Below are positions 1 through 24,010 of a stretch of 24,010 nt of DNA, piece by piece; positions within the stretch are counted from its first letter, which is position 1, and each line of letters opens with the position of its first letter. A program made the position numbers and the translations under genes. The stretch lies in the IMG/VR virus record IMGVR_UViG_2684622581_000006; one strand, given 5' to 3'. The notes under the pieces were generated by a model. That model made no database searches. It saw only the letters and a program-made list of their open reading frames with translations, and had not been told where the DNA came from. Source of the DNA: a virus. Its lineage: Duplodnaviria; Heunggongvirae; Uroviricota; Caudoviricetes.

Positions 1-1062
1 TTCTCCCAAACCAAGATATGTGAGAAGACCAGCTACATCCTTTCCACTCAAATTGGTAAGCGTATTGTCCAGCGGTTGTTTACCTGCCAGCGCATTAAGC
101 ATTGTCGTGGCAAAGTTCGGATCATTCCCCAGTGCCGCCGCCAGTTCGTTCAGTGTATCCAGTGCAGCAGGTGCAGAACCCACCATTCCTGCAATCGCCG
201 ATTTCACAAAAGCCGTAGTGGCAATCTGTGTATTGTTGACCGACTGCGCCGCCGTGGGGGCTGTTGGCGTTCCGGTGAGTGCCGGACTCGACAACGGTGC
301 TTTTAGTGCCAGCGCATTGTTAATGGTGGTACTGAAATTCGGATCATTGTTAATGGCTGCGGCTATTTCTTTCAGCGTGTCCAGCGTGGCTGGCGCACCA
401 TTAATAAGGGCCGTCAGTGCCGCCTGTACAAACGCAGTGGTCGCAACCTGCGTGGTATTATTCCCCGCCGCTGGCGTTGGCGCTTTGGGGGTTCCGGTAA
501 ATGTCGGGCTGGCTTTTGGCGCGTACTGTGAATGCGGGTCCGGTGCGGCAAGATGTTTTGCCATCTGATCATCCGCGTACACCTTCAGCTCCAGTGCCTT
601 GTCATCCACATACTTGCGGGTTGCCAGCACTACAGCAGGGTCGATTTTCAGGGTGATATTGTCCGTGCTGCTGGTAATCAGCACCATGCGCACGGTCTGA
701 GTGCGCCCGCTACCTTCAGCCAGTTGCGGCTTATAGCTTTCCGGGCAGTTGCCCACGGCAATCAATGCCCCGGACTCATCAAACAAGCCCACTTCACGTA
801 TCCACCAACCGCCCTCGTTTTCAGGGATCACCTGTTCGGCAATAATCTGGCTGCTGTTCTGCGGGTCGATATAAAGCATATTCAGCGCAGCCCGGCGTTT
901 CTCATTTACCAGTGCCGTCTGCTTTGCGTCCGGCGTTGGCAATACTCCACCGCCATCGCCCACCGCCATATGGGTAATTTTTAGCGGCACACCGAGCGCG
1001 GCGGCGCTGGCAAGTTTCGCCGCGCCAATATCCGTCAGCAGGGTATAAAATTTTGTGCTCAT
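1..1062 (-). CDS. H: Tail fibre protein H, N-terminal ~353 codons; gene continues beyond window start
   Basis: Manual minus-strand translation from the ATG near 1062 gives MSTKFYTLLTDIGAAKLASAAALGVPLKITHMAVGDGGG..., recalled as the P2 gpH N-terminus. Downstream are two diverged ~70-aa repeats (NNTTQVATTAFV / NNTQIATTAFV, DPNF). Not in ORF track because the frame is open to the window edge. Plus-strand ORFs 20-568 and 532-984 are its antisense shadow. Confidence 0.8.
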   Translation of the reverse strand, partial: MSTKFYTLLTDIGAAKLASAAALGVPLKITHMAVGDGGGVLPTPDAKQTALVNEKRRAALNMLYIDPQNSSQIIAEQVIPENEGGWWIREVGLFDESGALIAVGNCPESYKPQLAEGSGRTQTVRMVLITSSTDNITLKIDPAVVLATRKYVDDKALELKVYADDQMAKHLAAPDPHSQYAPKASPTFTGTPKAPTPAAGNNTTQVATTAFVQAALTALINGAPATLDTLKEIAAAINNDPNFSTTINNALALKAPLSSPALTGTPTAPTAAQSVNNTQIATTAFVKSAIAGMVGSAPAALDTLNELAAALGNDPNFATTMLNALAGKQPLDNTLTNLSGKDVAGLLTYLGLGE

Positions 1063-1664
1063 GGATTCACTCTCATTGTGTCAATAACATGGACCGCCCC
1101 GCCTTCATGTGCGGTGCCACCGGAAATAATCGTTTCGTTGATATACGGATAGATCGTGATTTCTTCGCCAAGATAGCTGGCGGCTCCCACCCAATGCGGG
1201 CCGCTGGTCTGCAGATTGATGGACATGCCGATCATGTGGCGGCTACATGGTTTGGCATCGCTTATCAGTCGCTCAAGTTCCAGATAGGTATCTTCAGTGA
1301 TACCCTGGTCCTGCACGCCGATATCCAGGCTAAACGTGCCCGGTGTTTCTCCGGTCTGCCACCACTCAATAATGCGGATCAGGAATCCGAACGGTTCCAC
1401 CACTCGCCGCACGGCACTAGTGGTTCCTTTATGCTGATGAATATAAAAAGCATCCTTCACTACCTGGCGTTTGACGCTTTCTGTCCAGCCCTCGTCCCAG
1501 CGATCCACAGAGAACGCCCAGGCGAGATAAGGCAGGAAGCTGACCGGACAGGTAGCCGGATTCCACAAGTCACGCAGCGGCACCTGCAAATCAGAAATCC
1601 CGCTACAGGTTTGCGCCAGTCGGCGCTCCAGTGAAGTTGAACCCGGTGGCAGCAGACTATTCAT
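1059..1664 (-). CDS. I: Baseplate assembly protein I
   Basis: 201-aa ORF in the V-W-J-I-H order typical of the P2 late tail operon; overlaps the H start by 4 nt; sequence recalled as P2 gpI-like. Confidence 0.8.
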   Translation of the reverse strand: MNSLLPPGSTSLERRLAQTCSGISDLQVPLRDLWNPATCPVSFLPYLAWAFSVDRWDEGWTESVKRQVVKDAFYIHQHKGTTSAVRRVVEPFGFLIRIIEWWQTGETPGTFSLDIGVQDQGITEDTYLELERLISDAKPCSRHMIGMSINLQTSGPHWVGAASYLGEEITIYPYINETIISGGTAHEGGAVHVIDTMRVNP

Positions 1665-2565
1665 CCGTTCCTCCGTTGGTTACGCTCCACTGCGTACATG
1701 ATGCCGCCTGTGTTTTGTTCAGGACCACATCCGCCAGCGGAGAAGCCAGTTCCACACGTTGAACACCCTCAACATGCAGAGCAGCAAAGATGGCGCTACG
1801 GCGAATATCCCGACCAAGCCTCGTCTGGCTGGCAATGTACTTCTGCAGACTGGCTTTTGCCGCTGCCATTACCGGCTCTGCTTCCGGTCCCGGATAGAGA
1901 AAAATGGTGGCTTCCACGCGATACGGGATGATTTCTGCGCTGCGAACCGTAAGACGGTCAGCCACCGGGCGGACGTTCTCACTGTTCAGAGCTTTTTCCA
2001 CCACGTCCAGCAGGTCTTTTTCTGCAGTTCCATCGCCTTCGCGGCTAAGGACAGTCAGCACCACCTCTGCAGGTGCCGGGCTGGTTGCACTGGCATCCGC
2101 CACCCGACCGTCGGCGCTTCGGGCATGAAATTCATAAGCTGCAGTTGGCCCCGCAACTGAAAGCCCTTCAAAGGCTGCGGGCACACGCAGGCGTAACGCT
2201 TCATCGCTTTCCATCACAGCCGCAACGGGCGGCACAGCGTCATTATCAGCAGGCGTCACCGTCAGGCGTTTCACGTTGTAGTTGGCAGCGAGCTGGTCAA
2301 GATCGCCGCCCATCGCGTAAGCCACCATCACAGCCTGCGCGGCTTCGTTAATGCGCTGGCGCAGAAGCAACTCACGGTAAGCATTCTCCTGCAACAATTT
2401 GGTGACGGGTTCAGATTCCAGTTCCAGCGTGCGGATCACTGCTTCCTGCTCATCTTTCGGATGAAGCGCCACAAATTCTGCCTTGCGTTCGGTAAGCAGC
2501 GTCTCAAAGTCCGGCACATCCACAATCTGCGGCGCAGGCAACTGCGAAAGGTCAATCACTGCCAT
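1657..2565 (-). CDS. J: Baseplate assembly protein J
   Basis: ORF 1657-2604; likely real start at internal MAVIDLSQLPAP (about 302 aa, the size of P2 gpJ). Position between W and I. Confidence 0.8.
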   Translation of the reverse strand: MAVIDLSQLPAPQIVDVPDFETLLTERKAEFVALHPKDEQEAVIRTLELESEPVTKLLQENAYRELLLRQRINEAAQAVMVAYAMGGDLDQLAANYNVKRLTVTPADNDAVPPVAAVMESDEALRLRVPAAFEGLSVAGPTAAYEFHARSADGRVADASATSPAPAEVVLTVLSREGDGTAEKDLLDVVEKALNSENVRPVADRLTVRSAEIIPYRVEATIFLYPGPEAEPVMAAAKASLQKYIASQTRLGRDIRRSAIFAALHVEGVQRVELASPLADVVLNKTQAASCTQWSVTNGGTDE

Positions 2566-2911
2566 TCTCTGCTCCTGTTGATACGGAAAGGGACACAGGC
2601 ACACCGTTATTCCGCCGCCCGGTCAGCTCCACCACCATAGAACCGTCAAAGTTGCTGTTGATGGTGATGGAATCCAGCGTCAGCCGTGGCTCCCAGCGAC
2701 TCAGCGCCACATACACTGCCGACATGACCTGCAGGCGTAACGCCGGATTTTGTGGCTGGTCTATCAGTGCCGACAGCAGGGAACCATATTCCCGGCGGGC
2801 AATGCGGCTACCCTGCGGTGTCAGCAGAATGTCCCGCACCGACTGGCGCAGATGGTCAATATCAGTAATAGCTTTGCCGCTGGTATTGTTCATCCCGCTA
2901 TAAAGCGTCAT
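2552..2911 (-). CDS. W: Baseplate protein W (GPW/gp25-like)
   Basis: 119-aa ORF between V and J, overlapping both neighbours as in P2; size and position match gpW. Confidence 0.8.
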   Translation of the reverse strand: MTLYSGMNNTSGKAITDIDHLRQSVRDILLTPQGSRIARREYGSLLSALIDQPQNPALRLQVMSAVYVALSRWEPRLTLDSITINSNFDGSMVVELTGRRNNGVPVSLSVSTGAENGSD

Positions 2912-3486
2912 ACCGGGCCTCCGGTTGTGTCGCCGCCTTTCAGAACGCCAGTATGCTGATGCGCATCAACCACGATCCCGTTAGAACTCATCGCTCCGCC
3001 GCCCTGGGTAACGCCACCATTGATCACCACTTCGCTGTTAATACGCGTGCGGTCAGCCTCCAGCACAAACTCACTGGTTTTCAGGGTGATATTGTCGGCG
3101 GCCTCAATGACCATTGATTTGATGCCCCTGACATACCAGCGCCCGGTGGCTGGTTCGTATTCAAACCAGCCACCGTCAGGATGTTCTGTCACGCAGGCGT
3201 CCGCCGACGTCGACGGTGGTGCGAACTGATTCGAGTAGACAGCGGGCAGCGCAAAGGCGGTTTCCAGATTGCCGCCCAGACTCAGCAGCACCACCTGCTC
3301 ACCTTCCGATGGTCGCCACCATGTGCGGGCATTCCCGGCACGCAGCGTCAGCCAGCTAATCCAGTTGGTTTCAAGCTCGCCCGTTTTCACCCGGCAAAGC
3401 CAGTTCTCCCTGTCCACTTCGGTGACTACTCCTGTGCGGATCAGGTTGGTGATAAGGCGCATGATTTCGGTTAATTGTGCGTTCAT
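2908..3486 (-). CDS. V: Baseplate spike/assembly protein V
   Basis: 192-aa ORF, glycine-rich C-terminus (GGVTQGGGAMSSNG...TGGPV) as in P2 gpV; first gene of the V-W-J-I-H operon. Confidence 0.8.
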   Translation of the reverse strand: MNAQLTEIMRLITNLIRTGVVTEVDRENWLCRVKTGELETNWISWLTLRAGNARTWWRPSEGEQVVLLSLGGNLETAFALPAVYSNQFAPPSTSADACVTEHPDGGWFEYEPATGRWYVRGIKSMVIEAADNITLKTSEFVLEADRTRINSEVVINGGVTQGGGAMSSNGIVVDAHQHTGVLKGGDTTGGPV

Positions 3487-3532
3487 AGGGAAAGGTTGCC
3501 ATCAGGGGAAGAAAGCCGGCAGTGCTGCAACT

Positions 3533-3550
3533 TGTATCAGTGCTGATACA
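3533..3550. promoter_or_regulatory. Candidate late-promoter activator site (Ogr/Delta-type TGT-N12-ACA dyad) upstream of V
   Basis: Perfect dyad TGTATCAG-TG-CTGATACA in the S-V intergenic region, about 55 bp upstream of the V start codon; matches the TGT-N12-ACA consensus of P2-family late promoters. Coordinates +/- 2 bp. Confidence 0.5.
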
Positions 3551-3554
3551 AAGA

Positions 3555-4001
3555 TCACCCCGCCAGCCATTGCAGAATCATGTCGCGGGTCATTGCCTCA
3601 ACATCATCATTTACACCCAGAAGGCGACGCTCTGCGTACCGGACCTCTGGTCCTTTGCGACTGACGCGATCACGCAGGCCATAATGGTGAACGCGGGCAA
3701 TGCGCTGCACCTTACCTTCAAACTGCACGCTGGCAGAATCGGCGCTGGCGGCAGTTTTCAGGTATTTGATGGTGCGCAGCTTTGTAAACATCTGACGTTT
3801 GATGCGACCCTTTTTGCTGCGTGCTGTTACTCGCCTCGGTTCATAGCTGCTGCCATCAGGATTGCGTTGCATCCTGATGTTCTGCTGCTGTGCCCGGCGC
3901 AGTTCCTGCGCCAGCTGGCGCATCATGCGGCTTCTGGCGGCTGGCTCCAGATTCGCCAGCAAAGCACTCAGCCAGTCGTCCACCTTCTGCAGTTCAGCCA
4001 C
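3555..4001 (-). CDS. S: Tail completion protein S
   Basis: 148-aa ORF, size and position match P2 gpS; overlaps R end. Confidence 0.8.
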   Translation of the reverse strand: MAELQKVDDWLSALLANLEPAARSRMMRQLAQELRRAQQQNIRMQRNPDGSSYEPRRVTARSKKGRIKRQMFTKLRTIKYLKTAASADSASVQFEGKVQRIARVHHYGLRDRVSRKGPEVRYAERRLLGVNDDVEAMTRDMILQWLAG

Positions 4002-4446
4002 GTTTCACCGTCCACATTTCTTCAGGTTCATCAGGTTCCGCTACAGCTTCAACACGCGACACACTGCCGTCAGTGCTGACCAGCACACGCTCCGTCAGTT
4101 GCAGGTTAAGGCTGATATCACAGACATCGTTGCGCAGAATATCTACCTCAAAGGTGAATAGTTTTTCCCGTAACGCCGGGTTATTGATGGCATCGGGCTG
4201 GTTATCACGCAGCCACAGCAAAACCGGGGCCATCAGCAGATTCTGGTCGCCGCTGAAATCCTCAATCACCACGTTGAGGGTATAACGGTACTCCCATGAC
4301 ATGGAGCTGGCCCCCGTGGCAACCAGCGAACCGTTATCCACAAACAGATGCAGTTTGTCCGGGTTATTGCGGACATAAGGCACTGCTTTATTGAGGGCGT
4401 GGCGCAGGGACTGTGGTTTGTTCACTGTTTCGCTCCTGACACGCAA
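3994..4446 (-). CDS. R: Tail completion protein R
   Basis: 150-aa ORF following the lysis genes as in P2; the true start may be a few codons downstream (the track allows non-ATG starts). Confidence 0.75.
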   Translation of the reverse strand: MRVRSETVNKPQSLRHALNKAVPYVRNNPDKLHLFVDNGSLVATGASSMSWEYRYTLNVVIEDFSGDQNLLMAPVLLWLRDNQPDAINNPALREKLFTFEVDILRNDVCDISLNLQLTERVLVSTDGSVSRVEAVAEPDEPEEMWTVKRG

Positions 4447-4678
4447 TAATCATGTCCACTTTGTCTGCACAGACCGCCCAGGCGGCCTCCGTTTCATCCA
4501 GCAATGCGTTCAGATCACCGTTAGTGCGCGGCGCTGCCTGCTCCAGCCGACACGGCGTCACTCGCGGACAACCACTGACGGTAAGCTGCACCTCCGGTGA
4601 GTGCCGGACGTTCCCGCAGCCGGATAATGTCAGCAGGCAAAGGAGTATCAGCCCAGCGGCGTAAATCCTCGTTCTCAC
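4388..4678 (-). CDS. lysC: LysC-like o-spanin (Rz1-type outer-membrane lipoprotein)
   Basis: 96-aa ORF in an alternative frame over the 3' end of lysB, with a lipobox-like LTLSGC signal sequence, as P2 LysC. Confidence 0.55.
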   Translation of the reverse strand: MRTRIYAAGLILLCLLTLSGCGNVRHSPEVQLTVSGCPRVTPCRLEQAAPRTNGDLNALLDETEAAWAVCADKVDMIIACQERNSEQTTVPAPRPQ

Positions 4679-4949
4679 GTTTCAGTTCCTCGATCCGGCG
4701 TTGTCGTTGTCTCAGCAGTGCGCTGGTCTGTCCTGCTTCGGCGTAGAGCCGCGCCTGCTCCCGGTTGTTGGTTTCAGCCAGAATGGACAGACCGATCAGC
4801 TGGCTGTTTTTCTTCGTCAGTTCTTGCGCTTTACTTTTCAGCGCCGCGCGCTGCGTTTCGATGGTGTGGCTGGCGCTGTTAAGCCGCCACGACTGCCAGC
4901 CCAGCGCAACGAATGCCAGCGCCACCACTACTGCCAGCGCACGCGTCAT
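4521..4949 (-). CDS. lysB: LysB-like i-spanin (Rz-type)
   Basis: 142 aa, N-terminal TM segment (ALAVVVALAFVALGW) followed by a charged coiled-coil-like region; immediately downstream of the endolysin. Confidence 0.7.
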   Translation of the reverse strand: MTRALAVVVALAFVALGWQSWRLNSASHTIETQRAALKSKAQELTKKNSQLIGLSILAETNNREQARLYAEAGQTSALLRQRQRRIEELKRENEDLRRWADTPLPADIIRLRERPALTGGAAYRQWLSASDAVSAGAGSAAH

Positions 4950-5461
4950 AGTCCAGCTCCTTTAAGGCACCAGGCCATCTCCCGCGCACGGCGGTTATCC
5001 AGCCCCTGATTAAACACACCTTTTACATACACCCAGCGCGGCAACTGTCGGCACGCATCCGCCCAGCGCCGCTGATTGAGTAATTTCACCAGTGTGGAAC
5101 TGCAGGCATTGCCCGTTCCCACGTTGAAGGCAAACGACACCGTAGCGTCATATACCTTCTGCGGCGGCTGTTGCTTCACACACCTTTCCAGCGCCCGCTC
5201 CACACGCAGCACGTTGGAAATCAGCCCTTCTGCTGCCTGTCGTTCCGTGATTGTTTTGCCGGGAATGACGCCTGACGTATTACCAATGCCGTCGGTCCAG
5301 ACACCAGCGCTGCACTGATACGGCTGCAGACGACAACCTTCGTAATCGGCAATCAGTTTCAGCCCCTCCACGGAGGTGTGAAGCTGCTGAAAACCCGGCA
5401 GCGTGGCAGCAATAGCCAGCACGGTCCCGACAAGGCAGCGTTTAACGATTGATGGATTCAT
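4946..5461 (-). CDS. Endolysin, T4-lysozyme-like (GH24) with probable N-terminal SAR domain
   Basis: 171 aa; E-x8-D-x5-T catalytic spacing in EGLKLIADYEGCRLQPYQCSAGVWTDGIGNT; Gly/Ala-rich hydrophobic N-terminus (CLVGTVLAIAATL) typical of signal-anchor-release endolysins. Confidence 0.8.
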   Translation of the reverse strand: MNPSIVKRCLVGTVLAIAATLPGFQQLHTSVEGLKLIADYEGCRLQPYQCSAGVWTDGIGNTSGVIPGKTITERQAAEGLISNVLRVERALERCVKQQPPQKVYDATVSFAFNVGTGNACSSTLVKLLNQRRWADACRQLPRWVYVKGVFNQGLDNRRAREMAWCLKGAGL

Positions 5462-5657
5462 AGTCCTCCCGCGAGATCTGCCCGTCGCGCAGAAGCTGGT
5501 AGGCTTTGTGTTTGTAGTACCAGTTGATAGCCAGCATCAGCACACCAATCATCAGGCCGCCCAGCGTTGAGGCATCCTTGATGGACAAATCGCCCAGCCA
5601 GGCCAGCACGACGGCGATGCAATACGTGATAAAGGCGCTGATTCGCTCAAGCGTCAT
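5442..5657 (-). CDS. Holin, class II / pinholin-like (two TM segments)
   Basis: 71 aa, two hydrophobic segments (ISAFITYCIAVVLAWLG; LGGLMIGVLMLAINWYY) and a charged C-terminus; directly upstream of and overlapping the endolysin. Confidence 0.6.
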   Translation of the reverse strand: MTLERISAFITYCIAVVLAWLGDLSIKDASTLGGLMIGVLMLAINWYYKHKAYQLLRDGQISREDYESINR

Positions 5658-5660
5658 AAT

Positions 5661-5864
5661 TCAGTCCCATAGCTGGACGGTCTGCACGGTGGTGGTGGTC
5701 GGAATGTCCGGCAGCTCCACCTGCAGCCCGTGAGGTAAAAAGGGGCCGTATTCGGCAAGCCCCGGATTTGCCTTCAGTACCTGCTCCGTGACACCCTGCG
5801 TGCGCCCGTAATGACGCCAGCAAAGCGCGTCCACCGTGTCATACTGATGCGCACGCACTTTCAT
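5661..5864 (-). CDS. X: Tail protein X
   Basis: 67 aa, same length and position as P2 gpX (between L and the holin). Confidence 0.75.
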   Translation of the reverse strand: MKVRAHQYDTVDALCWRHYGRTQGVTEQVLKANPGLAEYGPFLPHGLQVELPDIPTTTTVQTVQLWD

Positions 5865-6328
5865 CAGATAAGCTCCACTGTGCAGTGCGGCGCGTCCTGT
5901 ACCCGGCTGATGGCCCAGCGGGCGTCACGCCACAAATCACCGCTGGCTTCTGCCAGTTCCTCGCCCCGCTTCACACCGGATGCCGTGGTGTCATAGTCCT
6001 GGTATCGTTCGTTGAGCATGGCGCGTGCCCAACAGTAAACCGCGTTGAAATAGTGCTGAATGCGCTCACTTTTGCCGTCCAGCTGTTCCGCCGGAACCTC
6101 TGCCAGCGAGGCATACCCCAGCACCTGCTGGCGCCTGCGAAACTCATACAGCTCTGCGTTGACCTCCGAAATTGCCGACAGCGCAACCTGCTTTAAACGC
6201 GGCTGCGTCACCGTGCCGTCAGTGCGCATCACACTGCGAAACTCCGACAGGTCCACATCAGGCCAGAACGGCGTATTTCTGATGATTTCCGCCTGTTCCG
6301 GTGCCTGTTCTGGCGCAACAAACTTCAT
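5864..6328 (-). CDS. L: Head completion/stabilisation protein L
   Basis: ORF 5864-6391; internal start MKFVAPEQ (about 6328) is preceded by AGGAGAAA about 7 nt upstream. Position after M as in P2. Confidence 0.75.
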   Translation of the reverse strand: MKFVAPEQAPEQAEIIRNTPFWPDVDLSEFRSVMRTDGTVTQPRLKQVALSAISEVNAELYEFRRRQQVLGYASLAEVPAEQLDGKSERIQHYFNAVYCWARAMLNERYQDYDTTASGVKRGEELAEASGDLWRDARWAISRVQDAPHCTVELI

Positions 6329-6423
6329 GCTGCTTTCTCCTGAAATAGAGGGCGGTGGACGGGATTTTGATGTGGCAGTGCCTTTCGCCACCCCGTGCCG
6401 CCCGTGCGCGGGGGCACGTTCTG

Positions 6424-7074
6424 TCAGCGGCTGTCATTGCGCAGTCTGCGCTCCAGCTGCTGTTTGTCTTTTTTCACGCCACAGCGGGGATCGAGCTGTA
6501 ACGCATGGTTGAGATGATTAAGGGCGGACGCCGGATTGCTTTCACTCAGGACCGCGCCAATCGCTTTATGCAGACGTGCCCGTGACTGGTCCGGCATATC
6601 CAGACCGTCTGTCAGCTCCAGCGTCTGCAGCAACAGATCGGCATCAAAGCCGGTGGCGGCAAGCATTGCGCTCTGGGCTGCGTCTGCCATTTCCTCTGCC
6701 AGCACGGTCTGCACGTTGCGGTTACCCAGCGGCATCACCCAGCCATGACGCAGGGCATGACGCCCGATCTCCAGCGCCCCGGCATAATCTCCGGCATCAA
6801 TGCGCCACAGCATCACGTACATCAGCACGTCATCCTGTTGCGCGCCTCCGGCAGCCAGGACACCCTCCGCCCAGGCGGCGTACTTCGGCAGCAGCTCCAC
6901 CTTGATTTCCGCTTTTTTGACCGTGGACTGAACGCCCTTGAGACGGCGGCGGTCTTCCGCCAGTTGCAGCAGCATCAGGTCATAGCCCGACGCGTGGCGA
7001 ACACTGCCGCCCTCGCGGGCGGCCTGTTCAGCCTGAACGCGCAGGCGATGCTGCCGTGCGGGACTCAGGCTCAT
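6424..7074 (-). CDS. M: Terminase endonuclease (small) subunit M
   Basis: 216-aa ORF between N and L, as P2 gpM. Confidence 0.8.
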   Translation of the reverse strand: MSLSPARQHRLRVQAEQAAREGGSVRHASGYDLMLLQLAEDRRRLKGVQSTVKKAEIKVELLPKYAAWAEGVLAAGGAQQDDVLMYVMLWRIDAGDYAGALEIGRHALRHGWVMPLGNRNVQTVLAEEMADAAQSAMLAATGFDADLLLQTLELTDGLDMPDQSRARLHKAIGAVLSESNPASALNHLNHALQLDPRCGVKKDKQQLERRLRNDSR

Positions 7075-7077
7075 GAA

Positions 7078-8136
7078 TTACGCTCCGGTTTCTGCTGCAG
7101 CGGTGCTGAAATCGCCAATCTGGATGTTTTCCACCAGTGCGGCGCAGCGGTAGTCCTCAACCACATAGGCTTCGTTAACAGATTCAAAGTTTTCAATCCG
7201 GTCACGTTTCGGGTTGTCAATAACTGAACGGCGGCGGGTGTCTTCCTGCCAGTAGATGGACAGGTTATCCAGACGGGTGATCAGCAGCGCATTCGGCGGG
7301 AAGAACGGCGCACGCACGGCCTGCAGGCCCCCCATGCGTTTCTGACTGATGATCATATCGGCAGCCAGTTTTTCACTGTTTTCCTGCTCTTTGTTGACCA
7401 GCGGGAAATACTTGTCAGACAGCAGTTCACGCCCGCAAATCACCACCAGATCGTCATCGTCCTGGTAAACCACGTCGATAAGCTCATTGACGGCATCCAT
7501 CACTACGGCGTCCAGGTTGGCATATTCGCCACCTTTCCCGACTTTCACCGCACCCGGTGTGGTTTCACCACCCGTGGTGGTGCTGCCCATGACGTGATCC
7601 GGTGCATCCTCACGGATTTTCTGCAGCCAGCCTTTATTCACATCCTGCAGCAGCGGGTTTTCGCTACGGTTGGAGGTTTTCGCACGCTTCACGCCGTTAA
7701 AGCCGATCATGATGCGGTCCAGTGCCTGACGTTTCACGATGGCGTCACGGATACGCACCTGGAAATCCTGAAACTTCGCCCACAGGTCCAGCTTCGCGTA
7801 GGTCAGTACCGTGTCAAAGTTGGTCTGCTCGCATTTGTATTCCACATCGACCATCAGCGTAGGATCGACAGGTTCACGCTCTTTCGCGGTGGTGTCAGTG
7901 GTTCCGGCAATGGTGCTACCAACACCCAACCCCAGCAGCTGACCGGACTGCTCAGTCACTGGCGTGACGTTAATCAGCGTCAGGAAAGCGGCGGACTGTT
8001 GGATCTGGTCTTCCAGCGTCTGCTGTACAGACGGCTCCACGGTGAACTTGCTGGACAGTTCTTCAACTGCCACACCGTTCAGACGCGCCAGCTGCTGCAG
8101 GTAAGCGTTAAAAGCAAAGCGGGTATTCTTCTTCAT
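7078..8136 (-). CDS. N: Major capsid protein N
   Basis: 352 aa; strong recalled similarity to P2 gpN along the length (TRFAFNAYL..., KYECEQ.NFD, GFNGVKRA.TS.RS.NP.LQDV, ISQKR.G.L.AVR, DYVVEDY, GDFSTAA). Confidence 0.9.
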   Translation of the reverse strand: MKKNTRFAFNAYLQQLARLNGVAVEELSSKFTVEPSVQQTLEDQIQQSAAFLTLINVTPVTEQSGQLLGLGVGSTIAGTTDTTAKEREPVDPTLMVDVEYKCEQTNFDTVLTYAKLDLWAKFQDFQVRIRDAIVKRQALDRIMIGFNGVKRAKTSNRSENPLLQDVNKGWLQKIREDAPDHVMGSTTTGGETTPGAVKVGKGGEYANLDAVVMDAVNELIDVVYQDDDDLVVICGRELLSDKYFPLVNKEQENSEKLAADMIISQKRMGGLQAVRAPFFPPNALLITRLDNLSIYWQEDTRRRSVIDNPKRDRIENFESVNEAYVVEDYRCAALVENIQIGDFSTAAAETGA

Positions 8137-8152
8137 CAGGTTTTGTGCTCCA

Positions 8153-8986
8153 TCAGCAATTGGTCAGAGTGTCAGCGGGGGCGTTACCGCCTGTTGCACG
8201 CTGGCGGTAGTCCTGGCGGCTGTCTTCATGACTCAGCTTATTCACCAGTTCTTTAAAGGCGGTTTGCTGCTCCTGCAGAGCAGTCTCCAGCTCAGACAGG
8301 CGTTCTTCCTGTTCAGCCAGGGATTTTTCGGTGCGGGTGCTCAGGTTCTGCTGCTCAGTGGCGACCAGCTCCACGGCCTTATGCACATCAGAGAACCGGG
8401 CATCGTCTGACTGCTCTTTTTTGGTGAACAGCGCCGTGACGCGGGCAAACAGGGACGGTTTGTCATCCTGGACTTCTTCCAGTTCGATCACCGTTTCCTC
8501 TGCAGCGGTAAAAAGATTGGCGGGATTCTGCTTGCGGTTTGCCAACGGGTTATGGGCTGCACTGGCGCTGAATGTCAGCATTTCCGTACCCAGACTGGCT
8601 GGATCATCAGTGGCAGCCAGGCCAACCAGGTAGGCTTTGCCCGTATCAGCGAACTTCGGGCTGACTTCCATAGAGGTGAATAATTTCTGGCCTTTTTTCA
8701 CCAGCTCCACCAGGGACTCCGTTGGCTCAACGTCGGCATACAGCGCCATCTTGCCTGCCAGCGGGCCTTCCGTGATTTCTTCAGCAAACAGCGCCGTCAC
8801 CTTGCCGTAGCGGTTAAAGGTGCTGTCCGGCAGATAAGACTTAATGTGCTCAAGGTTAATCAGCGCGGTATACACTGCGGGGTTGTAGCTGGCTGCCATC
8901 TGTTCCAGCCATTCACGCTGGATTTCGCGTCCGTCGGTGGTGGCACCTTCCACCCCGATGCGAAAACGCTTTGCTTTCACTGTCAT
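8153..8986 (-). CDS. O: Capsid scaffolding protein O
   Basis: 277 aa, first gene of the O-N-M-L operon; GGAG about 9 nt upstream of the start; acidic coiled-coil C-terminal half typical of scaffolds. Confidence 0.85.
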   Translation of the reverse strand: MTVKAKRFRIGVEGATTDGREIQREWLEQMAASYNPAVYTALINLEHIKSYLPDSTFNRYGKVTALFAEEITEGPLAGKMALYADVEPTESLVELVKKGQKLFTSMEVSPKFADTGKAYLVGLAATDDPASLGTEMLTFSASAAHNPLANRKQNPANLFTAAEETVIELEEVQDDKPSLFARVTALFTKKEQSDDARFSDVHKAVELVATEQQNLSTRTEKSLAEQEERLSELETALQEQQTAFKELVNKLSHEDSRQDYRQRATGGNAPADTLTNC

Positions 8987-9064
8987 GAGCCGTGCTCCGT
9001 TAGAAAAAACTTACTGGAGCCTTATGGTTGCGGTGATGAGGGCAGTGAAACAATGCGCGGTATT

Positions 9065-9082
9065 TGTACCGACAACCACACA
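9065..9082. promoter_or_regulatory. Candidate late-promoter activator site (TGT-N12-ACA) in the divergent O/P intergenic region
   Basis: TGTACCGACAACCACACA lies in the 142-bp region between the divergent O and P genes (about 55 bp upstream of the P ATG, about 87 bp upstream of the O ATG). Which promoter it serves is not resolved. Coordinates +/- 2 bp. Confidence 0.45.
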
Positions 9083-9128
9083 AACCGCAGGCGGGGAAAG
9101 CCTTCATTCAAGACTGTAGGTTTGTGCC

Positions 9129-10895
9129 ATGAACACCACACTGACACCCGCAGATCTCGATCCCCGTCGGCAGGCCATGCTGCTGTACTTTCAGGGATAC
9201 CGCGTAGCCCGCATTGCTGAAATGCTGGGCGAGAAAGTTGCAACCGTTCACAGCTGGAAAAAACGCGACAAGTGGGGTGACTATGGGCCGCTGGATCAGA
9301 TGCAGCTCACCACCGCCGCACGCTACTGCCAGCTCATCATGAAGGAGCACAAAGAAGGGAAAGATTTCAAAGAGATTGACCTGCTGGCGCGCCAGTCTGA
9401 GCGCCACGCGCGGATCGGCAAGTTTAACAATGGCGGCAACGAAGCCGACTTAAACCCTAACGTCGCCAACCGCAACAAAGGCCCGCGCCGTCAGCCGGAA
9501 AAAAATGTCTTCACCGATGAACAGATTGAGAAGCTGGAAGAAATCTTCCATTCCTCCATGTTCAACTACCAGCGCCACTGGTGGGAAGCCGGAAAAACCA
9601 ACCGCATCCGCAACCTGCTGAAGTCACGCCAGATCGGCGCGACCTTTTACTTTGCCCGTGAAGCCCTGATTGACGCCCTGCTTACCGGGCGTAACCAGAT
9701 TTTCCTTTCCGCCAGTAAGGCACAGGCCCACGTCTTTAAGCAGTACATCATCGACTTCGCCAAAGAAGTGGAGGTGGAGCTGAAAGGCGATCCGATGGTG
9801 CTTCCTAACGGGGCCACGCTTTACTTCCTCGGCACCAATGCCCGCACTGCCCAGAGTTATCACGGCAACCTGTATCTGGATGAATATTTCTGGATACCGA
9901 AATTCCAGGAGCTGCGCAAAGTGGCTTCCGGTATGGCTATTCACAAGAAATGGCGACAAACCTATTTTTCCACGCCATCCAGCCTGACTCATAGTGCTTA
10001 TCCGTTCTGGTCCGGTGCGCTGTTCAACCGTGGGCGCAACAAAGCCGACAAGGTGGACATCGACCTGTCCCACAGCAATCTGGCCCCCGGCCTGCTGTGC
10101 GCAGACGGGCAATACCGCCAGATAGTCACCGTGGAAGATGCGGTGCGCGGCGGCTGTAACCTGTTCGACCTTGACCAGTTGCGCATGGAGTACAGCCCGG
10201 ACGAATACCAGAACCTGCTGATGTGCGAGTTTGTGGACGATCTCGCGTCCGTGTTCCCGCTCAGCGAGCTGCAGGCGTGCATGGTGGACAGCTGGGAAGT
10301 CTGGACCGACTTTCATGCACTGGCTCTGCGCCCGTTTGGCTGGCGCGAAGTGTGGATCGGTTATGACCCGGCAAAAGGTACGCAAAACGGCGACAGCGCC
10401 GGATGCGTGGTGGTGGCACCGCCAGCCGTGCCTGGTGGTAAGTTCCGCATTCTTGAGCGTCACCAGTGGCGCGGGATGGACTTCCGCGCCCAGGCTGACG
10501 CCATCAAAAAACTGACCGAGCAGTACAACGTGACCTACATCGGCATCGACTCGACCGGCGTCGGCCACGGGGTTTACGAGAACGTGAAAGCATTCTTTCC
10601 TGCCGTCCGGGAGTTTGTCTACAACCCCAACGTTAAAAACGCCCTGGTGCTCAAGGCCTACGACATTATCAGCCACCGCCGTCTGGAGTTTGACGCCGGA
10701 CACACCGACATTGCGCAGTCATTCATGGCAATCCGTCGCGCCACCACCGCCAGCGGCAACCGCCCGACCTATGAAGCCAGCCGCAGCGAAGAAGCCAGCC
10801 ATGCCGATCTGGCCTGGGCAACAATGCACGCACTGTTTAACGAACCGCTGCAAGGCGAGTCCGCCAATACCAGCAATATTGTGGAGATTTTTTGA
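9129..10895 (+). CDS. P: Terminase ATPase (large) subunit P
   Basis: 588 aa (P2 gpP is about 590); transcribed divergently from O and followed by Q with a 4-nt overlap, exactly as in P2. Confidence 0.9.
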   Translation: MNTTLTPADLDPRRQAMLLYFQGYRVARIAEMLGEKVATVHSWKKRDKWGDYGPLDQMQLTTAARYCQLIMKEHKEGKDFKEIDLLARQSERHARIGKFNNGGNEADLNPNVANRNKGPRRQPEKNVFTDEQIEKLEEIFHSSMFNYQRHWWEAGKTNRIRNLLKSRQIGATFYFAREALIDALLTGRNQIFLSASKAQAHVFKQYIIDFAKEVEVELKGDPMVLPNGATLYFLGTNARTAQSYHGNLYLDEYFWIPKFQELRKVASGMAIHKKWRQTYFSTPSSLTHSAYPFWSGALFNRGRNKADKVDIDLSHSNLAPGLLCADGQYRQIVTVEDAVRGGCNLFDLDQLRMEYSPDEYQNLLMCEFVDDLASVFPLSELQACMVDSWEVWTDFHALALRPFGWREVWIGYDPAKGTQNGDSAGCVVVAPPAVPGGKFRILERHQWRGMDFRAQADAIKKLTEQYNVTYIGIDSTGVGHGVYENVKAFFPAVREFVYNPNVKNALVLKAYDIISHRRLEFDAGHTDIAQSFMAIRRATTASGNRPTYEASRSEEASHADLAWATMHALFNEPLQGESANTSNIVEIF

Positions 10896-11920
10896 TGGGA
10901 AAGAGTAAGAAGAACCGCGCTGCGGCGACGAAACAGATCCAGCTTAAAAGTCAAACTACAGCCGAAGCATTCAGCTTCGGCGATCCCGTTCCTGTTCTGG
11001 ACCGCCGAGAACTGCTGGACTATGTGGAATGCGTACAGACAGATCGCTGGTATGAGCCGCCAGTAAGCTTTGACGGACTGGCGCGCACCTTCCGCGCCGC
11101 CGTGCATCACAGTTCACCAATTGCGGTGAAATGCAACATTCTGACCAGTACCTACATCCCTCACCCGCTGCTCAGCCAGCAGGCTTTTTCACGTTTTGTG
11201 CAGGACTATCTGGTATTTGGTAACGCCTACCTGGAGAAACGCACGAACCGCTTCGGTGAAGTTATCGCCCTTGAGCCTGCTCTGGCAAAATACACCCGAC
11301 GCGGGTTAGACCTGGATACCTACTGGTTTGTGCAATACGGTATGACAACCCAGCCGTATCAGTTCACGAAAGGCAGCATTTTTCATCTGATGGAACCGGA
11401 CATTAACCAGGAGATCTACGGCCTGCCCGGCTATCTTTCTGCCATTCCGTCCGCCCTGCTCAATGAGTCCGCCACGCTGTTCCGCCGCAAGTATTACATT
11501 AACGGTAGTCATGCAGGCTTCATCATGTACATGACCGATGCTGCGCAGAACCAGGAGGACGTGAACAACCTCCGCAATGCAATGAAAAGTGCCAAAGGTC
11601 CGGGTAACTTCCGCAACCTGTTTATGTACTCGCCTAACGGCAAAAAGGACGGGCTTCAGATTATCCCGTTGTCAGAGGTGGCGGCGAAGGATGAGTTTTT
11701 GAATATCAAGAACGTGAGCCGCGATGACATGATGGCTGCGCACCGCGTGCCGCCGCAAATGATGGGGATTATGCCTAATAATGTTGGAGGGTTTGGGGAT
11801 GTGGAGAAGGCCGCAAATGTGTTTGTGCGCAATGAACTTTTGCCATTACAGAAACGCATGGAGGAGTTAAACCATTGGCTGGGTGAGAAAGTTATTGCAT
11901 TTTCATCCTATTGTTTATGA
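10892..11920 (+). CDS. Q: Portal (capsid vertex) protein Q
   Basis: 342 aa (P2 gpQ is about 344); last gene before the cos region in P2-family genomes. Confidence 0.9.
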   Translation: MMGKSKKNRAAATKQIQLKSQTTAEAFSFGDPVPVLDRRELLDYVECVQTDRWYEPPVSFDGLARTFRAAVHHSSPIAVKCNILTSTYIPHPLLSQQAFSRFVQDYLVFGNAYLEKRTNRFGEVIALEPALAKYTRRGLDLDTYWFVQYGMTTQPYQFTKGSIFHLMEPDINQEIYGLPGYLSAIPSALLNESATLFRRKYYINGSHAGFIMYMTDAAQNQEDVNNLRNAMKSAKGPGNFRNLFMYSPNGKKDGLQIIPLSEVAAKDEFLNIKNVSRDDMMAAHRVPPQMMGIMPNNVGGFGDVEKAANVFVRNELLPLQKRMEELNHWLGEKVIAFSSYCL

Positions 11921-11930
11921 GATATAAATT

Positions 11931-11954
11931 GGTGGCCTTAATTATATAGCCACC
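11931..11954. terminator. Hairpin between convergent genes Q and the TIR gene (possible bidirectional terminator)
   Basis: GGTGGC-cttaattatata-GCCACC followed by ATATTGCTTTTTATTTT on the plus strand; the complementary strand also has a T-rich tract after the stem. Stem is short (6-7 bp). Confidence 0.4.
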
Positions 11955-11964
11955 ATATTGCTTT

Positions 11965-12777
11965 TTATTTTACTCTAAAGGCATCATCGGCTTTATGTGG
12001 TATAGGAGCATAACGCTCGGTACTTACTCGATGTAGCACCGCAAATATATTCAAAGGTGAACCATCCTTTAACCTAAGAGAAACATACATTGGCATCGTT
12101 GGTGTTAACCCCCGATTTAGGCCAACAGTGGCACCACTTACTTTCATACCATTTTCTAAAGATGCATTTTCAATAAACCCCTGAGTGAATGTGCTTTCTC
12201 CATTGACCATAACAACAACATCATCATGCTTAATTGTATTATCCATAATCATCATAAAATCAGCAATTGGTTCTAAAAAATCCATTGCTGATAATTTCAC
12301 TATCTTACCCCCATCACCATCCTTAATATCATAGGAGAGGTTTGAATACTTCTCAGGATTAGGAATATACGTATTTTGTTGATTAATGACATCTATAATT
12401 TGTCTTATTGCCACATCGATCCCATACGAATAAAGATCAATATATAGCGTTTGAGTAAGCAGAGCAGGCAAGGATATATTCTGGCAACGTATTGGTATAA
12501 ATTTACACTTCCCGGACGATGCCTTAATTAAAGCATTTTGCCATTCCATTTTTACCATGTTACTTGCCAAACTATTTTCTGTGACAAAAAAGAAAAAGAA
12601 CGATACATTCTCCATTCCTAAATTCATCTTGTCAATAATACCCTCTCCGGGTTGGATAGACCAAGAATCGTAGAATACGTTATCACGCCCATAAACATCT
12701 GCTAGTTTTTCCGCTATAACACTTACAAACCTTTTGTCACGGTGATTATGACTTAGAAAGATCATAGCATGCCCCAT
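11965..12777 (-). CDS. TIR-domain protein with about 135-aa C-terminal domain of unknown function (cargo; candidate anti-phage protein)
   Basis: N-terminus IFLSHNHRDKRF...FYDSWSIQPGEGI...FFFFFVTENSLASNMVKMEWQNA has the bacterial TIR hallmarks (F-x-S-H start, aromatic run, W-x-x-E helix with a candidate catalytic Glu near residue 78). Strongly AT-rich compared with flanking phage genes. Start could be M1 (12777) or M5 (12765). Confidence 0.75.
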   Translation of the reverse strand: MGHAMIFLSHNHRDKRFVSVIAEKLADVYGRDNVFYDSWSIQPGEGIIDKMNLGMENVSFFFFFVTENSLASNMVKMEWQNALIKASSGKCKFIPIRCQNISLPALLTQTLYIDLYSYGIDVAIRQIIDVINQQNTYIPNPEKYSNLSYDIKDGDGGKIVKLSAMDFLEPIADFMMIMDNTIKHDDVVVMVNGESTFTQGFIENASLENGMKVSGATVGLNRGLTPTMPMYVSLRLKDGSPLNIFAVLHRVSTERYAPIPHKADDAFRVK

Positions 12778-12846
12778 TAGAAATTAATGTGTAAGATCTG
12801 CGTAGAGAGTCACCGACAGTGTACCAATAATAATCTTCTGCGCGCA

Positions 12847-12865
12847 ATCGTATCCCCGCCACGCC
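12847..12865. other. Candidate cos (cohesive end) site, P2/186-type
   Basis: Reverse complement reads GGCGTGGCGGGGATACGAT, matching about 15/19 of the recalled 19-nt cohesive end of phage 186 (GGCGTGGCGGGGAAAGCAT) and P2 (GGCGAGGCGGGGAAAGCAC). It sits in a GC-richer non-coding stretch (12780-13065) on the expected side of Q. From memory only; coordinates +/- 2 bp. Confidence 0.4.
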
Positions 12866-13065
12866 TGCCCACTTTATGTAGTGGTTTTCATGCACCTGCA
12901 TGACATAAGCAAAAGCACGCCAGTTCTGGCTGGCATCAGCGAAAACGATCGTCATACTATCATGCGATCTCATGCGCCATATGAAGTTTTCCTGACACAG
13001 CCTTGGGTTGGGATAACACCTAACTCAGGAAGATTTTTTGTGTGTTTGTAACCCACACCTAGAGT

Positions 13066-14235
13066 TTACCAATCCATGTTTGCGGCATTATCCATCTCAC
13101 GAGTTAAGTAATTAACAAATAAGTCCATATTCCTTTCTGATTTCATCGCCTCCGCATAGGTTCCATTAGTTACGTAAGATAGTATTAAAGGACATCCAGA
13201 TTCAATATAAATTTTTGCTGGGGACAGTTCTCCCTGCCACAAATTTTCAAGAAAATCGTTAATTAATTGCATTGCTTCAGGTGCCAAAAAATGCACACCA
13301 TTTCCAAACTTGAAACGTTCTTTATTTTCTCGATGAGGCAGCAATAGTGGCACAGCCCCTACACTTGAGTGAAATTCCAATGCTTGCCCATCCTTACCGA
13401 AGGCGCCATGGGCTACAAAATTACGCACCTGTTTTCTGAGTATAAGTAAACGATCATAGAACAATTTTAGACTGGAAGAGTTAATATCAATGGCTAATTT
13501 GAATTTCTCCCCCCATTCTTTTCCAACTTTATCAGCCACATCATTCCCATTTTTTATCTCACCCTTCAAGATTGCAATAAGAATGAAAACATGCTCGGTC
13601 CAATTGAAAAATGACTCAATTGCAGACGTTGCTAACCACATAGCCTCTCTTCGGAGTTCAATTATCTTATTTGATTGTTCAAAAGTGGATTGTAACAGGC
13701 TGAAAAAATTATCAGACTTAAACTCACTATCAACTTCCAGTTTAGACTCTTGGCCAGCAGCAACTTCATCAAGCTTCTGTTTATATAGCTCTAAAAAATA
13801 GCAAAACCTATCATAAAGAGAATTAGCATTGTTATTAACATTTAGATTTGAAGTCTTTGCTGCATTGTCTGCAAGCGAGTCAAAAAAATTCGTAGCAGCT
13901 TTAACCCCTGCGCAAATATGTCTCAAAACAATTTTAGCTTGCTCTATATCATCATCACTCTTGATAAATATATCTAAACCAAGTTTACGATGTTCTATAA
14001 TTACGACAGTCCCATCAATCCGGACTGGGATAGAAAAAGAAATCTTCTCATCAACCCCACGATTTTTAAATTTCAGTAAATCTACCAAAAGAAAATAAAC
14101 GAGATAATACGGAGGTAATGAGTCTCCCAAACCCGAGCGCTTACCCCAAAAATATTCATCAAGCTCGGCAGACTCCATTGTCCCTATGACTCTTCGGACG
14201 CGTTCTTCAACTTTAGCCAGATCCATTCCCCACAC
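13066..14235 (-). CDS. Hypothetical 389-aa protein with HEPN-type R-N-x-x-A-H-G motif (cargo; candidate nuclease effector)
   Basis: Long AT-rich ORF between A and cos at the position where P2 carries old/tin. Contains LRKQVRNFVAHGAF (R271..H276), a canonical Rx4H HEPN signature. No further family recognised by eye. Confidence 0.6.
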   Translation of the reverse strand: MWGMDLAKVEERVRRVIGTMESAELDEYFWGKRSGLGDSLPPYYLVYFLLVDLLKFKNRGVDEKISFSIPVRIDGTVVIIEHRKLGLDIFIKSDDDIEQAKIVLRHICAGVKAATNFFDSLADNAAKTSNLNVNNNANSLYDRFCYFLELYKQKLDEVAAGQESKLEVDSEFKSDNFFSLLQSTFEQSNKIIELRREAMWLATSAIESFFNWTEHVFILIAILKGEIKNGNDVADKVGKEWGEKFKLAIDINSSSLKLFYDRLLILRKQVRNFVAHGAFGKDGQALEFHSSVGAVPLLLPHRENKERFKFGNGVHFLAPEAMQLINDFLENLWQGELSPAKIYIESGCPLILSYVTNGTYAEAMKSERNMDLFVNYLTREMDNAANMDW

Positions 14236-14396
14236 CGCCTTTCAATATCACTTAAGGTATTACAGCCAATGACATCGATTAAATACAGCGTAGATAATAG
14301 GCAACTTGCTACTGTTTTCAAGGGCTTTCTGTTTCAATCCTTAGTTGACCTTGCTGACGCGAGAATCTAGTTCTCACGCCAGCAACGCCCCTGCTG

Positions 14397-14585
14397 CTAA
14401 CCGAGAAGATCCATTACACGGTTATATTCATGGGCACGAATTTTCGCCATCAACTCATCAGTCAGCTCTGAAACCCACTGCAGAGCCAGCCCCTTCTCTT
14501 CATCACTACACTCACTAGCCGCTACAAGCTTAAGAAAAAAATCAATGCGCTGGAGCTTCAAAGACTCCAAAAAATAGTCCTGCAT
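14397..14585 (-). CDS. Small acidic hypothetical protein (about 62 aa)
   Basis: ORF 14397-14687; internal start MQDYFLESL is preceded by an AGGAGG Shine-Dalgarno about 5 nt upstream. Lies between the A stop and the 389-aa gene. Confidence 0.45.
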   Translation of the reverse strand: MQDYFLESLKLQRIDFFLKLVAASECSDEEKGLALQWVSELTDELMAKIRAHEYNRVMDLLG

Positions 14586-14738
14586 TTTTCCTCCTATGAC
14601 ACCACAAGCAATACTGTATGCATAACCACTGTTTATATTTACAGTATATAATAATCTTACTGATGTAAAACGTTTTTTTACGTTCATCAGCCTGATATGC
14701 CTGGTATTATTAAGAGCACGAATTGTTAATCCGCGTAA

Positions 14739-17153
14739 TTAATACAGGTTCCGCCACTTATCATCTTCCCACAAACGCTGGTTCCGATAGAAGATACGCA
14801 AGCCTGCTCCTGACGGAATACTGCCGCCGCGAAGGAGTAAATCGACCTCTTTCTCGCTGCCATCAAATCCTCTGGACTTCAGCTCATAGACGAGCTGCAG
14901 TCGCTGATGGTCTGTAATTCGCTGTTTGTAGTCTTTACGCCGTTTCGGTTTAACCAGGCGTAACCTTGCTGCCAGTTCCCGGCGCTCTTTTTTGCTCATA
15001 CTGTGCAGGTAATCGTGCAACTCCTTGTCATCCATGCGGGTAATGTCCGTTCTGGTGTCCCCATCAGCTGATTTATCTTTCTCCTGTTGGTTCAAATTTT
15101 CAGCAAGGGGACAGTTATTGCCACGAGTCCAAGGGGCGCAAGTGCCCTGGTCGGCTGCCGCCTCCTGAACGTCAACGGCCTTACGAACCATTTTCCACTT
15201 CACTGCATGAGTGCAGATCTTGCCCTCTGCAATGGGTGACCAGATGCCATAAATACGAATACCGTGATCGCCATAGGCGGTTGGCTCTTCGTTGATTTCA
15301 TAAGCGGTTCTGATGAGGTGATATTTGCGGGGAACCAGTACGCCGCCCTGCTTCATGATGTAGGTGGCAAAACAACCAGCATCAGCAGCAGCCAGGATGG
15401 CATCAAGGCGCGGGTTATCCAGTACCGGCGCACCTGCTTTTTTGTCACCCTGTTGCCTTGCCGCCTGACCAGCCAGCAATCGCAGTTCACGGTAAGCCTG
15501 ACGCCCCGGAATGCCAAAGAAGCGGAATTGCTGAACACGATGCAGAGACGCCCAGGCATTAACGTATTCAGCGTTATCACGCAGGGATTTACCCGTTTCC
15601 TTACTGATCTCGCCAGCCAGACCACGCCCGTCAATATTCTTACTGATATATTTCGCAATGTAGCTTGTCGGCGTTCCTTTGCGCGGGTTTATCAGCTCAG
15701 ACTTAAAGCGTGGCCCCGTGTTATTGCCCAGCTCCTCGCGGTCTTCACGGATGGCAAACTTACGCAACAATGCAGTAATGGCGCGGCGCTCTTTTTTGCG
15801 CATGAAACACAACAGGTGCCAGTGAACTGTGCCGTCATGATGCGGCTCAGCCACCCGCACGCCATACCAGCGCAACCCGGCTTTGTGCATAGCCTTACGA
15901 AATGCAGCAAACATGCCGACCAGATAATCGCTGCTTTGTCTTACTGTCGCGTTGGTCCAGGTCGGGTTTGGCCTGCCGTTATTTAGCGTGGAATGGAAAC
16001 GTGACGGACAGGTGATGGTGTAGAAAACGGCGCAGTCACCACGCATTTCCGCGATAAGCTCCAGGCCTTTAACACAGGCCATCATCTCATTGCGGCGATG
16101 CGCCGGGTTGCTGCTGCTGGCGTTTACCACATCCTCCATGTTCAGCGTGTCGCCGTCTTCGTTCACCAGTTCATGAGAACGGAAAAACTCCAGCGACTTA
16201 CGGCGCTGCTCACGTTTATGCATCACGGCTTCATAGCTGACATAGGGAGATGCTTTTTTGCTGACCAGGCTGACAGCACGCAACTGCTCTTCCCGCCATT
16301 CGCAACGCATCTTCCATAATTTCCGATACCACCAGTCGGCGCACAGCATACGCGCCAGCGAACCCGGAATGAGTTCATAGGGCACAGGTTTGCGGCGGTT
16401 TCTTTTCCGGCGGAGTTGCTCAAACGCAGGCGGTATGACATCCAGTCGCAGGGTTTCTGCAGCCACCTTTTCCCATGTCTTGCGGATTTCTTCTGGCTTA
16501 ACATCATCGGAGGCGTACAAATCACCACAAGCGGCATCAAGACACATGCTCATATGCGCAGCGACAAGGGTAGACAGGCGTTTCACCTGATCCTGACTCA
16601 TTTCAGGCAGGATCAGCAGACCGTCCAGCCCTTCATGGCTTGCCATAAAACGAAAAGATGCAGATAGCTGGCTGTCGCGTACATGCTCCAGTCGTTCCAG
16701 ACATGGCTTAATCGTCTCACGCAAATAGCGGGAATAAGCCTTTGGCCTGCCCAGGCTGCTGAAATATTCAATACGTTGCATCAGCGGCTTGCTGATATGG
16801 GAAGGCTGGGCGTTGACGTCGGCCAGAATGACCATGTCCGGATTAAAACGCTGCTGCTCATGCGCCATCTTTGCCCGGCTAATGAGCTTATCCTGCTCCA
16901 TTTCGCGTTGGACAGGATCACGGGATTCATTAAAGAAATAACGCTCCCAGACCTGATCACTCAGTGCCTCGCGGCGCAGTTGTTCCTGCTCGTTATCAGT
17001 AGCGTACAGAGTGATCAGGTTTGAAAGCGCAGAAACCGGCGCAACTTCCGCCGGGTCCAGATAAGGGTTAATGGCCTTTTTCGGGCTGTTCCATGAGAAT
17101 GCTGCGGCGACCTCGTTAAAGCCGCTGCAGTTGTTCATATCAGCATGGCTCAT
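14739..17153 (-). CDS. A: Replication initiation protein A (rolling-circle nickase)
   Basis: 804 aa; HUH-like motif (TVHWHLLCF) and the YIAKYISK tyrosine motif typical of P2 gpA-family initiators; preceded by dam with overlapping stop/start. Confidence 0.9.
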
Positions 17154-18007
17154 GCACGCACTCCGTACACGGCAGAACTATCCACGCCACGCGAAGGATC
17201 AAATCCCACCCAGCAGCGCGGCCCGGAAACAGCGATGATTTCTGTTGCAGATTTACTCTCACCAGCTGCTACACCGATGCTGCGTTTTGCCTTGATGTAG
17301 TGGTGAGTAAAATTGCGATACAGCGAACGGATCAGGGATGTATCACTGTTAGAAACAATGACCGGATGTCCTTCTGATGACCGATGTTCAAGAACGGATG
17401 CCAGGTGATACTGGTCATCTTCAGTGAAACCATCAGTGTGATAGCCGGAAAACGTACCGTCATACGGCGGATCGCAATACACCACATCCCCCACCTGCAG
17501 CATCGCCAGCGTTTCATCAAAGCTTGCGCAGATAAACGTTGCACGCTGGGCTTTCTCTGCAAATGCGCGAATTTCTTTTTCAGGGAAATACGGATTTTTA
17601 TAATTACCGTACGGAATGTTGAAACGCCCGCTCTTGTTATAGCGACATAATCCACGGTAACCATGACGATTGAGATACAGGAAATATACCGCTTTCATGA
17701 AATCAGTAATTTCAGTGGAGTAATTAAACTCCTGCCTTATGTTGTAATAAGCCACCTCCCTGTTTGCGATCTCAAATAAAACTCTGCCGCGAGATATAAA
17801 CGATTCACAATCAGCGGCAACCTTTTTATAGAGGTTGATTAAATCAGGATTAATATCCGCAACCAGATAGCTGGGGTAATCCGTCTCCATCATCACAGCA
17901 CAGGAACCCGCGAAAGGTTCAACCAGTCGCGGGCCAGCAGGAAGGTGTTTTTTCAGTTCGGACATAATGGCGGTTTTATTTCCCGCCCATTTCAGGATGG
18001 TGCTCAT
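17150..18007 (-). CDS. dam: DNA adenine methyltransferase (Dam-like, N6-A)
   Basis: ORF 17150-18067, likely start at [11 protein letters not shown]; motif [11 protein letters not shown] and motif IV DPPY (VYCDPPYDG) present. Confidence 0.85.
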
Positions 18008-18231
18008 ACAGCACCTCCGTTGTAATGTTTGCCTTTCAGCTCTGCGATTTCCTGACAGGTAATGCAAAGCTGCACACCTGGAATGGCGCGGCGGCGTGCT
18101 GGCGGAATTGGCGCTTCACACTCAATGCAAAGCACGCGGGACACGCCCGGCGTTTTGGCACGGGCAGCACGGATATGGCGCTGGCGTTCTTCTTCAACGC
18201 GCTGCTGTACGAGATCCATTGCATCAGCCAT
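18004..18231 (-). CDS. TraR/DksA-family C4 zinc-finger protein
   Basis: 75 aa with C-x2-C-x17-C-x2-C (CIECEAPIPPARRRAIPGVQLCITCQ); small zinc-finger genes occur at this position in P2-like early operons. Confidence 0.65.
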   Translation of the reverse strand: MADAMDLVQQRVEEERQRHIRAARAKTPGVSRVLCIECEAPIPPARRRAIPGVQLCITCQEIAELKGKHYNGGAV

Positions 18232-18470
18232 TAGTGGATCTCCTGCGCTTCGTTCTGGATTGCTTCAGCAGTTACACGCAGTAGTTCTGCTGCTTCGACG
18301 TGGTTTAGCTGGCGGGATGTGATATGACACGCCAGGCTATCAAGGCGAGCTGCCATTGCTTCAGCCCTTGCCCGGCGTTCTTCCAGACGAGCCTCTGTCA
18401 GTAAAATATTAAGCCCAGCATCATCCGGTCCGGTTTTAGTCGTGAGGGTTTCAATATTACGCATAATCAA
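18231..18470 (-). CDS. Hypothetical early protein (79 aa)
   Basis: ORF packed in the early operon, 1-nt overlap with the downstream gene; no family recognised. Confidence 0.45.
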   Translation of the reverse strand: MIMRNIETLTTKTGPDDAGLNILLTEARLEERRARAEAMAARLDSLACHITSRQLNHVEAAELLRVTAEAIQNEAQEIH

Positions 18471-18531
18471 TTCTCCTGAATTTAGATAAAGGGATGCCCG
18501 GCGGGTTTACGCCATGATTTTCATTAATTGG

Positions 18532-18873
18532 TTAATTCGGCATGGTTAGCCGTCTGGGAAATAAGCTCACCACTGCACGAAAATGATTCATTGCTTTAAT
18601 CAGCTCCCGCTTTTCGTCAGTGGTCAGCTCATTAATGCTGATGCTATGACGTTCAGCTGGAATTTTTGCCATAAAGAATATGGCAGCCAGTGCTCGTTTA
18701 TTTTGTTCGTTATTGATATCCCGTGGATCACGCATATCTTTAATAAACCGCTCAAGCTCTGACTCAATATTCAGGCCAAATACTTTCGCCCTTAACTCCG
18801 CAATGTGATTAAGTCCATTCAGGCGTTCACCGGGGCTTAATGGAACAGTCGCCGCAGCGCCATTAATTGCCAT
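18532..18873 (-). CDS. Hypothetical early protein (113 aa)
   Basis: ORF in the early operon between CII and dam; no family recognised. Confidence 0.45.
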   Translation of the reverse strand: MAINGAAATVPLSPGERLNGLNHIAELRAKVFGLNIESELERFIKDMRDPRDINNEQNKRALAAIFFMAKIPAERHSISINELTTDEKRELIKAMNHFRAVVSLFPRRLTMPN

Positions 18874-18895
18874 AATTCATATCCCCAAAACGCAA

Positions 18896-19120
18896 CTATC
18901 GTTCTTTGTTCTTACGGTAACGTTCAAGAGGAGATACATTTTTTCGTATCGTCTCTTTAACCTGCTCTCCCCGTAAAAACGTCCCATCCCTTAGCGTGAA
19001 AAAGTAACTGCCATCGCCCGACAACGACGGATAACAACAGAGCAAATCATCTTCAGGTACTGAATAACTCTCCCCTCTGTAACGAAACTGATAAACCACT
19101 TCACTTTCCGCTGCATACAT
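18896..19120 (-). CDS. Hypothetical early protein (74 aa); alternative overlapping frame 18991-19287 also plausible
   Basis: Two ORFs in different frames overlap here; the second begins at an ATG (MLTKEPSFAS...) about 10 nt after the CII stop. Cannot decide which is translated. Confidence 0.3.
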   Translation of the reverse strand: MYAAESEVVYQFRYRGESYSVPEDDLLCCYPSLSGDGSYFFTLRDGTFLRGEQVKETIRKNVSPLERYRKNKER

Positions 19121-19294
19121 TTTGACTTTCTCCGTTTCCCCGTGGTCAATTCAGACAGCAATTCATCTTGTGAACGGCACGGATGCCAGCGTTTACCATC
19201 CTCACCCATGATCCAGCCGTGACCGTAGTGCATTGCCGGGCTTTGTTTTACCAGCAGCGATGCAAATGATGGTTCTTTCGTCAGCATAAGCACC

Positions 19295-19804
19295 TCACAG
19301 CAAACCGAATGAAGCACCGAGGCCAGTCACGGTATCAACTGCACTCGCCATCGCAGGATTAGCCTGTAAACGGGCCTGCAATGAAACAGCCGCCAGCGCC
19401 ATCAGTCGTGTTACAGAGTTAATGCTGCTGATAGCATCACGACGACCTGCACTGGTTTTTACATCGCCAGATACCGCACCTGCAGCAACACGCCCGATCT
19501 CTGCGGTTGCACTCATGACGTAATGTGGCAGTTTCTCTTTTGCCACCTCATTAATTGGTACGCATGGCAGGCAGTGAATCTGTGCCAGAAAGCCATCTAC
19601 CAGCGTTGAATCTTCAGTCAGATCGGTAAGCAGCCAGATTTCTGGTGCGGTTAATAAATGAGGTTGAGCTGGATTCAGCTTGTTCCGCAGAATCTGCACT
19701 TTCATGCCTGCACGTTCTGCCAGTTGCACCAAGTTGTGGCGCAATGCAAATGCACGACATGCTTCATCAAAATGTGGATGTTTGGAAACTTGATAATCAA
19801 ACAT
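19295..19804 (-). CDS. cII: CII-like lysogeny-establishment regulator (186 CII family)
   Basis: ORF 19295-19858; start at [12 protein letters not shown] gives 169 aa, the length of 186 CII; position right after apl; sequence recalled as phage regulatory CII (CP76) type. Confidence 0.65.
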
Positions 19805-19836
19805 AGTCGACACCCCTGATACATCCCAAAATGGAA

Positions 19837-20058
19837 CTAGTTGAATACAACATTGCAATCAGTAAGTGCATCAACGGTAAGAGCAGCAAGGTTGATCATT
19901 ACCTTTTCTCTTTTTTTGTCTTTACGAAGACGATGCCGAGGGATGCGACCATCTGCCAGCATATCGTTGATTGTGTCGATTGAAAGACCAGTAAGTTCGC
20001 TATAACGCTCGATTGTGACGTGTGGTGTATTCAGAGTTATTGAAATGTTAGGGGTCAT
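19837..20058 (-). CDS. apl: Apl/Cox-like excisionase-repressor (small HTH protein)
   Basis: ORF 19837-20139; start at [10 protein letters not shown] (about 20058) is preceded by AGGAG about 10 nt upstream; 73 aa, first gene of the lytic early operon, divergent from the repressor gene. Confidence 0.6.
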
Positions 20059-20146
20059 GATGCAACATCTCCTTTTAGCTTGTGGTGAGCTGGTTTTAAT
20101 CGTGATAACAACATCACAAAACGGAGAATAGGTTCGCATAAAGAAT
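20059..20146. promoter_or_regulatory. Lysis-lysogeny switch region (early lytic and repressor promoters, operators)
   Basis: 88-bp region between divergent apl and the CI-like gene; contains the inverted repeat GTGAT-aacaac-ATCAC (about 20102-20117), a candidate operator. Promoter elements not resolved. Confidence 0.35.
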
Positions 20147-21097
20147 ATGTCAACTCAAAAATTCACATTTCGCCATATGAATGACGATATGAAAGCCGCT
20201 GTCATACAGAATCGCGGTGGTCAGAAAGTAATTGAGCGGATCCTCATGGCTTATGGCTTCAAGTCACGCCAGGCATTCTGTAATCACCTAGGTATTTCCC
20301 AAAGCACGATGGCTAACAGATATGCCCGCGATACATTTCCAGCAGATTGGGTTGTTATCTGCTCGATGGAGACAGGCGCATCAATTGAATGGCTAGCATT
20401 TGGTTCAGGTGTTAAAGAAAGAATGTCATCTTCTTCACTAGAACAACATGCTGAAAAACAAACCGAAGATGGACTTTGCGACAAAGTTCACTCTTCCCCC
20501 ACTCTGTTCGATAATGAAATCCACATGAATTTCACTCATGGAGGAAAAGCAGTAATAGAACGAATTGTTGAAGCTTACGGTTACAAGACACGTCAAGCCT
20601 TAGCTGATCACCTTGGTATTTCAAAAAGCACGTTAGCCACACGATATATGCGTGATACTTTTCCTGCTGATTGGGTAATTCAGTGTGCTATCGAAACAGG
20701 AGTATCCATCACGTGGTTAGCCTTTGGGAAAGGAGATAAAATAGAAAAAAATAGCAGTTTAAACTGTATAAATATACCAAAGTTTACTCTAAATAATGCA
20801 AAATTAATTGAGAGCGGGAACTCGATATTTGATAAAAATCTGTTACCTGAAAATACGATATTTCCTTGTTTGATTGAAAATGTAAATAACTTTTACATTT
20901 GTGAAAAAAGATTCAATAATATTATTGATGGCGAGTGGATCGTTGGTATTGATGGAGATATCAGTATTCGAACAATCACTAAATTACCTAATGAAAAAAT
21001 TCAAGTAAAAAATAAAAACATAGTTTTTGAATGTTCAATAAACGAAATCGAATTTATTGCAAAGATCGTATTATCCATTAATAATGTTAGAGGTTAA
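20147..21097 (+). CDS. cI: CI-like immunity repressor with two tandem HTH (186 CI-type) domains and an AT-rich C-terminal domain
   Basis: 316 aa. Two homologous segments (VIERILMAYGFKSRQAFCNHLGISQSTMANRYARDTFPADWVVICSMETGASIEWLAFGSG and VIERIVEAYGYKTRQALADHLGISKSTLATRYMRDTFPADWVIQCAIETGVSITWLAFGKG) recalled as the 186 CI N-terminal HTH fold; divergent from apl-cII. Confidence 0.65.
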   Translation: MSTQKFTFRHMNDDMKAAVIQNRGGQKVIERILMAYGFKSRQAFCNHLGISQSTMANRYARDTFPADWVVICSMETGASIEWLAFGSGVKERMSSSSLEQHAEKQTEDGLCDKVHSSPTLFDNEIHMNFTHGGKAVIERIVEAYGYKTRQALADHLGISKSTLATRYMRDTFPADWVIQCAIETGVSITWLAFGKGDKIEKNSSLNCINIPKFTLNNAKLIESGNSIFDKNLLPENTIFPCLIENVNNFYICEKRFNNIIDGEWIVGIDGDISIRTITKLPNEKIQVKNKNIVFECSINEIEFIAKIVLSINNVRG

Positions 21098-21098
21098 A

Positions 21099-22253
21099 AT
21101 GACTGACAGCAATTATATCAATAATAATTCTCTTGAGGACACAATAGAGATAATCGAAGAAGAACAGAACGATTCTTACTCAAATGATGATTTATACAAT
21201 ATAAACTCATGGGGGGCCGATTTATCTTTTAGAGAACTTATTACAATGTATGATGAGGGCGAACTTCAGAAACCAGAACTTCAAAGAAATTATGTTTGGG
21301 ATAAAGTCGAAGCCAGTAGATTTATAGACTCATTATTGCTAGGTCTTCCTGTTCCGAGTATTTTTTTAGCAAATACGTCTGACGAAAACAAACTCATTAT
21401 AGATGGTTTTCAGAGAATCATGACTGTCTATGATTATGTGACAGGTATATGGTCAAAAGATAGTAGAGTCTTTAAACTTTCCGATAGTAGAAAAATTAAT
21501 GCAAAATGGCGTGGTAAGGCCTTTAATGAACTTACAGTTTCAGAAAAAAAGAAAATTCGCTCAACAACTATACACGCTATAATCTTTGAGCAAACCGTTC
21601 CGTCGAACGATGATACTAGCCTATATCAAATTTTTGAGCGTATAAATACTGGTGGACGTTCACTAATGGCTCAAGAAATACGTAATTGCGTATATCAAGG
21701 GAAATTAAATACTCTATTGATAGAACTAAACAATAATATCAAATGGCGTACTTTATTCGGTTCTAATAAACCAGATGCACGAATGAGAGATATGGAATTC
21801 ATTCTAAGAGGCTTGGCTCTTAACACGCAGAAAATAAAGAGTCATGAACCAGCAAATATTTCTCTAAAAAAACTCCTTAATGAATATATGGGTGATAAAG
21901 CAAATAACACCTCTGACATGATCGACACCATTAAAACCGATTTTGAAAACACCATTAATTTTATTCATGATAATATAGGACCAGATGCATTCTTTAATAT
22001 AATCCAATCAGATCCATCACGTATACGTCGTCGTTTTTATCCAACCATTTTTGATGCATTATATGTCGCAACATCCATTGCATTAAATTCAGGTGAAGAC
22101 ATAAACACTAACGATCTAGAGCATAAAAGAAATGAGTTACTACAAAATCAGACATTTCGGTCACATATCACATCTGGTACAATGCAGATAGAAAATATAC
22201 ATGGAAGAATTTCAATGGCACTGGAGTTTCTTTATGGCATTCAATATCGTTAA
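21099..22253 (+). CDS. DUF262 (ParB/Srx-like, GmrS-type N-terminal domain) protein (cargo; candidate defence component)
   Basis: ORF 21057-22253; start at MTDSNYINN (ATG about 21099) is preceded by GAGG and begins 1-2 nt after the cI stop. Contains LQRNYVWDK and IIDGFQRIMT, matching the DUF262 F/YQR.YVW and DGQQR signatures. Very AT-rich. Confidence 0.7.
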   Translation: MTDSNYINNNSLEDTIEIIEEEQNDSYSNDDLYNINSWGADLSFRELITMYDEGELQKPELQRNYVWDKVEASRFIDSLLLGLPVPSIFLANTSDENKLIIDGFQRIMTVYDYVTGIWSKDSRVFKLSDSRKINAKWRGKAFNELTVSEKKKIRSTTIHAIIFEQTVPSNDDTSLYQIFERINTGGRSLMAQEIRNCVYQGKLNTLLIELNNNIKWRTLFGSNKPDARMRDMEFILRGLALNTQKIKSHEPANISLKKLLNEYMGDKANNTSDMIDTIKTDFENTINFIHDNIGPDAFFNIIQSDPSRIRRRFYPTIFDALYVATSIALNSGEDINTNDLEHKRNELLQNQTFRSHITSGTMQIENIHGRISMALEFLYGIQYR

Positions 22254-22869
22254 TAATAATGCTAAAAATAGCATTATAGATTGTTTAAAGGAACTTGAGA
22301 GTATAGAGAAGATGATAGAATCTTCTGGCCCCACTACAACTATTGTTAAATATTTAACACGATATTCAATTATTAGAACCTGCGGAACCATTGAATATTC
22401 TTTCAAAACAATCATTAGCGATCATAAATATGATCAACATAGTGAACAAATACAAAGATTCATTGATGAAAAATTCAGAAATAGTTCAATGAACCCTAAT
22501 TACGATAATATTTGTAAGGCACTTGGTTCATTTGATAATAACTGGTGTAACAACTTTAAGGACAAAATCAAGAACGATCCGCACTCAAATAAATTACGTG
22601 ATTCGTTGAAATCTTTAAATAGAGCCAGAAATGATTTCGCTCATGGAAAAAGCCCCACAGTATCATTTCAATATATTTTCGACTATTTTATAGATAGTGT
22701 AGCCATTATTCAGAAGATGGAGTCATCAATACTTGATTTAGAAGCGACAAATACGAATATTGGATTAACTAAATCTAACGACCGAGATAATACATTTTCT
22801 GATTTAGTTAATAATTCACAAAGAAATATCGCTAATGACCCTGAAAATAATTTAAGAGCAGATTTATAG
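22234..22869 (+). CDS. Hypothetical protein with HEPN-type R-N-x-x-A-H-G motif (cargo; candidate nuclease partner of the DUF262 protein)
   Basis: ORF 22201-22869; start at MAFNIVNN (about 22234) is preceded by GGAG about 10 nt upstream and overlaps the DUF262 stop by about 20 nt. Contains LNRARNDFAHGKSP. AT-rich. Confidence 0.6.
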   Translation: MAFNIVNNNAKNSIIDCLKELESIEKMIESSGPTTTIVKYLTRYSIIRTCGTIEYSFKTIISDHKYDQHSEQIQRFIDEKFRNSSMNPNYDNICKALGSFDNNWCNNFKDKIKNDPHSNKLRDSLKSLNRARNDFAHGKSPTVSFQYIFDYFIDSVAIIQKMESSILDLEATNTNIGLTKSNDRDNTFSDLVNNSQRNIANDPENNLRADL

Positions 22870-22932
22870 CACACCCTTGTCTGTTTTAATGAAATCATAC
22901 ATTGACCACTGTATATAAGCACAGTTAAATTT

Positions 22933-22952
22933 AGCCCTCTGATATGAGGGCT
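22933..22952 (+). terminator. Hairpin immediately upstream of int (possible attenuator or RBS-sequestering structure)
   Basis: AGCCCTC-tgatat-GAGGGCT followed by TCTTT and then the int ATG. Confidence 0.35.
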
Positions 22953-22957
22953 TCTTT

Positions 22958-24010
22958 ATGGCAGTACGAAAACTCACCACAGGGAAATGGCTTTGCGAAT
23001 GTTACCCCGCCGGACGTAGTGGGCGTCGTGTGCGTAAACAATTCGCCACTAAAGGCGAAGCTCTGGCTTTTGAGCGTCACACGATGGAAGAAACCGAAGC
23101 AAAGCCCTGGCTGGGCGAACCAGTGGATCGTCGGACATTGAAAGACGTGGTTGAGCTATGGTTCAAACTACATGGTAAATCTCTGACAGCTGGGCAGCAT
23201 GTCTATGGCAAACTGCTGTTGATGGTTGACGCTCTGGGCAATCCCCTTGCAACCGATCTCACCTCTAAAATGTTTGCCCACTATAGAGATAAACGCCTGA
23301 CAGGAGAGATCTACTTCAGCGAGAAATGGAAGAAAGGAGCAAGCCCGGTCACCATTAACCTGGAGCAAAGCTATCTAAGTAGTGTTTTTAGCGAACTATC
23401 CCGCCTGGGCGAATGGTCGTATCCGAACCCACTGGAGAACATGCGAAAATTCACCATCGCAGAAAAAGAAATGGCATGGCTTACCCATGAGCAGATTGTT
23501 GAACTGCTGGCTGATTGCAAACGTCAGGACCCAATTCTGGCACTGGTAGTCAAGATATGCCTAAGCACAGGCGCACGTTGGCGAGAAGCAATAAATCTTA
23601 CCCGCTCGCAAGTGACCAAATACCGAATTACCTTTGTAAGAACGAAGGGGAAGAAAAACAGAAGCATCCCTATCAGTAAAGAGCTTTACGAAGAGATCAT
23701 GGCGCTTGATGGGTTCAATTTCTTCACAGACTGCTATTTTCAATTTTTATCCGTGATGGAAAAAACGTCTATCGTGCTCCCTCGCGGTCAACTGACACAC
23801 GTTCTGCGCCATACGTTTGCGGCGCACTTCATGATGTCGGGTGGAAACATCCTGGCCTTACAAAAAATTCTCGGACACCACGATATAAAAATGACTATGC
23901 GTTACGCACATCTGGCACCGGATCATCTGGAAACGGCGCTCCGTTTCAATCCTCTGGCAACATTGCCAAGTGGCGACAAAGTGGCGGCAGCGGTTGGCAT
24001 TACCCCGTAA
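22958..24010 (+). CDS. int: Tyrosine integrase (P2/186 family site-specific recombinase)
   Basis: 350 aa; catalytic signature ARWREA ... LTHVLRHTFAAH ... HHDIKMTMRYAHL (R, H-x-x-R, Y). The stop coincides with the window end, so attP/attL lies just outside. Confidence 0.9.
   Translation: MAVRKLTTGKWLCECYPAGRSGRRVRKQFATKGEALAFERHTMEETEAKPWLGEPVDRRTLKDVVELWFKLHGKSLTAGQHVYGKLLLMVDALGNPLATDLTSKMFAHYRDKRLTGEIYFSEKWKKGASPVTINLEQSYLSSVFSELSRLGEWSYPNPLENMRKFTIAEKEMAWLTHEQIVELLADCKRQDPILALVVKICLSTGARWREAINLTRSQVTKYRITFVRTKGKKNRSIPISKELYEEIMALDGFNFFTDCYFQFLSVMEKTSIVLPRGQLTHVLRHTFAAHFMMSGGNILALQKILGHHDIKMTMRYAHLAPDHLETALRFNPLATLPSGDKVAAAVGITP

Follow-up and report, generated by a model that had tools for sequence, protein, structure and literature searches.

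The cos-proximal region between gpA and gpQ is a known cargo hotspot of P2-like phages, which in many cases accommodates two or more systems (Rousset et al. 2022, PMC9122126). The locus described here, part of a 24,010-nucleotide stretch of DNA (hereafter the window), resembles P2 old/tin and other cargo of this kind in its place beside cos, its richness in AT and its exchange between prophages that are otherwise alike. Its two genes are nonetheless unrelated to old and tin, and to the validated DUF4238, 3HP, DprA-PRTase and 2TM+1TM+TIR systems of the P2 hotspot (PMC9122126).

One of the two genes encodes a TIR protein. SpbK of ICEBs1, the TIR-NLR of P4 satellites, Cat1, TIR-SAVED and TIR-STING all have a conserved glutamate at the catalytic position, as does the window protein, and single-protein TIR NADase defences are, like it, stand-alone genes on mobile elements. 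It differs in its candidate sensor or partner, which is a small conserved C-terminal beta-sandwich rather than a STAND NTPase with TPR, a CARF, SAVED or STING domain, or the N-terminal domain of SpbK, and its NADase role is a prediction from sequence. In size and layout it is similar to ThsB of Thoeris, but a ThsA-type partner (SIR2/SLOG, Macro or TM) is absent both here and at 80 related loci, and the gene adjacent to it lies across cos and is unlinked to it elsewhere.

The second gene encodes a protein of 386 aa with an invariant R-[N]-x3-H motif, predicted to close a helix, and an invariant glutamate upstream of it, which is comparable to the arrangement in RAZR/PD-T7-4 (DUF4145), RiboL-PSP-HEPN, PrrC/RloC in type I R-M loci, ApeA and AbiD/F/J/V. 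Like the stand-alone HEPN Abi RNases, it is a single gene in a defence hotspot. It is set apart from the known HEPN families by the lack of any significant profile or fold match to them, and by its own N-terminal alpha/beta domain, long coiled-coil hairpin and NMDW tail. PrrC and RloC also have an ATPase domain, which the 386-aa protein does not.

A P2-like prophage with cargo on both sides of cos

The prophage in the window is P2-like, and its cos is of the 186 type. The features of the region are as follows:

11965..12765, minus strand: TIR gene (266 aa), cargo left of cos, flanked by cos and the portal gene Q
12839..12981, no strand: cos region, a non-coding conserved 143-bp backbone element that divides the two cargo slots
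12847-12865, minus strand: 19-nt cohesive-end sequence, reading GGCGTGGCGGGGATACGAT (12865 to 12847)
12917..12936, minus strand: terminator-like hairpin with T-rich tail, between the 3' end of the 386-aa gene and cos (consensus scan only)
13066..14226, minus strand: 386-aa gene, cargo right of cos, in the A-to-cos slot (the position of P2 old/tin)
14294..14321, minus strand: promoter-like site, TTGAAA, 16-nt spacer, TATTAT, 10/12 matches (consensus scan only)
14397..14585, minus strand: 62-aa gene, a conserved P2-like backbone gene (phrog_698, full length, E 4.1e-36)

The cohesive-end sequence agrees with the annotated cos of phage 186 at 16 of 19 bases, and the surrounding region aligns across the right-end/left-end junction of 186 (55/65 identical, E 2e-17); a P2 cos query gave no match. 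The element occurs in 623 of the 5,426 E. coli genomes, where the listed records annotate nothing at the matched position, and in 84 records of P2-like phages. The hairpin between it and the 386-aa gene is not enriched over shuffled sequences; phage 186 has an annotated terminator, t95b, before its right end, in a loosely comparable position. An ORF of 75 aa that overlaps cos (12746-12973, minus strand) has no family match in Pfam or PADLOC and was treated as spurious.

Over nt 12001-14000 the G+C content falls to 0.35-0.41, against 0.52-0.63 in the backbone. The initial annotation had described both genes as far more AT-rich than the backbone and as horizontally acquired hotspot cargo, and this description is borne out: they are neighbours of cos in the gpA-gpQ interval, are of atypical composition and vary among related prophages. 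It had also placed both genes between A and cos, which is correct for the 386-aa gene; the TIR gene, however, lies beyond cos, in the cos-to-portal slot. In phage 186 the cos-to-Q slot is empty, whereas the window has cargo on both sides. The same slot is presumably empty in P2.

The contents of the two slots can be exchanged separately. Prophages that carry the TIR gene have nt 10800-12981 in common with the window, and in two of them (L002 and L015) the shared TIR segment runs up to 12975/12981. Prophages with the 386-aa gene have nt 12839-15000 in common with it, and the segment 12839-14408 is shared by two (L001 and L016) whose left-slot cargo differs. Four alternative cargo arrangements were found, and the cos element is the sole segment common to all of them:

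TIR gene, DUF4145 (PD-T7-4/RAZR-like) protein and DinI
TIR gene, 111-aa hypothetical protein and DinI
386-aa gene and 557-aa DitB-like protein
386-aa gene and three genes, one of them STAS-like

One further arrangement is found in Table S5A of Rousset et al. 2022 (PMC9122126).

The 62-aa ORF at 14397-14585, earlier suggested to be a third component or regulator, is instead part of the phage backbone. It is annotated beside gene A in prophages with other cargo, and lies in backbone that is about 94% identical to that of prophages carrying different cargo, with identity resuming at nt 14409.

The TIR gene

The ORF at 11965-12777 (minus strand) gives 270 aa from the start at 12777 and 266 aa from the ATG at 12765; the latter is favoured by the family alignment and by RefSeq. 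An N-terminal TIR domain (approximately residues 1-127) is followed by a conserved all-beta C-terminal domain (approximately 143-254). The TIR assignment, which had been made from the letters of the sequence, is supported by a Pfam TIR_2 match over residues 6-117 (E 1.3e-22, 81 bits against a cut-off of 28), by matches of the family profile to TIR proteins in the PDB (E 4e-9 to 1e-6) and by the flavodoxin-like fold of the AF2 model (pLDDT 89). The glutamate of KMEWQNA, put forward as the catalytic residue, is E74 (E78 in the 270-aa numbering); it is invariant in all 44 family members and pairs in HMM alignments with a glutamate of TIR-NLR and Cat1. PADLOC, which had been proposed as a check on the three proteins of the region, matched the TIR protein over its TIR core only and found no model, ThsA or other, for the 386-aa protein.

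A consensus scan found no convincing sigma-70 promoter directly upstream of the TIR gene, so in the prophage it may be expressed by read-through across cos. The promoter-like site at 14294..14321 is within the 160 nt that precede the 386-aa gene.

The 386-aa gene and the question of a HEPN fold

The ORF at 13066-14235 (minus strand) yields 389 aa from a GTG at 14235 or 386 aa from the ATG at 14226, the start favoured by homologues and RefSeq. As WP_032248694, the protein is already entered as 'hypothetical' in Table S5A of Rousset et al. 2022 (PMC9122126). It belongs to a family of 998 representatives at 50% identity, and has no match in Pfam, PADLOC, PHROG or NCBIfam. The AF2 model (pLDDT 88.6, pTM 0.83) begins with an alpha/beta domain, continues with a long helical hairpin and has a helical C-terminal region; the C-terminal NMDW tail is invariant in the family. 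One member, of 633 aa, has an N-terminal extension of 227 aa.

The protein had been described as carrying a canonical HEPN Rx4H motif. The motif, RNFVAHG, is present (R268-N269-x3-H273-G274), with the glycine invariant across the family and R268, N269 and H273 invariant in an alignment of 47 members; together with an upstream glutamate, R-N-x3-H is also invariant in 27 members reaching down to 21% identity. It thus has the form of a HEPN site, Rx4-6H with a polar residue after the arginine, conserved throughout the family. In the HEPN core the motif stands at the end of helix 3 of four helices, and helix 2 has a conserved acidic residue (PMC3710099). In the AF2 model of the 386-aa protein it is predicted at the C-terminal end of a helix (251-276), after which come a loop and a beta-hairpin, and the invariant E211 would lie in the preceding long helix (171-220); this modelled position at a helix end agrees with the published description (PMC3710099).

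The fold itself was not recovered by profile or fold searches. Pfam scans gave nothing meaningful for the 47 members, Csx1_HEPN being matched in a single one at E 0.05, nor for 10 divergent or extended members, including that of 633 aa. The family profile had zero matches to PDB sequences at E up to 10, and in an exhaustive search of representatives the best 150 were all members of the family. A comparison by hhalign with a purpose-built profile of DUF4145/RAZR-like proteins was negative (probability 0.1%). The window also encodes a RiboL-PSP-HEPN protein of its own, and hhalign against this gave an alignment of the motif helix only, suggestive but not significant (probability 4%, E 0.01); a search of viral contigs for building a RiboL-PSP profile found just 2 loci, in one of which a stop codon interrupts the match. 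None of the known HEPN families was matched significantly by profile or fold, and the 386-aa protein is at most a candidate HEPN protein.

Occurrence of the two genes together and apart

Adjacent TIR and HEPN-motif genes suggest a Thoeris-like system, and this was the original proposal. In such a system, on infection, the TIR protein would make an NAD-derived signal, the N-terminal domain of the 386-aa protein would bind it, and a HEPN RNase would be switched on. The genes are indeed adjacent and co-oriented, in the prophage as in the circular form, but cos and the terminator-like hairpin separate them. Of 5,426 complete E. coli genomes, 9 have the TIR gene, 10 have the 386-aa gene and only 3 have both, and each gene is also seen with other cargo across cos. 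Eight of the nine TIR prophages have a HEPN or HEPN-motif protein on the other side of cos (the 386-aa protein in 3, DUF4145 in 5), which would seem to favour a pairing; the five DUF4145 cases, however, all have the same TIR allele and count as a single lineage, and their DUF4145 gene is divergently oriented and resembles the stand-alone system RAZR/PD-T7-4. The TIR gene is, moreover, absent from 24 of the 29 genomes with DUF4145 and from 7 of the 10 with the 386-aa gene.

Other species provide no sign of linkage. No member of the 386-aa family was found within 5 kb of TIR-family genes at 80 loci, and these loci have no recurrent neighbour: when the neighbours were clustered, 273 of the 278 clusters had a single member. 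Among 114 flanking genes, any one Pfam family is seen at most 3 times, and the DUF4145/HEPN families fewer than 2 times. A weak DUF4145 match next to a Burkholderia TIR gene (E 0.004) did not generalise. Conversely, of 17 loci with a member of the 386-aa family, 2 have a TIR gene, both of them carrying the window's own cassette, and the other 15 have none. Genes of 307-321 aa upstream of some family members were considered as a conserved partner and rejected, as they are unrelated to each other. The 386-aa protein also has no SLOG, Macro, SIR2, CARF or SAVED match. The two genes thus lack the conserved co-occurrence of components seen in Thoeris, as well as the linkage of ThsB to a ThsA with SIR2/SLOG, Macro or TM domains, and a single Thoeris-like system is very improbable.

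Apart from each other, both families are found in varied settings. The TIR family is solitary in many mobile contexts, and its closest enterobacterial relatives are single genes in lambdoid prophages, where they occupy the nin region, an accessory-gene region. Members of the 386-aa family occur after hipA, beside Mrr or methylase genes, isolated among housekeeping genes and, in one case, in a type I R-M locus directly behind hsdR, a placement reminiscent of prrC.

These settings also bear on whether the genes serve defence at all. One or both could have another role: the TIR protein might act as an NADase in counter-defence or in the manner of a virulence factor, and the 386-aa protein might be an addiction or toxin module or a nucleic-acid-processing accessory. 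The isolation of several 386-aa homologues among housekeeping genes, outside defence islands, would fit such roles, as would the failure of every profile and structure search to recover a HEPN fold and the invariance of K61, K81 and G83 in the N-terminal domain. The catalytic centre of the protein may in that case be a non-HEPN one, for example the invariant K61/K81 of the alpha/beta domain. The P2 hotspot itself also bears partitioning systems and the cdt toxin, but both slots house validated defence genes, namely old, tin, the AC1 TIR system and DUF4238 (Rousset et al. 2022, PMC9122126). The homologues next to type I R-M, Mrr, methylase and HipA genes, the TIR relatives in the nin region and the invariant R-N-x3-H plus glutamate signature likewise speak against a non-defence role, which we regard as unlikely.

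Two probably independent single-gene modules

Since cos lies between the two genes, and each usually occurs without the other, they are best regarded as two separate single-gene candidate defence genes rather than a two-gene system. The preferred explanation, to which we give a probability of about 0.72, is that they are independent cargo modules, one per slot flanking cos, most likely acting in superinfection exclusion or abortive infection, and that their adjacency is a product of recombination. Under this explanation the C-terminal domain of the TIR protein would sense a phage component or drive assembly upon infection; the TIR domains might then oligomerise and hydrolyse NAD+, and phage growth would stop. 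The 386-aa protein would be a HEPN-like metal-independent RNase, inactive until infection. Recombination at or near cos, between phages with different cargo, would have brought the genes side by side with no functional coupling. Two points count against this explanation: a domain that senses phage is not usually as strongly conserved as the C-terminal domain of the TIR protein, and the TIR gene may be read through from across cos.

More tentatively, and at somewhat less than even odds, both genes may be founders of two uncharacterised, widespread single-gene anti-phage families, with the P2 hotspot made up of two independently recombining slots flanking cos. The first would be a TIR-plus-beta-sandwich family distributed over many phyla on P2-like phages, lambdoid phages and integrative elements; the second a family of approximately 390 aa (about 1,000 clusters at 50% identity) with a highly divergent HEPN-like R-N-x3-H site and a fold without a solved relative.

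Implications

The comparison removes a tempting false lead, that of a 'TIR + HEPN Thoeris variant'. That two genes adjoin inside a phage hotspot says little in favour of a single system, and in this case the packaging site lies between the genes. The two families, both large and unannotated, are good candidates for single-gene defence. The locus is also a clear example of the P2 hotspot as two cargo slots flanking cos, and is in keeping with the proposed shuffling of cargo by recombination at cos. If this two-slot arrangement is true, packaged phage DNA would have one defence gene at each of its physical ends.

Organization of the cargo region

The window is a P2-like prophage, with the following features in and around the cargo region:

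9129–10895, + strand, terminase P
10892–11920, + strand, portal Q
11965–12777, − strand, 270-aa ORF
13066–14235, − strand, 389-aa ORF
14397–14585, − strand, 62-aa ORF
14739–17153, − strand, replication gene A
Between the 386-aa gene and cos, terminator-like hairpin (consensus scan only)
Preceding the 386-aa gene, promoter-like site (consensus scan only)

An identical segment occurs in E. coli S43, where RefSeq lists a 266-aa 'toll/interleukin-1 receptor domain-containing protein' and a 386-aa hypothetical protein; family alignments back the same shorter starts (ATG 12765 and ATG 14226, respectively). The initial annotation described the two genes as AT-rich cargo, which is borne out by a G+C content of 0.35–0.41 across nt 12001–14000 versus 0.52–0.63 in the structural and replication genes. 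The 62-aa ORF, suggested at that stage as a possible third component, is covered end to end by a match to phrog_698 (E 4e-36) and lies within backbone common to prophages with other cargo; it is not cargo itself. Immediately upstream of gene A, an ORF of 305 aa from a TTG start (nt 17150–18067, − strand) takes the position of a gene that RefSeq calls DNA adenine methylase in related prophages, and is probably not hotspot cargo but part of the backbone, or semi-conserved.

Two slots flanking cos

Both cargo genes had been assigned to one A-to-cos position, but the 288-bp gap separating them contains a cos-like sequence. In phage 186, the junction of right and left ends aligns with the window's minus strand from nt 12904 to 12840 (E 2e-17, 55/65 positions identical); within this alignment, GGCGTGGCGGGGATACGAT at nt 12865 to 12847 is the counterpart of the 186 sequence annotated as cos, GGCGTGGCGGGGAAAGCAT. 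The 143 bp around cos (nt 12839–12981) are conserved non-coding backbone, which 623 of the 5,426 E. coli genomes contain, as do 84 records of P2-like phages, Fels-2 and SopEPhi among them. In pairwise comparisons, TIR-bearing prophages share nt 10800–12975/12981 of the window, those with the 386-aa gene share nt 12839–15000, and the sole cargo-region segment common to both sets is the cos element. Because of the cos position and this modular sharing, the TIR gene is placed at the left end of packaged DNA, in a slot bounded by cos and the portal gene, and the 386-aa gene at the right end, in the A-to-cos slot. The right-end slot carries old/tin in P2 and tum/orf97 in 186, while the left-end slot, which holds the TIR gene here, is empty in 186.

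The cargo of the cos-to-portal stretch (nt 11837–12838, compared with L001:2234–3907 and L016:1256–3134, two E. coli prophages that carry the 386-aa gene) varies in its own right: in other E. coli prophages this slot is occupied by either a DitB-like protein of 557 aa or a set of three genes, one of them STAS-like. Over its final ~20–85 bases the portal gene also differs between these prophages.

The TIR protein

An N-terminal TIR domain had been proposed for the 270-aa ORF and is confirmed by Pfam TIR_2 (residues 6–117, E 1.3e-22) and by matches of a profile of 44 homologues to solved TIR proteins (TIR-NLR, Cat1, PdTIR, AbTIR). The candidate catalytic Glu in KMEWQNA also holds, being invariant as the Glu of (K/L)[ML]EWQNA across the alignment of 44 homologues. 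The C-terminal domain is conserved family-wide, with N142 and E165 invariant, and the AF2 model has a pLDDT of 89. PADLOC matched the TIR core alone, weakly (TIR-NLR, PDC-S66, ThsB; E 7e-4). The family is large (945 matches at 90% clustering) and spans Proteobacteria, Bacteroidota, Firmicutes, Spirochaetes, Actinobacteria and candidate phyla. The protein may be a self-contained abortive-infection NADase, whose beta-sandwich domain would serve in infection sensing or assembly.

The 386-aa protein

This family is well conserved (1,041 matches at 90% clustering; 998 representatives at 50% identity), and the protein gave no matches in Pfam, PADLOC, PHROG or NCBIfam. The RNFVAHG motif noted earlier is real, in that R268-N269-x3-H273-G274 is invariant in family alignments, and together with E211, K61, K81 and K241 it remains so even in members 21–25% identical. 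A confident AF2 model (pLDDT 88.6, pTM 0.83) has an N-terminal alpha/beta domain (~1–125), a long helical hairpin (134–220) and a helical C-terminal region, with RNFVAHG at the C-terminal end of helix 251–276 and followed by a beta-hairpin.

As to the proposed HEPN identity, three features agree with how HEPN active sites have been described (PMC3710099): where the motif lies, an Asn that follows the Arg, and an acidic residue in the preceding helix. Every homology test failed, however. Pfam Csx1_HEPN matched just 1 of 47 family members (E 0.05), the family profile found no match among PDB sequences, and hhalign gave a probability of 0.1% against a DUF4145/RAZR-like profile; against the window's own bona fide RiboL-PSP-HEPN protein it aligned no more than 39 columns, locally and over the motif helix (E 0.01, probability 4%). 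A HEPN-like RNase, probably latent, is thus kept as a best guess at somewhat better than even odds, and is not established. Non-HEPN chemistry for this protein, or a non-defence role for one or both cargo genes, is conceivable but considered unlikely.

The HEPN hypothesis explains neither the invariant residues of the N-terminal domain nor the C-terminal tail. Within residues 1–130 (nt ~13837–14226), K61, K81 and G83 are invariant and E60 nearly so (IEHRKFG motif), and an almost invariant ...AANMDW (nt 13066–13080) ends nearly the whole family. One 633-aa member, P0340, has a 227-aa N-terminal extension, with no Pfam match, before a full 386-aa-type region.

Co-occurrence and genomic neighborhoods

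In a set of 5,426 complete E. coli genomes, 9 carry the TIR gene and 10 the 386-aa gene, with 3 genomes having both. Elsewhere the cargo across cos varies for each:

TIR gene: divergently oriented DUF4145 protein, PD-T7-4/RAZR-like, with DinI
TIR gene: 111-aa hypothetical protein with DinI
386-aa gene: 557-aa DitB-like protein
386-aa gene: three-gene set with STAS-like protein
386-aa gene: one more combination, listed in Table S5A of Rousset et al.

PD-T7-4/RAZR is a stand-alone HEPN RNase system (PMC13017515). The DUF4145 gene occurs in 29 E. coli genomes, 24 of them without TIR.

Beyond E. coli, none of 80 TIR-family loci from different species has a 386-aa family member within 5 kb. Their flanking genes fall into 278 clusters, 273 of them singletons, and at most 3 of 114 flanking genes share any one Pfam family. 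The nearest enterobacterial relatives (~50% identity) are solitary in the nin region of lambdoid prophages, and therefore represent the same single-gene cargo in unrelated temperate phage types; another relative lies in a Burkholderia integrative element. In L113–L117 (Enterobacter and metagenomic lambdoid prophages) the TIR gene (6001–6813) is found between replication genes and ninB/ninE/ninG/Q.

Homologues of the 386-aa protein occur immediately behind the hsdR gene of a Klebsiella type I R-M system, after hipA, near Mrr and methylase genes, near IS elements, or isolated amid housekeeping genes, never beside TIR in these varied settings; TIR accompanies the family in 2 of 17 surveyed loci, both this same P2 cassette. 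In the Klebsiella loci (L006–L009; genes 6001–7185 and 7368–8690) a 61%-identical homologue begins 13 nt past hsdR, and the gene after it, of 332/440 aa, is unannotated. This layout resembles the prr type I R-M locus, within which the anticodon nuclease PrrC is encoded.

A second cargo locus

Another AT-rich cargo locus (nt 20147–22869, + strand, G+C 0.31–0.34) lies between repressor and integrase:

20147–21097, + strand, CI-type repressor with duplicated HTH domain
~21057–22253, + strand, GmrSD_N/DUF262 protein (Pfam E 2.5e-26)
22201–22869, + strand, RiboL-PSP-HEPN protein, 222 aa (Pfam E 2.4e-19)

The last two genes overlap, and the RiboL-PSP-HEPN protein has a motif, RNDFAHG, that is very similar to RNFVAHG in the 386-aa protein. 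Rousset et al. (PMC9122126, Table S5A) also list DUF262, a methylase and HEPN_RiboL-PSP as one arrangement.

One system or two

The adjacency of the TIR and HEPN-motif genes had suggested a single Thoeris-like system. That pairing is very unlikely, as the cos element parts the genes, the cargo across cos varies for each, and each family occurs elsewhere without the other. The best-supported reading is that they are two independent single-gene accessory modules that recombination at or near cos has placed next to each other. This reading agrees with Rousset et al. 2022 (PMC9122126), who noted more than one system in many P2 hotspots and proposed cos-driven exchange. The hotspot, TIR cargo within it and the 386-aa protein, catalogued there as 'hypothetical' (Table S5A), were already known. 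What is new is modest: an explicit two-slot layout around cos, and two large unannotated families put forward as single-gene candidates.

Follow-up and report, generated by a model that had tools for sequence, protein, structure and literature searches.

The window analysed here, a stretch of DNA of 24,010 nucleotides, was a prophage of the P2/186 family (Peduoviridae), reversed relative to the P2 map. A block of baseplate, lysis and head genes on the minus strand included L, the small terminase gene M, N and O; the large terminase gene P and the portal gene Q lay on the plus strand. After Q, the minus strand encoded in turn a TIR-domain protein, a protein of 386 or 389 aa, a protein of 62 aa, gpA and a Dam methylase, and these were followed by CII, CI, a GmrSD_N-like gene and an integrase. 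The gene for the GmrSD_N (DUF262)-like protein (398 aa; 21057-22253, plus strand), which had the CI repressor gene on one side and the integrase gene on the other, looks, together with a 222-aa ORF at 22201-22869, like a further defence-type cargo slot of the same prophage. The features that bear on the interval between Q and gpA were as follows.

6424-7074, minus strand: terminase small subunit, homologue of gpM (Pfam Phage_term_smal, 2.2e-40), presumed to recognise cos
9129-10895, plus strand: terminase large subunit, homologue of gpP (Pfam Terminase_6N, Terminase_6C and Terminase_5), presumed to cut cos
10892-11920, plus strand: portal gene, homologue of gpQ (Pfam Phage_portal)
11931-11954, no strand assigned: hairpin GGTGGC..GCCACC followed by a T-run, terminator-like and cassette-specific, between the convergent Q and TIR genes
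11965-12765, minus strand: TIR-domain protein, 266 aa long or 270 aa if started at the ATG at 12777, which fills the left (Q-side) slot
12746-12973, minus strand: 75-aa ORF spanning cos, judged not to be a gene
12827-12832, minus strand: TATTAT, the best -10-like hexamer for the TIR gene in our own scan (8/12, weak), putative only
12839-12846, minus strand: conserved 8 bp on the Q side, TGCGCGCA, the left boundary of the conserved island in a stack of 71 unique relatives
12847-12865, minus strand: cos 19-mer GGCGTGGCGGGGATACGAT, predicted 5' cohesive end from comparison with 186, SEN8 and P2
12866-12990, minus strand: right-end cos arm of about 125 bp, with GCATG/TGCAT repeats and GGTGCATGAAAACC, the presumed terminase-binding region
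12917-12936, minus strand: inverted repeat GCCAG-AA-CTGGC followed by GCTTTTGCTT, 52-71 bp from the predicted cut
13066-14226, minus strand: HEPN-like protein, 386 aa long or 389 aa if started at the GTG at 14235, which fills the right (A-side) slot
14294-14321, minus strand: promoter-like TTGAAA-16-TATTAT upstream of the HEPN-like gene (10/12, a consensus match only)
14397-14585, minus strand: conserved 62-aa backbone gene downstream of A (phrog_698, 4e-36; RefSeq WP_001154428)
14739-17153, minus strand: replication endonuclease gpA (Pfam Phage_GPA, 6e-126), the right boundary of the hotspot

The cos 19-mer and the island around it

Read from 12865 to 12847, the minus strand was GGCGTGGCGGGGATACGAT. 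The original prediction was that this reverse complement came close to the cohesive ends of 186 and P2, and comparison with the annotated starts of the two phage records bore this out: the 19-mer was identical to the 186 end (GGCGTGGCGGGGAAAGCAT) at 16 of 19 positions, with three mismatches, and to the P2 end (GGCGAGGCGGGGAAAGCAC) at 14, with five. It was identical at 18 of 19 positions to the annotated cos of SEN8, an isolated infectious phage of Salmonella (Felsduovirus, NC_047753). The SEN8 record starts with a 'putative cos site' GGCGTGGCGGGGATACGAG, annotated as ggcgtggcggggatacgag, and ends exactly at the base homologous to position 12866 of the window; the genome paper names this cos by annotation rather than by end mapping (PMC5427200). 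When both strands of the 24-kb window were searched for the 186 cos with up to three mismatches, a single match was returned where 0.01 were expected by chance (100 dinucleotide shuffles); therefore, there is no better cos candidate elsewhere in the window. The flanks agreed with 186 as well, in the order CATAAAGTGGGCA, 19-mer, TGCGCGC. The element thus resembled the cohesive ends of Peduoviridae in being 19 nt long, G+C-rich and related to GGCG(A/T)GGCGGGGAAAGCA(C/T).

Conservation was examined among 80 IMG/VR loci (L009-L088) whose portal proteins were 93-100% identical to that of the window. The 19-mer, which reads (A/C)TCGTATCCCCGCCACGCC on the plus strand, was present in 75 of them, the remaining five loci being incomplete, and was invariant across the 75 except for its last base. 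By comparison with the 186 and P2 records, the minus strand is predicted to be nicked 5' of 12865 and the plus strand between 12846 and 12847; with three of the 19 bases unlike 186, these exact positions are an extrapolation. The literature contained the 19-mer only in papers on SEN phages, among which no experimental end mapping for this cos variant was found.

When 71 unique relatives were stacked on the 19-mer, an island of conservation was apparent at 12839-12990 (-125 to +8 around the 19-mer), and conservation collapsed beyond both of its edges. Homology to E. coli loci that do not carry the TIR cassette likewise began at 12839. Alignment with P2 and 186 had been proposed as a check on the original prediction; when the junctions of four sequences, the window together with SEN8, 186 and P2, were circularised and aligned with MAFFT, homology took in the 19-mer with its flanks and extended for about 125 bp towards A (the right end) and for 8 bp towards Q. 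The aligned arm contained GGTGCAT(G/T)AAAACC and repeated GCATG/TGCAT motifs. Matches by blastn against a phage collection were limited to 12839-12981 and came from Fels-2, SopEPhi, RE-2010 and P2-like phages of Klebsiella and Yersinia. Most of the conserved flanking core was therefore situated to the right-end side of the cut.

The inverted repeat at 12917-12936, (C)GCCAGAACTGGC(G), was conserved in the clade and in 186 and was absent from P2. It had a T-rich tail and was situated between the TIR and HEPN-like genes. Its fold was not significantly better than those of shuffled sequences (z -1.7), and for this reason it was not called a terminator; possible roles are the binding of a protein or, as a terminator, the protection of cos from transcription on the A side.

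Three phages provide the closest comparisons. In 186 (NC_001317, Eganvirus), cos also has the portal gene on one side and the A operon on the other, the two flanks are identical, and the right arm, with its TGCAT repeats and GCATTAAAACC, is homologous; the cohesive end differs at positions 14, 16 and 17 (TAC-G in place of AAG-C), cos and the portal gene are only 176 bp apart, with a terminator in between, and the other side holds tum and orf97. P2 (NC_001895) and its satellite P4 share the 19-nt, G+C-rich 5' cohesive end and the general architecture, and the sequence they need is mostly on the right-end side; a 55-bp cos core has been described for P2/P4 (Ziermann and Calendar 1990, as cited in PMC5694545). 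P2 differs from the window in having 167 bp containing only a terminator between cos and Q, and in carrying its cargo genes, old and tin, on the A side alone, transcribed away from cos. SEN8 resembles the window in its right arm (86% identical) and in that the space from its cos to its portal gene is occupied by two genes, one for an HNH endonuclease and one for a hypothetical protein; it differs in its cargo genes on both sides and in keeping a DinI-like gene.

The window had 926 bp between Q and cos, whereas P2 has 167 bp and 186 has 176 bp; the extra DNA thus amounts to approximately 0.75 kb, close to the 0.8 kb originally estimated. Situated between the end of Q (11920) and the end of A (14739), the 19-mer occupied the same position in the gene order as cos in P2 and 186. 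A terminase of the gpM/gpP type was encoded at full length by the same element: the small subunit was identical to SEN8 gpM at 206 of 216 residues (95%), the large subunit to SEN8 gpP at 586 of 588 (99%), and M, P, Q, O, N and L were all intact. Taking these observations together, we regard it as very probable that 12839-12990 is the cos of an E. coli prophage of the Fels-2/186-like kind (Peduoviridae), working by the mechanism outlined below and flanked by two cargo slots.

By analogy with P2 and 186, the gpM/gpP terminase would bind the A-side arm of about 125 bp and introduce staggered nicks around 12847-12865, producing 5' cohesive ends of 19 nt that would anneal after injection and then be ligated. 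With only some 8 bp constrained on the Q side, the DNA between cos and Q is free to vary, as is the stretch that separates the cos arm from the A operon. The two slots, filled in this window by a stand-alone TIR-domain gene on the left and a stand-alone HEPN-like gene on the right, would then recombine independently, with the conserved cos island providing homology shared between them. In virion DNA, the TIR gene would start about 90-100 nt from the left tip and the HEPN-like gene would end about 200 bp from the right end. The placement of cos is consistent with the earlier proposal that, after cleavage, the TIR gene is the leftmost and the 386-aa gene follows A at the right end, so that there is cargo on either side of cos; coordinates and strands of the ORFs also agree with the view that only circular or prophage DNA brings the two genes next to each other in one orientation.

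The site might instead be an inactive relic in a defective prophage, such that no virion DNA with these ends was ever made. The copy in E. coli S43 (L104, NZ_CP010237.1 4920716-4938394) is 100% identical to the window over 11800-14800 and sits in a defective prophage in which a deletion has joined a gpE fragment to the 3' part of P and removed everything that lay between them, the P remnant being annotated as an 'oxidoreductase' pseudogene; the window, however, is intact there, and encodes full-length packaging and head proteins with 95-99% identity to those of SEN8. Between the 62-aa gene and the cargo (14236-14396), the window has no DinI/Tum-like antirepressor, which was present in 63 of 69 relatives and seems to have been displaced by the HEPN-like cassette; this prophage may consequently lack SOS induction of the 186 type, which would also suit a relic. 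Finally, the 19-mer departs from the experimentally defined 186 cos at three positions, but these differences are fixed across the clade, infectious SEN8 included, and so represent a lineage-specific variant rather than decay. Given also that the island is clearly constrained between two hypervariable regions, a relic is distinctly improbable.

Independent assortment of the TIR and HEPN-like cassettes

The Q-side protein combined an N-terminal TIR domain (Pfam TIR_2, 1.3e-22) with a C-terminal beta-rich domain. Its TIR motifs were invariant, including E74, the presumed catalytic glutamate, as expected of TIR-domain proteins of the NADase type, and it belonged to a widespread family of about 260 aa that is conserved over its full length. 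Comparison with Thoeris gave only a weak match to ThsB (6.8e-4) and no ThsA-like neighbour, either here or beside distant homologues. The hairpin that separates this gene from Q had a fold energy of -13.3/-13.8 kcal/mol (z -2.9/-3.3), and in the relatives a terminator hairpin for Q was supplied at this place by each left cassette itself. The last 20 or so residues of the portal protein (approximately 11860-11920) also co-varied with the left cassette, the ending ...MEELNHWLGEKVIAFSSYCL occurring only with the TIR cassette; this places a recombination boundary inside the 3' end of Q.

The A-side protein had an N-terminal alpha/beta domain and a helical, HEPN-like domain containing RNFVAH. In keeping with the Rx4-6H motif of HEPN proteins, R268, N269 and H273 (RNxxxH) were invariant in 37 homologues of 43-67% identity, and the domain had the all-alpha HEPN fold. 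The best match to a curated HEPN family was Csx1_HEPN (E = 0.051; 14.4 bits where the cutoff is 23), and searches of Pfam, PADLOC, NCBIfam, PHROGs and, by profile, PDB sequences produced nothing significant. The protein is HEPN-like and belongs to no named family; the label first given to it was reasonable on the strength of the invariant motif, though no curated family matched. Its 1,245 homologues, for which no Pfam domain was found, make up a large family without a Pfam, PADLOC or NCBIfam model. In Klebsiella, the gene comes directly after hsdR, the last-named belonging to a type I restriction-modification operon, inside an island bounded by an integrase; in Thalassospira, it comes directly after hipBA.

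The distribution of the two cassettes was determined by searching 5,426 complete E. coli genomes with 11960-12838 (TIR) and 12995-14300 (386-aa gene). At 99.5% identity or above, the TIR cassette was present in 9 genomes, the HEPN cassette in 10 and both in 3. In strain 1283, the 386-aa gene was accompanied on the Q side by a gene for a 557-aa hypothetical protein, and homology to the window started at 12839; elsewhere, the TIR cassette faced DUF4145 plus DinI, or REase/ASCH, across cos. The IMG/VR relatives told the same story on a larger scale, with 48 left clusters and 24 right clusters forming 62 combinations in 69 loci. Distant TIR homologues were found beside integrases or transposases with no constant neighbour, and distant homologues of either protein, in surroundings typical of mobile elements or defence, had no partner of the other kind. 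The original prediction had treated TIR and HEPN as a pair, a view that does not survive this independent assortment. Co-occurrence in three genomes does exceed what random assortment predicts, but shared descent of one prophage explains the excess equally well.

The pair might still constitute one two-gene system, in which a TIR signal generator and a HEPN effector are expressed as one transcript across cos, and which would exist only in circular or integrated DNA. Such an arrangement would suit two genes that lie 288-300 bp apart on the minus strand, the first of them without a strong promoter that could be detected, and that occur together in the three E. coli genomes and in one IMG/VR locus (L009); TIR-plus-effector pairs are moreover a known design, as in Thoeris (PMC9122126). 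However, 6 of 9 TIR cassettes and 7 of 10 HEPN cassettes occurred without the other at the same identity threshold, distant homologues of one family never neighboured the other, and the breakpoints of homology coincided with the edges of the cos island. The two genes are also separated by the conserved terminator-like repeat (the fold of which was not significant), and the HEPN-like protein has no recognisable nucleotide-sensing domain, as judged from the negative Pfam, PADLOC and NCBIfam searches. A single system is therefore highly improbable. On the favoured reading, in which the cos island is flanked by two separate cargo genes, each of the two probably works as a single gene for an effector of anti-phage defence or abortive infection and is expressed from the lysogen; neither matched a validated defence system, PADLOC returning weak TIR-domain matches for the one and none for the other.

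The 75-aa ORF that spans cos matched phrog_28685 (1.1e-24) over residues 1-46 only, the very residues that the conserved island encodes. Among the 75 relatives, its frame ended after anything from 6 to 90 aa, closing after 22 aa in 37 of them and after 6-17 aa in several others, and where it was read through, the C-termini were specific to the cassette. That this is a real small gene is scarcely credible, the phrog match and the 'hypothetical protein' that several phage records place over the homologous DNA notwithstanding, since the match stops where the island stops, the frame is shut early in so many relatives, the C-termini differ with each cassette, virion DNA would split the ORF in two, and the conservation is accounted for by the DNA site. 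The earlier opinion that the ORF was probably no gene can thus be endorsed; phrog_28685 ('unknown function') probably consists of translations of the cos island rather than a real protein, and the hypothetical proteins called over cos in phage records probably have the same origin.

Orientation of cargo and division of the gpA-gpQ hotspot

Cargo on the Q side had a marked polarity: 69 of 70 ORFs of at least 90 aa, in 48 distinct cassettes, ran from cos towards Q. The orientation of ORFs on the A side was mixed (42 to 20). The leader between the cos+8 boundary and the first ATG had a median of 108 nt among cassettes and measured 61-73 nt for the TIR gene. A tool-based scan identified no minus-strand promoter upstream of the TIR gene, and neither this nor our own scan produced a convincing sigma-70 promoter for it; at normal spacing from the TATTAT at 12827-12832, a -35 element would fall inside the cos 19-mer. 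Promoter-like sites at the starts of 47 left cassettes numbered 12, compared with 8.0 +/- 2.2 in shuffles, which is not a significant enrichment, and 6 of the 12 best sites started within 5 nt of the conserved cos+8 boundary, several -35-like elements lying right against it. It could be proposed that left-slot cargo is built to be read outwards from cos, with promoters that depend on sequence across or inside cos, although we consider this unlikely. Were it true, such cargo would be transcribed only after circularisation and ligation, or from the prophage, and the packaging site would be a physical on-switch for defence genes.

The layout was not unusual but the rule in this clade. Cargo of 0.5-3 kb was present between Q and cos in 73 of 75 loci, the other two having a short interval like that of P2 and 186; the distance from Q to cos ranged from 180 to 3,051 bp (median 1,564 bp). 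The A-side interval was minimal, at 789-790 bp, in 19 of 69 loci. In the relatives, Q-side cargo included SEFIR/TIR, DUF4062, AAA_13, UvrD-like helicase and AIPR domains, together with KAP NTPase, GmrSD, Schlafen/AlbA_2, PIN_12 and reverse transcriptase. G+C content was 0.32-0.40 in cargo and 0.51-0.62 in the phage backbone. The content between gpA and gpQ varied among loci with portals that were 93-100% identical, and was rich in defence-associated domains, TIR and HEPN-like in the window and those just listed in its relatives.

These are the properties of a published hotspot. According to Rousset et al. 2022 (PMC9122126), the 'cos-proximal' region between gpA and gpQ is a defence hotspot that often contains more than one system, and PMC13586616 confirms it at larger scale. 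The present locus agrees with that account in its A and Q boundaries, its hypervariable content among near-identical phages, its defence-type domains and its possession of more than one cargo gene. It differs in that, in the accessible text of both papers, the hotspot is published as one interval, with the two sides of cos not separated and orientation uncommented; nor, in that of PMC9122126, are the TIR and HEPN-like genes among the validated systems. Table S5A of that paper gives WP_032248694 as 'hypothetical', alongside a different gene set, which speaks for independent slots. The position between cosL and Q had itself been named a hotspot earlier (PMC5694545, citing Dodd and Egan 1996). 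The retrons Ec67 and Ec86 (Dodd and Egan 1996) and phiRSY1 (PMC5694545) are alike in that foreign genes replace cos-adjacent DNA of a 186-related prophage, and one relative of the window (L083) has a reverse transcriptase in its Q-side slot; their cargo is unlike that of the window.

An ordinary cos of the P2/186 family within a published variable hotspot makes the finding correct, but not new. Three points are mildly new: the cos island splits the hotspot into two independently assorting slots; the slot on the Q side is the more often filled in this clade, and also the more diverse (48 against 24 clusters); and Q-side cargo almost always points away from cos. None of the three was found in the accessible parts of PMC9122126 and PMC13586616, and they may have been made elsewhere.

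Marking cos at 12847-12865 fixes the ends of the virion genome and removes a spurious ORF from the annotation. The gpA-gpQ hotspot is better regarded as two units, to be analysed separately whenever neighbouring genes are used to infer multi-gene defence systems; in the present case, treating TIR and HEPN as one system would be a false inference. Both cargo genes are instead uncharacterised candidates for single-gene defence.

Follow-up and report, generated by a model that had tools for sequence, protein, structure and literature searches.

A P2-like prophage of E. coli carries a PD-T4-2-type DUF262-HEPN pair and a separate single-gene HEPN candidate

The window, by which we mean the whole stretch of 24,010 nucleotides that was analysed, is a P2-like E. 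coli prophage whose two variable sites accommodate three separate cargo modules of low GC content (Table 1). The backbone genes are of P2 type by their Pfam domains (terminase, portal, gpA, CI and integrase) and have a GC content of 55-58%, compared with 30-43% in the islands. [quoted passage not shown] The other lies between gpA and portal and contains cos, which here reads GGCGTGGCGGGGATACGAT then TGCGCGC, while the annotated P2 cosL reads GGCGAGGCGGGGAAAGCAC then TGCGCGC; the 143 nt around it (12839-12981) were found in 623 of 5426 E. coli genomes. A HEPN gene of 386 codons sits on the gpA side of cos, which is the classical tin/old position, and a TIR-domain gene on the portal side. Both HEPN genes of the prophage are inside low-GC islands, at cargo sites as the original prediction had it, but that prediction counted two HEPN-plus-partner pairs; since the TIR protein and the 386-aa protein are not partners, the cargo is three modules: the TIR gene, the 386-aa HEPN gene and a PD-T4-2-like pair.

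Table 1. Positions of the cargo genes, their motifs and domains, and the bordering features in the window
Feature	Position	Strand	Basis or location
TIR-domain cargo gene, 266 aa, WP_000576799.1	11965..12765	-	between cos and portal gene; Pfam TIR_2 1.3e-22
cos site (cohesive-end sequence)	12847..12865	-	between 386-aa gene and TIR gene
Terminator-like hairpin	12917..12936	-	downstream of 386-aa gene, ahead of cos and TIR gene; consensus scan only
Stand-alone HEPN-family protein, 386 aa, WP_032248694.1	13066..14226	-	ORF and RefSeq annotation
Helical C-terminal part of 386-aa protein, residues about 170-386, with HEPN domain	13069..13719	-	
Rx4H motif R268-N-F-V-A-H273-G274 of 386-aa protein	13405..13425	-	ORF translation, conservation, model
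N-terminal alpha/beta domain of 386-aa protein, residues 1-130, TBP-like/KA1-like fold	13837..14226	-	predicted fold
CI repressor, left border of CI-int cargo site	20147..21097	+	Pfam Phage_CI_repr and Phage_CI_C; annotation
Gene A, DUF262/GmrSD_N (ParB-like NTPase), 384 aa	21099..22253	+	Pfam GmrSD_N 2.7e-26; RefSeq start
Gene B, RiboL-PSP-type HEPN, 211 aa	22234..22869	+	Pfam HEPN_RiboL-PSP 2.4e-19
Rx4H motif R-N-D-F-A-H-G of 211-aa protein	22627..22647	+	translation, conservation
Integrase, right border of CI-int cargo site	22958..24010	+	Pfam Int_N and Phage_integrase; annotation

Across all six reading frames of the window the heptapeptide RN..AHG occurs at two sites only, as RNFVAHG in the 386-aa protein and as RNDFAHG in the 211-aa protein. 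The second had been located exactly and the first one codon (3 nt) short, at 13408-13425. We follow the RefSeq protein lengths of 386 and 211 aa; the corresponding 389 and 222 aa are the longest mechanical ORFs, the former with a GTG start and reaching 14235. When the residues of each of these longer proteins were shuffled 200,000 times, RN..AHG arose with a chance of about 1e-4 in 389 aa and 3.5e-5 in 222 aa, and the looser RN...H in 2-3% of shuffles; a chance origin of both heptapeptides is unlikely. The reality of the motif is settled by its conservation across both protein families. In 33 homologues of the 211-aa protein, R132, A136, H137 and G138 never vary and N133 shows conservation of at least 90%, while R268, N269, H273 and G274 of the 386-aa protein are invariant in 32 homologues sharing 43-67% identity, and R-N-x-x-[AST]-H-G is present in 79 of the 81 ORFs of its family from 80 species-level genomes.

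The two genes between CI and the integrase overlap by 20 nt. Gene A carries the motifs QRxxxW, DGxQR and FxxxN as LQRNYVW, DGFQR and FERIN, and matches the PADLOC models PD-T4-2_A (2.1e-55) and NsnA (1.4e-65). Although the Menshen model scores the higher of the two, we rejected Menshen (NsnABC), in which an NsnA-like DUF262 gene precedes genes for the ABC-ATPase NsnB and the effector NsnC: here the CI-int interval contains two genes only, with no ATPase among them. The protein of gene B is a full-length match to PF18735 (70.4 bits, where the cut-off is 28.4, spanning profile positions 2-190 of 191), a domain found in all 64 of 64 homologues, and matches PADLOC PD-T4-2_B moderately (1.6e-8). 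The overlapping GmrSD_N and HEPN pair recurs at 5 places in 3 distant lineages, so the DUF262 partner proposed for the small HEPN protein is real and conserved. PD-T4-2, described as 'DUF262, HEPN', was validated against T4 as a system of strain ECOR65 by Vassallo et al. 2022 (PMC9519451), and an 'operon with ParB' had been recorded for RiboL-PSP domains by Anantharaman et al. in 2013 (PMC3710099). Both hallmarks of PD-T4-2 are found here, the gene A motifs and a small HEPN gene B downstream in conserved pairing, as are the two-gene order, with a DUF262/GmrSD_N gene followed by an overlapping small HEPN gene encoding RNxxAH, and the location on an E. coli mobile element. The operon differs in measuring 1771 bp, compared with 1540 bp in ECOR65, and in its HEPN protein, which is extended by a tail of about 45 aa. 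Sequence searches yielded no solved relatives of these proteins. Judged by its sequence, the pair is of the PD-T4-2 type and already known, with protection against T4-like phages demonstrated for the ECOR65 system only (PMC9519451).

The 386-aa protein belongs to a family of 1245 homologues of ~380-400 aa without a Pfam domain (982 representatives after clustering at 50%) that extends over Proteobacteria, Nitrospirota, Acidobacteriota, Chloroflexota, Cyanobacteria, Bacteroidota and other phyla. Pfam, PADLOC 2.0, NCBIfam and PHROGs yield no usable match to it, and no curated HEPN-clan model scores above threshold, the best being Csx1_HEPN (E 0.05; its 14.5 bits fall short of the cut-off of 23). 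Single Pfam scans of 31 further family members gave no HEPN family match, the longer members (430-633 aa) have extensions without a Pfam domain and so provide no informative fusion, and a profile search over all PDB sequences returned nothing at E up to 10. In the literature its accession was found in a supplementary list of Rousset et al. only and in no paper text, the protein being entered as 'hypothetical' in their survey of the P2 gpA-gpQ hotspot.

Its HEPN character emerges from the motif and the predicted structure. The AlphaFold model (pLDDT 84) has an N-terminal alpha/beta domain, presumed to be sensing or nucleic-acid-binding, and a helical C-terminal part with an invariant FGK..FHS..GAVP block and an ANMDW C-terminus. 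RNFVAHG forms the C-terminal end of helix 251-276, preceded by small helices (227-245) and followed by a loop; a helix end ahead of a loop is the usual location of the HEPN motif (PMC3710099), and the expectation that structure prediction would place it on a HEPN helix-turn is borne out. The HEPN pattern Rx4-6H with a polar N, D or H after the arginine is present as R268-N269-x3-H273, and the predicted structure bears a likeness to solved HEPN domains. Low confidence in the model is confined to the invariant block that follows the motif (residues 274-311), and a Foldseek search of the model against the PDB returned coiled-coil noise only (E > 0.1). Both heptapeptides are therefore genuine HEPN Rx4H motifs, as originally read, by the Pfam RiboL-PSP match in the 211-aa protein and by the fold and the position of the motif at the end of helix 3 in the 386-aa protein.

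The RnlA and LsoA toxins (RNase LS), which have an anti-phage role, likewise join a TBP-like alpha/beta fold to a C-terminal HEPN domain in one polypeptide, and there are weak structural matches between them and the 386-aa protein. It is conceivable, though improbable, that the protein is a toxin of this type whose antitoxin is an unannotated small protein or an RNA. It has one N-terminal domain where those toxins have two, it has no sequence match to the RnlA or LsoA families, and no antitoxin gene is adjacent. We rejected a protein antitoxin because the 1.4-kb cassette has no second credible ORF and no small neighbour is conserved over 80 loci of the family, and an RNA antitoxin (as in type III toxin-antitoxin systems, the case of AbiF) because the cassette has neither tandem repeats nor an Rfam match. 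DARNA (PD-T7-3) and PD-T7-4 are single-gene defences of E. coli in which one polypeptide holds a HEPN RNase and a non-catalytic sensing domain. DARNA, a tRNA anticodon nuclease activated by phage SSB-bound ssDNA (bioRxiv 10.64898/2026.02.22.705581), offers the closest functional parallel to the 386-aa protein. The protein is not itself DARNA, since the domain order is unlike (DARNA has an N-terminal HEPN and a Pds5-like C-terminal domain); PD-T7-4 differs as a Zn-finger plus DUF4145 protein, and the PADLOC model of neither system matches. PrrC and RloC are anticodon nucleases of HEPN type with a link to type I restriction-modification (R-M). Similarly, a Klebsiella homologue of the 386-aa protein (61% identical) lies 13 nt after the hsdR of an hsdMSR operon, and HsdM or HsdS neighbours occur at 4 of 80 loci of the family; but the 386-aa protein has no ABC-ATPase N-terminal domain, and the R-M link is occasional and absent from the window.

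We also consider it unlikely that the 386-aa HEPN-fold protein serves the phage, in RNA processing, host takeover or anti-defence, with no protection of the lysogen. Its gene is phage-borne and its role in defence is one that we infer, the defence flavour coming from its placement in the known P2 gpA-gpQ hotspot. Tested cargo of this hotspot is nevertheless mostly defensive (PMC9122126, PMC9519451), and most members of the family are chromosomal and outside prophages, beside integrases, type I R-M genes or hipBA. Moreover, of the more than 1100 P2-like prophages with matching flanks, all but 10 lack the gene, a rarity which argues that the phage has no need of it.

The original prediction had paired the 386-aa protein with the TIR protein, and a two-gene system of the two, for example a Thoeris-like one in which a TIR nucleotide signal is read by the N-terminal domain, has some circumstantial appeal: the genes are co-oriented neighbours with 300 nt between them, weak matches link the TIR protein to ThsB, the N-terminal domain is a candidate ligand binder, and in other strains the TIR gene is near another HEPN-class gene (DUF4145, PD-T7-4-like). 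That last gene, however, is divergent from the TIR gene and matches a validated single-gene system, and the TIR gene is found elsewhere with still other companions, either a 111-aa ORF or an REase fragment plus an ASCH gene. Among complete E. coli genomes, 10 carry the 386-aa gene and 9 carry the TIR gene; just 3 of the 16 with either gene have both (7 have the former alone and 6 the latter alone), and the boundaries of the two cassettes differ, the stretch unique to 386-containing loci running from about 12982 to 14408 with one real ORF. Both cos and the terminator-like hairpin separate the genes, and the position of cos puts them at opposite ends of the virion DNA. Beyond E. coli, 80 loci homologous to the 386-aa gene in more than 10 phyla include no TIR match and no conserved neighbour, the commonest neighbour family occurring at 8 of the 80 at most; the homologues lie behind hsdMSR, behind hipBA, behind an HNH gene or alone, with integrases, recombinases and type I R-M genes as neighbours. 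Conserved co-occurrence of TIR and effector, as in Thoeris-like systems, is thus lacking. The 386-aa gene is independent of the TIR gene, and the two-gene model is largely refuted by distribution, which leaves it very little probability. What appeared to be one gpA-portal 'hotspot' is here two cargo sites flanking cos, each shuffled independently, and adjacency within a phage hotspot predicts partnership poorly.

The two HEPN proteins had also been described as independent and, outside the motif, as unrelated. Neither description holds. In profile-profile comparison with hhalign the alignment of the two HEPN domains runs to 40-89 columns (E about 9e-5 to 3e-4, probability 43-59%), with a score of 37 against at most 17 for shuffled controls, and takes in 'IE..F' and 'W..(K)FK' as well. 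Because the alignment extends beyond the motif, RNxxAHG reads as the signature of a shared clade and not as two inventions, and by these profiles the two domains are homologous and belong to one RNxxAHG clade. Over its full length the 211-aa protein belongs to the RiboL-PSP HEPN family (PF18735, in the Abi2/Swt1 clade), with which the 386-aa protein shares in profile-profile alignment RNxxAHG, the upstream acidic 'IE' and 'W..KFK'. The 386-aa protein differs in having no HMM match to PF18735, its hhalign link to the family standing at 43-59% probability only, in its added N-terminal alpha/beta domain and long conserved insert after the motif, and in having no ParB/DUF262 partner. A rival reading, in which the two heptapeptides agree by coincidence or convergence and the 386-aa protein is helical but catalytically inert, is disfavoured and very improbable, even though curated HEPN models miss the protein and Foldseek came back empty-handed.

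Taken together, we regard the prophage as carrying one known system and one new single-gene HEPN candidate, and we give a probability of roughly 0.7 to the whole account of a PD-T4-2-type pair, a single-gene HEPN cassette and a separate TIR gene. At the CI-int site, the DUF262 protein of a PD-T4-2-type anti-phage system would sense phage DNA, and the 211-aa HEPN protein would be its effector, a metal-independent RNase with R-N-x-x-A-H as the active site. On the gpA side of cos, the one-gene cassette would encode, in a TBP-like alpha/beta N-terminal domain and a C-terminal HEPN domain, a self-contained and normally silent RNase, its HEPN site controlled or targeted by the N-terminal domain or by the conserved region after the motif. 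Upon infection it would cut RNA and lead to abortive infection; the RNase activity, the trigger and the defence role are all ones we infer for this protein. The TIR-domain gene on the portal side of cos is a separate module.

Few components are commoner in defence systems than HEPN effectors, and P2-like prophages are known reservoirs of them. For these reasons, and because one of the two HEPN modules is published, much of what we found was to be expected. Less so is a conserved HEPN protein that goes undetected by Pfam, PADLOC 2.0, NCBIfam and PHROGs alike and whose family is in none of the defence catalogues searched. It comes as a well-defined single-gene candidate cassette of 1.4 kb that is easily cloned. 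We put forward tentatively, at somewhat less than even odds, that the 386-aa protein may found a new and widespread single-gene anti-phage family, in which a TBP-like sensor is joined to a RiboL-PSP-like HEPN RNase lying dormant until infection. In some genomes a homologue is attached to a type I R-M operon, much as PrrC is.

By gene content the window is a P2-like prophage, and its DNA is that of E. coli; over the interval between the replication gene gpA and the portal gene it matches strain S43 at 100% identity, as it does strain CE0011b over the interval between the CI repressor and integrase genes (CI-int). Two stretches of foreign composition, at 11.9-14.4 kb (GC 36-43%) and 20.4-22.9 kb (GC 30-35%) in a backbone of 55-58%, are the two 'hotspots' in which the original prediction placed one R-N-x-x-A-H-G motif each. 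Translations, residue shuffles and homologue conservation all confirm the motif in both cargo proteins: RNDFAHG lies at 22627-22647 (+), exactly as predicted, and RNFVAHG is also present, although its range, 13405-13425 (-), is one codon longer than first given. The motif recurs nowhere else in the six frames of the window, and residue shuffles produce it at frequencies of only ~1e-4 (large, 386-aa protein) and 3.5e-5 (small, 211-aa protein). R268, N269, H273 and G274 of the large protein are invariant among 32 homologues, and R-N-x-x-[AST]-H-G is retained in 79 of 81 family ORFs (80 different species); the 33 homologues of the small protein show no change at R, A, H and G and at least 90% conservation at N. 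Judged from these sequences, selection maintains both motifs.

Features of the prophage and its cargo (window coordinates)
Feature	Position	Strand	Remarks
Baseplate, capsid, small-terminase genes		-	
Large terminase	9129-10895	+	
Portal	10892-11920	+	
TIR gene	11965-12765	-	266 aa, WP_000576799.1
cos site	12847-12865	-	GGCGTGGCGGGGATACGAT then TGCGCGC
Terminator-like hairpin	12917-12936		after 386-aa gene; consensus scan only
386-aa gene	13066-14226	-	WP_032248694.1; RefSeq start
Replication protein gpA	14739-17153	-	
D12-class N6-adenine DNA methyltransferase (Dam type)	17150-18067	-	early operon, adjoins gpA
CII			present in window
CI repressor, 186-type	20147-21097	+	
DUF262 gene	21099-22253	+	
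211-aa HEPN gene	22234-22869	+	RefSeq start
Integrase	22958-24010	+	

The CI repressor (316 aa) carries two Phage_CI_repr helix-turn-helix stretches and a CI C-terminal domain; its DNA-binding head looks duplicated.

The 386-aa protein has no significant match in Pfam, PADLOC, NCBIfam or PHROGs, its best library match (Csx1_HEPN, E 0.05) being sub-threshold; 31 other family members scanned singly gave no HEPN match, and the family profile found none among PDB sequences. A motif lying off the HEPN helix-turn would count against such a fold, as the original prediction noted; run on the predicted model, this check yields no refutation, because R268-H273 form the C-terminal end of helix 251-276, which passes into a loop. 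Ahead of this helix the model has an insertion of two short helices. Lower-ranked structural matches of the model are TTHA0636, YutE, AF0298, TT1696 and Cas13b, together with Las1, LsoA, the sacsin HEPN and MtlR. The protein can be assigned to the HEPN superfamily. Its family comprises 1245 homologues (982 representatives at 50% clustering), nearly all of 380-400 aa and all annotated as hypothetical, and occurs in at least 172 species-level genomes and in the Proteobacteria, Nitrospirota, Acidobacteriota, Chloroflexota, Cyanobacteria, Bacteroidota, Chlorobiota, Actinomycetota and Patescibacteria. Directly past the Rx4H motif stands an invariant block, FGK..(E/Q)A..FHS..GAVP..LP (residues 276-297, window 13336-13401), the sole part of the model with pLDDT <50, and the C-terminus (13066-13083) is a nearly invariant A-N-M-D-W/F; these elements could form a dimer contact surface, contribute a further part of the active site or act in autoinhibition.

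The two proteins had been taken as unrelated, independent HEPN effectors, a view that the family profiles do not sustain. BLASTP aligns a single 37-residue stretch (E 0.15); profile-profile comparison of the two families extends over 89 columns (E 2.6e-4, score 36.8; E 9e-5 with the C-terminal half alone as query), well above the controls, in which a reversed profile and 30 profiles with shuffled columns scored 17.2 at most. The alignment matches both RNxxAHG motifs, 'W..KFK' to 'W...FK', and 'AIE.FF' to 'GTIE.SF', where HEPN domains have their upstream acidic residue. Because the profiles align beyond the motif and the controls score far lower, the shared heptapeptide probably marks a single HEPN clade, the Abi2/Swt1/RiboL-PSP group (Anantharaman et al.), placed in two architectures, rather than independent origins of the motif.

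By Pfam the 211-aa protein is a RiboL-PSP HEPN over its full length (PF18735, E 2.4e-19; 70 bits, cut-off 28), and the domain is present in all 64 of its database homologues. The preceding gene starts 1 nt past the CI stop codon and overlaps the HEPN gene by 20 nt; its 384-aa product belongs to DUF262/GmrSD_N (E 2.7e-26) and shows all three DUF262 motifs, QRxxxW, DGxQR and FxxxN, in translation. The predicted partnership of these two genes stands, since the pair is kept in distant lineages: in Pectobacterium, one metagenomic lineage (three places) and a third distant lineage, an overlapping GmrSD_N gene (376-389 aa) directly precedes the HEPN gene in every case examined. PADLOC matches the pair to PD-T4-2_A (2.1e-55, DUF262 protein) and PD-T4-2_B (1.6e-8, HEPN protein) of PD-T4-2, a 'DUF262, HEPN' system from ECOR65 whose activity against T4 was validated on a plasmid and also by deleting it from its native strain (PMC9519451). 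A link of RiboL-PSP HEPN to a ParB-family gene is in a 2013 table (PMC3710099). The DUF262 protein scores higher against Menshen NsnA (1.4e-65) than against PD-T4-2_A; Menshen also requires the ATPase NsnB and the effector NsnC (PMC12065111), and we reject this identity because both are absent. Given the PADLOC matches, the conserved pairing and the lack of NsnB and NsnC, the module is a PD-T4-2-type system, already known. Neither of its proteins has a sequence match among solved structures.

The TIR gene, by contrast, does not hold up as the partner of the 386-aa protein. Of 5426 complete E. coli genomes, 10 carry the 386-aa gene and 9 the TIR gene, every copy with at least 99.5% identity, and only 3 carry both. 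The cassettes are separate: window 11800-12981 is common to TIR-only loci and 12839-14800 to 386-only loci, the backbone restarting at 14409. Across 80 loci of the 386-aa family, each from a different species, a phmmer query with the TIR protein had no match and no neighbour is conserved, the most frequent families being tyrosine integrase (8), serine recombinase (4), HsdM (4) and HsdS (4). In the loci of Rousset et al. the gene has three other hypothetical genes as neighbours; its homologue lies after hipBA (Thalassospira), after an HNH gene (Aeromonas) or alone (Bacterioplanes and Plastoroseomonas). A 61%-identical Klebsiella homologue (loci L004-L008, 6001-7185) lies 13 nt past hsdR of an hsdMSR type I R-M operon, a placement that recalls the PrrC anticodon nuclease, and precedes a 440-aa protein without Pfam or PADLOC match. 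The 386-aa gene is thus a stand-alone, mobile gene, a single-gene cassette.

In seven E. coli genomes a 557-aa gene (strain 1283, locus L002, 2234-3907 (-)) adjoins the 386-aa gene and replaces the TIR gene; its product has no Pfam match and a weak PADLOC match to DitB (2.5e-10), and it is another candidate hotspot cargo gene. The TIR protein has TIR_2 in residues 1-120 and ~150 C-terminal residues without any match; among solved TIRs, those nearest in sequence are the TPR/TIR protein 9m0n, the CRISPR-associated Cat1 and AbTIR. The gene always adjoins the portal gene and behaves as stand-alone cargo, with no ThsA-like effector nearby; elsewhere it lies next to a DUF4145/PD-T7-4-like gene in divergent orientation, next to a 111-aa ORF, or next to an REase fragment with an ASCH gene.

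Both kinds of locus share 143 nt (12839-12981), present in 623 of the 5426 genomes, around a cos site that matches the annotated P2 cosL (GGCGAGGCGGGGAAAGCAC then TGCGCGC). This places the 386-aa gene at the right end of virion DNA, in the tin/old position, and the TIR gene at the left end, inserted in the stretch from cosL to the portal gene that spans just 187 nt in P2. The two genes come to lie side by side only when the phage DNA is circular or integrated, and the gpA-portal hotspot, already well known, is two cargo sites divided by cos. The 143-nt region could serve as a recombination point for cassette exchange. A 75-aa mechanical ORF spanning cos (12746-12973 (-)), absent from RefSeq, matches phrog_28685 (E 1e-24), a family that may be built from spurious ORFs across this conserved region. 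CI-int has been noted as a cargo site in Vibrio K139-like relatives of P2 (PMC9122126); because other E. coli P2-like prophages hold a 324-aa hypothetical gene (EC6563, locus L017, 2005-2979) in place of the PD-T4-2-like pair, its cargo varies in E. coli too. None of the 5426 genomes combines the 386-aa gene with this pair at CI-int, so the combination in the window is rare, as independent cassette shuffling predicts.

As for an antitoxin, the 386-aa cassette holds no second ORF, repeats or Rfam family, and the 80 loci have no conserved small neighbour. By analogy, the best-supported reading makes the 386-aa protein an HEPN RNase of one polypeptide, with a non-catalytic domain that would sense or target; its RNase activity, trigger and protection are inferred. 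RnlA/LsoA, which join TBP-like domains to a HEPN, offer a model, and DARNA/PD-T7-3, a HEPN tRNase switched on by phage SSB-bound ssDNA (bioRxiv 10.64898/2026.02.22.705581), is a single-polypeptide analogue. None of the defence catalogues searched lists the 386-aa family, and the advance is modest and concrete: a widespread uncharacterised family gains a HEPN assignment and single-gene status.

Follow-up and report, generated by a model that had tools for sequence, protein, structure and literature searches.

The immunity locus and the architecture of its repressor

The window, the whole 24,010-nt stretch of viral DNA analysed here, carries a repressor gene, cI, set between divergently oriented regulatory genes and a two-gene cargo that is followed by the integrase gene. 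This is the gene context of a 186-type CI, with cII (PF06892) and an apl-like gene on the opposite strand and int downstream. The genes and the element at the right edge of the cargo are the following:

19295 to 19804, minus strand: cII, CP76 family (PF06892, E 9.4e-42)
19837 to 20058, minus strand: apl/cox-like gene divergent from cI, an ORF of 73 aa from an internal ATG, with weak HTH_17 and Cox matches
20147 to 21097, plus strand: cI, 316-aa tandem-HTH 186-type immunity repressor (ORF; two PF07022 matches and one PF16452 match in Pfam)
21099 to 22253, plus strand: cargo gene A, GmrSD_N/DUF262, PD-T4-2_A-like (PF03235, E 2.5e-26)
22234 to 22869, plus strand: cargo gene B, HEPN (RiboL-PSP), PD-T4-2_B-like (PF18735, E 2.4e-19)
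22896 to 22957, plus strand: conserved 62-bp element, the right edge of the variable cassette (an alignment of seven loci with different cargo is conserved from here)
22958 to 24010, plus strand: integrase, 350 aa (ORF; the window ends at the int stop codon)

A preliminary description of this DNA had read the ORF at 20147-21097 (plus strand) as a CI-type repressor with two HTH domains joined by a Ser-rich linker, much longer than 186 CI (316 against 192 aa) and followed by DUF262 and HEPN genes, and these features are all present. The apl/cox-like gene, for its part, has homologues annotated as 222-nt coding sequences in relatives. The repressor itself divides into five segments:

20147 to 20227, plus strand: N-terminal extension, residues 1-27 (low to moderate pLDDT, one short helix at residues 13-20)
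20228 to 20410, plus strand: HTH1, the extra, tandem-specific DNA-binding domain, residues 28-88 (PF07022, E 1.8e-26)
20411 to 20548, plus strand: Ser/Glu-rich linker, residues 89-134 (predicted disordered, pLDDT below 50 for residues 91-126)
20549 to 20737, plus strand: HTH2, counterpart of the single HTH in ordinary 186-type CIs, residues 135-197 (PF07022, E 1.7e-31)
20774 to 21070, plus strand: canonical CI C-terminal (oligomerisation) domain (CTD), AT-rich allele, residues 210-308 (PF16452, E 1e-24)

The E values of the two HTHs come from scanning each unit separately, and the linker holds 6 Ser among its 46 residues, an SSSS run included. An AlphaFold monomer model of full-length cI contains three confident domains, HTH1 being built of five helices (pLDDT 77-90), and a disordered linker; its pTM of 0.40 indicates that the heads have no fixed mutual arrangement. 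Residues 127-316 match complete 188-aa single-HTH CIs end to end, with M127 on their start codon, so the protein consists of an extra N-terminal HTH1 module and a complete CI. The two-domain layout of about 190 aa, one HTH and one CTD, is therefore found in residues 127-316 alone and not in the 316-aa HTH-linker-HTH-CTD protein. Translation from an internal start at M127 (ATG at 20525-20527), which would yield a normal 190-aa CI, was rejected because no Shine-Dalgarno precedes M127 and the Met is not conserved in two relatives (L001 and L003); judging from these sequences, we treat this ATG as a probable relic of the ancestral start. Every main-type tandem locus keeps the MST start of the long form, as does the MSTSK single-HTH class. 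Annotation pipelines are inconsistent on the start codon of tandem cI genes (M1 or M20), and in NCBIfam no model was found for CI or for the cargo.

Two divergent heads under constraint

Residues 24-96 and 132-204 share 48 of 73 positions (66%), with an alignment score of 259 against 24 ± 4 (maximum 38) in 500 shuffles. The duplication proposed beforehand is thus real; its second unit had been placed about seven residues early, at 128-189 (Pfam gives 28-88 and 135-197), and its identity had been put slightly low, at 55-60%. In DNA the repeats are 63% identical, and at third positions 44%, pointing to an old duplication. HTH2 lies closer to the units of single-HTH repressors than HTH1 does (mean identity 72% and 58%, respectively), and the heads differ family-wide in or just before the recognition helix (Q52/K160, M55/L163, A60/(L/M)168 and C45/A153). 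Given the consistency of these differences, the two heads probably read different half-sites. HTH1 nevertheless keeps the near-invariant recognition-helix residues of the family, namely S51, S53, T54, A56, R58, Y59, R61 and D62.

Amino acid identity in HTH1 is 90-100% among E. coli and Klebsiella relatives, with dN/dS of 0.017-0.16 even where dS is saturated. The ratio is 0.10-0.14 in HTH2, 0.54-0.71 in the linker and, where measurable, 0.3-0.97 in the N-terminal extension. These ratios indicate that both HTHs are under purifying selection.

An old and widespread repressor class

By blastn, about 239 of 5426 complete E. coli genomes have the tandem form (two examples verified), a count preferred to that of megablast, which found 17 genomes and badly under-counted the class. 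The locus of the window is present in identical form in 10 complete genomes, and tandem CIs are also carried by Klebsiella phages 4LV2017 and ST437-OXA245phi4.2. Around 45 tandem clusters were counted at 90% identity, and ten others, at 28-38% identity, each have two PF07022 domains and one PF16452 domain; protein clusters of this form number more than 55 in all, every one of them labelled simply 'repressor CI'. The proposal that the tandem HTH was rebuilt in this prophage therefore gives way to an old, widespread subclass. HTH1 comes in at least four sequence types, and the apl-cI-cargo-int context is the same for each. The idea that the tandem form arose only once was rejected, as HTH1 is not monophyletic and falls into four types in a neighbour-joining tree of 70-residue units, which are too short to tell independent fusions from HTH1 replacement. 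A search for tandem-HTH relatives without cargo found none. No description of a tandem-HTH 186-type CI was found in a literature search, which is absence of evidence only; the type is common but apparently unstudied. It matters in this regard that a class carried by roughly 4% of complete E. coli genomes, as well as by Klebsiella phages, is annotated merely as 'repressor CI'.

This distribution weighs on the possibility that the tandem gene is decaying or artefactual, formed of two adjacent cI fragments fused by frameshift or misassembly, with one head dead. Such an event could explain why M127 sits on the ancestral start codon, and a truncated tandem protein without a CTD does occur in Dryocola (P0045/L042). 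Fusion debris is nonetheless extremely improbable, in view of the identical copies in complete genomes, the recurrence of the architecture in Klebsiella phages that were induced or isolated and across the 239 E. coli genomes, its persistence at 28-38% identity, and the strong purifying selection on both heads at saturated dS.

A canonical C-terminal domain within a mosaic gene

GC content declines along the gene, from 0.46 in HTH1 to 0.41 in HTH2 and 0.26 in the CTD (GC3 0.42, 0.27 and 0.22, respectively). The sharp AT-rich shift noticed earlier inside the ORF near 20700 is borne out, GC in 200-nt windows falling there from 0.40 to 0.28; the fall in GC3 starts already near residue 75 (about 20372), from 0.52 to 0.12-0.36. 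The closest backbone relatives are 92-100% identical in DNA over cII, apl and the switch; identity to these relatives, whose cargo is unrelated, breaks down at about 20645-20705 and is back at 96-97% in int. The compositional break is thus, as had been supposed, a mosaic boundary, with breakpoints near 20375 and at about 20645-20705 and a right edge near 22895, 62 bp before int. The 62-bp element at this edge comprises a TTGACC box, an ACTG..CAGT palindrome and a terminator-like hairpin at 22933-22952 (fold -19 kcal/mol, z -2.4), with a T-run and the int ATG behind it; among the seven loci, changes in one hairpin arm are compensated in the other. Between cI and int, related phages carry at least nine distinct cargos, PD-T4-2-like and Old among them (Old in strain D5, 9e-235 in PADLOC).

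The junction between repressor and cargo is tight. The cI stop is separated from the cargo ATG by 1 nt, the Shine-Dalgarno of cargo gene A (AGAGG, 21089-21093) lies within the end of cI, and no terminator is predicted between the two, in agreement with the earlier view that cI is physically joined to the defence cargo. Cargo genes A and B overlap by 20 nt, and the same 211-aa gene and overlap recur in one relative (L006). PADLOC matches gene A to PD-T4-2_A (1.8e-55) and NsnA (1.2e-65), and gene B to PD-T4-2_B (1.6e-8).

The origin of the AT-rich C-terminus can be read in several ways. One reading holds that the CI C-terminus was replaced when the last 120 aa, a sensor or oligomerisation domain of foreign, non-CI origin, came in with the cargo; the GC drop inside the ORF runs on into the cargo, and CTD identity (aa) to the closest backbone relatives is just 31-41%. 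Pfam, a PDB sequence search and a fold search all speak against a new or foreign domain: beyond the PF16452 match, the alignment to 186 CI (PDB 2FJR) covers residues 135-308, and the modelled CTD superposes on 2FKD (2fkd_A, Foldseek) with a TM score of 0.92 and an rmsd of 1.5 Å. Moreover, most relatives have homologous AT-rich CTDs (mean GC 0.36, against 0.48 in the HTH, over 33 loci). A foreign C-terminus is therefore most improbable, and the new oligomerisation or sensor domain suggested at first is instead the canonical 186 CI CTD. The idea that cargo insertion replaced the original C-terminus survives in part: there was a replacement, and what came in was a divergent homologous CTD allele from another 186-like phage rather than non-CI sequence. 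The suggestion that C-terminus and cargo belong to one segment is supported. The nearest CTDs (51-62% aa identity) adjoin the same GmrSD_N and HEPN cargo in more distant prophages, whose backbones are about 75-80% identical, which argues that CTD and cargo were co-inherited within the known cI-int defence hotspot.

Across 34 loci, CTD identity is 0.71 in same-cargo pairs and 0.34 in other pairs (permutation p < 0.0005), and same-cargo pairs are also more alike in the HTH (0.88 vs 0.72) and in Int (0.89 vs 0.75). The linkage between CTD and cargo is imperfect and is confounded by overall relatedness: L001, L032 and L047 have the same cargo and different CTDs (identity 0.35-0.46), and L014 and L016 have the same CTD (0.88) and different cargo. 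The correlation of CTD GC with cargo GC was discarded as a clean test of co-inheritance, since it is weak over all loci (r 0.33, p 0.058), reaches r 0.76 only in a subset picked afterwards, and has a counterpart in HTH GC (r 0.46).

That weak correlation would fit AT-richness unrelated to the cargo, arising by drift or codon constraint, with the breakpoint in cI reflecting fast CTD evolution; CTD GC lies below HTH GC in 33 of 33 loci, and the CTD is hypervariable in general (mean identity 34%). The AT-rich CTD is not universal, however. In two cargo-free loci (186 and L038) CTD GC is 0.44, and in the Edwardsiella tandem CI it is 0.47-0.53, so the fold does not need AT-richness. Furthermore, CTDs occur as discrete alleles, one of them shared at 98% identity by two carriers of one cargo, a Klebsiella phage and a prophage of E. 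coli, and the nearest CTDs of the window keep company with its cargo across diverged backbones. We therefore consider independence from the cargo quite unlikely and favour exchange of the CTD together with it.

Candidate promoter and operator sites

Several candidate regulatory sites lie between the apl-like gene and the first codons of cI:

20080 to 20105, plus strand: conserved block TTGTGGTGAG-N10-TCGTGA, a possible pL or generic site common to single-HTH switch regions
20100 to 20120, no strand assigned: candidate operator dyad TCGTGAT-AACAAC-ATCACAA at the predicted pR +1 (from motif conservation)
20125 to 20153, minus strand: candidate lytic promoter pR, with -35 TTGACA at 20153-20148 and -10 TATTCT at 20130-20125 (10 of 12 consensus positions)
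20134 to 20140: degenerate TCACAWW copy TCGCATA in the pR spacer
20163 to 20169, plus strand: TCACAWW copy TCACATT in cI codons 6-8, just beyond the pR -35

The first three codons of cI (ATGTCAAC), within the N-terminal extension, overlap the -35 of the opposite-strand candidate pR; promoter-like sites in the region are no commoner than in shuffles (12 found, 14.9 expected). A GTGA-N7..9-TCAC dyad about 45 nt before cI is present in 7 of 7 main-type tandem loci and in 0 of 25 single-HTH loci, its spacer varying between N7, N8 and N9; it is also intact in L050, and L049 has GTGG for GTGA. Of the two halves of the dyad, TCGTGR is also found in single-HTH switch regions, and TCACAWW belongs to the tandem type only. 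TCACAWW copies stand at -33, -13 and +16 in 9/9, 5/9 and 7/9 main-type tandem loci, positions exclusive to these loci, the -13 copy being degenerate in the window. Because the region that shows the clustering also supplied the motif, the argument is circular, and the clustering serves as a lead, not a test. The TTGTGGTGAG-N10-TCGTGA block, for its part, occurs with one fixed 20-bp register in loci of the main tandem type, of the MSTSK single-HTH class and of the L006 type. Half-sites are not significantly enriched over the window when TTGTGRTGA is matched with one mismatch allowed (19 matches, 12 expected), and TYGTGRY is under-represented (18 vs 27), yet 4 of its 18 copies fall within 107 bp of the switch; the pattern was picked after the region had been seen.

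These sites bear on what HTH1 does. It might be a regulatory or protein-interaction module, serving as an antirepressor or Apl docking site or decoy or as an autoinhibitory element, with HTH2 alone reading the operators. The extreme conservation of HTH1 (dN/dS about 0.02) would also suit a conserved protein partner, and the MSTSK class (198 aa), evidently viable, resembles this gene with HTH1 taken away. Set against this are the near-invariant recognition-helix residues retained in HTH1 and the TCACAWW sites, which the MSTSK class lacks along with HTH1 (0/7, vs 9/9 main-type tandem loci, although the nine share one homologous switch and are not nine independent observations). Among the early-region ORFs scanned, not an exhaustive set, Pfam recognised neither a Tum-like antirepressor nor any other regulator. 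We consider a purely interactive HTH1 rather unlikely, and a DNA-binding role is preferred below.

A probable two-headed repressor, partly exchanged with its cargo

Taken together, the locus probably encodes a functional, two-headed 186-family CI, made mosaic by exchange with the cargo and forming with it a putative cI-cargo unit. In front of an entire 186-type CI, and in frame with it, stands a module made up of a short extension, HTH1 and the disordered linker (about 45 aa); the CTD of this CI, by analogy with 186, would dimerise and oligomerise. HTH2 would take the place of the normal DNA-binding head, and HTH1, on its flexible linker, may bind additional half-sites bracketing pR, the two heads probably reading different half-sites and so sharing the DNA-binding work. 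HTH1 appears to travel with the conserved switch and backbone, and the segment that begins where HTH1 or HTH2 ends, takes in the CTD and cargo and stops 62 bp before int appears to be exchanged among 186-like phages, the AT-rich CTD allele of this prophage having presumably arrived with the PD-T4-2-like cargo. By analogy with the cI-int lysogenic operon of 186, cI and cargo probably form one transcription unit, which would mean that the defence genes are expressed in the lysogen.

A more speculative extension, which we put forward as a possibility rather than an expectation, is a division of labour in which HTH1 and the switch form a fixed immunity-specificity module and HTH2-CTD a swappable chassis exchanged with defence cargo. 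Since HTH2 and its single-HTH relatives have the same recognition helix, repression by HTH2 might also reach a second immunity group, giving dual immunity. Were this so, defence payload and oligomerisation allele could change without a change of immunity.

Two implications reach beyond this prophage. A natural 186-type CI with doubled DNA-binding heads on flexible tethers raises the question of how operator geometry and cooperativity change. In prophage defence hotspots, moreover, the boundary of the exchanged segment can fall inside the immunity gene, so that cargo swapping can remodel the repressor itself.

Comparison with known systems

Phage 186 CI is a model of cooperative, DNA-wrapping repression. 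The repressor of the window belongs to the same families, PF07022 and PF16452, as coliphage 186 CI (PDB 2FJR, full length; 2FKD, CTD), with an essentially identical CTD fold. In the annotated 186 genome, cI is likewise divergent from apl-cII and upstream of int, and the -35 of pR adjoins the cI start, as does that of the candidate pR here. The window CI differs in its length (316 vs 192 aa), with the extra HTH and the disordered linker of about 45 aa in front; its HTH2 and CTD are 34% identical to 186 CI. The switch region spans 88 bp, vs 129 bp in 186, and the operator sequences are unrelated. In 186, cI overlaps int, without cargo and with uniform GC, whereas here cI adjoins cargo and GC is uneven. 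Dimers of 186 CI assemble into a heptamer-of-dimers wheel, and the window CI was modelled as a monomer.

In the lambda cI-rexA-rexB operon, the immunity repressor is co-transcribed with phage-exclusion genes, so that defence is on in the lysogen. The lambda proteins are unrelated to those of the window, and in lambda the repressor gene itself lies outside any exchanged unit. Engineered single-chain 434 repressors place two HTH heads on one operator and do not need a symmetric dimer. The P2 C repressor is described as binding direct repeats (PMC2995052), and the TCACAWW copies of the window, as candidate sites, are themselves direct repeats, so that half-sites in direct repeat are possible. Compared with both, the heads of the window CI are natural and non-identical, joined by a long disordered linker and mounted on an oligomerising CTD.

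In ECOR65, its strain of origin, PD-T4-2 has been validated by experiment as protecting against T4 (Vassallo et al. 2022, PMC9519451). The cargo resembles it in its adjacent GmrSD_N/DUF262 and HEPN genes, both matched by PADLOC, a defence role of this allele being putative; it differs in the weak match of gene B (1.6e-8) and in the higher score of gene A against NsnA. The cI-int defence hotspot of P2-related phages has been described with cI treated as a fixed flank (Rousset et al.). The locus shares with it variable defence cargo between conserved cI and int, the matches to a recognised system in the window being those to PD-T4-2_A and PD-T4-2_B. Unlike in that published picture, the left edge here lies inside cI, and the CTD, and at synonymous sites HTH2 as well, are exchanged with the cargo.

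Tandem HTH architecture of the CI protein

The repressor gene of the window encodes a CI protein with two HTH heads, and the earlier tandem-HTH reading was right: each repeat, scanned separately, matches the CI repressor family.

20147-21097, + strand: cI, ORF of 316 aa, tandem-HTH repressor
Residues 28-88: HTH1, the extra N-terminal unit (Phage_CI_repr, PF07022; Pfam, E 1.8e-26)
Residues 135-197: HTH2, equivalent to the head of single-HTH 186-type CIs (PF07022; Pfam, E 1.7e-31)
Residues 210-308: C-terminal domain, CTD (Phage_CI_C, PF16452; Pfam, E 1e-24)

Local alignment of the two protein halves pairs residues 24-96 with 132-204 at 48/73 identities (66%), scoring 259 against 24 +/- 4 for shuffles (n=500); the preliminary description had the repeats correctly, with the second start about seven residues early and the identity slightly underestimated. 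Repeat DNA identity is 63%, and 44% at third positions, pointing to an old duplication or fusion rather than a recent tandem repeat. An AlphaFold model, with 41 homologues as input, contains three confident domains, namely two five-helix bundles and one beta domain; the linker (residues 91-126) has pLDDT <50 and pTM is 0.40, so that the heads have no fixed arrangement in the model.

The described fall in GC within the ORF was confirmed (0.46 in HTH1, 0.41 in HTH2, 0.26 over the last 112 codons). The idea that the AT-rich C-terminus is a new, foreign domain is ruled out by the PF16452 match and by superposition of the modelled CTD on the 186 CI CTD (2FKD; TM 0.92, rmsd 1.5 Å). The only solved relatives of the protein are 186 CI structures, of which 2FJR covers residues 135-308 by alignment, and on these three lines the C-terminus is an ordinary CI oligomerisation domain.

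Distribution of the tandem class

The window CI is a member of a two-headed subclass of 186-type CIs that is widespread but uncharacterised. Klebsiella phages 4LV2017 (Elveevirus) and those of the ST437-OXA245phi4.2 group give full-length matches in a single piece; there the tandem CIs are annotated 'repressor protein CI'. In a large protein collection, about 45 clusters (90% identity level, 291-330 aa) come from Escherichia, Salmonella, Klebsiella, Citrobacter, Enterobacter, Kosakonia and Edwardsiella, and there are ten more at the 50% level, 28-38% identical, all with two PF07022 units and PF16452. Of 5426 complete E. coli genomes, 239 have the N-extension and HTH1 block from its first base on, and the exact window locus is in 10 genomes; two divergent E. 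coli examples that were checked are tandem CIs of 311 and 318 aa. There are at least four HTH1 sequence types, three of which begin at Met1, as in a normal CI, and all occupy the same apl-cI-cargo-int context. No description of the tandem-HTH form was found in the literature searched; what Nilsson et al. 2011 (PMC3448106) describe is limited to longer linkers or C-termini.

In Dryocola sp. BD586 (L042, cI ~5926-6621), a tandem-HTH CI of 229-231 aa (P0045; PF07022 only in Pfam) ends about 25 residues into the CTD. The tblastn match runs on past this end, suggesting a frameshift, and the protein could be a variant that naturally lacks the CTD or come from a decaying prophage.

Origin of the extra head

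Residues 127-316 (MNFTHGGKAVIERIV...) match complete 188-aa single-HTH CIs (MDFNNGGKKVIERLV...) end to end at 59-63% identity, and the initiator Met of the latter aligns with M127. This residue, V or I in close relatives and with no Shine-Dalgarno ahead of it, is read as a putative relic of an ancestral start. Among 174 HTH units, HTH2 units resemble single-HTH units (mean identity 72%) and intermingle with them; HTH1 units diverge (58%).

A class of 198-aa single-HTH CIs (Klebsiella, Raoultella, Citrobacter, Silvania) shares the switch DNA, i.e., the apl-cI intergenic region, and the MST.K start with the tandem class and then goes directly into end-of-linker and HTH2 sequence (INPNKGGKAAIERLV); the HTH1 block looks to have been lost or gained in frame after codon 5. 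The loci of these proteins (MSTSKYPNEIKINPNKGG...; L040, L017, L018, L021, L022, L034 and L039), without the HTH1 block and the TCACAWW switch sites, carry their own direct repeat AGTACCCAAAYGRGRWCAAAAT, in two copies, in the cI start region. The class looks like the product of in-frame HTH1 deletion plus operator turnover.

Selection and recognition helices

When the window is compared with its relatives, HTH1 has a dN/dS of 0.017-0.16, HTH2 of 0.10-0.14 and the linker of 0.54-0.71; in several of these pairs, dS of both heads approaches or exceeds saturation. Both recognition helices retain the near-invariant family pattern S-x-S-T-x-A-x-R-Y-x-R-D.

Residue differences between the two heads, counted over 41 proteins
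HTH1 C45 (41/41); HTH2 A153 (39/41)
HTH1 Q52 (32/41); HTH2 K160 (39/41)
HTH1 M55 (35/41); HTH2 L163 (35/41)
HTH1 A60 (32/41); HTH2 L/M168 (40/41)

Low dN/dS in both heads, together with these consistent differences, supports two working heads of different specificity, the specificities themselves being predicted from sequence.

Switch region and candidate operators

The best promoter-like minus-strand site is a candidate pR, the lytic promoter, whose geometry agrees with that of phage 186.

20153-20148, - strand: -35 of candidate pR (TTGACA), on cI codons 1-3
20130-20125, - strand: -10 of candidate pR
20100-20120: candidate operator dyad TCGTGAT-N6-ATCACAA, at the predicted +1 of candidate pR

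RefSeq starts of tandem cI genes differ, being M20 (MQNRGG...) or M1 (MST...) (3801/3858 in both L049 and L050, vs 20147 in the window). The upstream ATG (M1) overlaps the candidate -35 (TTGACA is the reverse of ATGTCAA), and a convincing Shine-Dalgarno precedes none of the candidate starts; M1 and M20 are both putative starts.

A GTGA-N7..9-TCAC motif lies some 45 bp ahead of cI in 7/7 main-type tandem loci and 0/25 single-HTH loci, counts from loci of shared ancestry for a motif picked after the region was inspected. Half-site enrichment across the whole window was not significant. Single-HTH switch regions share the TCGTGR half of the dyad as well as TTGTGGYGAG, which lies 20 bp upstream of it. 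The TCACAWW half is confined to the tandem type; it repeats at -13 (degenerate in the window) and +16, these copies bracketing the -10 and -35 of candidate pR, and is absent from the 198-aa class (MSTSK class), which is devoid of HTH1 (0/7, again among loci sharing ancestry). A role of HTH1 in reading TCACA sites would fit this pattern.

The switch of a Kosakonia locus with HTH1 type 2 (L047, 4880-5000) has two dyads, one 186-like with TCAC-N5-GTGA (CTCACAAAATGTGAG) and one with CGTGA-N5-TCACG, plus ATTTATTCTCACA in two direct copies 30 bp apart. This set of GTGA/TCAC half-sites, richer than that of the window, could help decode which head reads which half-site.

Probable exchange of the C-terminal domain with cargo

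Two cargo genes lie between cI and int:

21099-22253, + strand: gene A, GmrSD_N/DUF262
22234-22869, + strand: gene B, HEPN

Both are AT-rich (GC 0.30-0.34; int 0.49). Phage 186 has no cargo and a cI of uniform composition (NTD 0.46, CTD 0.44). The attachment site, next to rcdA, is shared with three E. coli prophages whose identity to the window is 92-100% in cII, apl and switch and 96-97% in int, with different cargo in each. Against L001, the closest relative, identity is 97% as far as ~20375, where third-position GC also falls, then 57-75% in the linker, 87-90% where HTH2 is most constrained, and <=50% from ~20645-20705 through the CTD. At the right-hand side, alignment of seven loci that differ in cargo resumes at ~22896, 62 bp before int.

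The CTDs most closely related to that of the window (51-62% aa) belong to single-HTH CIs (P0044, P0049, P0051). For P0049 and P0051, the retrieved loci bear the same cargo, GmrSD_N (384 aa) plus HEPN (211 aa), and their CTDs are likewise AT-rich (GC 0.30-0.31 vs 0.47-0.48 in the HTH). The window is also colinear with locus L006 from cII to int at 60-80% DNA identity, except for the ~380-bp HTH1 block, and an E. coli prophage and 4LV2017 have 98% identical CTDs and the same cargo. Across 34 loci, CTD identity is 0.71 for same-cargo pairs vs 0.34 (permutation p < 0.0005), a linkage that is imperfect and confounded by relatedness; GC of CTD and cargo correlates weakly. Thus co-inheritance, the other part of the foreign-segment proposal, stands: we infer that the window CTD allele came in together with the cargo out of a different 186-like lineage, HTH2 probably with it, and that in general CTDs travel with cargo often, not always.

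In these 34 loci, the CTD is hypervariable with discrete alleles (mean aa identity between different-cargo loci 34%, adjacent HTH 72%), which might reflect selection against mixed oligomers of co-resident prophages, or antirepressor escape.

Expression and defence hotspots

The cI stop (21095-21097) and the cargo ATG (21099) are 1 nt apart, AGAGG lies inside the cI end, genes A and B overlap by 20 nt, and no terminator is predicted between cI and a hairpin at 22933-22952; cI and cargo are therefore likely co-transcribed from lysogenic promoters, on the model of the 186 cI-int operon.

The hairpin is part of a 62-bp element (22896-22957) conserved in seven loci with different cargo, comprising a TTGAC(C) box, an ACTG..CAGT palindrome, the hairpin and a T-run before the int ATG. 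The hairpin occurs in two sequence variants whose pairing is retained by compensatory changes, and its 3' arm GAGGG is a possible int Shine-Dalgarno; it may terminate cI/cargo read-through or mask int translation.

A second variable region (11965-14687, - strand) occupies the classical P2 hotspot, from replication gene A (14739-17153) to the portal/terminase genes. It encodes a 269-aa TIR_2 protein (PF13676, E 1.2e-22; weak PADLOC TIR-NLR/ThsB matches), then proteins of 74, 388 and 95 aa with no family match, and could represent a TIR defence system not yet characterised.

Gene A matches PADLOC PD-T4-2_A (1.8e-55) and NsnA (1.2e-65), and gene B PD-T4-2_B (1.6e-8); PD-T4-2 protects its native strain ECOR65 against T4 (PMC9519451). 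The cI-int hotspot is already known in K139-like Vibrio phages (PMC9122126), as is an integrase-primase hotspot in P2-like phages (PMC13586616), the repressor being discussed in neither. E. coli D5 (L003, 4829-6598) carries a full-length Old nuclease at the cI-int site (PADLOC Old, 9e-235), and in phage P2 old sits in the A-Q hotspot (PMC9519451), placing one defence gene in different hotspots of related phages. The window cI sits at a known defence hotspot, and the exchange boundary reaches into the repressor gene.

Follow-up and report, generated by a model that had tools for sequence, protein, structure and literature searches.

A cassette of two overlapping genes, encoding a DUF262 protein and a HEPN protein, was found between the repressor gene cI and the integrase gene int of a 186-like prophage integrated beside rcdA in E. 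coli. The window analyzed, that is, the whole stretch of DNA, comprises 24,010 nucleotides. This cassette is very probably a two-gene anti-phage system of the PD-T4-2 type, an architecture that has already been described, with its defensive role assigned by homology. The prophage defence proposed in the first-pass annotation, which was made from the sequence alone, is supported by this homology, since PD-T4-2, which has the same two-gene layout, has been validated by experiment (PMC9519451). PD-T4-2 was described in E. coli ECOR65 as a validated anti-T4 system, "DUF262, HEPN" (Vassallo et al. 2022, PMC9519451); it protects K-12 from T4, and its deletion sensitises the native host ECOR65 (PMC9519451).

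The limits of the genes and their motifs are collected in Table 1. The stop codon of cI (TAA, 21095-21097) is separated by a single nucleotide from the ATG of the DUF262 gene, which bears out the tight coupling of the two genes that had been proposed. The GAGG Shine-Dalgarno of this gene is accompanied in relatives by equivalent purine-rich sites preceding the DUF262 ATG. The GGAG of the HEPN gene is exact in the window and in loci L006, L008 and L009, and purine-rich variants were observed in L012 (GAGGG) and L014 (GGAA). The two genes overlap by 20 nt in the window and by 20-23 nt in six of the seven loci, and through this overlap the HEPN gene is translationally coupled to the DUF262 gene. 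A length of 211-222 aa had been given for the HEPN protein; the value of 211 aa holds, the ATG at 22234 being the start annotated in RefSeq and the one that fits the N-termini of 30 homologues, while the 222-aa option (start at 22201) found support in neither and was discarded. The segment is indeed very AT-rich, with a GC content of 0.26-0.34 over approximately 20600-22900 compared with 0.50 for the whole window, and of 32% in the cassette DNA. At 32% GC about 7.6% of random codons would be stops, and by our own arithmetic the chance probability of an open frame is ~1e-13 for 384 codons and ~1e-7 for 211 codons.

Table 1. Position of the cassette, its motifs and the neighbouring features in the window.
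Feature	Position	Strand	Details
cI repressor, 316 aa	20147..21097	+	Phage_CI_repr x2 (8.5e-59), Phage_CI_C (1e-23)
Variable AT-rich segment	20734..22896	+	blastn breakpoints against EC6563 (L002), the closest backbone relative
GAGG Shine-Dalgarno of the DUF262 gene	21090..21093	+	Read from the sequence; within the cI 3' end
DUF262 gene	21099..22253	+	384 aa, ATG at 21099
QRNYVW motif (Q62-W67), ParB-like domain	21282..21299	+	Q62, R63 and W67 invariant in 33 sequences
DGFQR motif (D102-R106)	21402..21416	+	D102, G103, Q105 and R106 invariant; F or Y at position 104
GGAG Shine-Dalgarno of the HEPN gene	22223..22226	+	Within the DUF262 gene 3' end
HEPN gene	22234..22869	+	211 aa, ATG at 22234
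Rx4H catalytic motif, RNDFAH (R132-H137)	22627..22644	+	R132, N133, F135, H137 and G138 invariant in 31 sequences
Conserved int leader	22897..22957	+	Right border of the slot; hairpin 22933-22952 and T-run into the int ATG
Tyrosine integrase, 350 aa	22958..24010	+	Int_N 6e-32, Phage_integrase 6.1e-22 (Pfam)

The DUF262 protein matched the GmrSD_N/DUF262 family of Pfam (PF03235) with E = 2.5e-26. DUF1524 and HNH domains were not detected by Pfam in either protein even at E <= 1, and no second domain of any kind was found in the DUF262 protein, in agreement with the prior claim that it lacks an HNH nuclease. The QRNYVW, DGFQR and RNDFAH motifs were also located where that annotation had placed them. 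DGFQR is the form that the DGQQR motif, which serves in NTP binding or hydrolysis, takes in this family. Helices make up the C-terminal half of the protein, which in structure matches best two other DUF262 proteins, BrxU and DndI. In the AlphaFold model this C-terminal helical domain was predicted with confidence and residues 1-199 had a pLDDT below 50, a low score that is probably due to an overly uniform alignment. The protein is composed of a ParB/Srx-like NTPase domain at the N-terminus and, at the C-terminus, a helical DNA-binding domain of the ParBDB / GmrSD-middle type, the nuclease domain being absent, and is presumed to act as a DNA sensor. No NCBIfam model was matched by the DUF262 or the HEPN protein, and an unannotated PHROGs family was found for the DUF262 protein only.

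The second protein matched the family HEPN_RiboL-PSP (PF18735, E = 2.4e-19, Pfam). It consists of a core of residues 1-170 followed by a low-complexity tail of ~40 aa, and its predicted fold is an alpha-helical bundle, as in the HEPN superfamily. The separate, overlapping HEPN protein with an RNDFAH motif that had been recognized at first reading was therefore confirmed by the Pfam match, the Rx4H motif and the predicted fold. A PDB sequence search with this protein gave no match. The protein is presumed to be the RNase effector of the pair.

Both window proteins match PD-T4-2, which is the sole two-gene DUF262+HEPN entry in PADLOC. The PD-T4-2_A model matched the DUF262 protein with 1.8e-55 and 186.5 bits, covering positions 18-360 of 363, and the PD-T4-2_B model matched the HEPN protein weakly (1.6e-8, 32.8 bits, positions 9-139 of 168). 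When nine DUF262 proteins were compared, the three of the window family scored 181-198 bits on PD-T4-2_A, as against 49-160 bits for the other six; P24B2, Klebsiella phi5.4, Vibrio PE003, Akkermansia Chambord and EcoM-689R6 all remained below the window family on the PD-T4-2 models. The layout is also shared: both systems are carried by accessory elements of E. coli, and in both a DUF262 (PF03235) protein that lacks DUF1524 is followed on the same strand, in the order A-B, by a small RiboL-PSP HEPN protein (PF18735), the reference B protein matching PF18735 by HHpred (PMC9519451). By contrast, the reference locus, on ECOR65 contig QOYX01000002 (338334-339873), has a length of 1540 bp (A protein of ~353 aa, an estimate) versus 1771 bp here, and the window HEPN protein has the additional low-complexity tail of ~40 aa relative to PD-T4-2 B.

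The best PADLOC model for the DUF262 protein was NsnA, the Menshen sensor (1.2e-65, 220 bits, covering 23-380 of 385). Since NsnA scores 220 bits compared with 186 for PD-T4-2_A and the PD-T4-2_B match is of 33 bits, the cassette is best placed, by these profile scores, as a divergent relative or subfamily of the ECOR65 PD-T4-2 and not as a close orthologue; the low bit scores per position of the PD-T4-2 models point to the same placement. The kinship to the ECOR65 proteins (RCO39066.1 and an unannotated ORF) was judged by profile models and descriptions, and the ECOR65 reference was not among the top 120 homologues listed, nor in the phage collection. The split two-gene HEPN variant suggested previously is therefore correct in its architecture and not new, as PD-T4-2 was validated in 2022 and the arrangement had been predicted in 2013. 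In that earlier survey an "operon with ParB" of the RiboL-PSP-HEPN class was predicted as a conflict or defence system (Anantharaman et al. 2013, PMC3710099). It is exactly the present gene neighbourhood, although that study relied on computation alone and did not mention a cI-int setting in prophages (PMC3710099). No published account of the PD-T4-2 mechanism was found in the literature searched. The DARNA preprint (2026) was considered as a mechanism paper for the cassette and rejected, as DARNA is PD-T7-3, with a different HEPN protein.

Menshen, or NsnABC (Millman 2022; Li et al. 2025, PMC12065111), is a defence against T2, T4 and T6 whose effectors are predicted to be mostly RNases (PMC12065111). 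The DUF262 protein shares the architecture of NsnA, with a ParB-DUF262 part and a C-terminal ParBDB-type helical domain, but the NsnB ABC-ATPase transducer and the NsnC inPIN-effector of Menshen are lacking here, and the HEPN gene directly follows the sensor gene, with int next. The kinship to GmrSD, BrxU and SspE that had been put forward holds for the DUF262 module, with its N-terminal NTPase domain and its QR...W and DGxQR motifs; the nearest relatives are instead the NsnA and PD-T4-2_A sensors. Unlike GmrSD, BrxU and SspE, which have 580-770 aa, the protein has 384 aa and no DUF1524 His-Me nuclease, the predicted effector being a separate HEPN RNase. The PDB sequence similarity of the DUF262 protein is limited to a match of ~50 residues with BrxU (7p9k, 5.6e-5).

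These relatives bear on the possibility that the DUF262 protein itself is the effector, a ParB-fold DNase carrying out a type IV-like restriction of modified DNA, with the HEPN protein as an accessory or regulatory component or as an independent RNase arm. GmrSD and BrxU are indeed modification-dependent DNases (PMC10952713), the 2013 survey lists ParB-fold domains as DNases and "ParB nuclease" operons with HEPN (PMC3710099), and the PADLOC "REase_II" model also matches the DUF262 protein (1.1e-11). However, in GmrSD, BrxU and SspE it is the DUF1524 His-Me domain, lacking in the present protein, that cuts the DNA, and DUF262 serves as NTPase/sensor. Moreover, the invariance of Rx4H in the 31 HEPN sequences favours, at the level of sequence conservation, a catalytically active RNase over a mere regulator. 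The DNase reading is therefore considered unlikely, and a DUF262 sensor with a HEPN effector is preferred.

The pairing of the two genes is strict. A DUF262 gene followed by an overlapping gene was observed in all seven independent genomic contexts (12 loci), and in six of them the overlapping gene carries a precomputed Pfam label of HEPN_RiboL-PSP, which is the co-occurrence that the first-pass annotation had asked to be checked. In the seventh, Serratia L009, the gene has no Pfam label and is a syntenic ORF, blastn-homologous to the window HEPN gene up to 22496. The order cI-DUF262-HEPN-int was also found in prophages of E. coli (the 83% allele), Yersinia and Serratia, and among prophages with this order the gap from the cI stop to the DUF262 ATG is 1-12 nt. 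In Aeromonas, Nitrotoga and Bacteroidota the cassette forms free-standing two-gene islands in the chromosome, and it is AT-rich wherever found. For this subfamily, 2791 homologues of the sensor were counted, and the HEPN proteins fall into 1132 clusters at 50% identity.

The cassette occupies a variable slot. The genes cI and int lie directly next to each other in phage 186 and are separated by 115 bp in P2; neither phage carries the cassette, and relative to both it is inserted between the two genes, as had been claimed. Compared with EC6563 (L002), the blastn identity is 90.8% through 20733 and resumes at 95% from 22897 onward. Besides both cassette genes, the block delimited in this way contains the part of cI that encodes the C-terminal domain and the 27 bp that follow the HEPN gene. 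In sister rcdA prophages the same slot holds PD-Lambda-1 (400 bits), the KAP NTPase PDC-S20 (262 bits), a 324-aa unknown protein or a 63-aa ORF, and the int leader is kept in prophages carrying five different cargos. The 186-like prophages of E. coli therefore have a variable hotspot of defence cargo at their cI-int junction. Flanking repeats pointing to a transposon or integron-like insertion were not found, nor were Rfam families.

A defence hotspot between cI and the integrase has already been reported for the P2-related K139-like Vibrio phages (Rousset et al. 2022, PMC9122126). As in the E. coli slot, variable defence cargo lies there directly downstream of cI (PMC9122126), and Vibrio prophage PQ189364 carries a divergent DUF262 + RiboL-PSP-HEPN pair immediately 3' of cI. 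In contrast to the Vibrio hotspot, the present slot belongs to 186-like prophages of E. coli/Enterobacterales at the rcdA site, and its variable block takes in the cI C-terminal domain and ends at the conserved int-leader hairpin. The cI protein itself has two tandem HTH domains and one C-terminal domain, with an internal repeat 65% identical, and is named "phage repressor protein CI" in RefSeq. The idea that the cI C-terminal domain tracks the cargo was rejected: only the closest E. coli allele fits (62% identity), and the linkage is not established because in other prophages these domains are 32-45% identical regardless of the cargo.

The variability of the slot also argues against a role of the two genes in the biology of the prophage itself, such as ParB-like partition or regulation, or the control of lysogeny, unrelated to defence. 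The ParB-like fold and the location inside the immunity operon beside cI would fit such a role. Nevertheless, sister prophages that share the backbone carry unrelated cargo, the cassette also occurs in distant phyla where it is not part of a prophage, and phages 186 and P2 lack it, so that we consider this explanation highly improbable and retain anti-phage defence.

The cI gene is presumed to be the first gene of the lysogenic operon, annotated in phage 186 as pL-cI-int-orf69. From cI to the last codon of the HEPN gene no terminator-like site was found, and one lies just downstream of the HEPN gene. The int-leader hairpin (22933-22952) was called as terminator-like and is present in the MFE fold. 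The promoter scan gave 12 sites versus 14.7 expected, that is, not above chance. Expression of the DUF262 and HEPN genes is probably driven by the lysogenic operon, in which they would be co-transcribed with cI.

For this allele we infer the following scheme of trigger, RNA target and defence phenotype. In the lysogen the pair, directly behind cI, would be expressed from the lysogenic (pL-type) transcript. Upon infection by another phage, the DUF262 protein would bind the incoming DNA; T-even phages with modified cytosines would be the likeliest targets, by analogy with PD-T4-2, Menshen and GmrSD/BrxU. NTP binding or hydrolysis by the sensor would then release or activate a HEPN dimer, which would cleave RNA and halt phage production. 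Under the bolder and rather doubtful proposal described further below, the sensor might have a trigger other than cytosine modification, given its identity across phyla and across hosts with widely differing phages. Separately, this identity, of 62-83%, is unusually high for an arms-race gene, an observation that was counted against the defence explanation.

The HEPN effector could alternatively be the toxin of an addiction module of the toxin-antitoxin kind, neutralised by the DUF262 protein, which would stabilise the prophage or the cassette with no phage sensing. Structurally, the HEPN model comes closest to the HEPN toxins of toxin-antitoxin systems of the HEPN-MNT type (8xdj, 5yep, 7ae2), the genes overlap and are translationally coupled, and the cassette also exists as a free-standing AT-rich two-gene island in chromosomes. 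Nevertheless, the same architecture defends against phage in K-12 and in the native host (PMC9519451). The partner is not an MNT, no nucleotidyltransferase domain having been found by Pfam, and a ParB-like NTPase of 384 aa that also has a domain of the DNA-binding type and invariant NTPase motifs goes far beyond the needs of an antitoxin. Many toxin-antitoxin-like modules are abortive-infection defences, and the two readings are therefore compatible; addiction without phage sensing is improbable, and defence remains the preferred reading.

Systems of this kind are already known, and current concepts are unchanged by the finding. The cassette is a clear, natively positioned example of a DUF262+HEPN system of the PD-T4-2 type, from an unusually conserved and abundant subfamily, and the cargo of the slot is placed for expression alongside the immunity repressor. 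A bolder proposal, which we hold only tentatively and consider rather doubtful, is that the subfamily constitutes a minimal, transducer-less Menshen-like pathway, in which a ParB-type NTP-dependent DNA clamp directly gates a HEPN RNase and is hard-wired into the immunity operon, the cargo being made with cI and the int-leader hairpin keeping int low. If this were true, the cassette would be a tractable model for the signalling from a ParB-fold sensor to an RNase effector, and also for the way in which 186-like phages exchange the cI C-terminal domain and the defence genes together, as a single block. The allele is carried by 10 of 5426 complete E. coli genomes, and prophages bearing the cassette may account for the T-even resistance of a small fraction of E. 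coli strains.

The window was found to be an E. coli prophage, a 186-like member of the Peduoviridae, integrated beside rcdA. The ATG of the DUF262 gene (gene A) lies 1 nt past the stop codon of cI, within the 1-2 nt estimated in the first-pass annotation, and gene A overlaps the HEPN gene (gene B) by 20 nt. The longer 398-aa and 222-aa forms considered there were unsupported, since the RefSeq starts in the identical locus are the same as those used here and homologue N-termini align at the chosen methionines. The GC content was 0.26-0.34 across ~20600-22900, against 0.50 for the whole window; by our own arithmetic, the chance of an open frame at that GC is ~1e-13 for 384 codons and ~1e-7 for 211 codons. 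The ~1.8 kb of extra DNA reported between repressor and int was correct: cI abuts int in phage 186, whose annotated lysogenic operon is pL-cI-int-orf69, and the distance from C to int is 115 bp in P2. The cI-DUF262-HEPN-int block was present at ≥99.6% identity in 10 of 5426 complete E. coli genomes, in which RefSeq names the products "GmrSD restriction endonuclease domain-containing protein" (A) and "HEPN domain-containing protein" (B).

Features of the cI-int region and cargo of the equivalent slot in related prophages
Feature	Coordinates	Strand	Remarks
apl/cox-like gene, cII, fil, DUF5347, DUF2732, TraR-like gene, dam, gpA	minus strand, upstream of cI		
cI	20147-21097	+	stop TAA 21095-21097
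gene A, 384 aa	21099-22253	+	ORF; GAGG 5 nt before ATG
gene B, 211 aa	22234-22869	+	ORF; GGAG 7 nt before ATG 22234
int	22958-24010	+	follows the three consecutive genes above
PD-Lambda-1 (DUF4041+T5orf172), 400 bits	L018 2321-3997		slot cargo
second cI + KAP-family NTPase (PDC-S20, 262 bits)	L019 1514-3980		slot cargo
324-aa protein, no confident family	L002 3958-4932		slot cargo
63-aa ORF only	L020 3691-3882		slot cargo

GmrSD_N/DUF262 was the only Pfam match of the gene A protein (2.5e-26, residues 46-199) and DUF1524 was not found, in agreement with its proposed identity as a DUF262 protein without an HNH domain. In PADLOC it matched NsnA, the Menshen sensor (1.2e-65), and PD-T4-2_A (1.8e-55) over nearly the full length; HEC-05/06 and SspE matched weakly, and at the N-terminus only. 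The motifs quoted earlier were located at nt 21282-21299 (QRNYVW), 21402-21416 (DGFQR) and, in gene B, 22627-22644 (RNDFAH). Q62, R63, W67, D102, G103, Q105 and R106 were invariant in 33 family members, the counterpart of DGQQR in this family being DG(F/Y)QR. AlphaFold gave a confident helical domain for residues 200-384 and no usable model of the N-terminal domain. Identity was 62-83% among the matches listed, with 2791 matches at E ≤ 1e-5, and this extreme conservation of the sensor is one of the points of lasting interest.

The expectation that the second protein is HEPN-type was borne out by a Pfam HEPN_RiboL-PSP match (2.4e-19), an all-helical predicted model (mean pLDDT 87) and an R132-x4-H137 motif invariant in 31 sequences; PADLOC returned PD-T4-2_B (1.6e-8). 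The protein is ~50% identical across its family, which comprises 1132 clusters (50% identity) at E ≤ 1e-3 and 364 at E ≤ 1e-10. Most top matches listed are 160-170 aa long. Residues ~170-211 form a low-confidence, low-complexity tail, and among the family sequences compared such C-terminal tails were found only in Enterobacterales alleles of traced or presumed prophage origin. In these HEPN alleles (window 22741-22866; homologues P0122-P0128) the tail is variable, acidic or low-complexity, and ~10-70 aa long. All alleles traced to 186-like prophages carry it, as do the further Enterobacterales alleles P0126-P0128; chromosomal versions of 164-169 aa are tailless.

The co-occurrence of both genes elsewhere was confirmed in seven independent contexts of gene A homologues (12 loci). 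An overlapping gene followed directly in 7/7, labelled HEPN_RiboL-PSP by precomputed Pfam in six; the Serratia locus has no Pfam label on record. A 20-23-nt overlap with GGAG or a similar purine-rich site before the ATG was present in 6/7 loci. The order cI-A-B-int was observed in 186-like prophages of E. coli (83% protein-identical allele), Yersinia enterocolitica and Serratia marcescens, with the gene A ATG 8-12 nt past the cI stop, and free-standing cassettes lie amid housekeeping genes in Aeromonas veronii, in Candidatus Nitrotoga and in a metagenome bin assigned to the Tenuifilaceae (Bacteroidota). The pairing of gene A and gene B is obligatory. A toxin-antitoxin-like addiction module, which would be compatible with defence, is an improbable reading of such a pair. 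Cassette GC was about 29-36% at all loci, even with 60% GC flanks; this low GC relative to the flanks and the sensor identity across phyla suggest recent broad horizontal spread under strong purifying selection. Bacteroidota and Proteobacteria sensors are 64-70% identical, and in loci L012, L014 and L016 the cassette runs from 5001 to ~6620 in each, with 29-35% GC between host flanks of 52-60% GC.

This architecture has precedents. The entry "Ribo L-PSP-HEPN ... operon with ParB" appears in the HEPN survey of 2013 (PMC3710099), and PD-T4-2 ("DUF262, HEPN"), found in ECOR65, was validated against T4 (Vassallo et al., 2022; PMC9519451). Its deletion makes ECOR65 T4-sensitive, and HHpred links its B protein to PF18735 (PMC9519451); reviews place it among uncharacterised DUF262 systems without DUF1524 (PMC10952713; PMC12065111). 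The window pair shares its architecture and matches both its models. Among nine DUF262 proteins scored with PD-T4-2_A, the three of the window family were highest (181-198 bits), the six of other phage cassettes reaching 49-160. With PD-T4-2_B, 8 of 10 sampled representatives of the window family scored 23-38 bits and two had no match. Because of these low scores and a locus length of 1771 bp versus 1540 bp in the PD-T4-2 reference, the pair is treated as a putative divergent subfamily, not an orthologue. A GmrSD/BrxU/SspE enzyme was ruled out because the DUF1524 domain is absent, and Menshen because NsnB and NsnC are absent. The earlier interpretation as a split two-gene HEPN variant was supported; the system type and the defence role, like the kind of locus, had been described before.

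Related DUF262+HEPN cassettes were detected in other temperate phages. A Vibrio prophage has one immediately behind its cI, and in P24B2 one occupies P2 hotspot 1, with HEPN_MAE_28990 as the partner. A Klebsiella Reipivirus carries one at its tail-fibre hotspot, and in an Akkermansia phage one follows a repressor gene and a methyltransferase gene. In the latter, Chambord (L025 1845-4655), the order is repressor, DNA methyltransferase, DUF262 and RiboL-PSP-HEPN. This methyltransferase link resembles operons described in 2013 as "ParB nuclease and DNA methylase", and hints that some relatives tell self apart by methylation.

Homology to the EC6563 prophage, the closest backbone relative, ends at 20733 and returns at 22897, so the exchanged block is the cI C-terminal domain plus cargo; the swapping of such a block is another point of lasting interest. 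The C-terminal (oligomerisation) domain (20734-21094) lies inside the AT-rich exchanged block (GC 0.26, GC3 0.22) and is only 32-45% identical to the corresponding domains of sister prophages, versus 64-83% for the adjacent HTH domain, with a recombination breakpoint within cI, between domains. Comparison with sister E. coli prophages at the same rcdA site revealed different cargos (see table), and the 324-aa protein is a defence candidate. A 2026 preprint names a minor hotspot of P2, located between integrase and primase, and the placement found here is a known hotspot pattern extended to E. coli 186-like phages. The proposed cI-int location held.

The right border of the slot is a conserved ~60-nt int leader ending with a hairpin (22933-22952) and a T-run into the int ATG. 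The leader (22897-22957) is present in all rcdA-site prophages regardless of cargo. Its stem-loop, AGCCCTC-TGATAT-GAGGGCT, is followed by the T-run reaching the ATG at 22958; the GAGGG of the 3' arm resembles the int Shine-Dalgarno, and a variant, GCTCTCT...GGAGGGC, seems to retain most stem pairing (pairs not counted). The leader could work as an attenuator or terminator that shields int from the transcript of cI and cargo, or it could control translation.

The repressor of the window is a 316-aa protein in which the Phage_CI_repr HTH domain occurs twice in tandem (aa 23-96 and 131-204, the copies 65% identical) ahead of one Phage_CI_C domain. In other-host prophages with the same cargo, cI has the normal 187-188 aa; that of EC6563 has 314 aa, and E2348/69 has two tandem cI genes (189 and 307 aa). 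The doubled DNA-binding domain could alter the spacing of operators or the specificity of immunity, and this tandem-HTH repressor beside the cassette is also of lasting interest.

Gene structure, domains, invariant catalytic residues, pairing and a defence-cargo slot downstream of cI were established, and the window pair is likely a PD-T4-2-type anti-phage cassette; that the genes serve the phage's own biology is highly improbable. The pair would be co-transcribed with cI from a pL-type promoter, given the 1-nt spacing, the example of the lysogenic operon of 186, and a scan in which the first terminator-like site came at 22933. Translational coupling of the genes suggests that the two proteins may act in one complex. 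The ParB-like NTPase and DNA-binding domain would recognise incoming phage DNA, most probably modified T-even DNA, because PD-T4-2 was validated against T4, Menshen covers T2/T4/T6, and cytosine modifications are what GmrSD and BrxU read; T4-selected systems generally covered T2 and T6 too. Recognition would then license the HEPN dimer to cut RNA. This specific sensor-to-RNase sequence of events is tentative, and a DUF262 protein acting instead as DNase effector seems unlikely. The mechanism of the DUF262+HEPN class is likewise of lasting interest.

Between portal (10892-11920) and gpA (14739-17153), the same prophage has the classical P2 defence hotspot 1, on the minus strand at 11965-14235. 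Encoded there are a TIR-domain protein of 270 aa (Pfam TIR_2, 1.3e-22), with weak PADLOC matches to TIR-NLR, PDC-S66 and ThsB, and beside it a 389-aa ORF with no match in Pfam, PADLOC, NCBIfam or PHROGs; the two may constitute a second candidate defence pair. At this hotspot the CE0011b prophage, identical otherwise, carries a different 469-aa gene.
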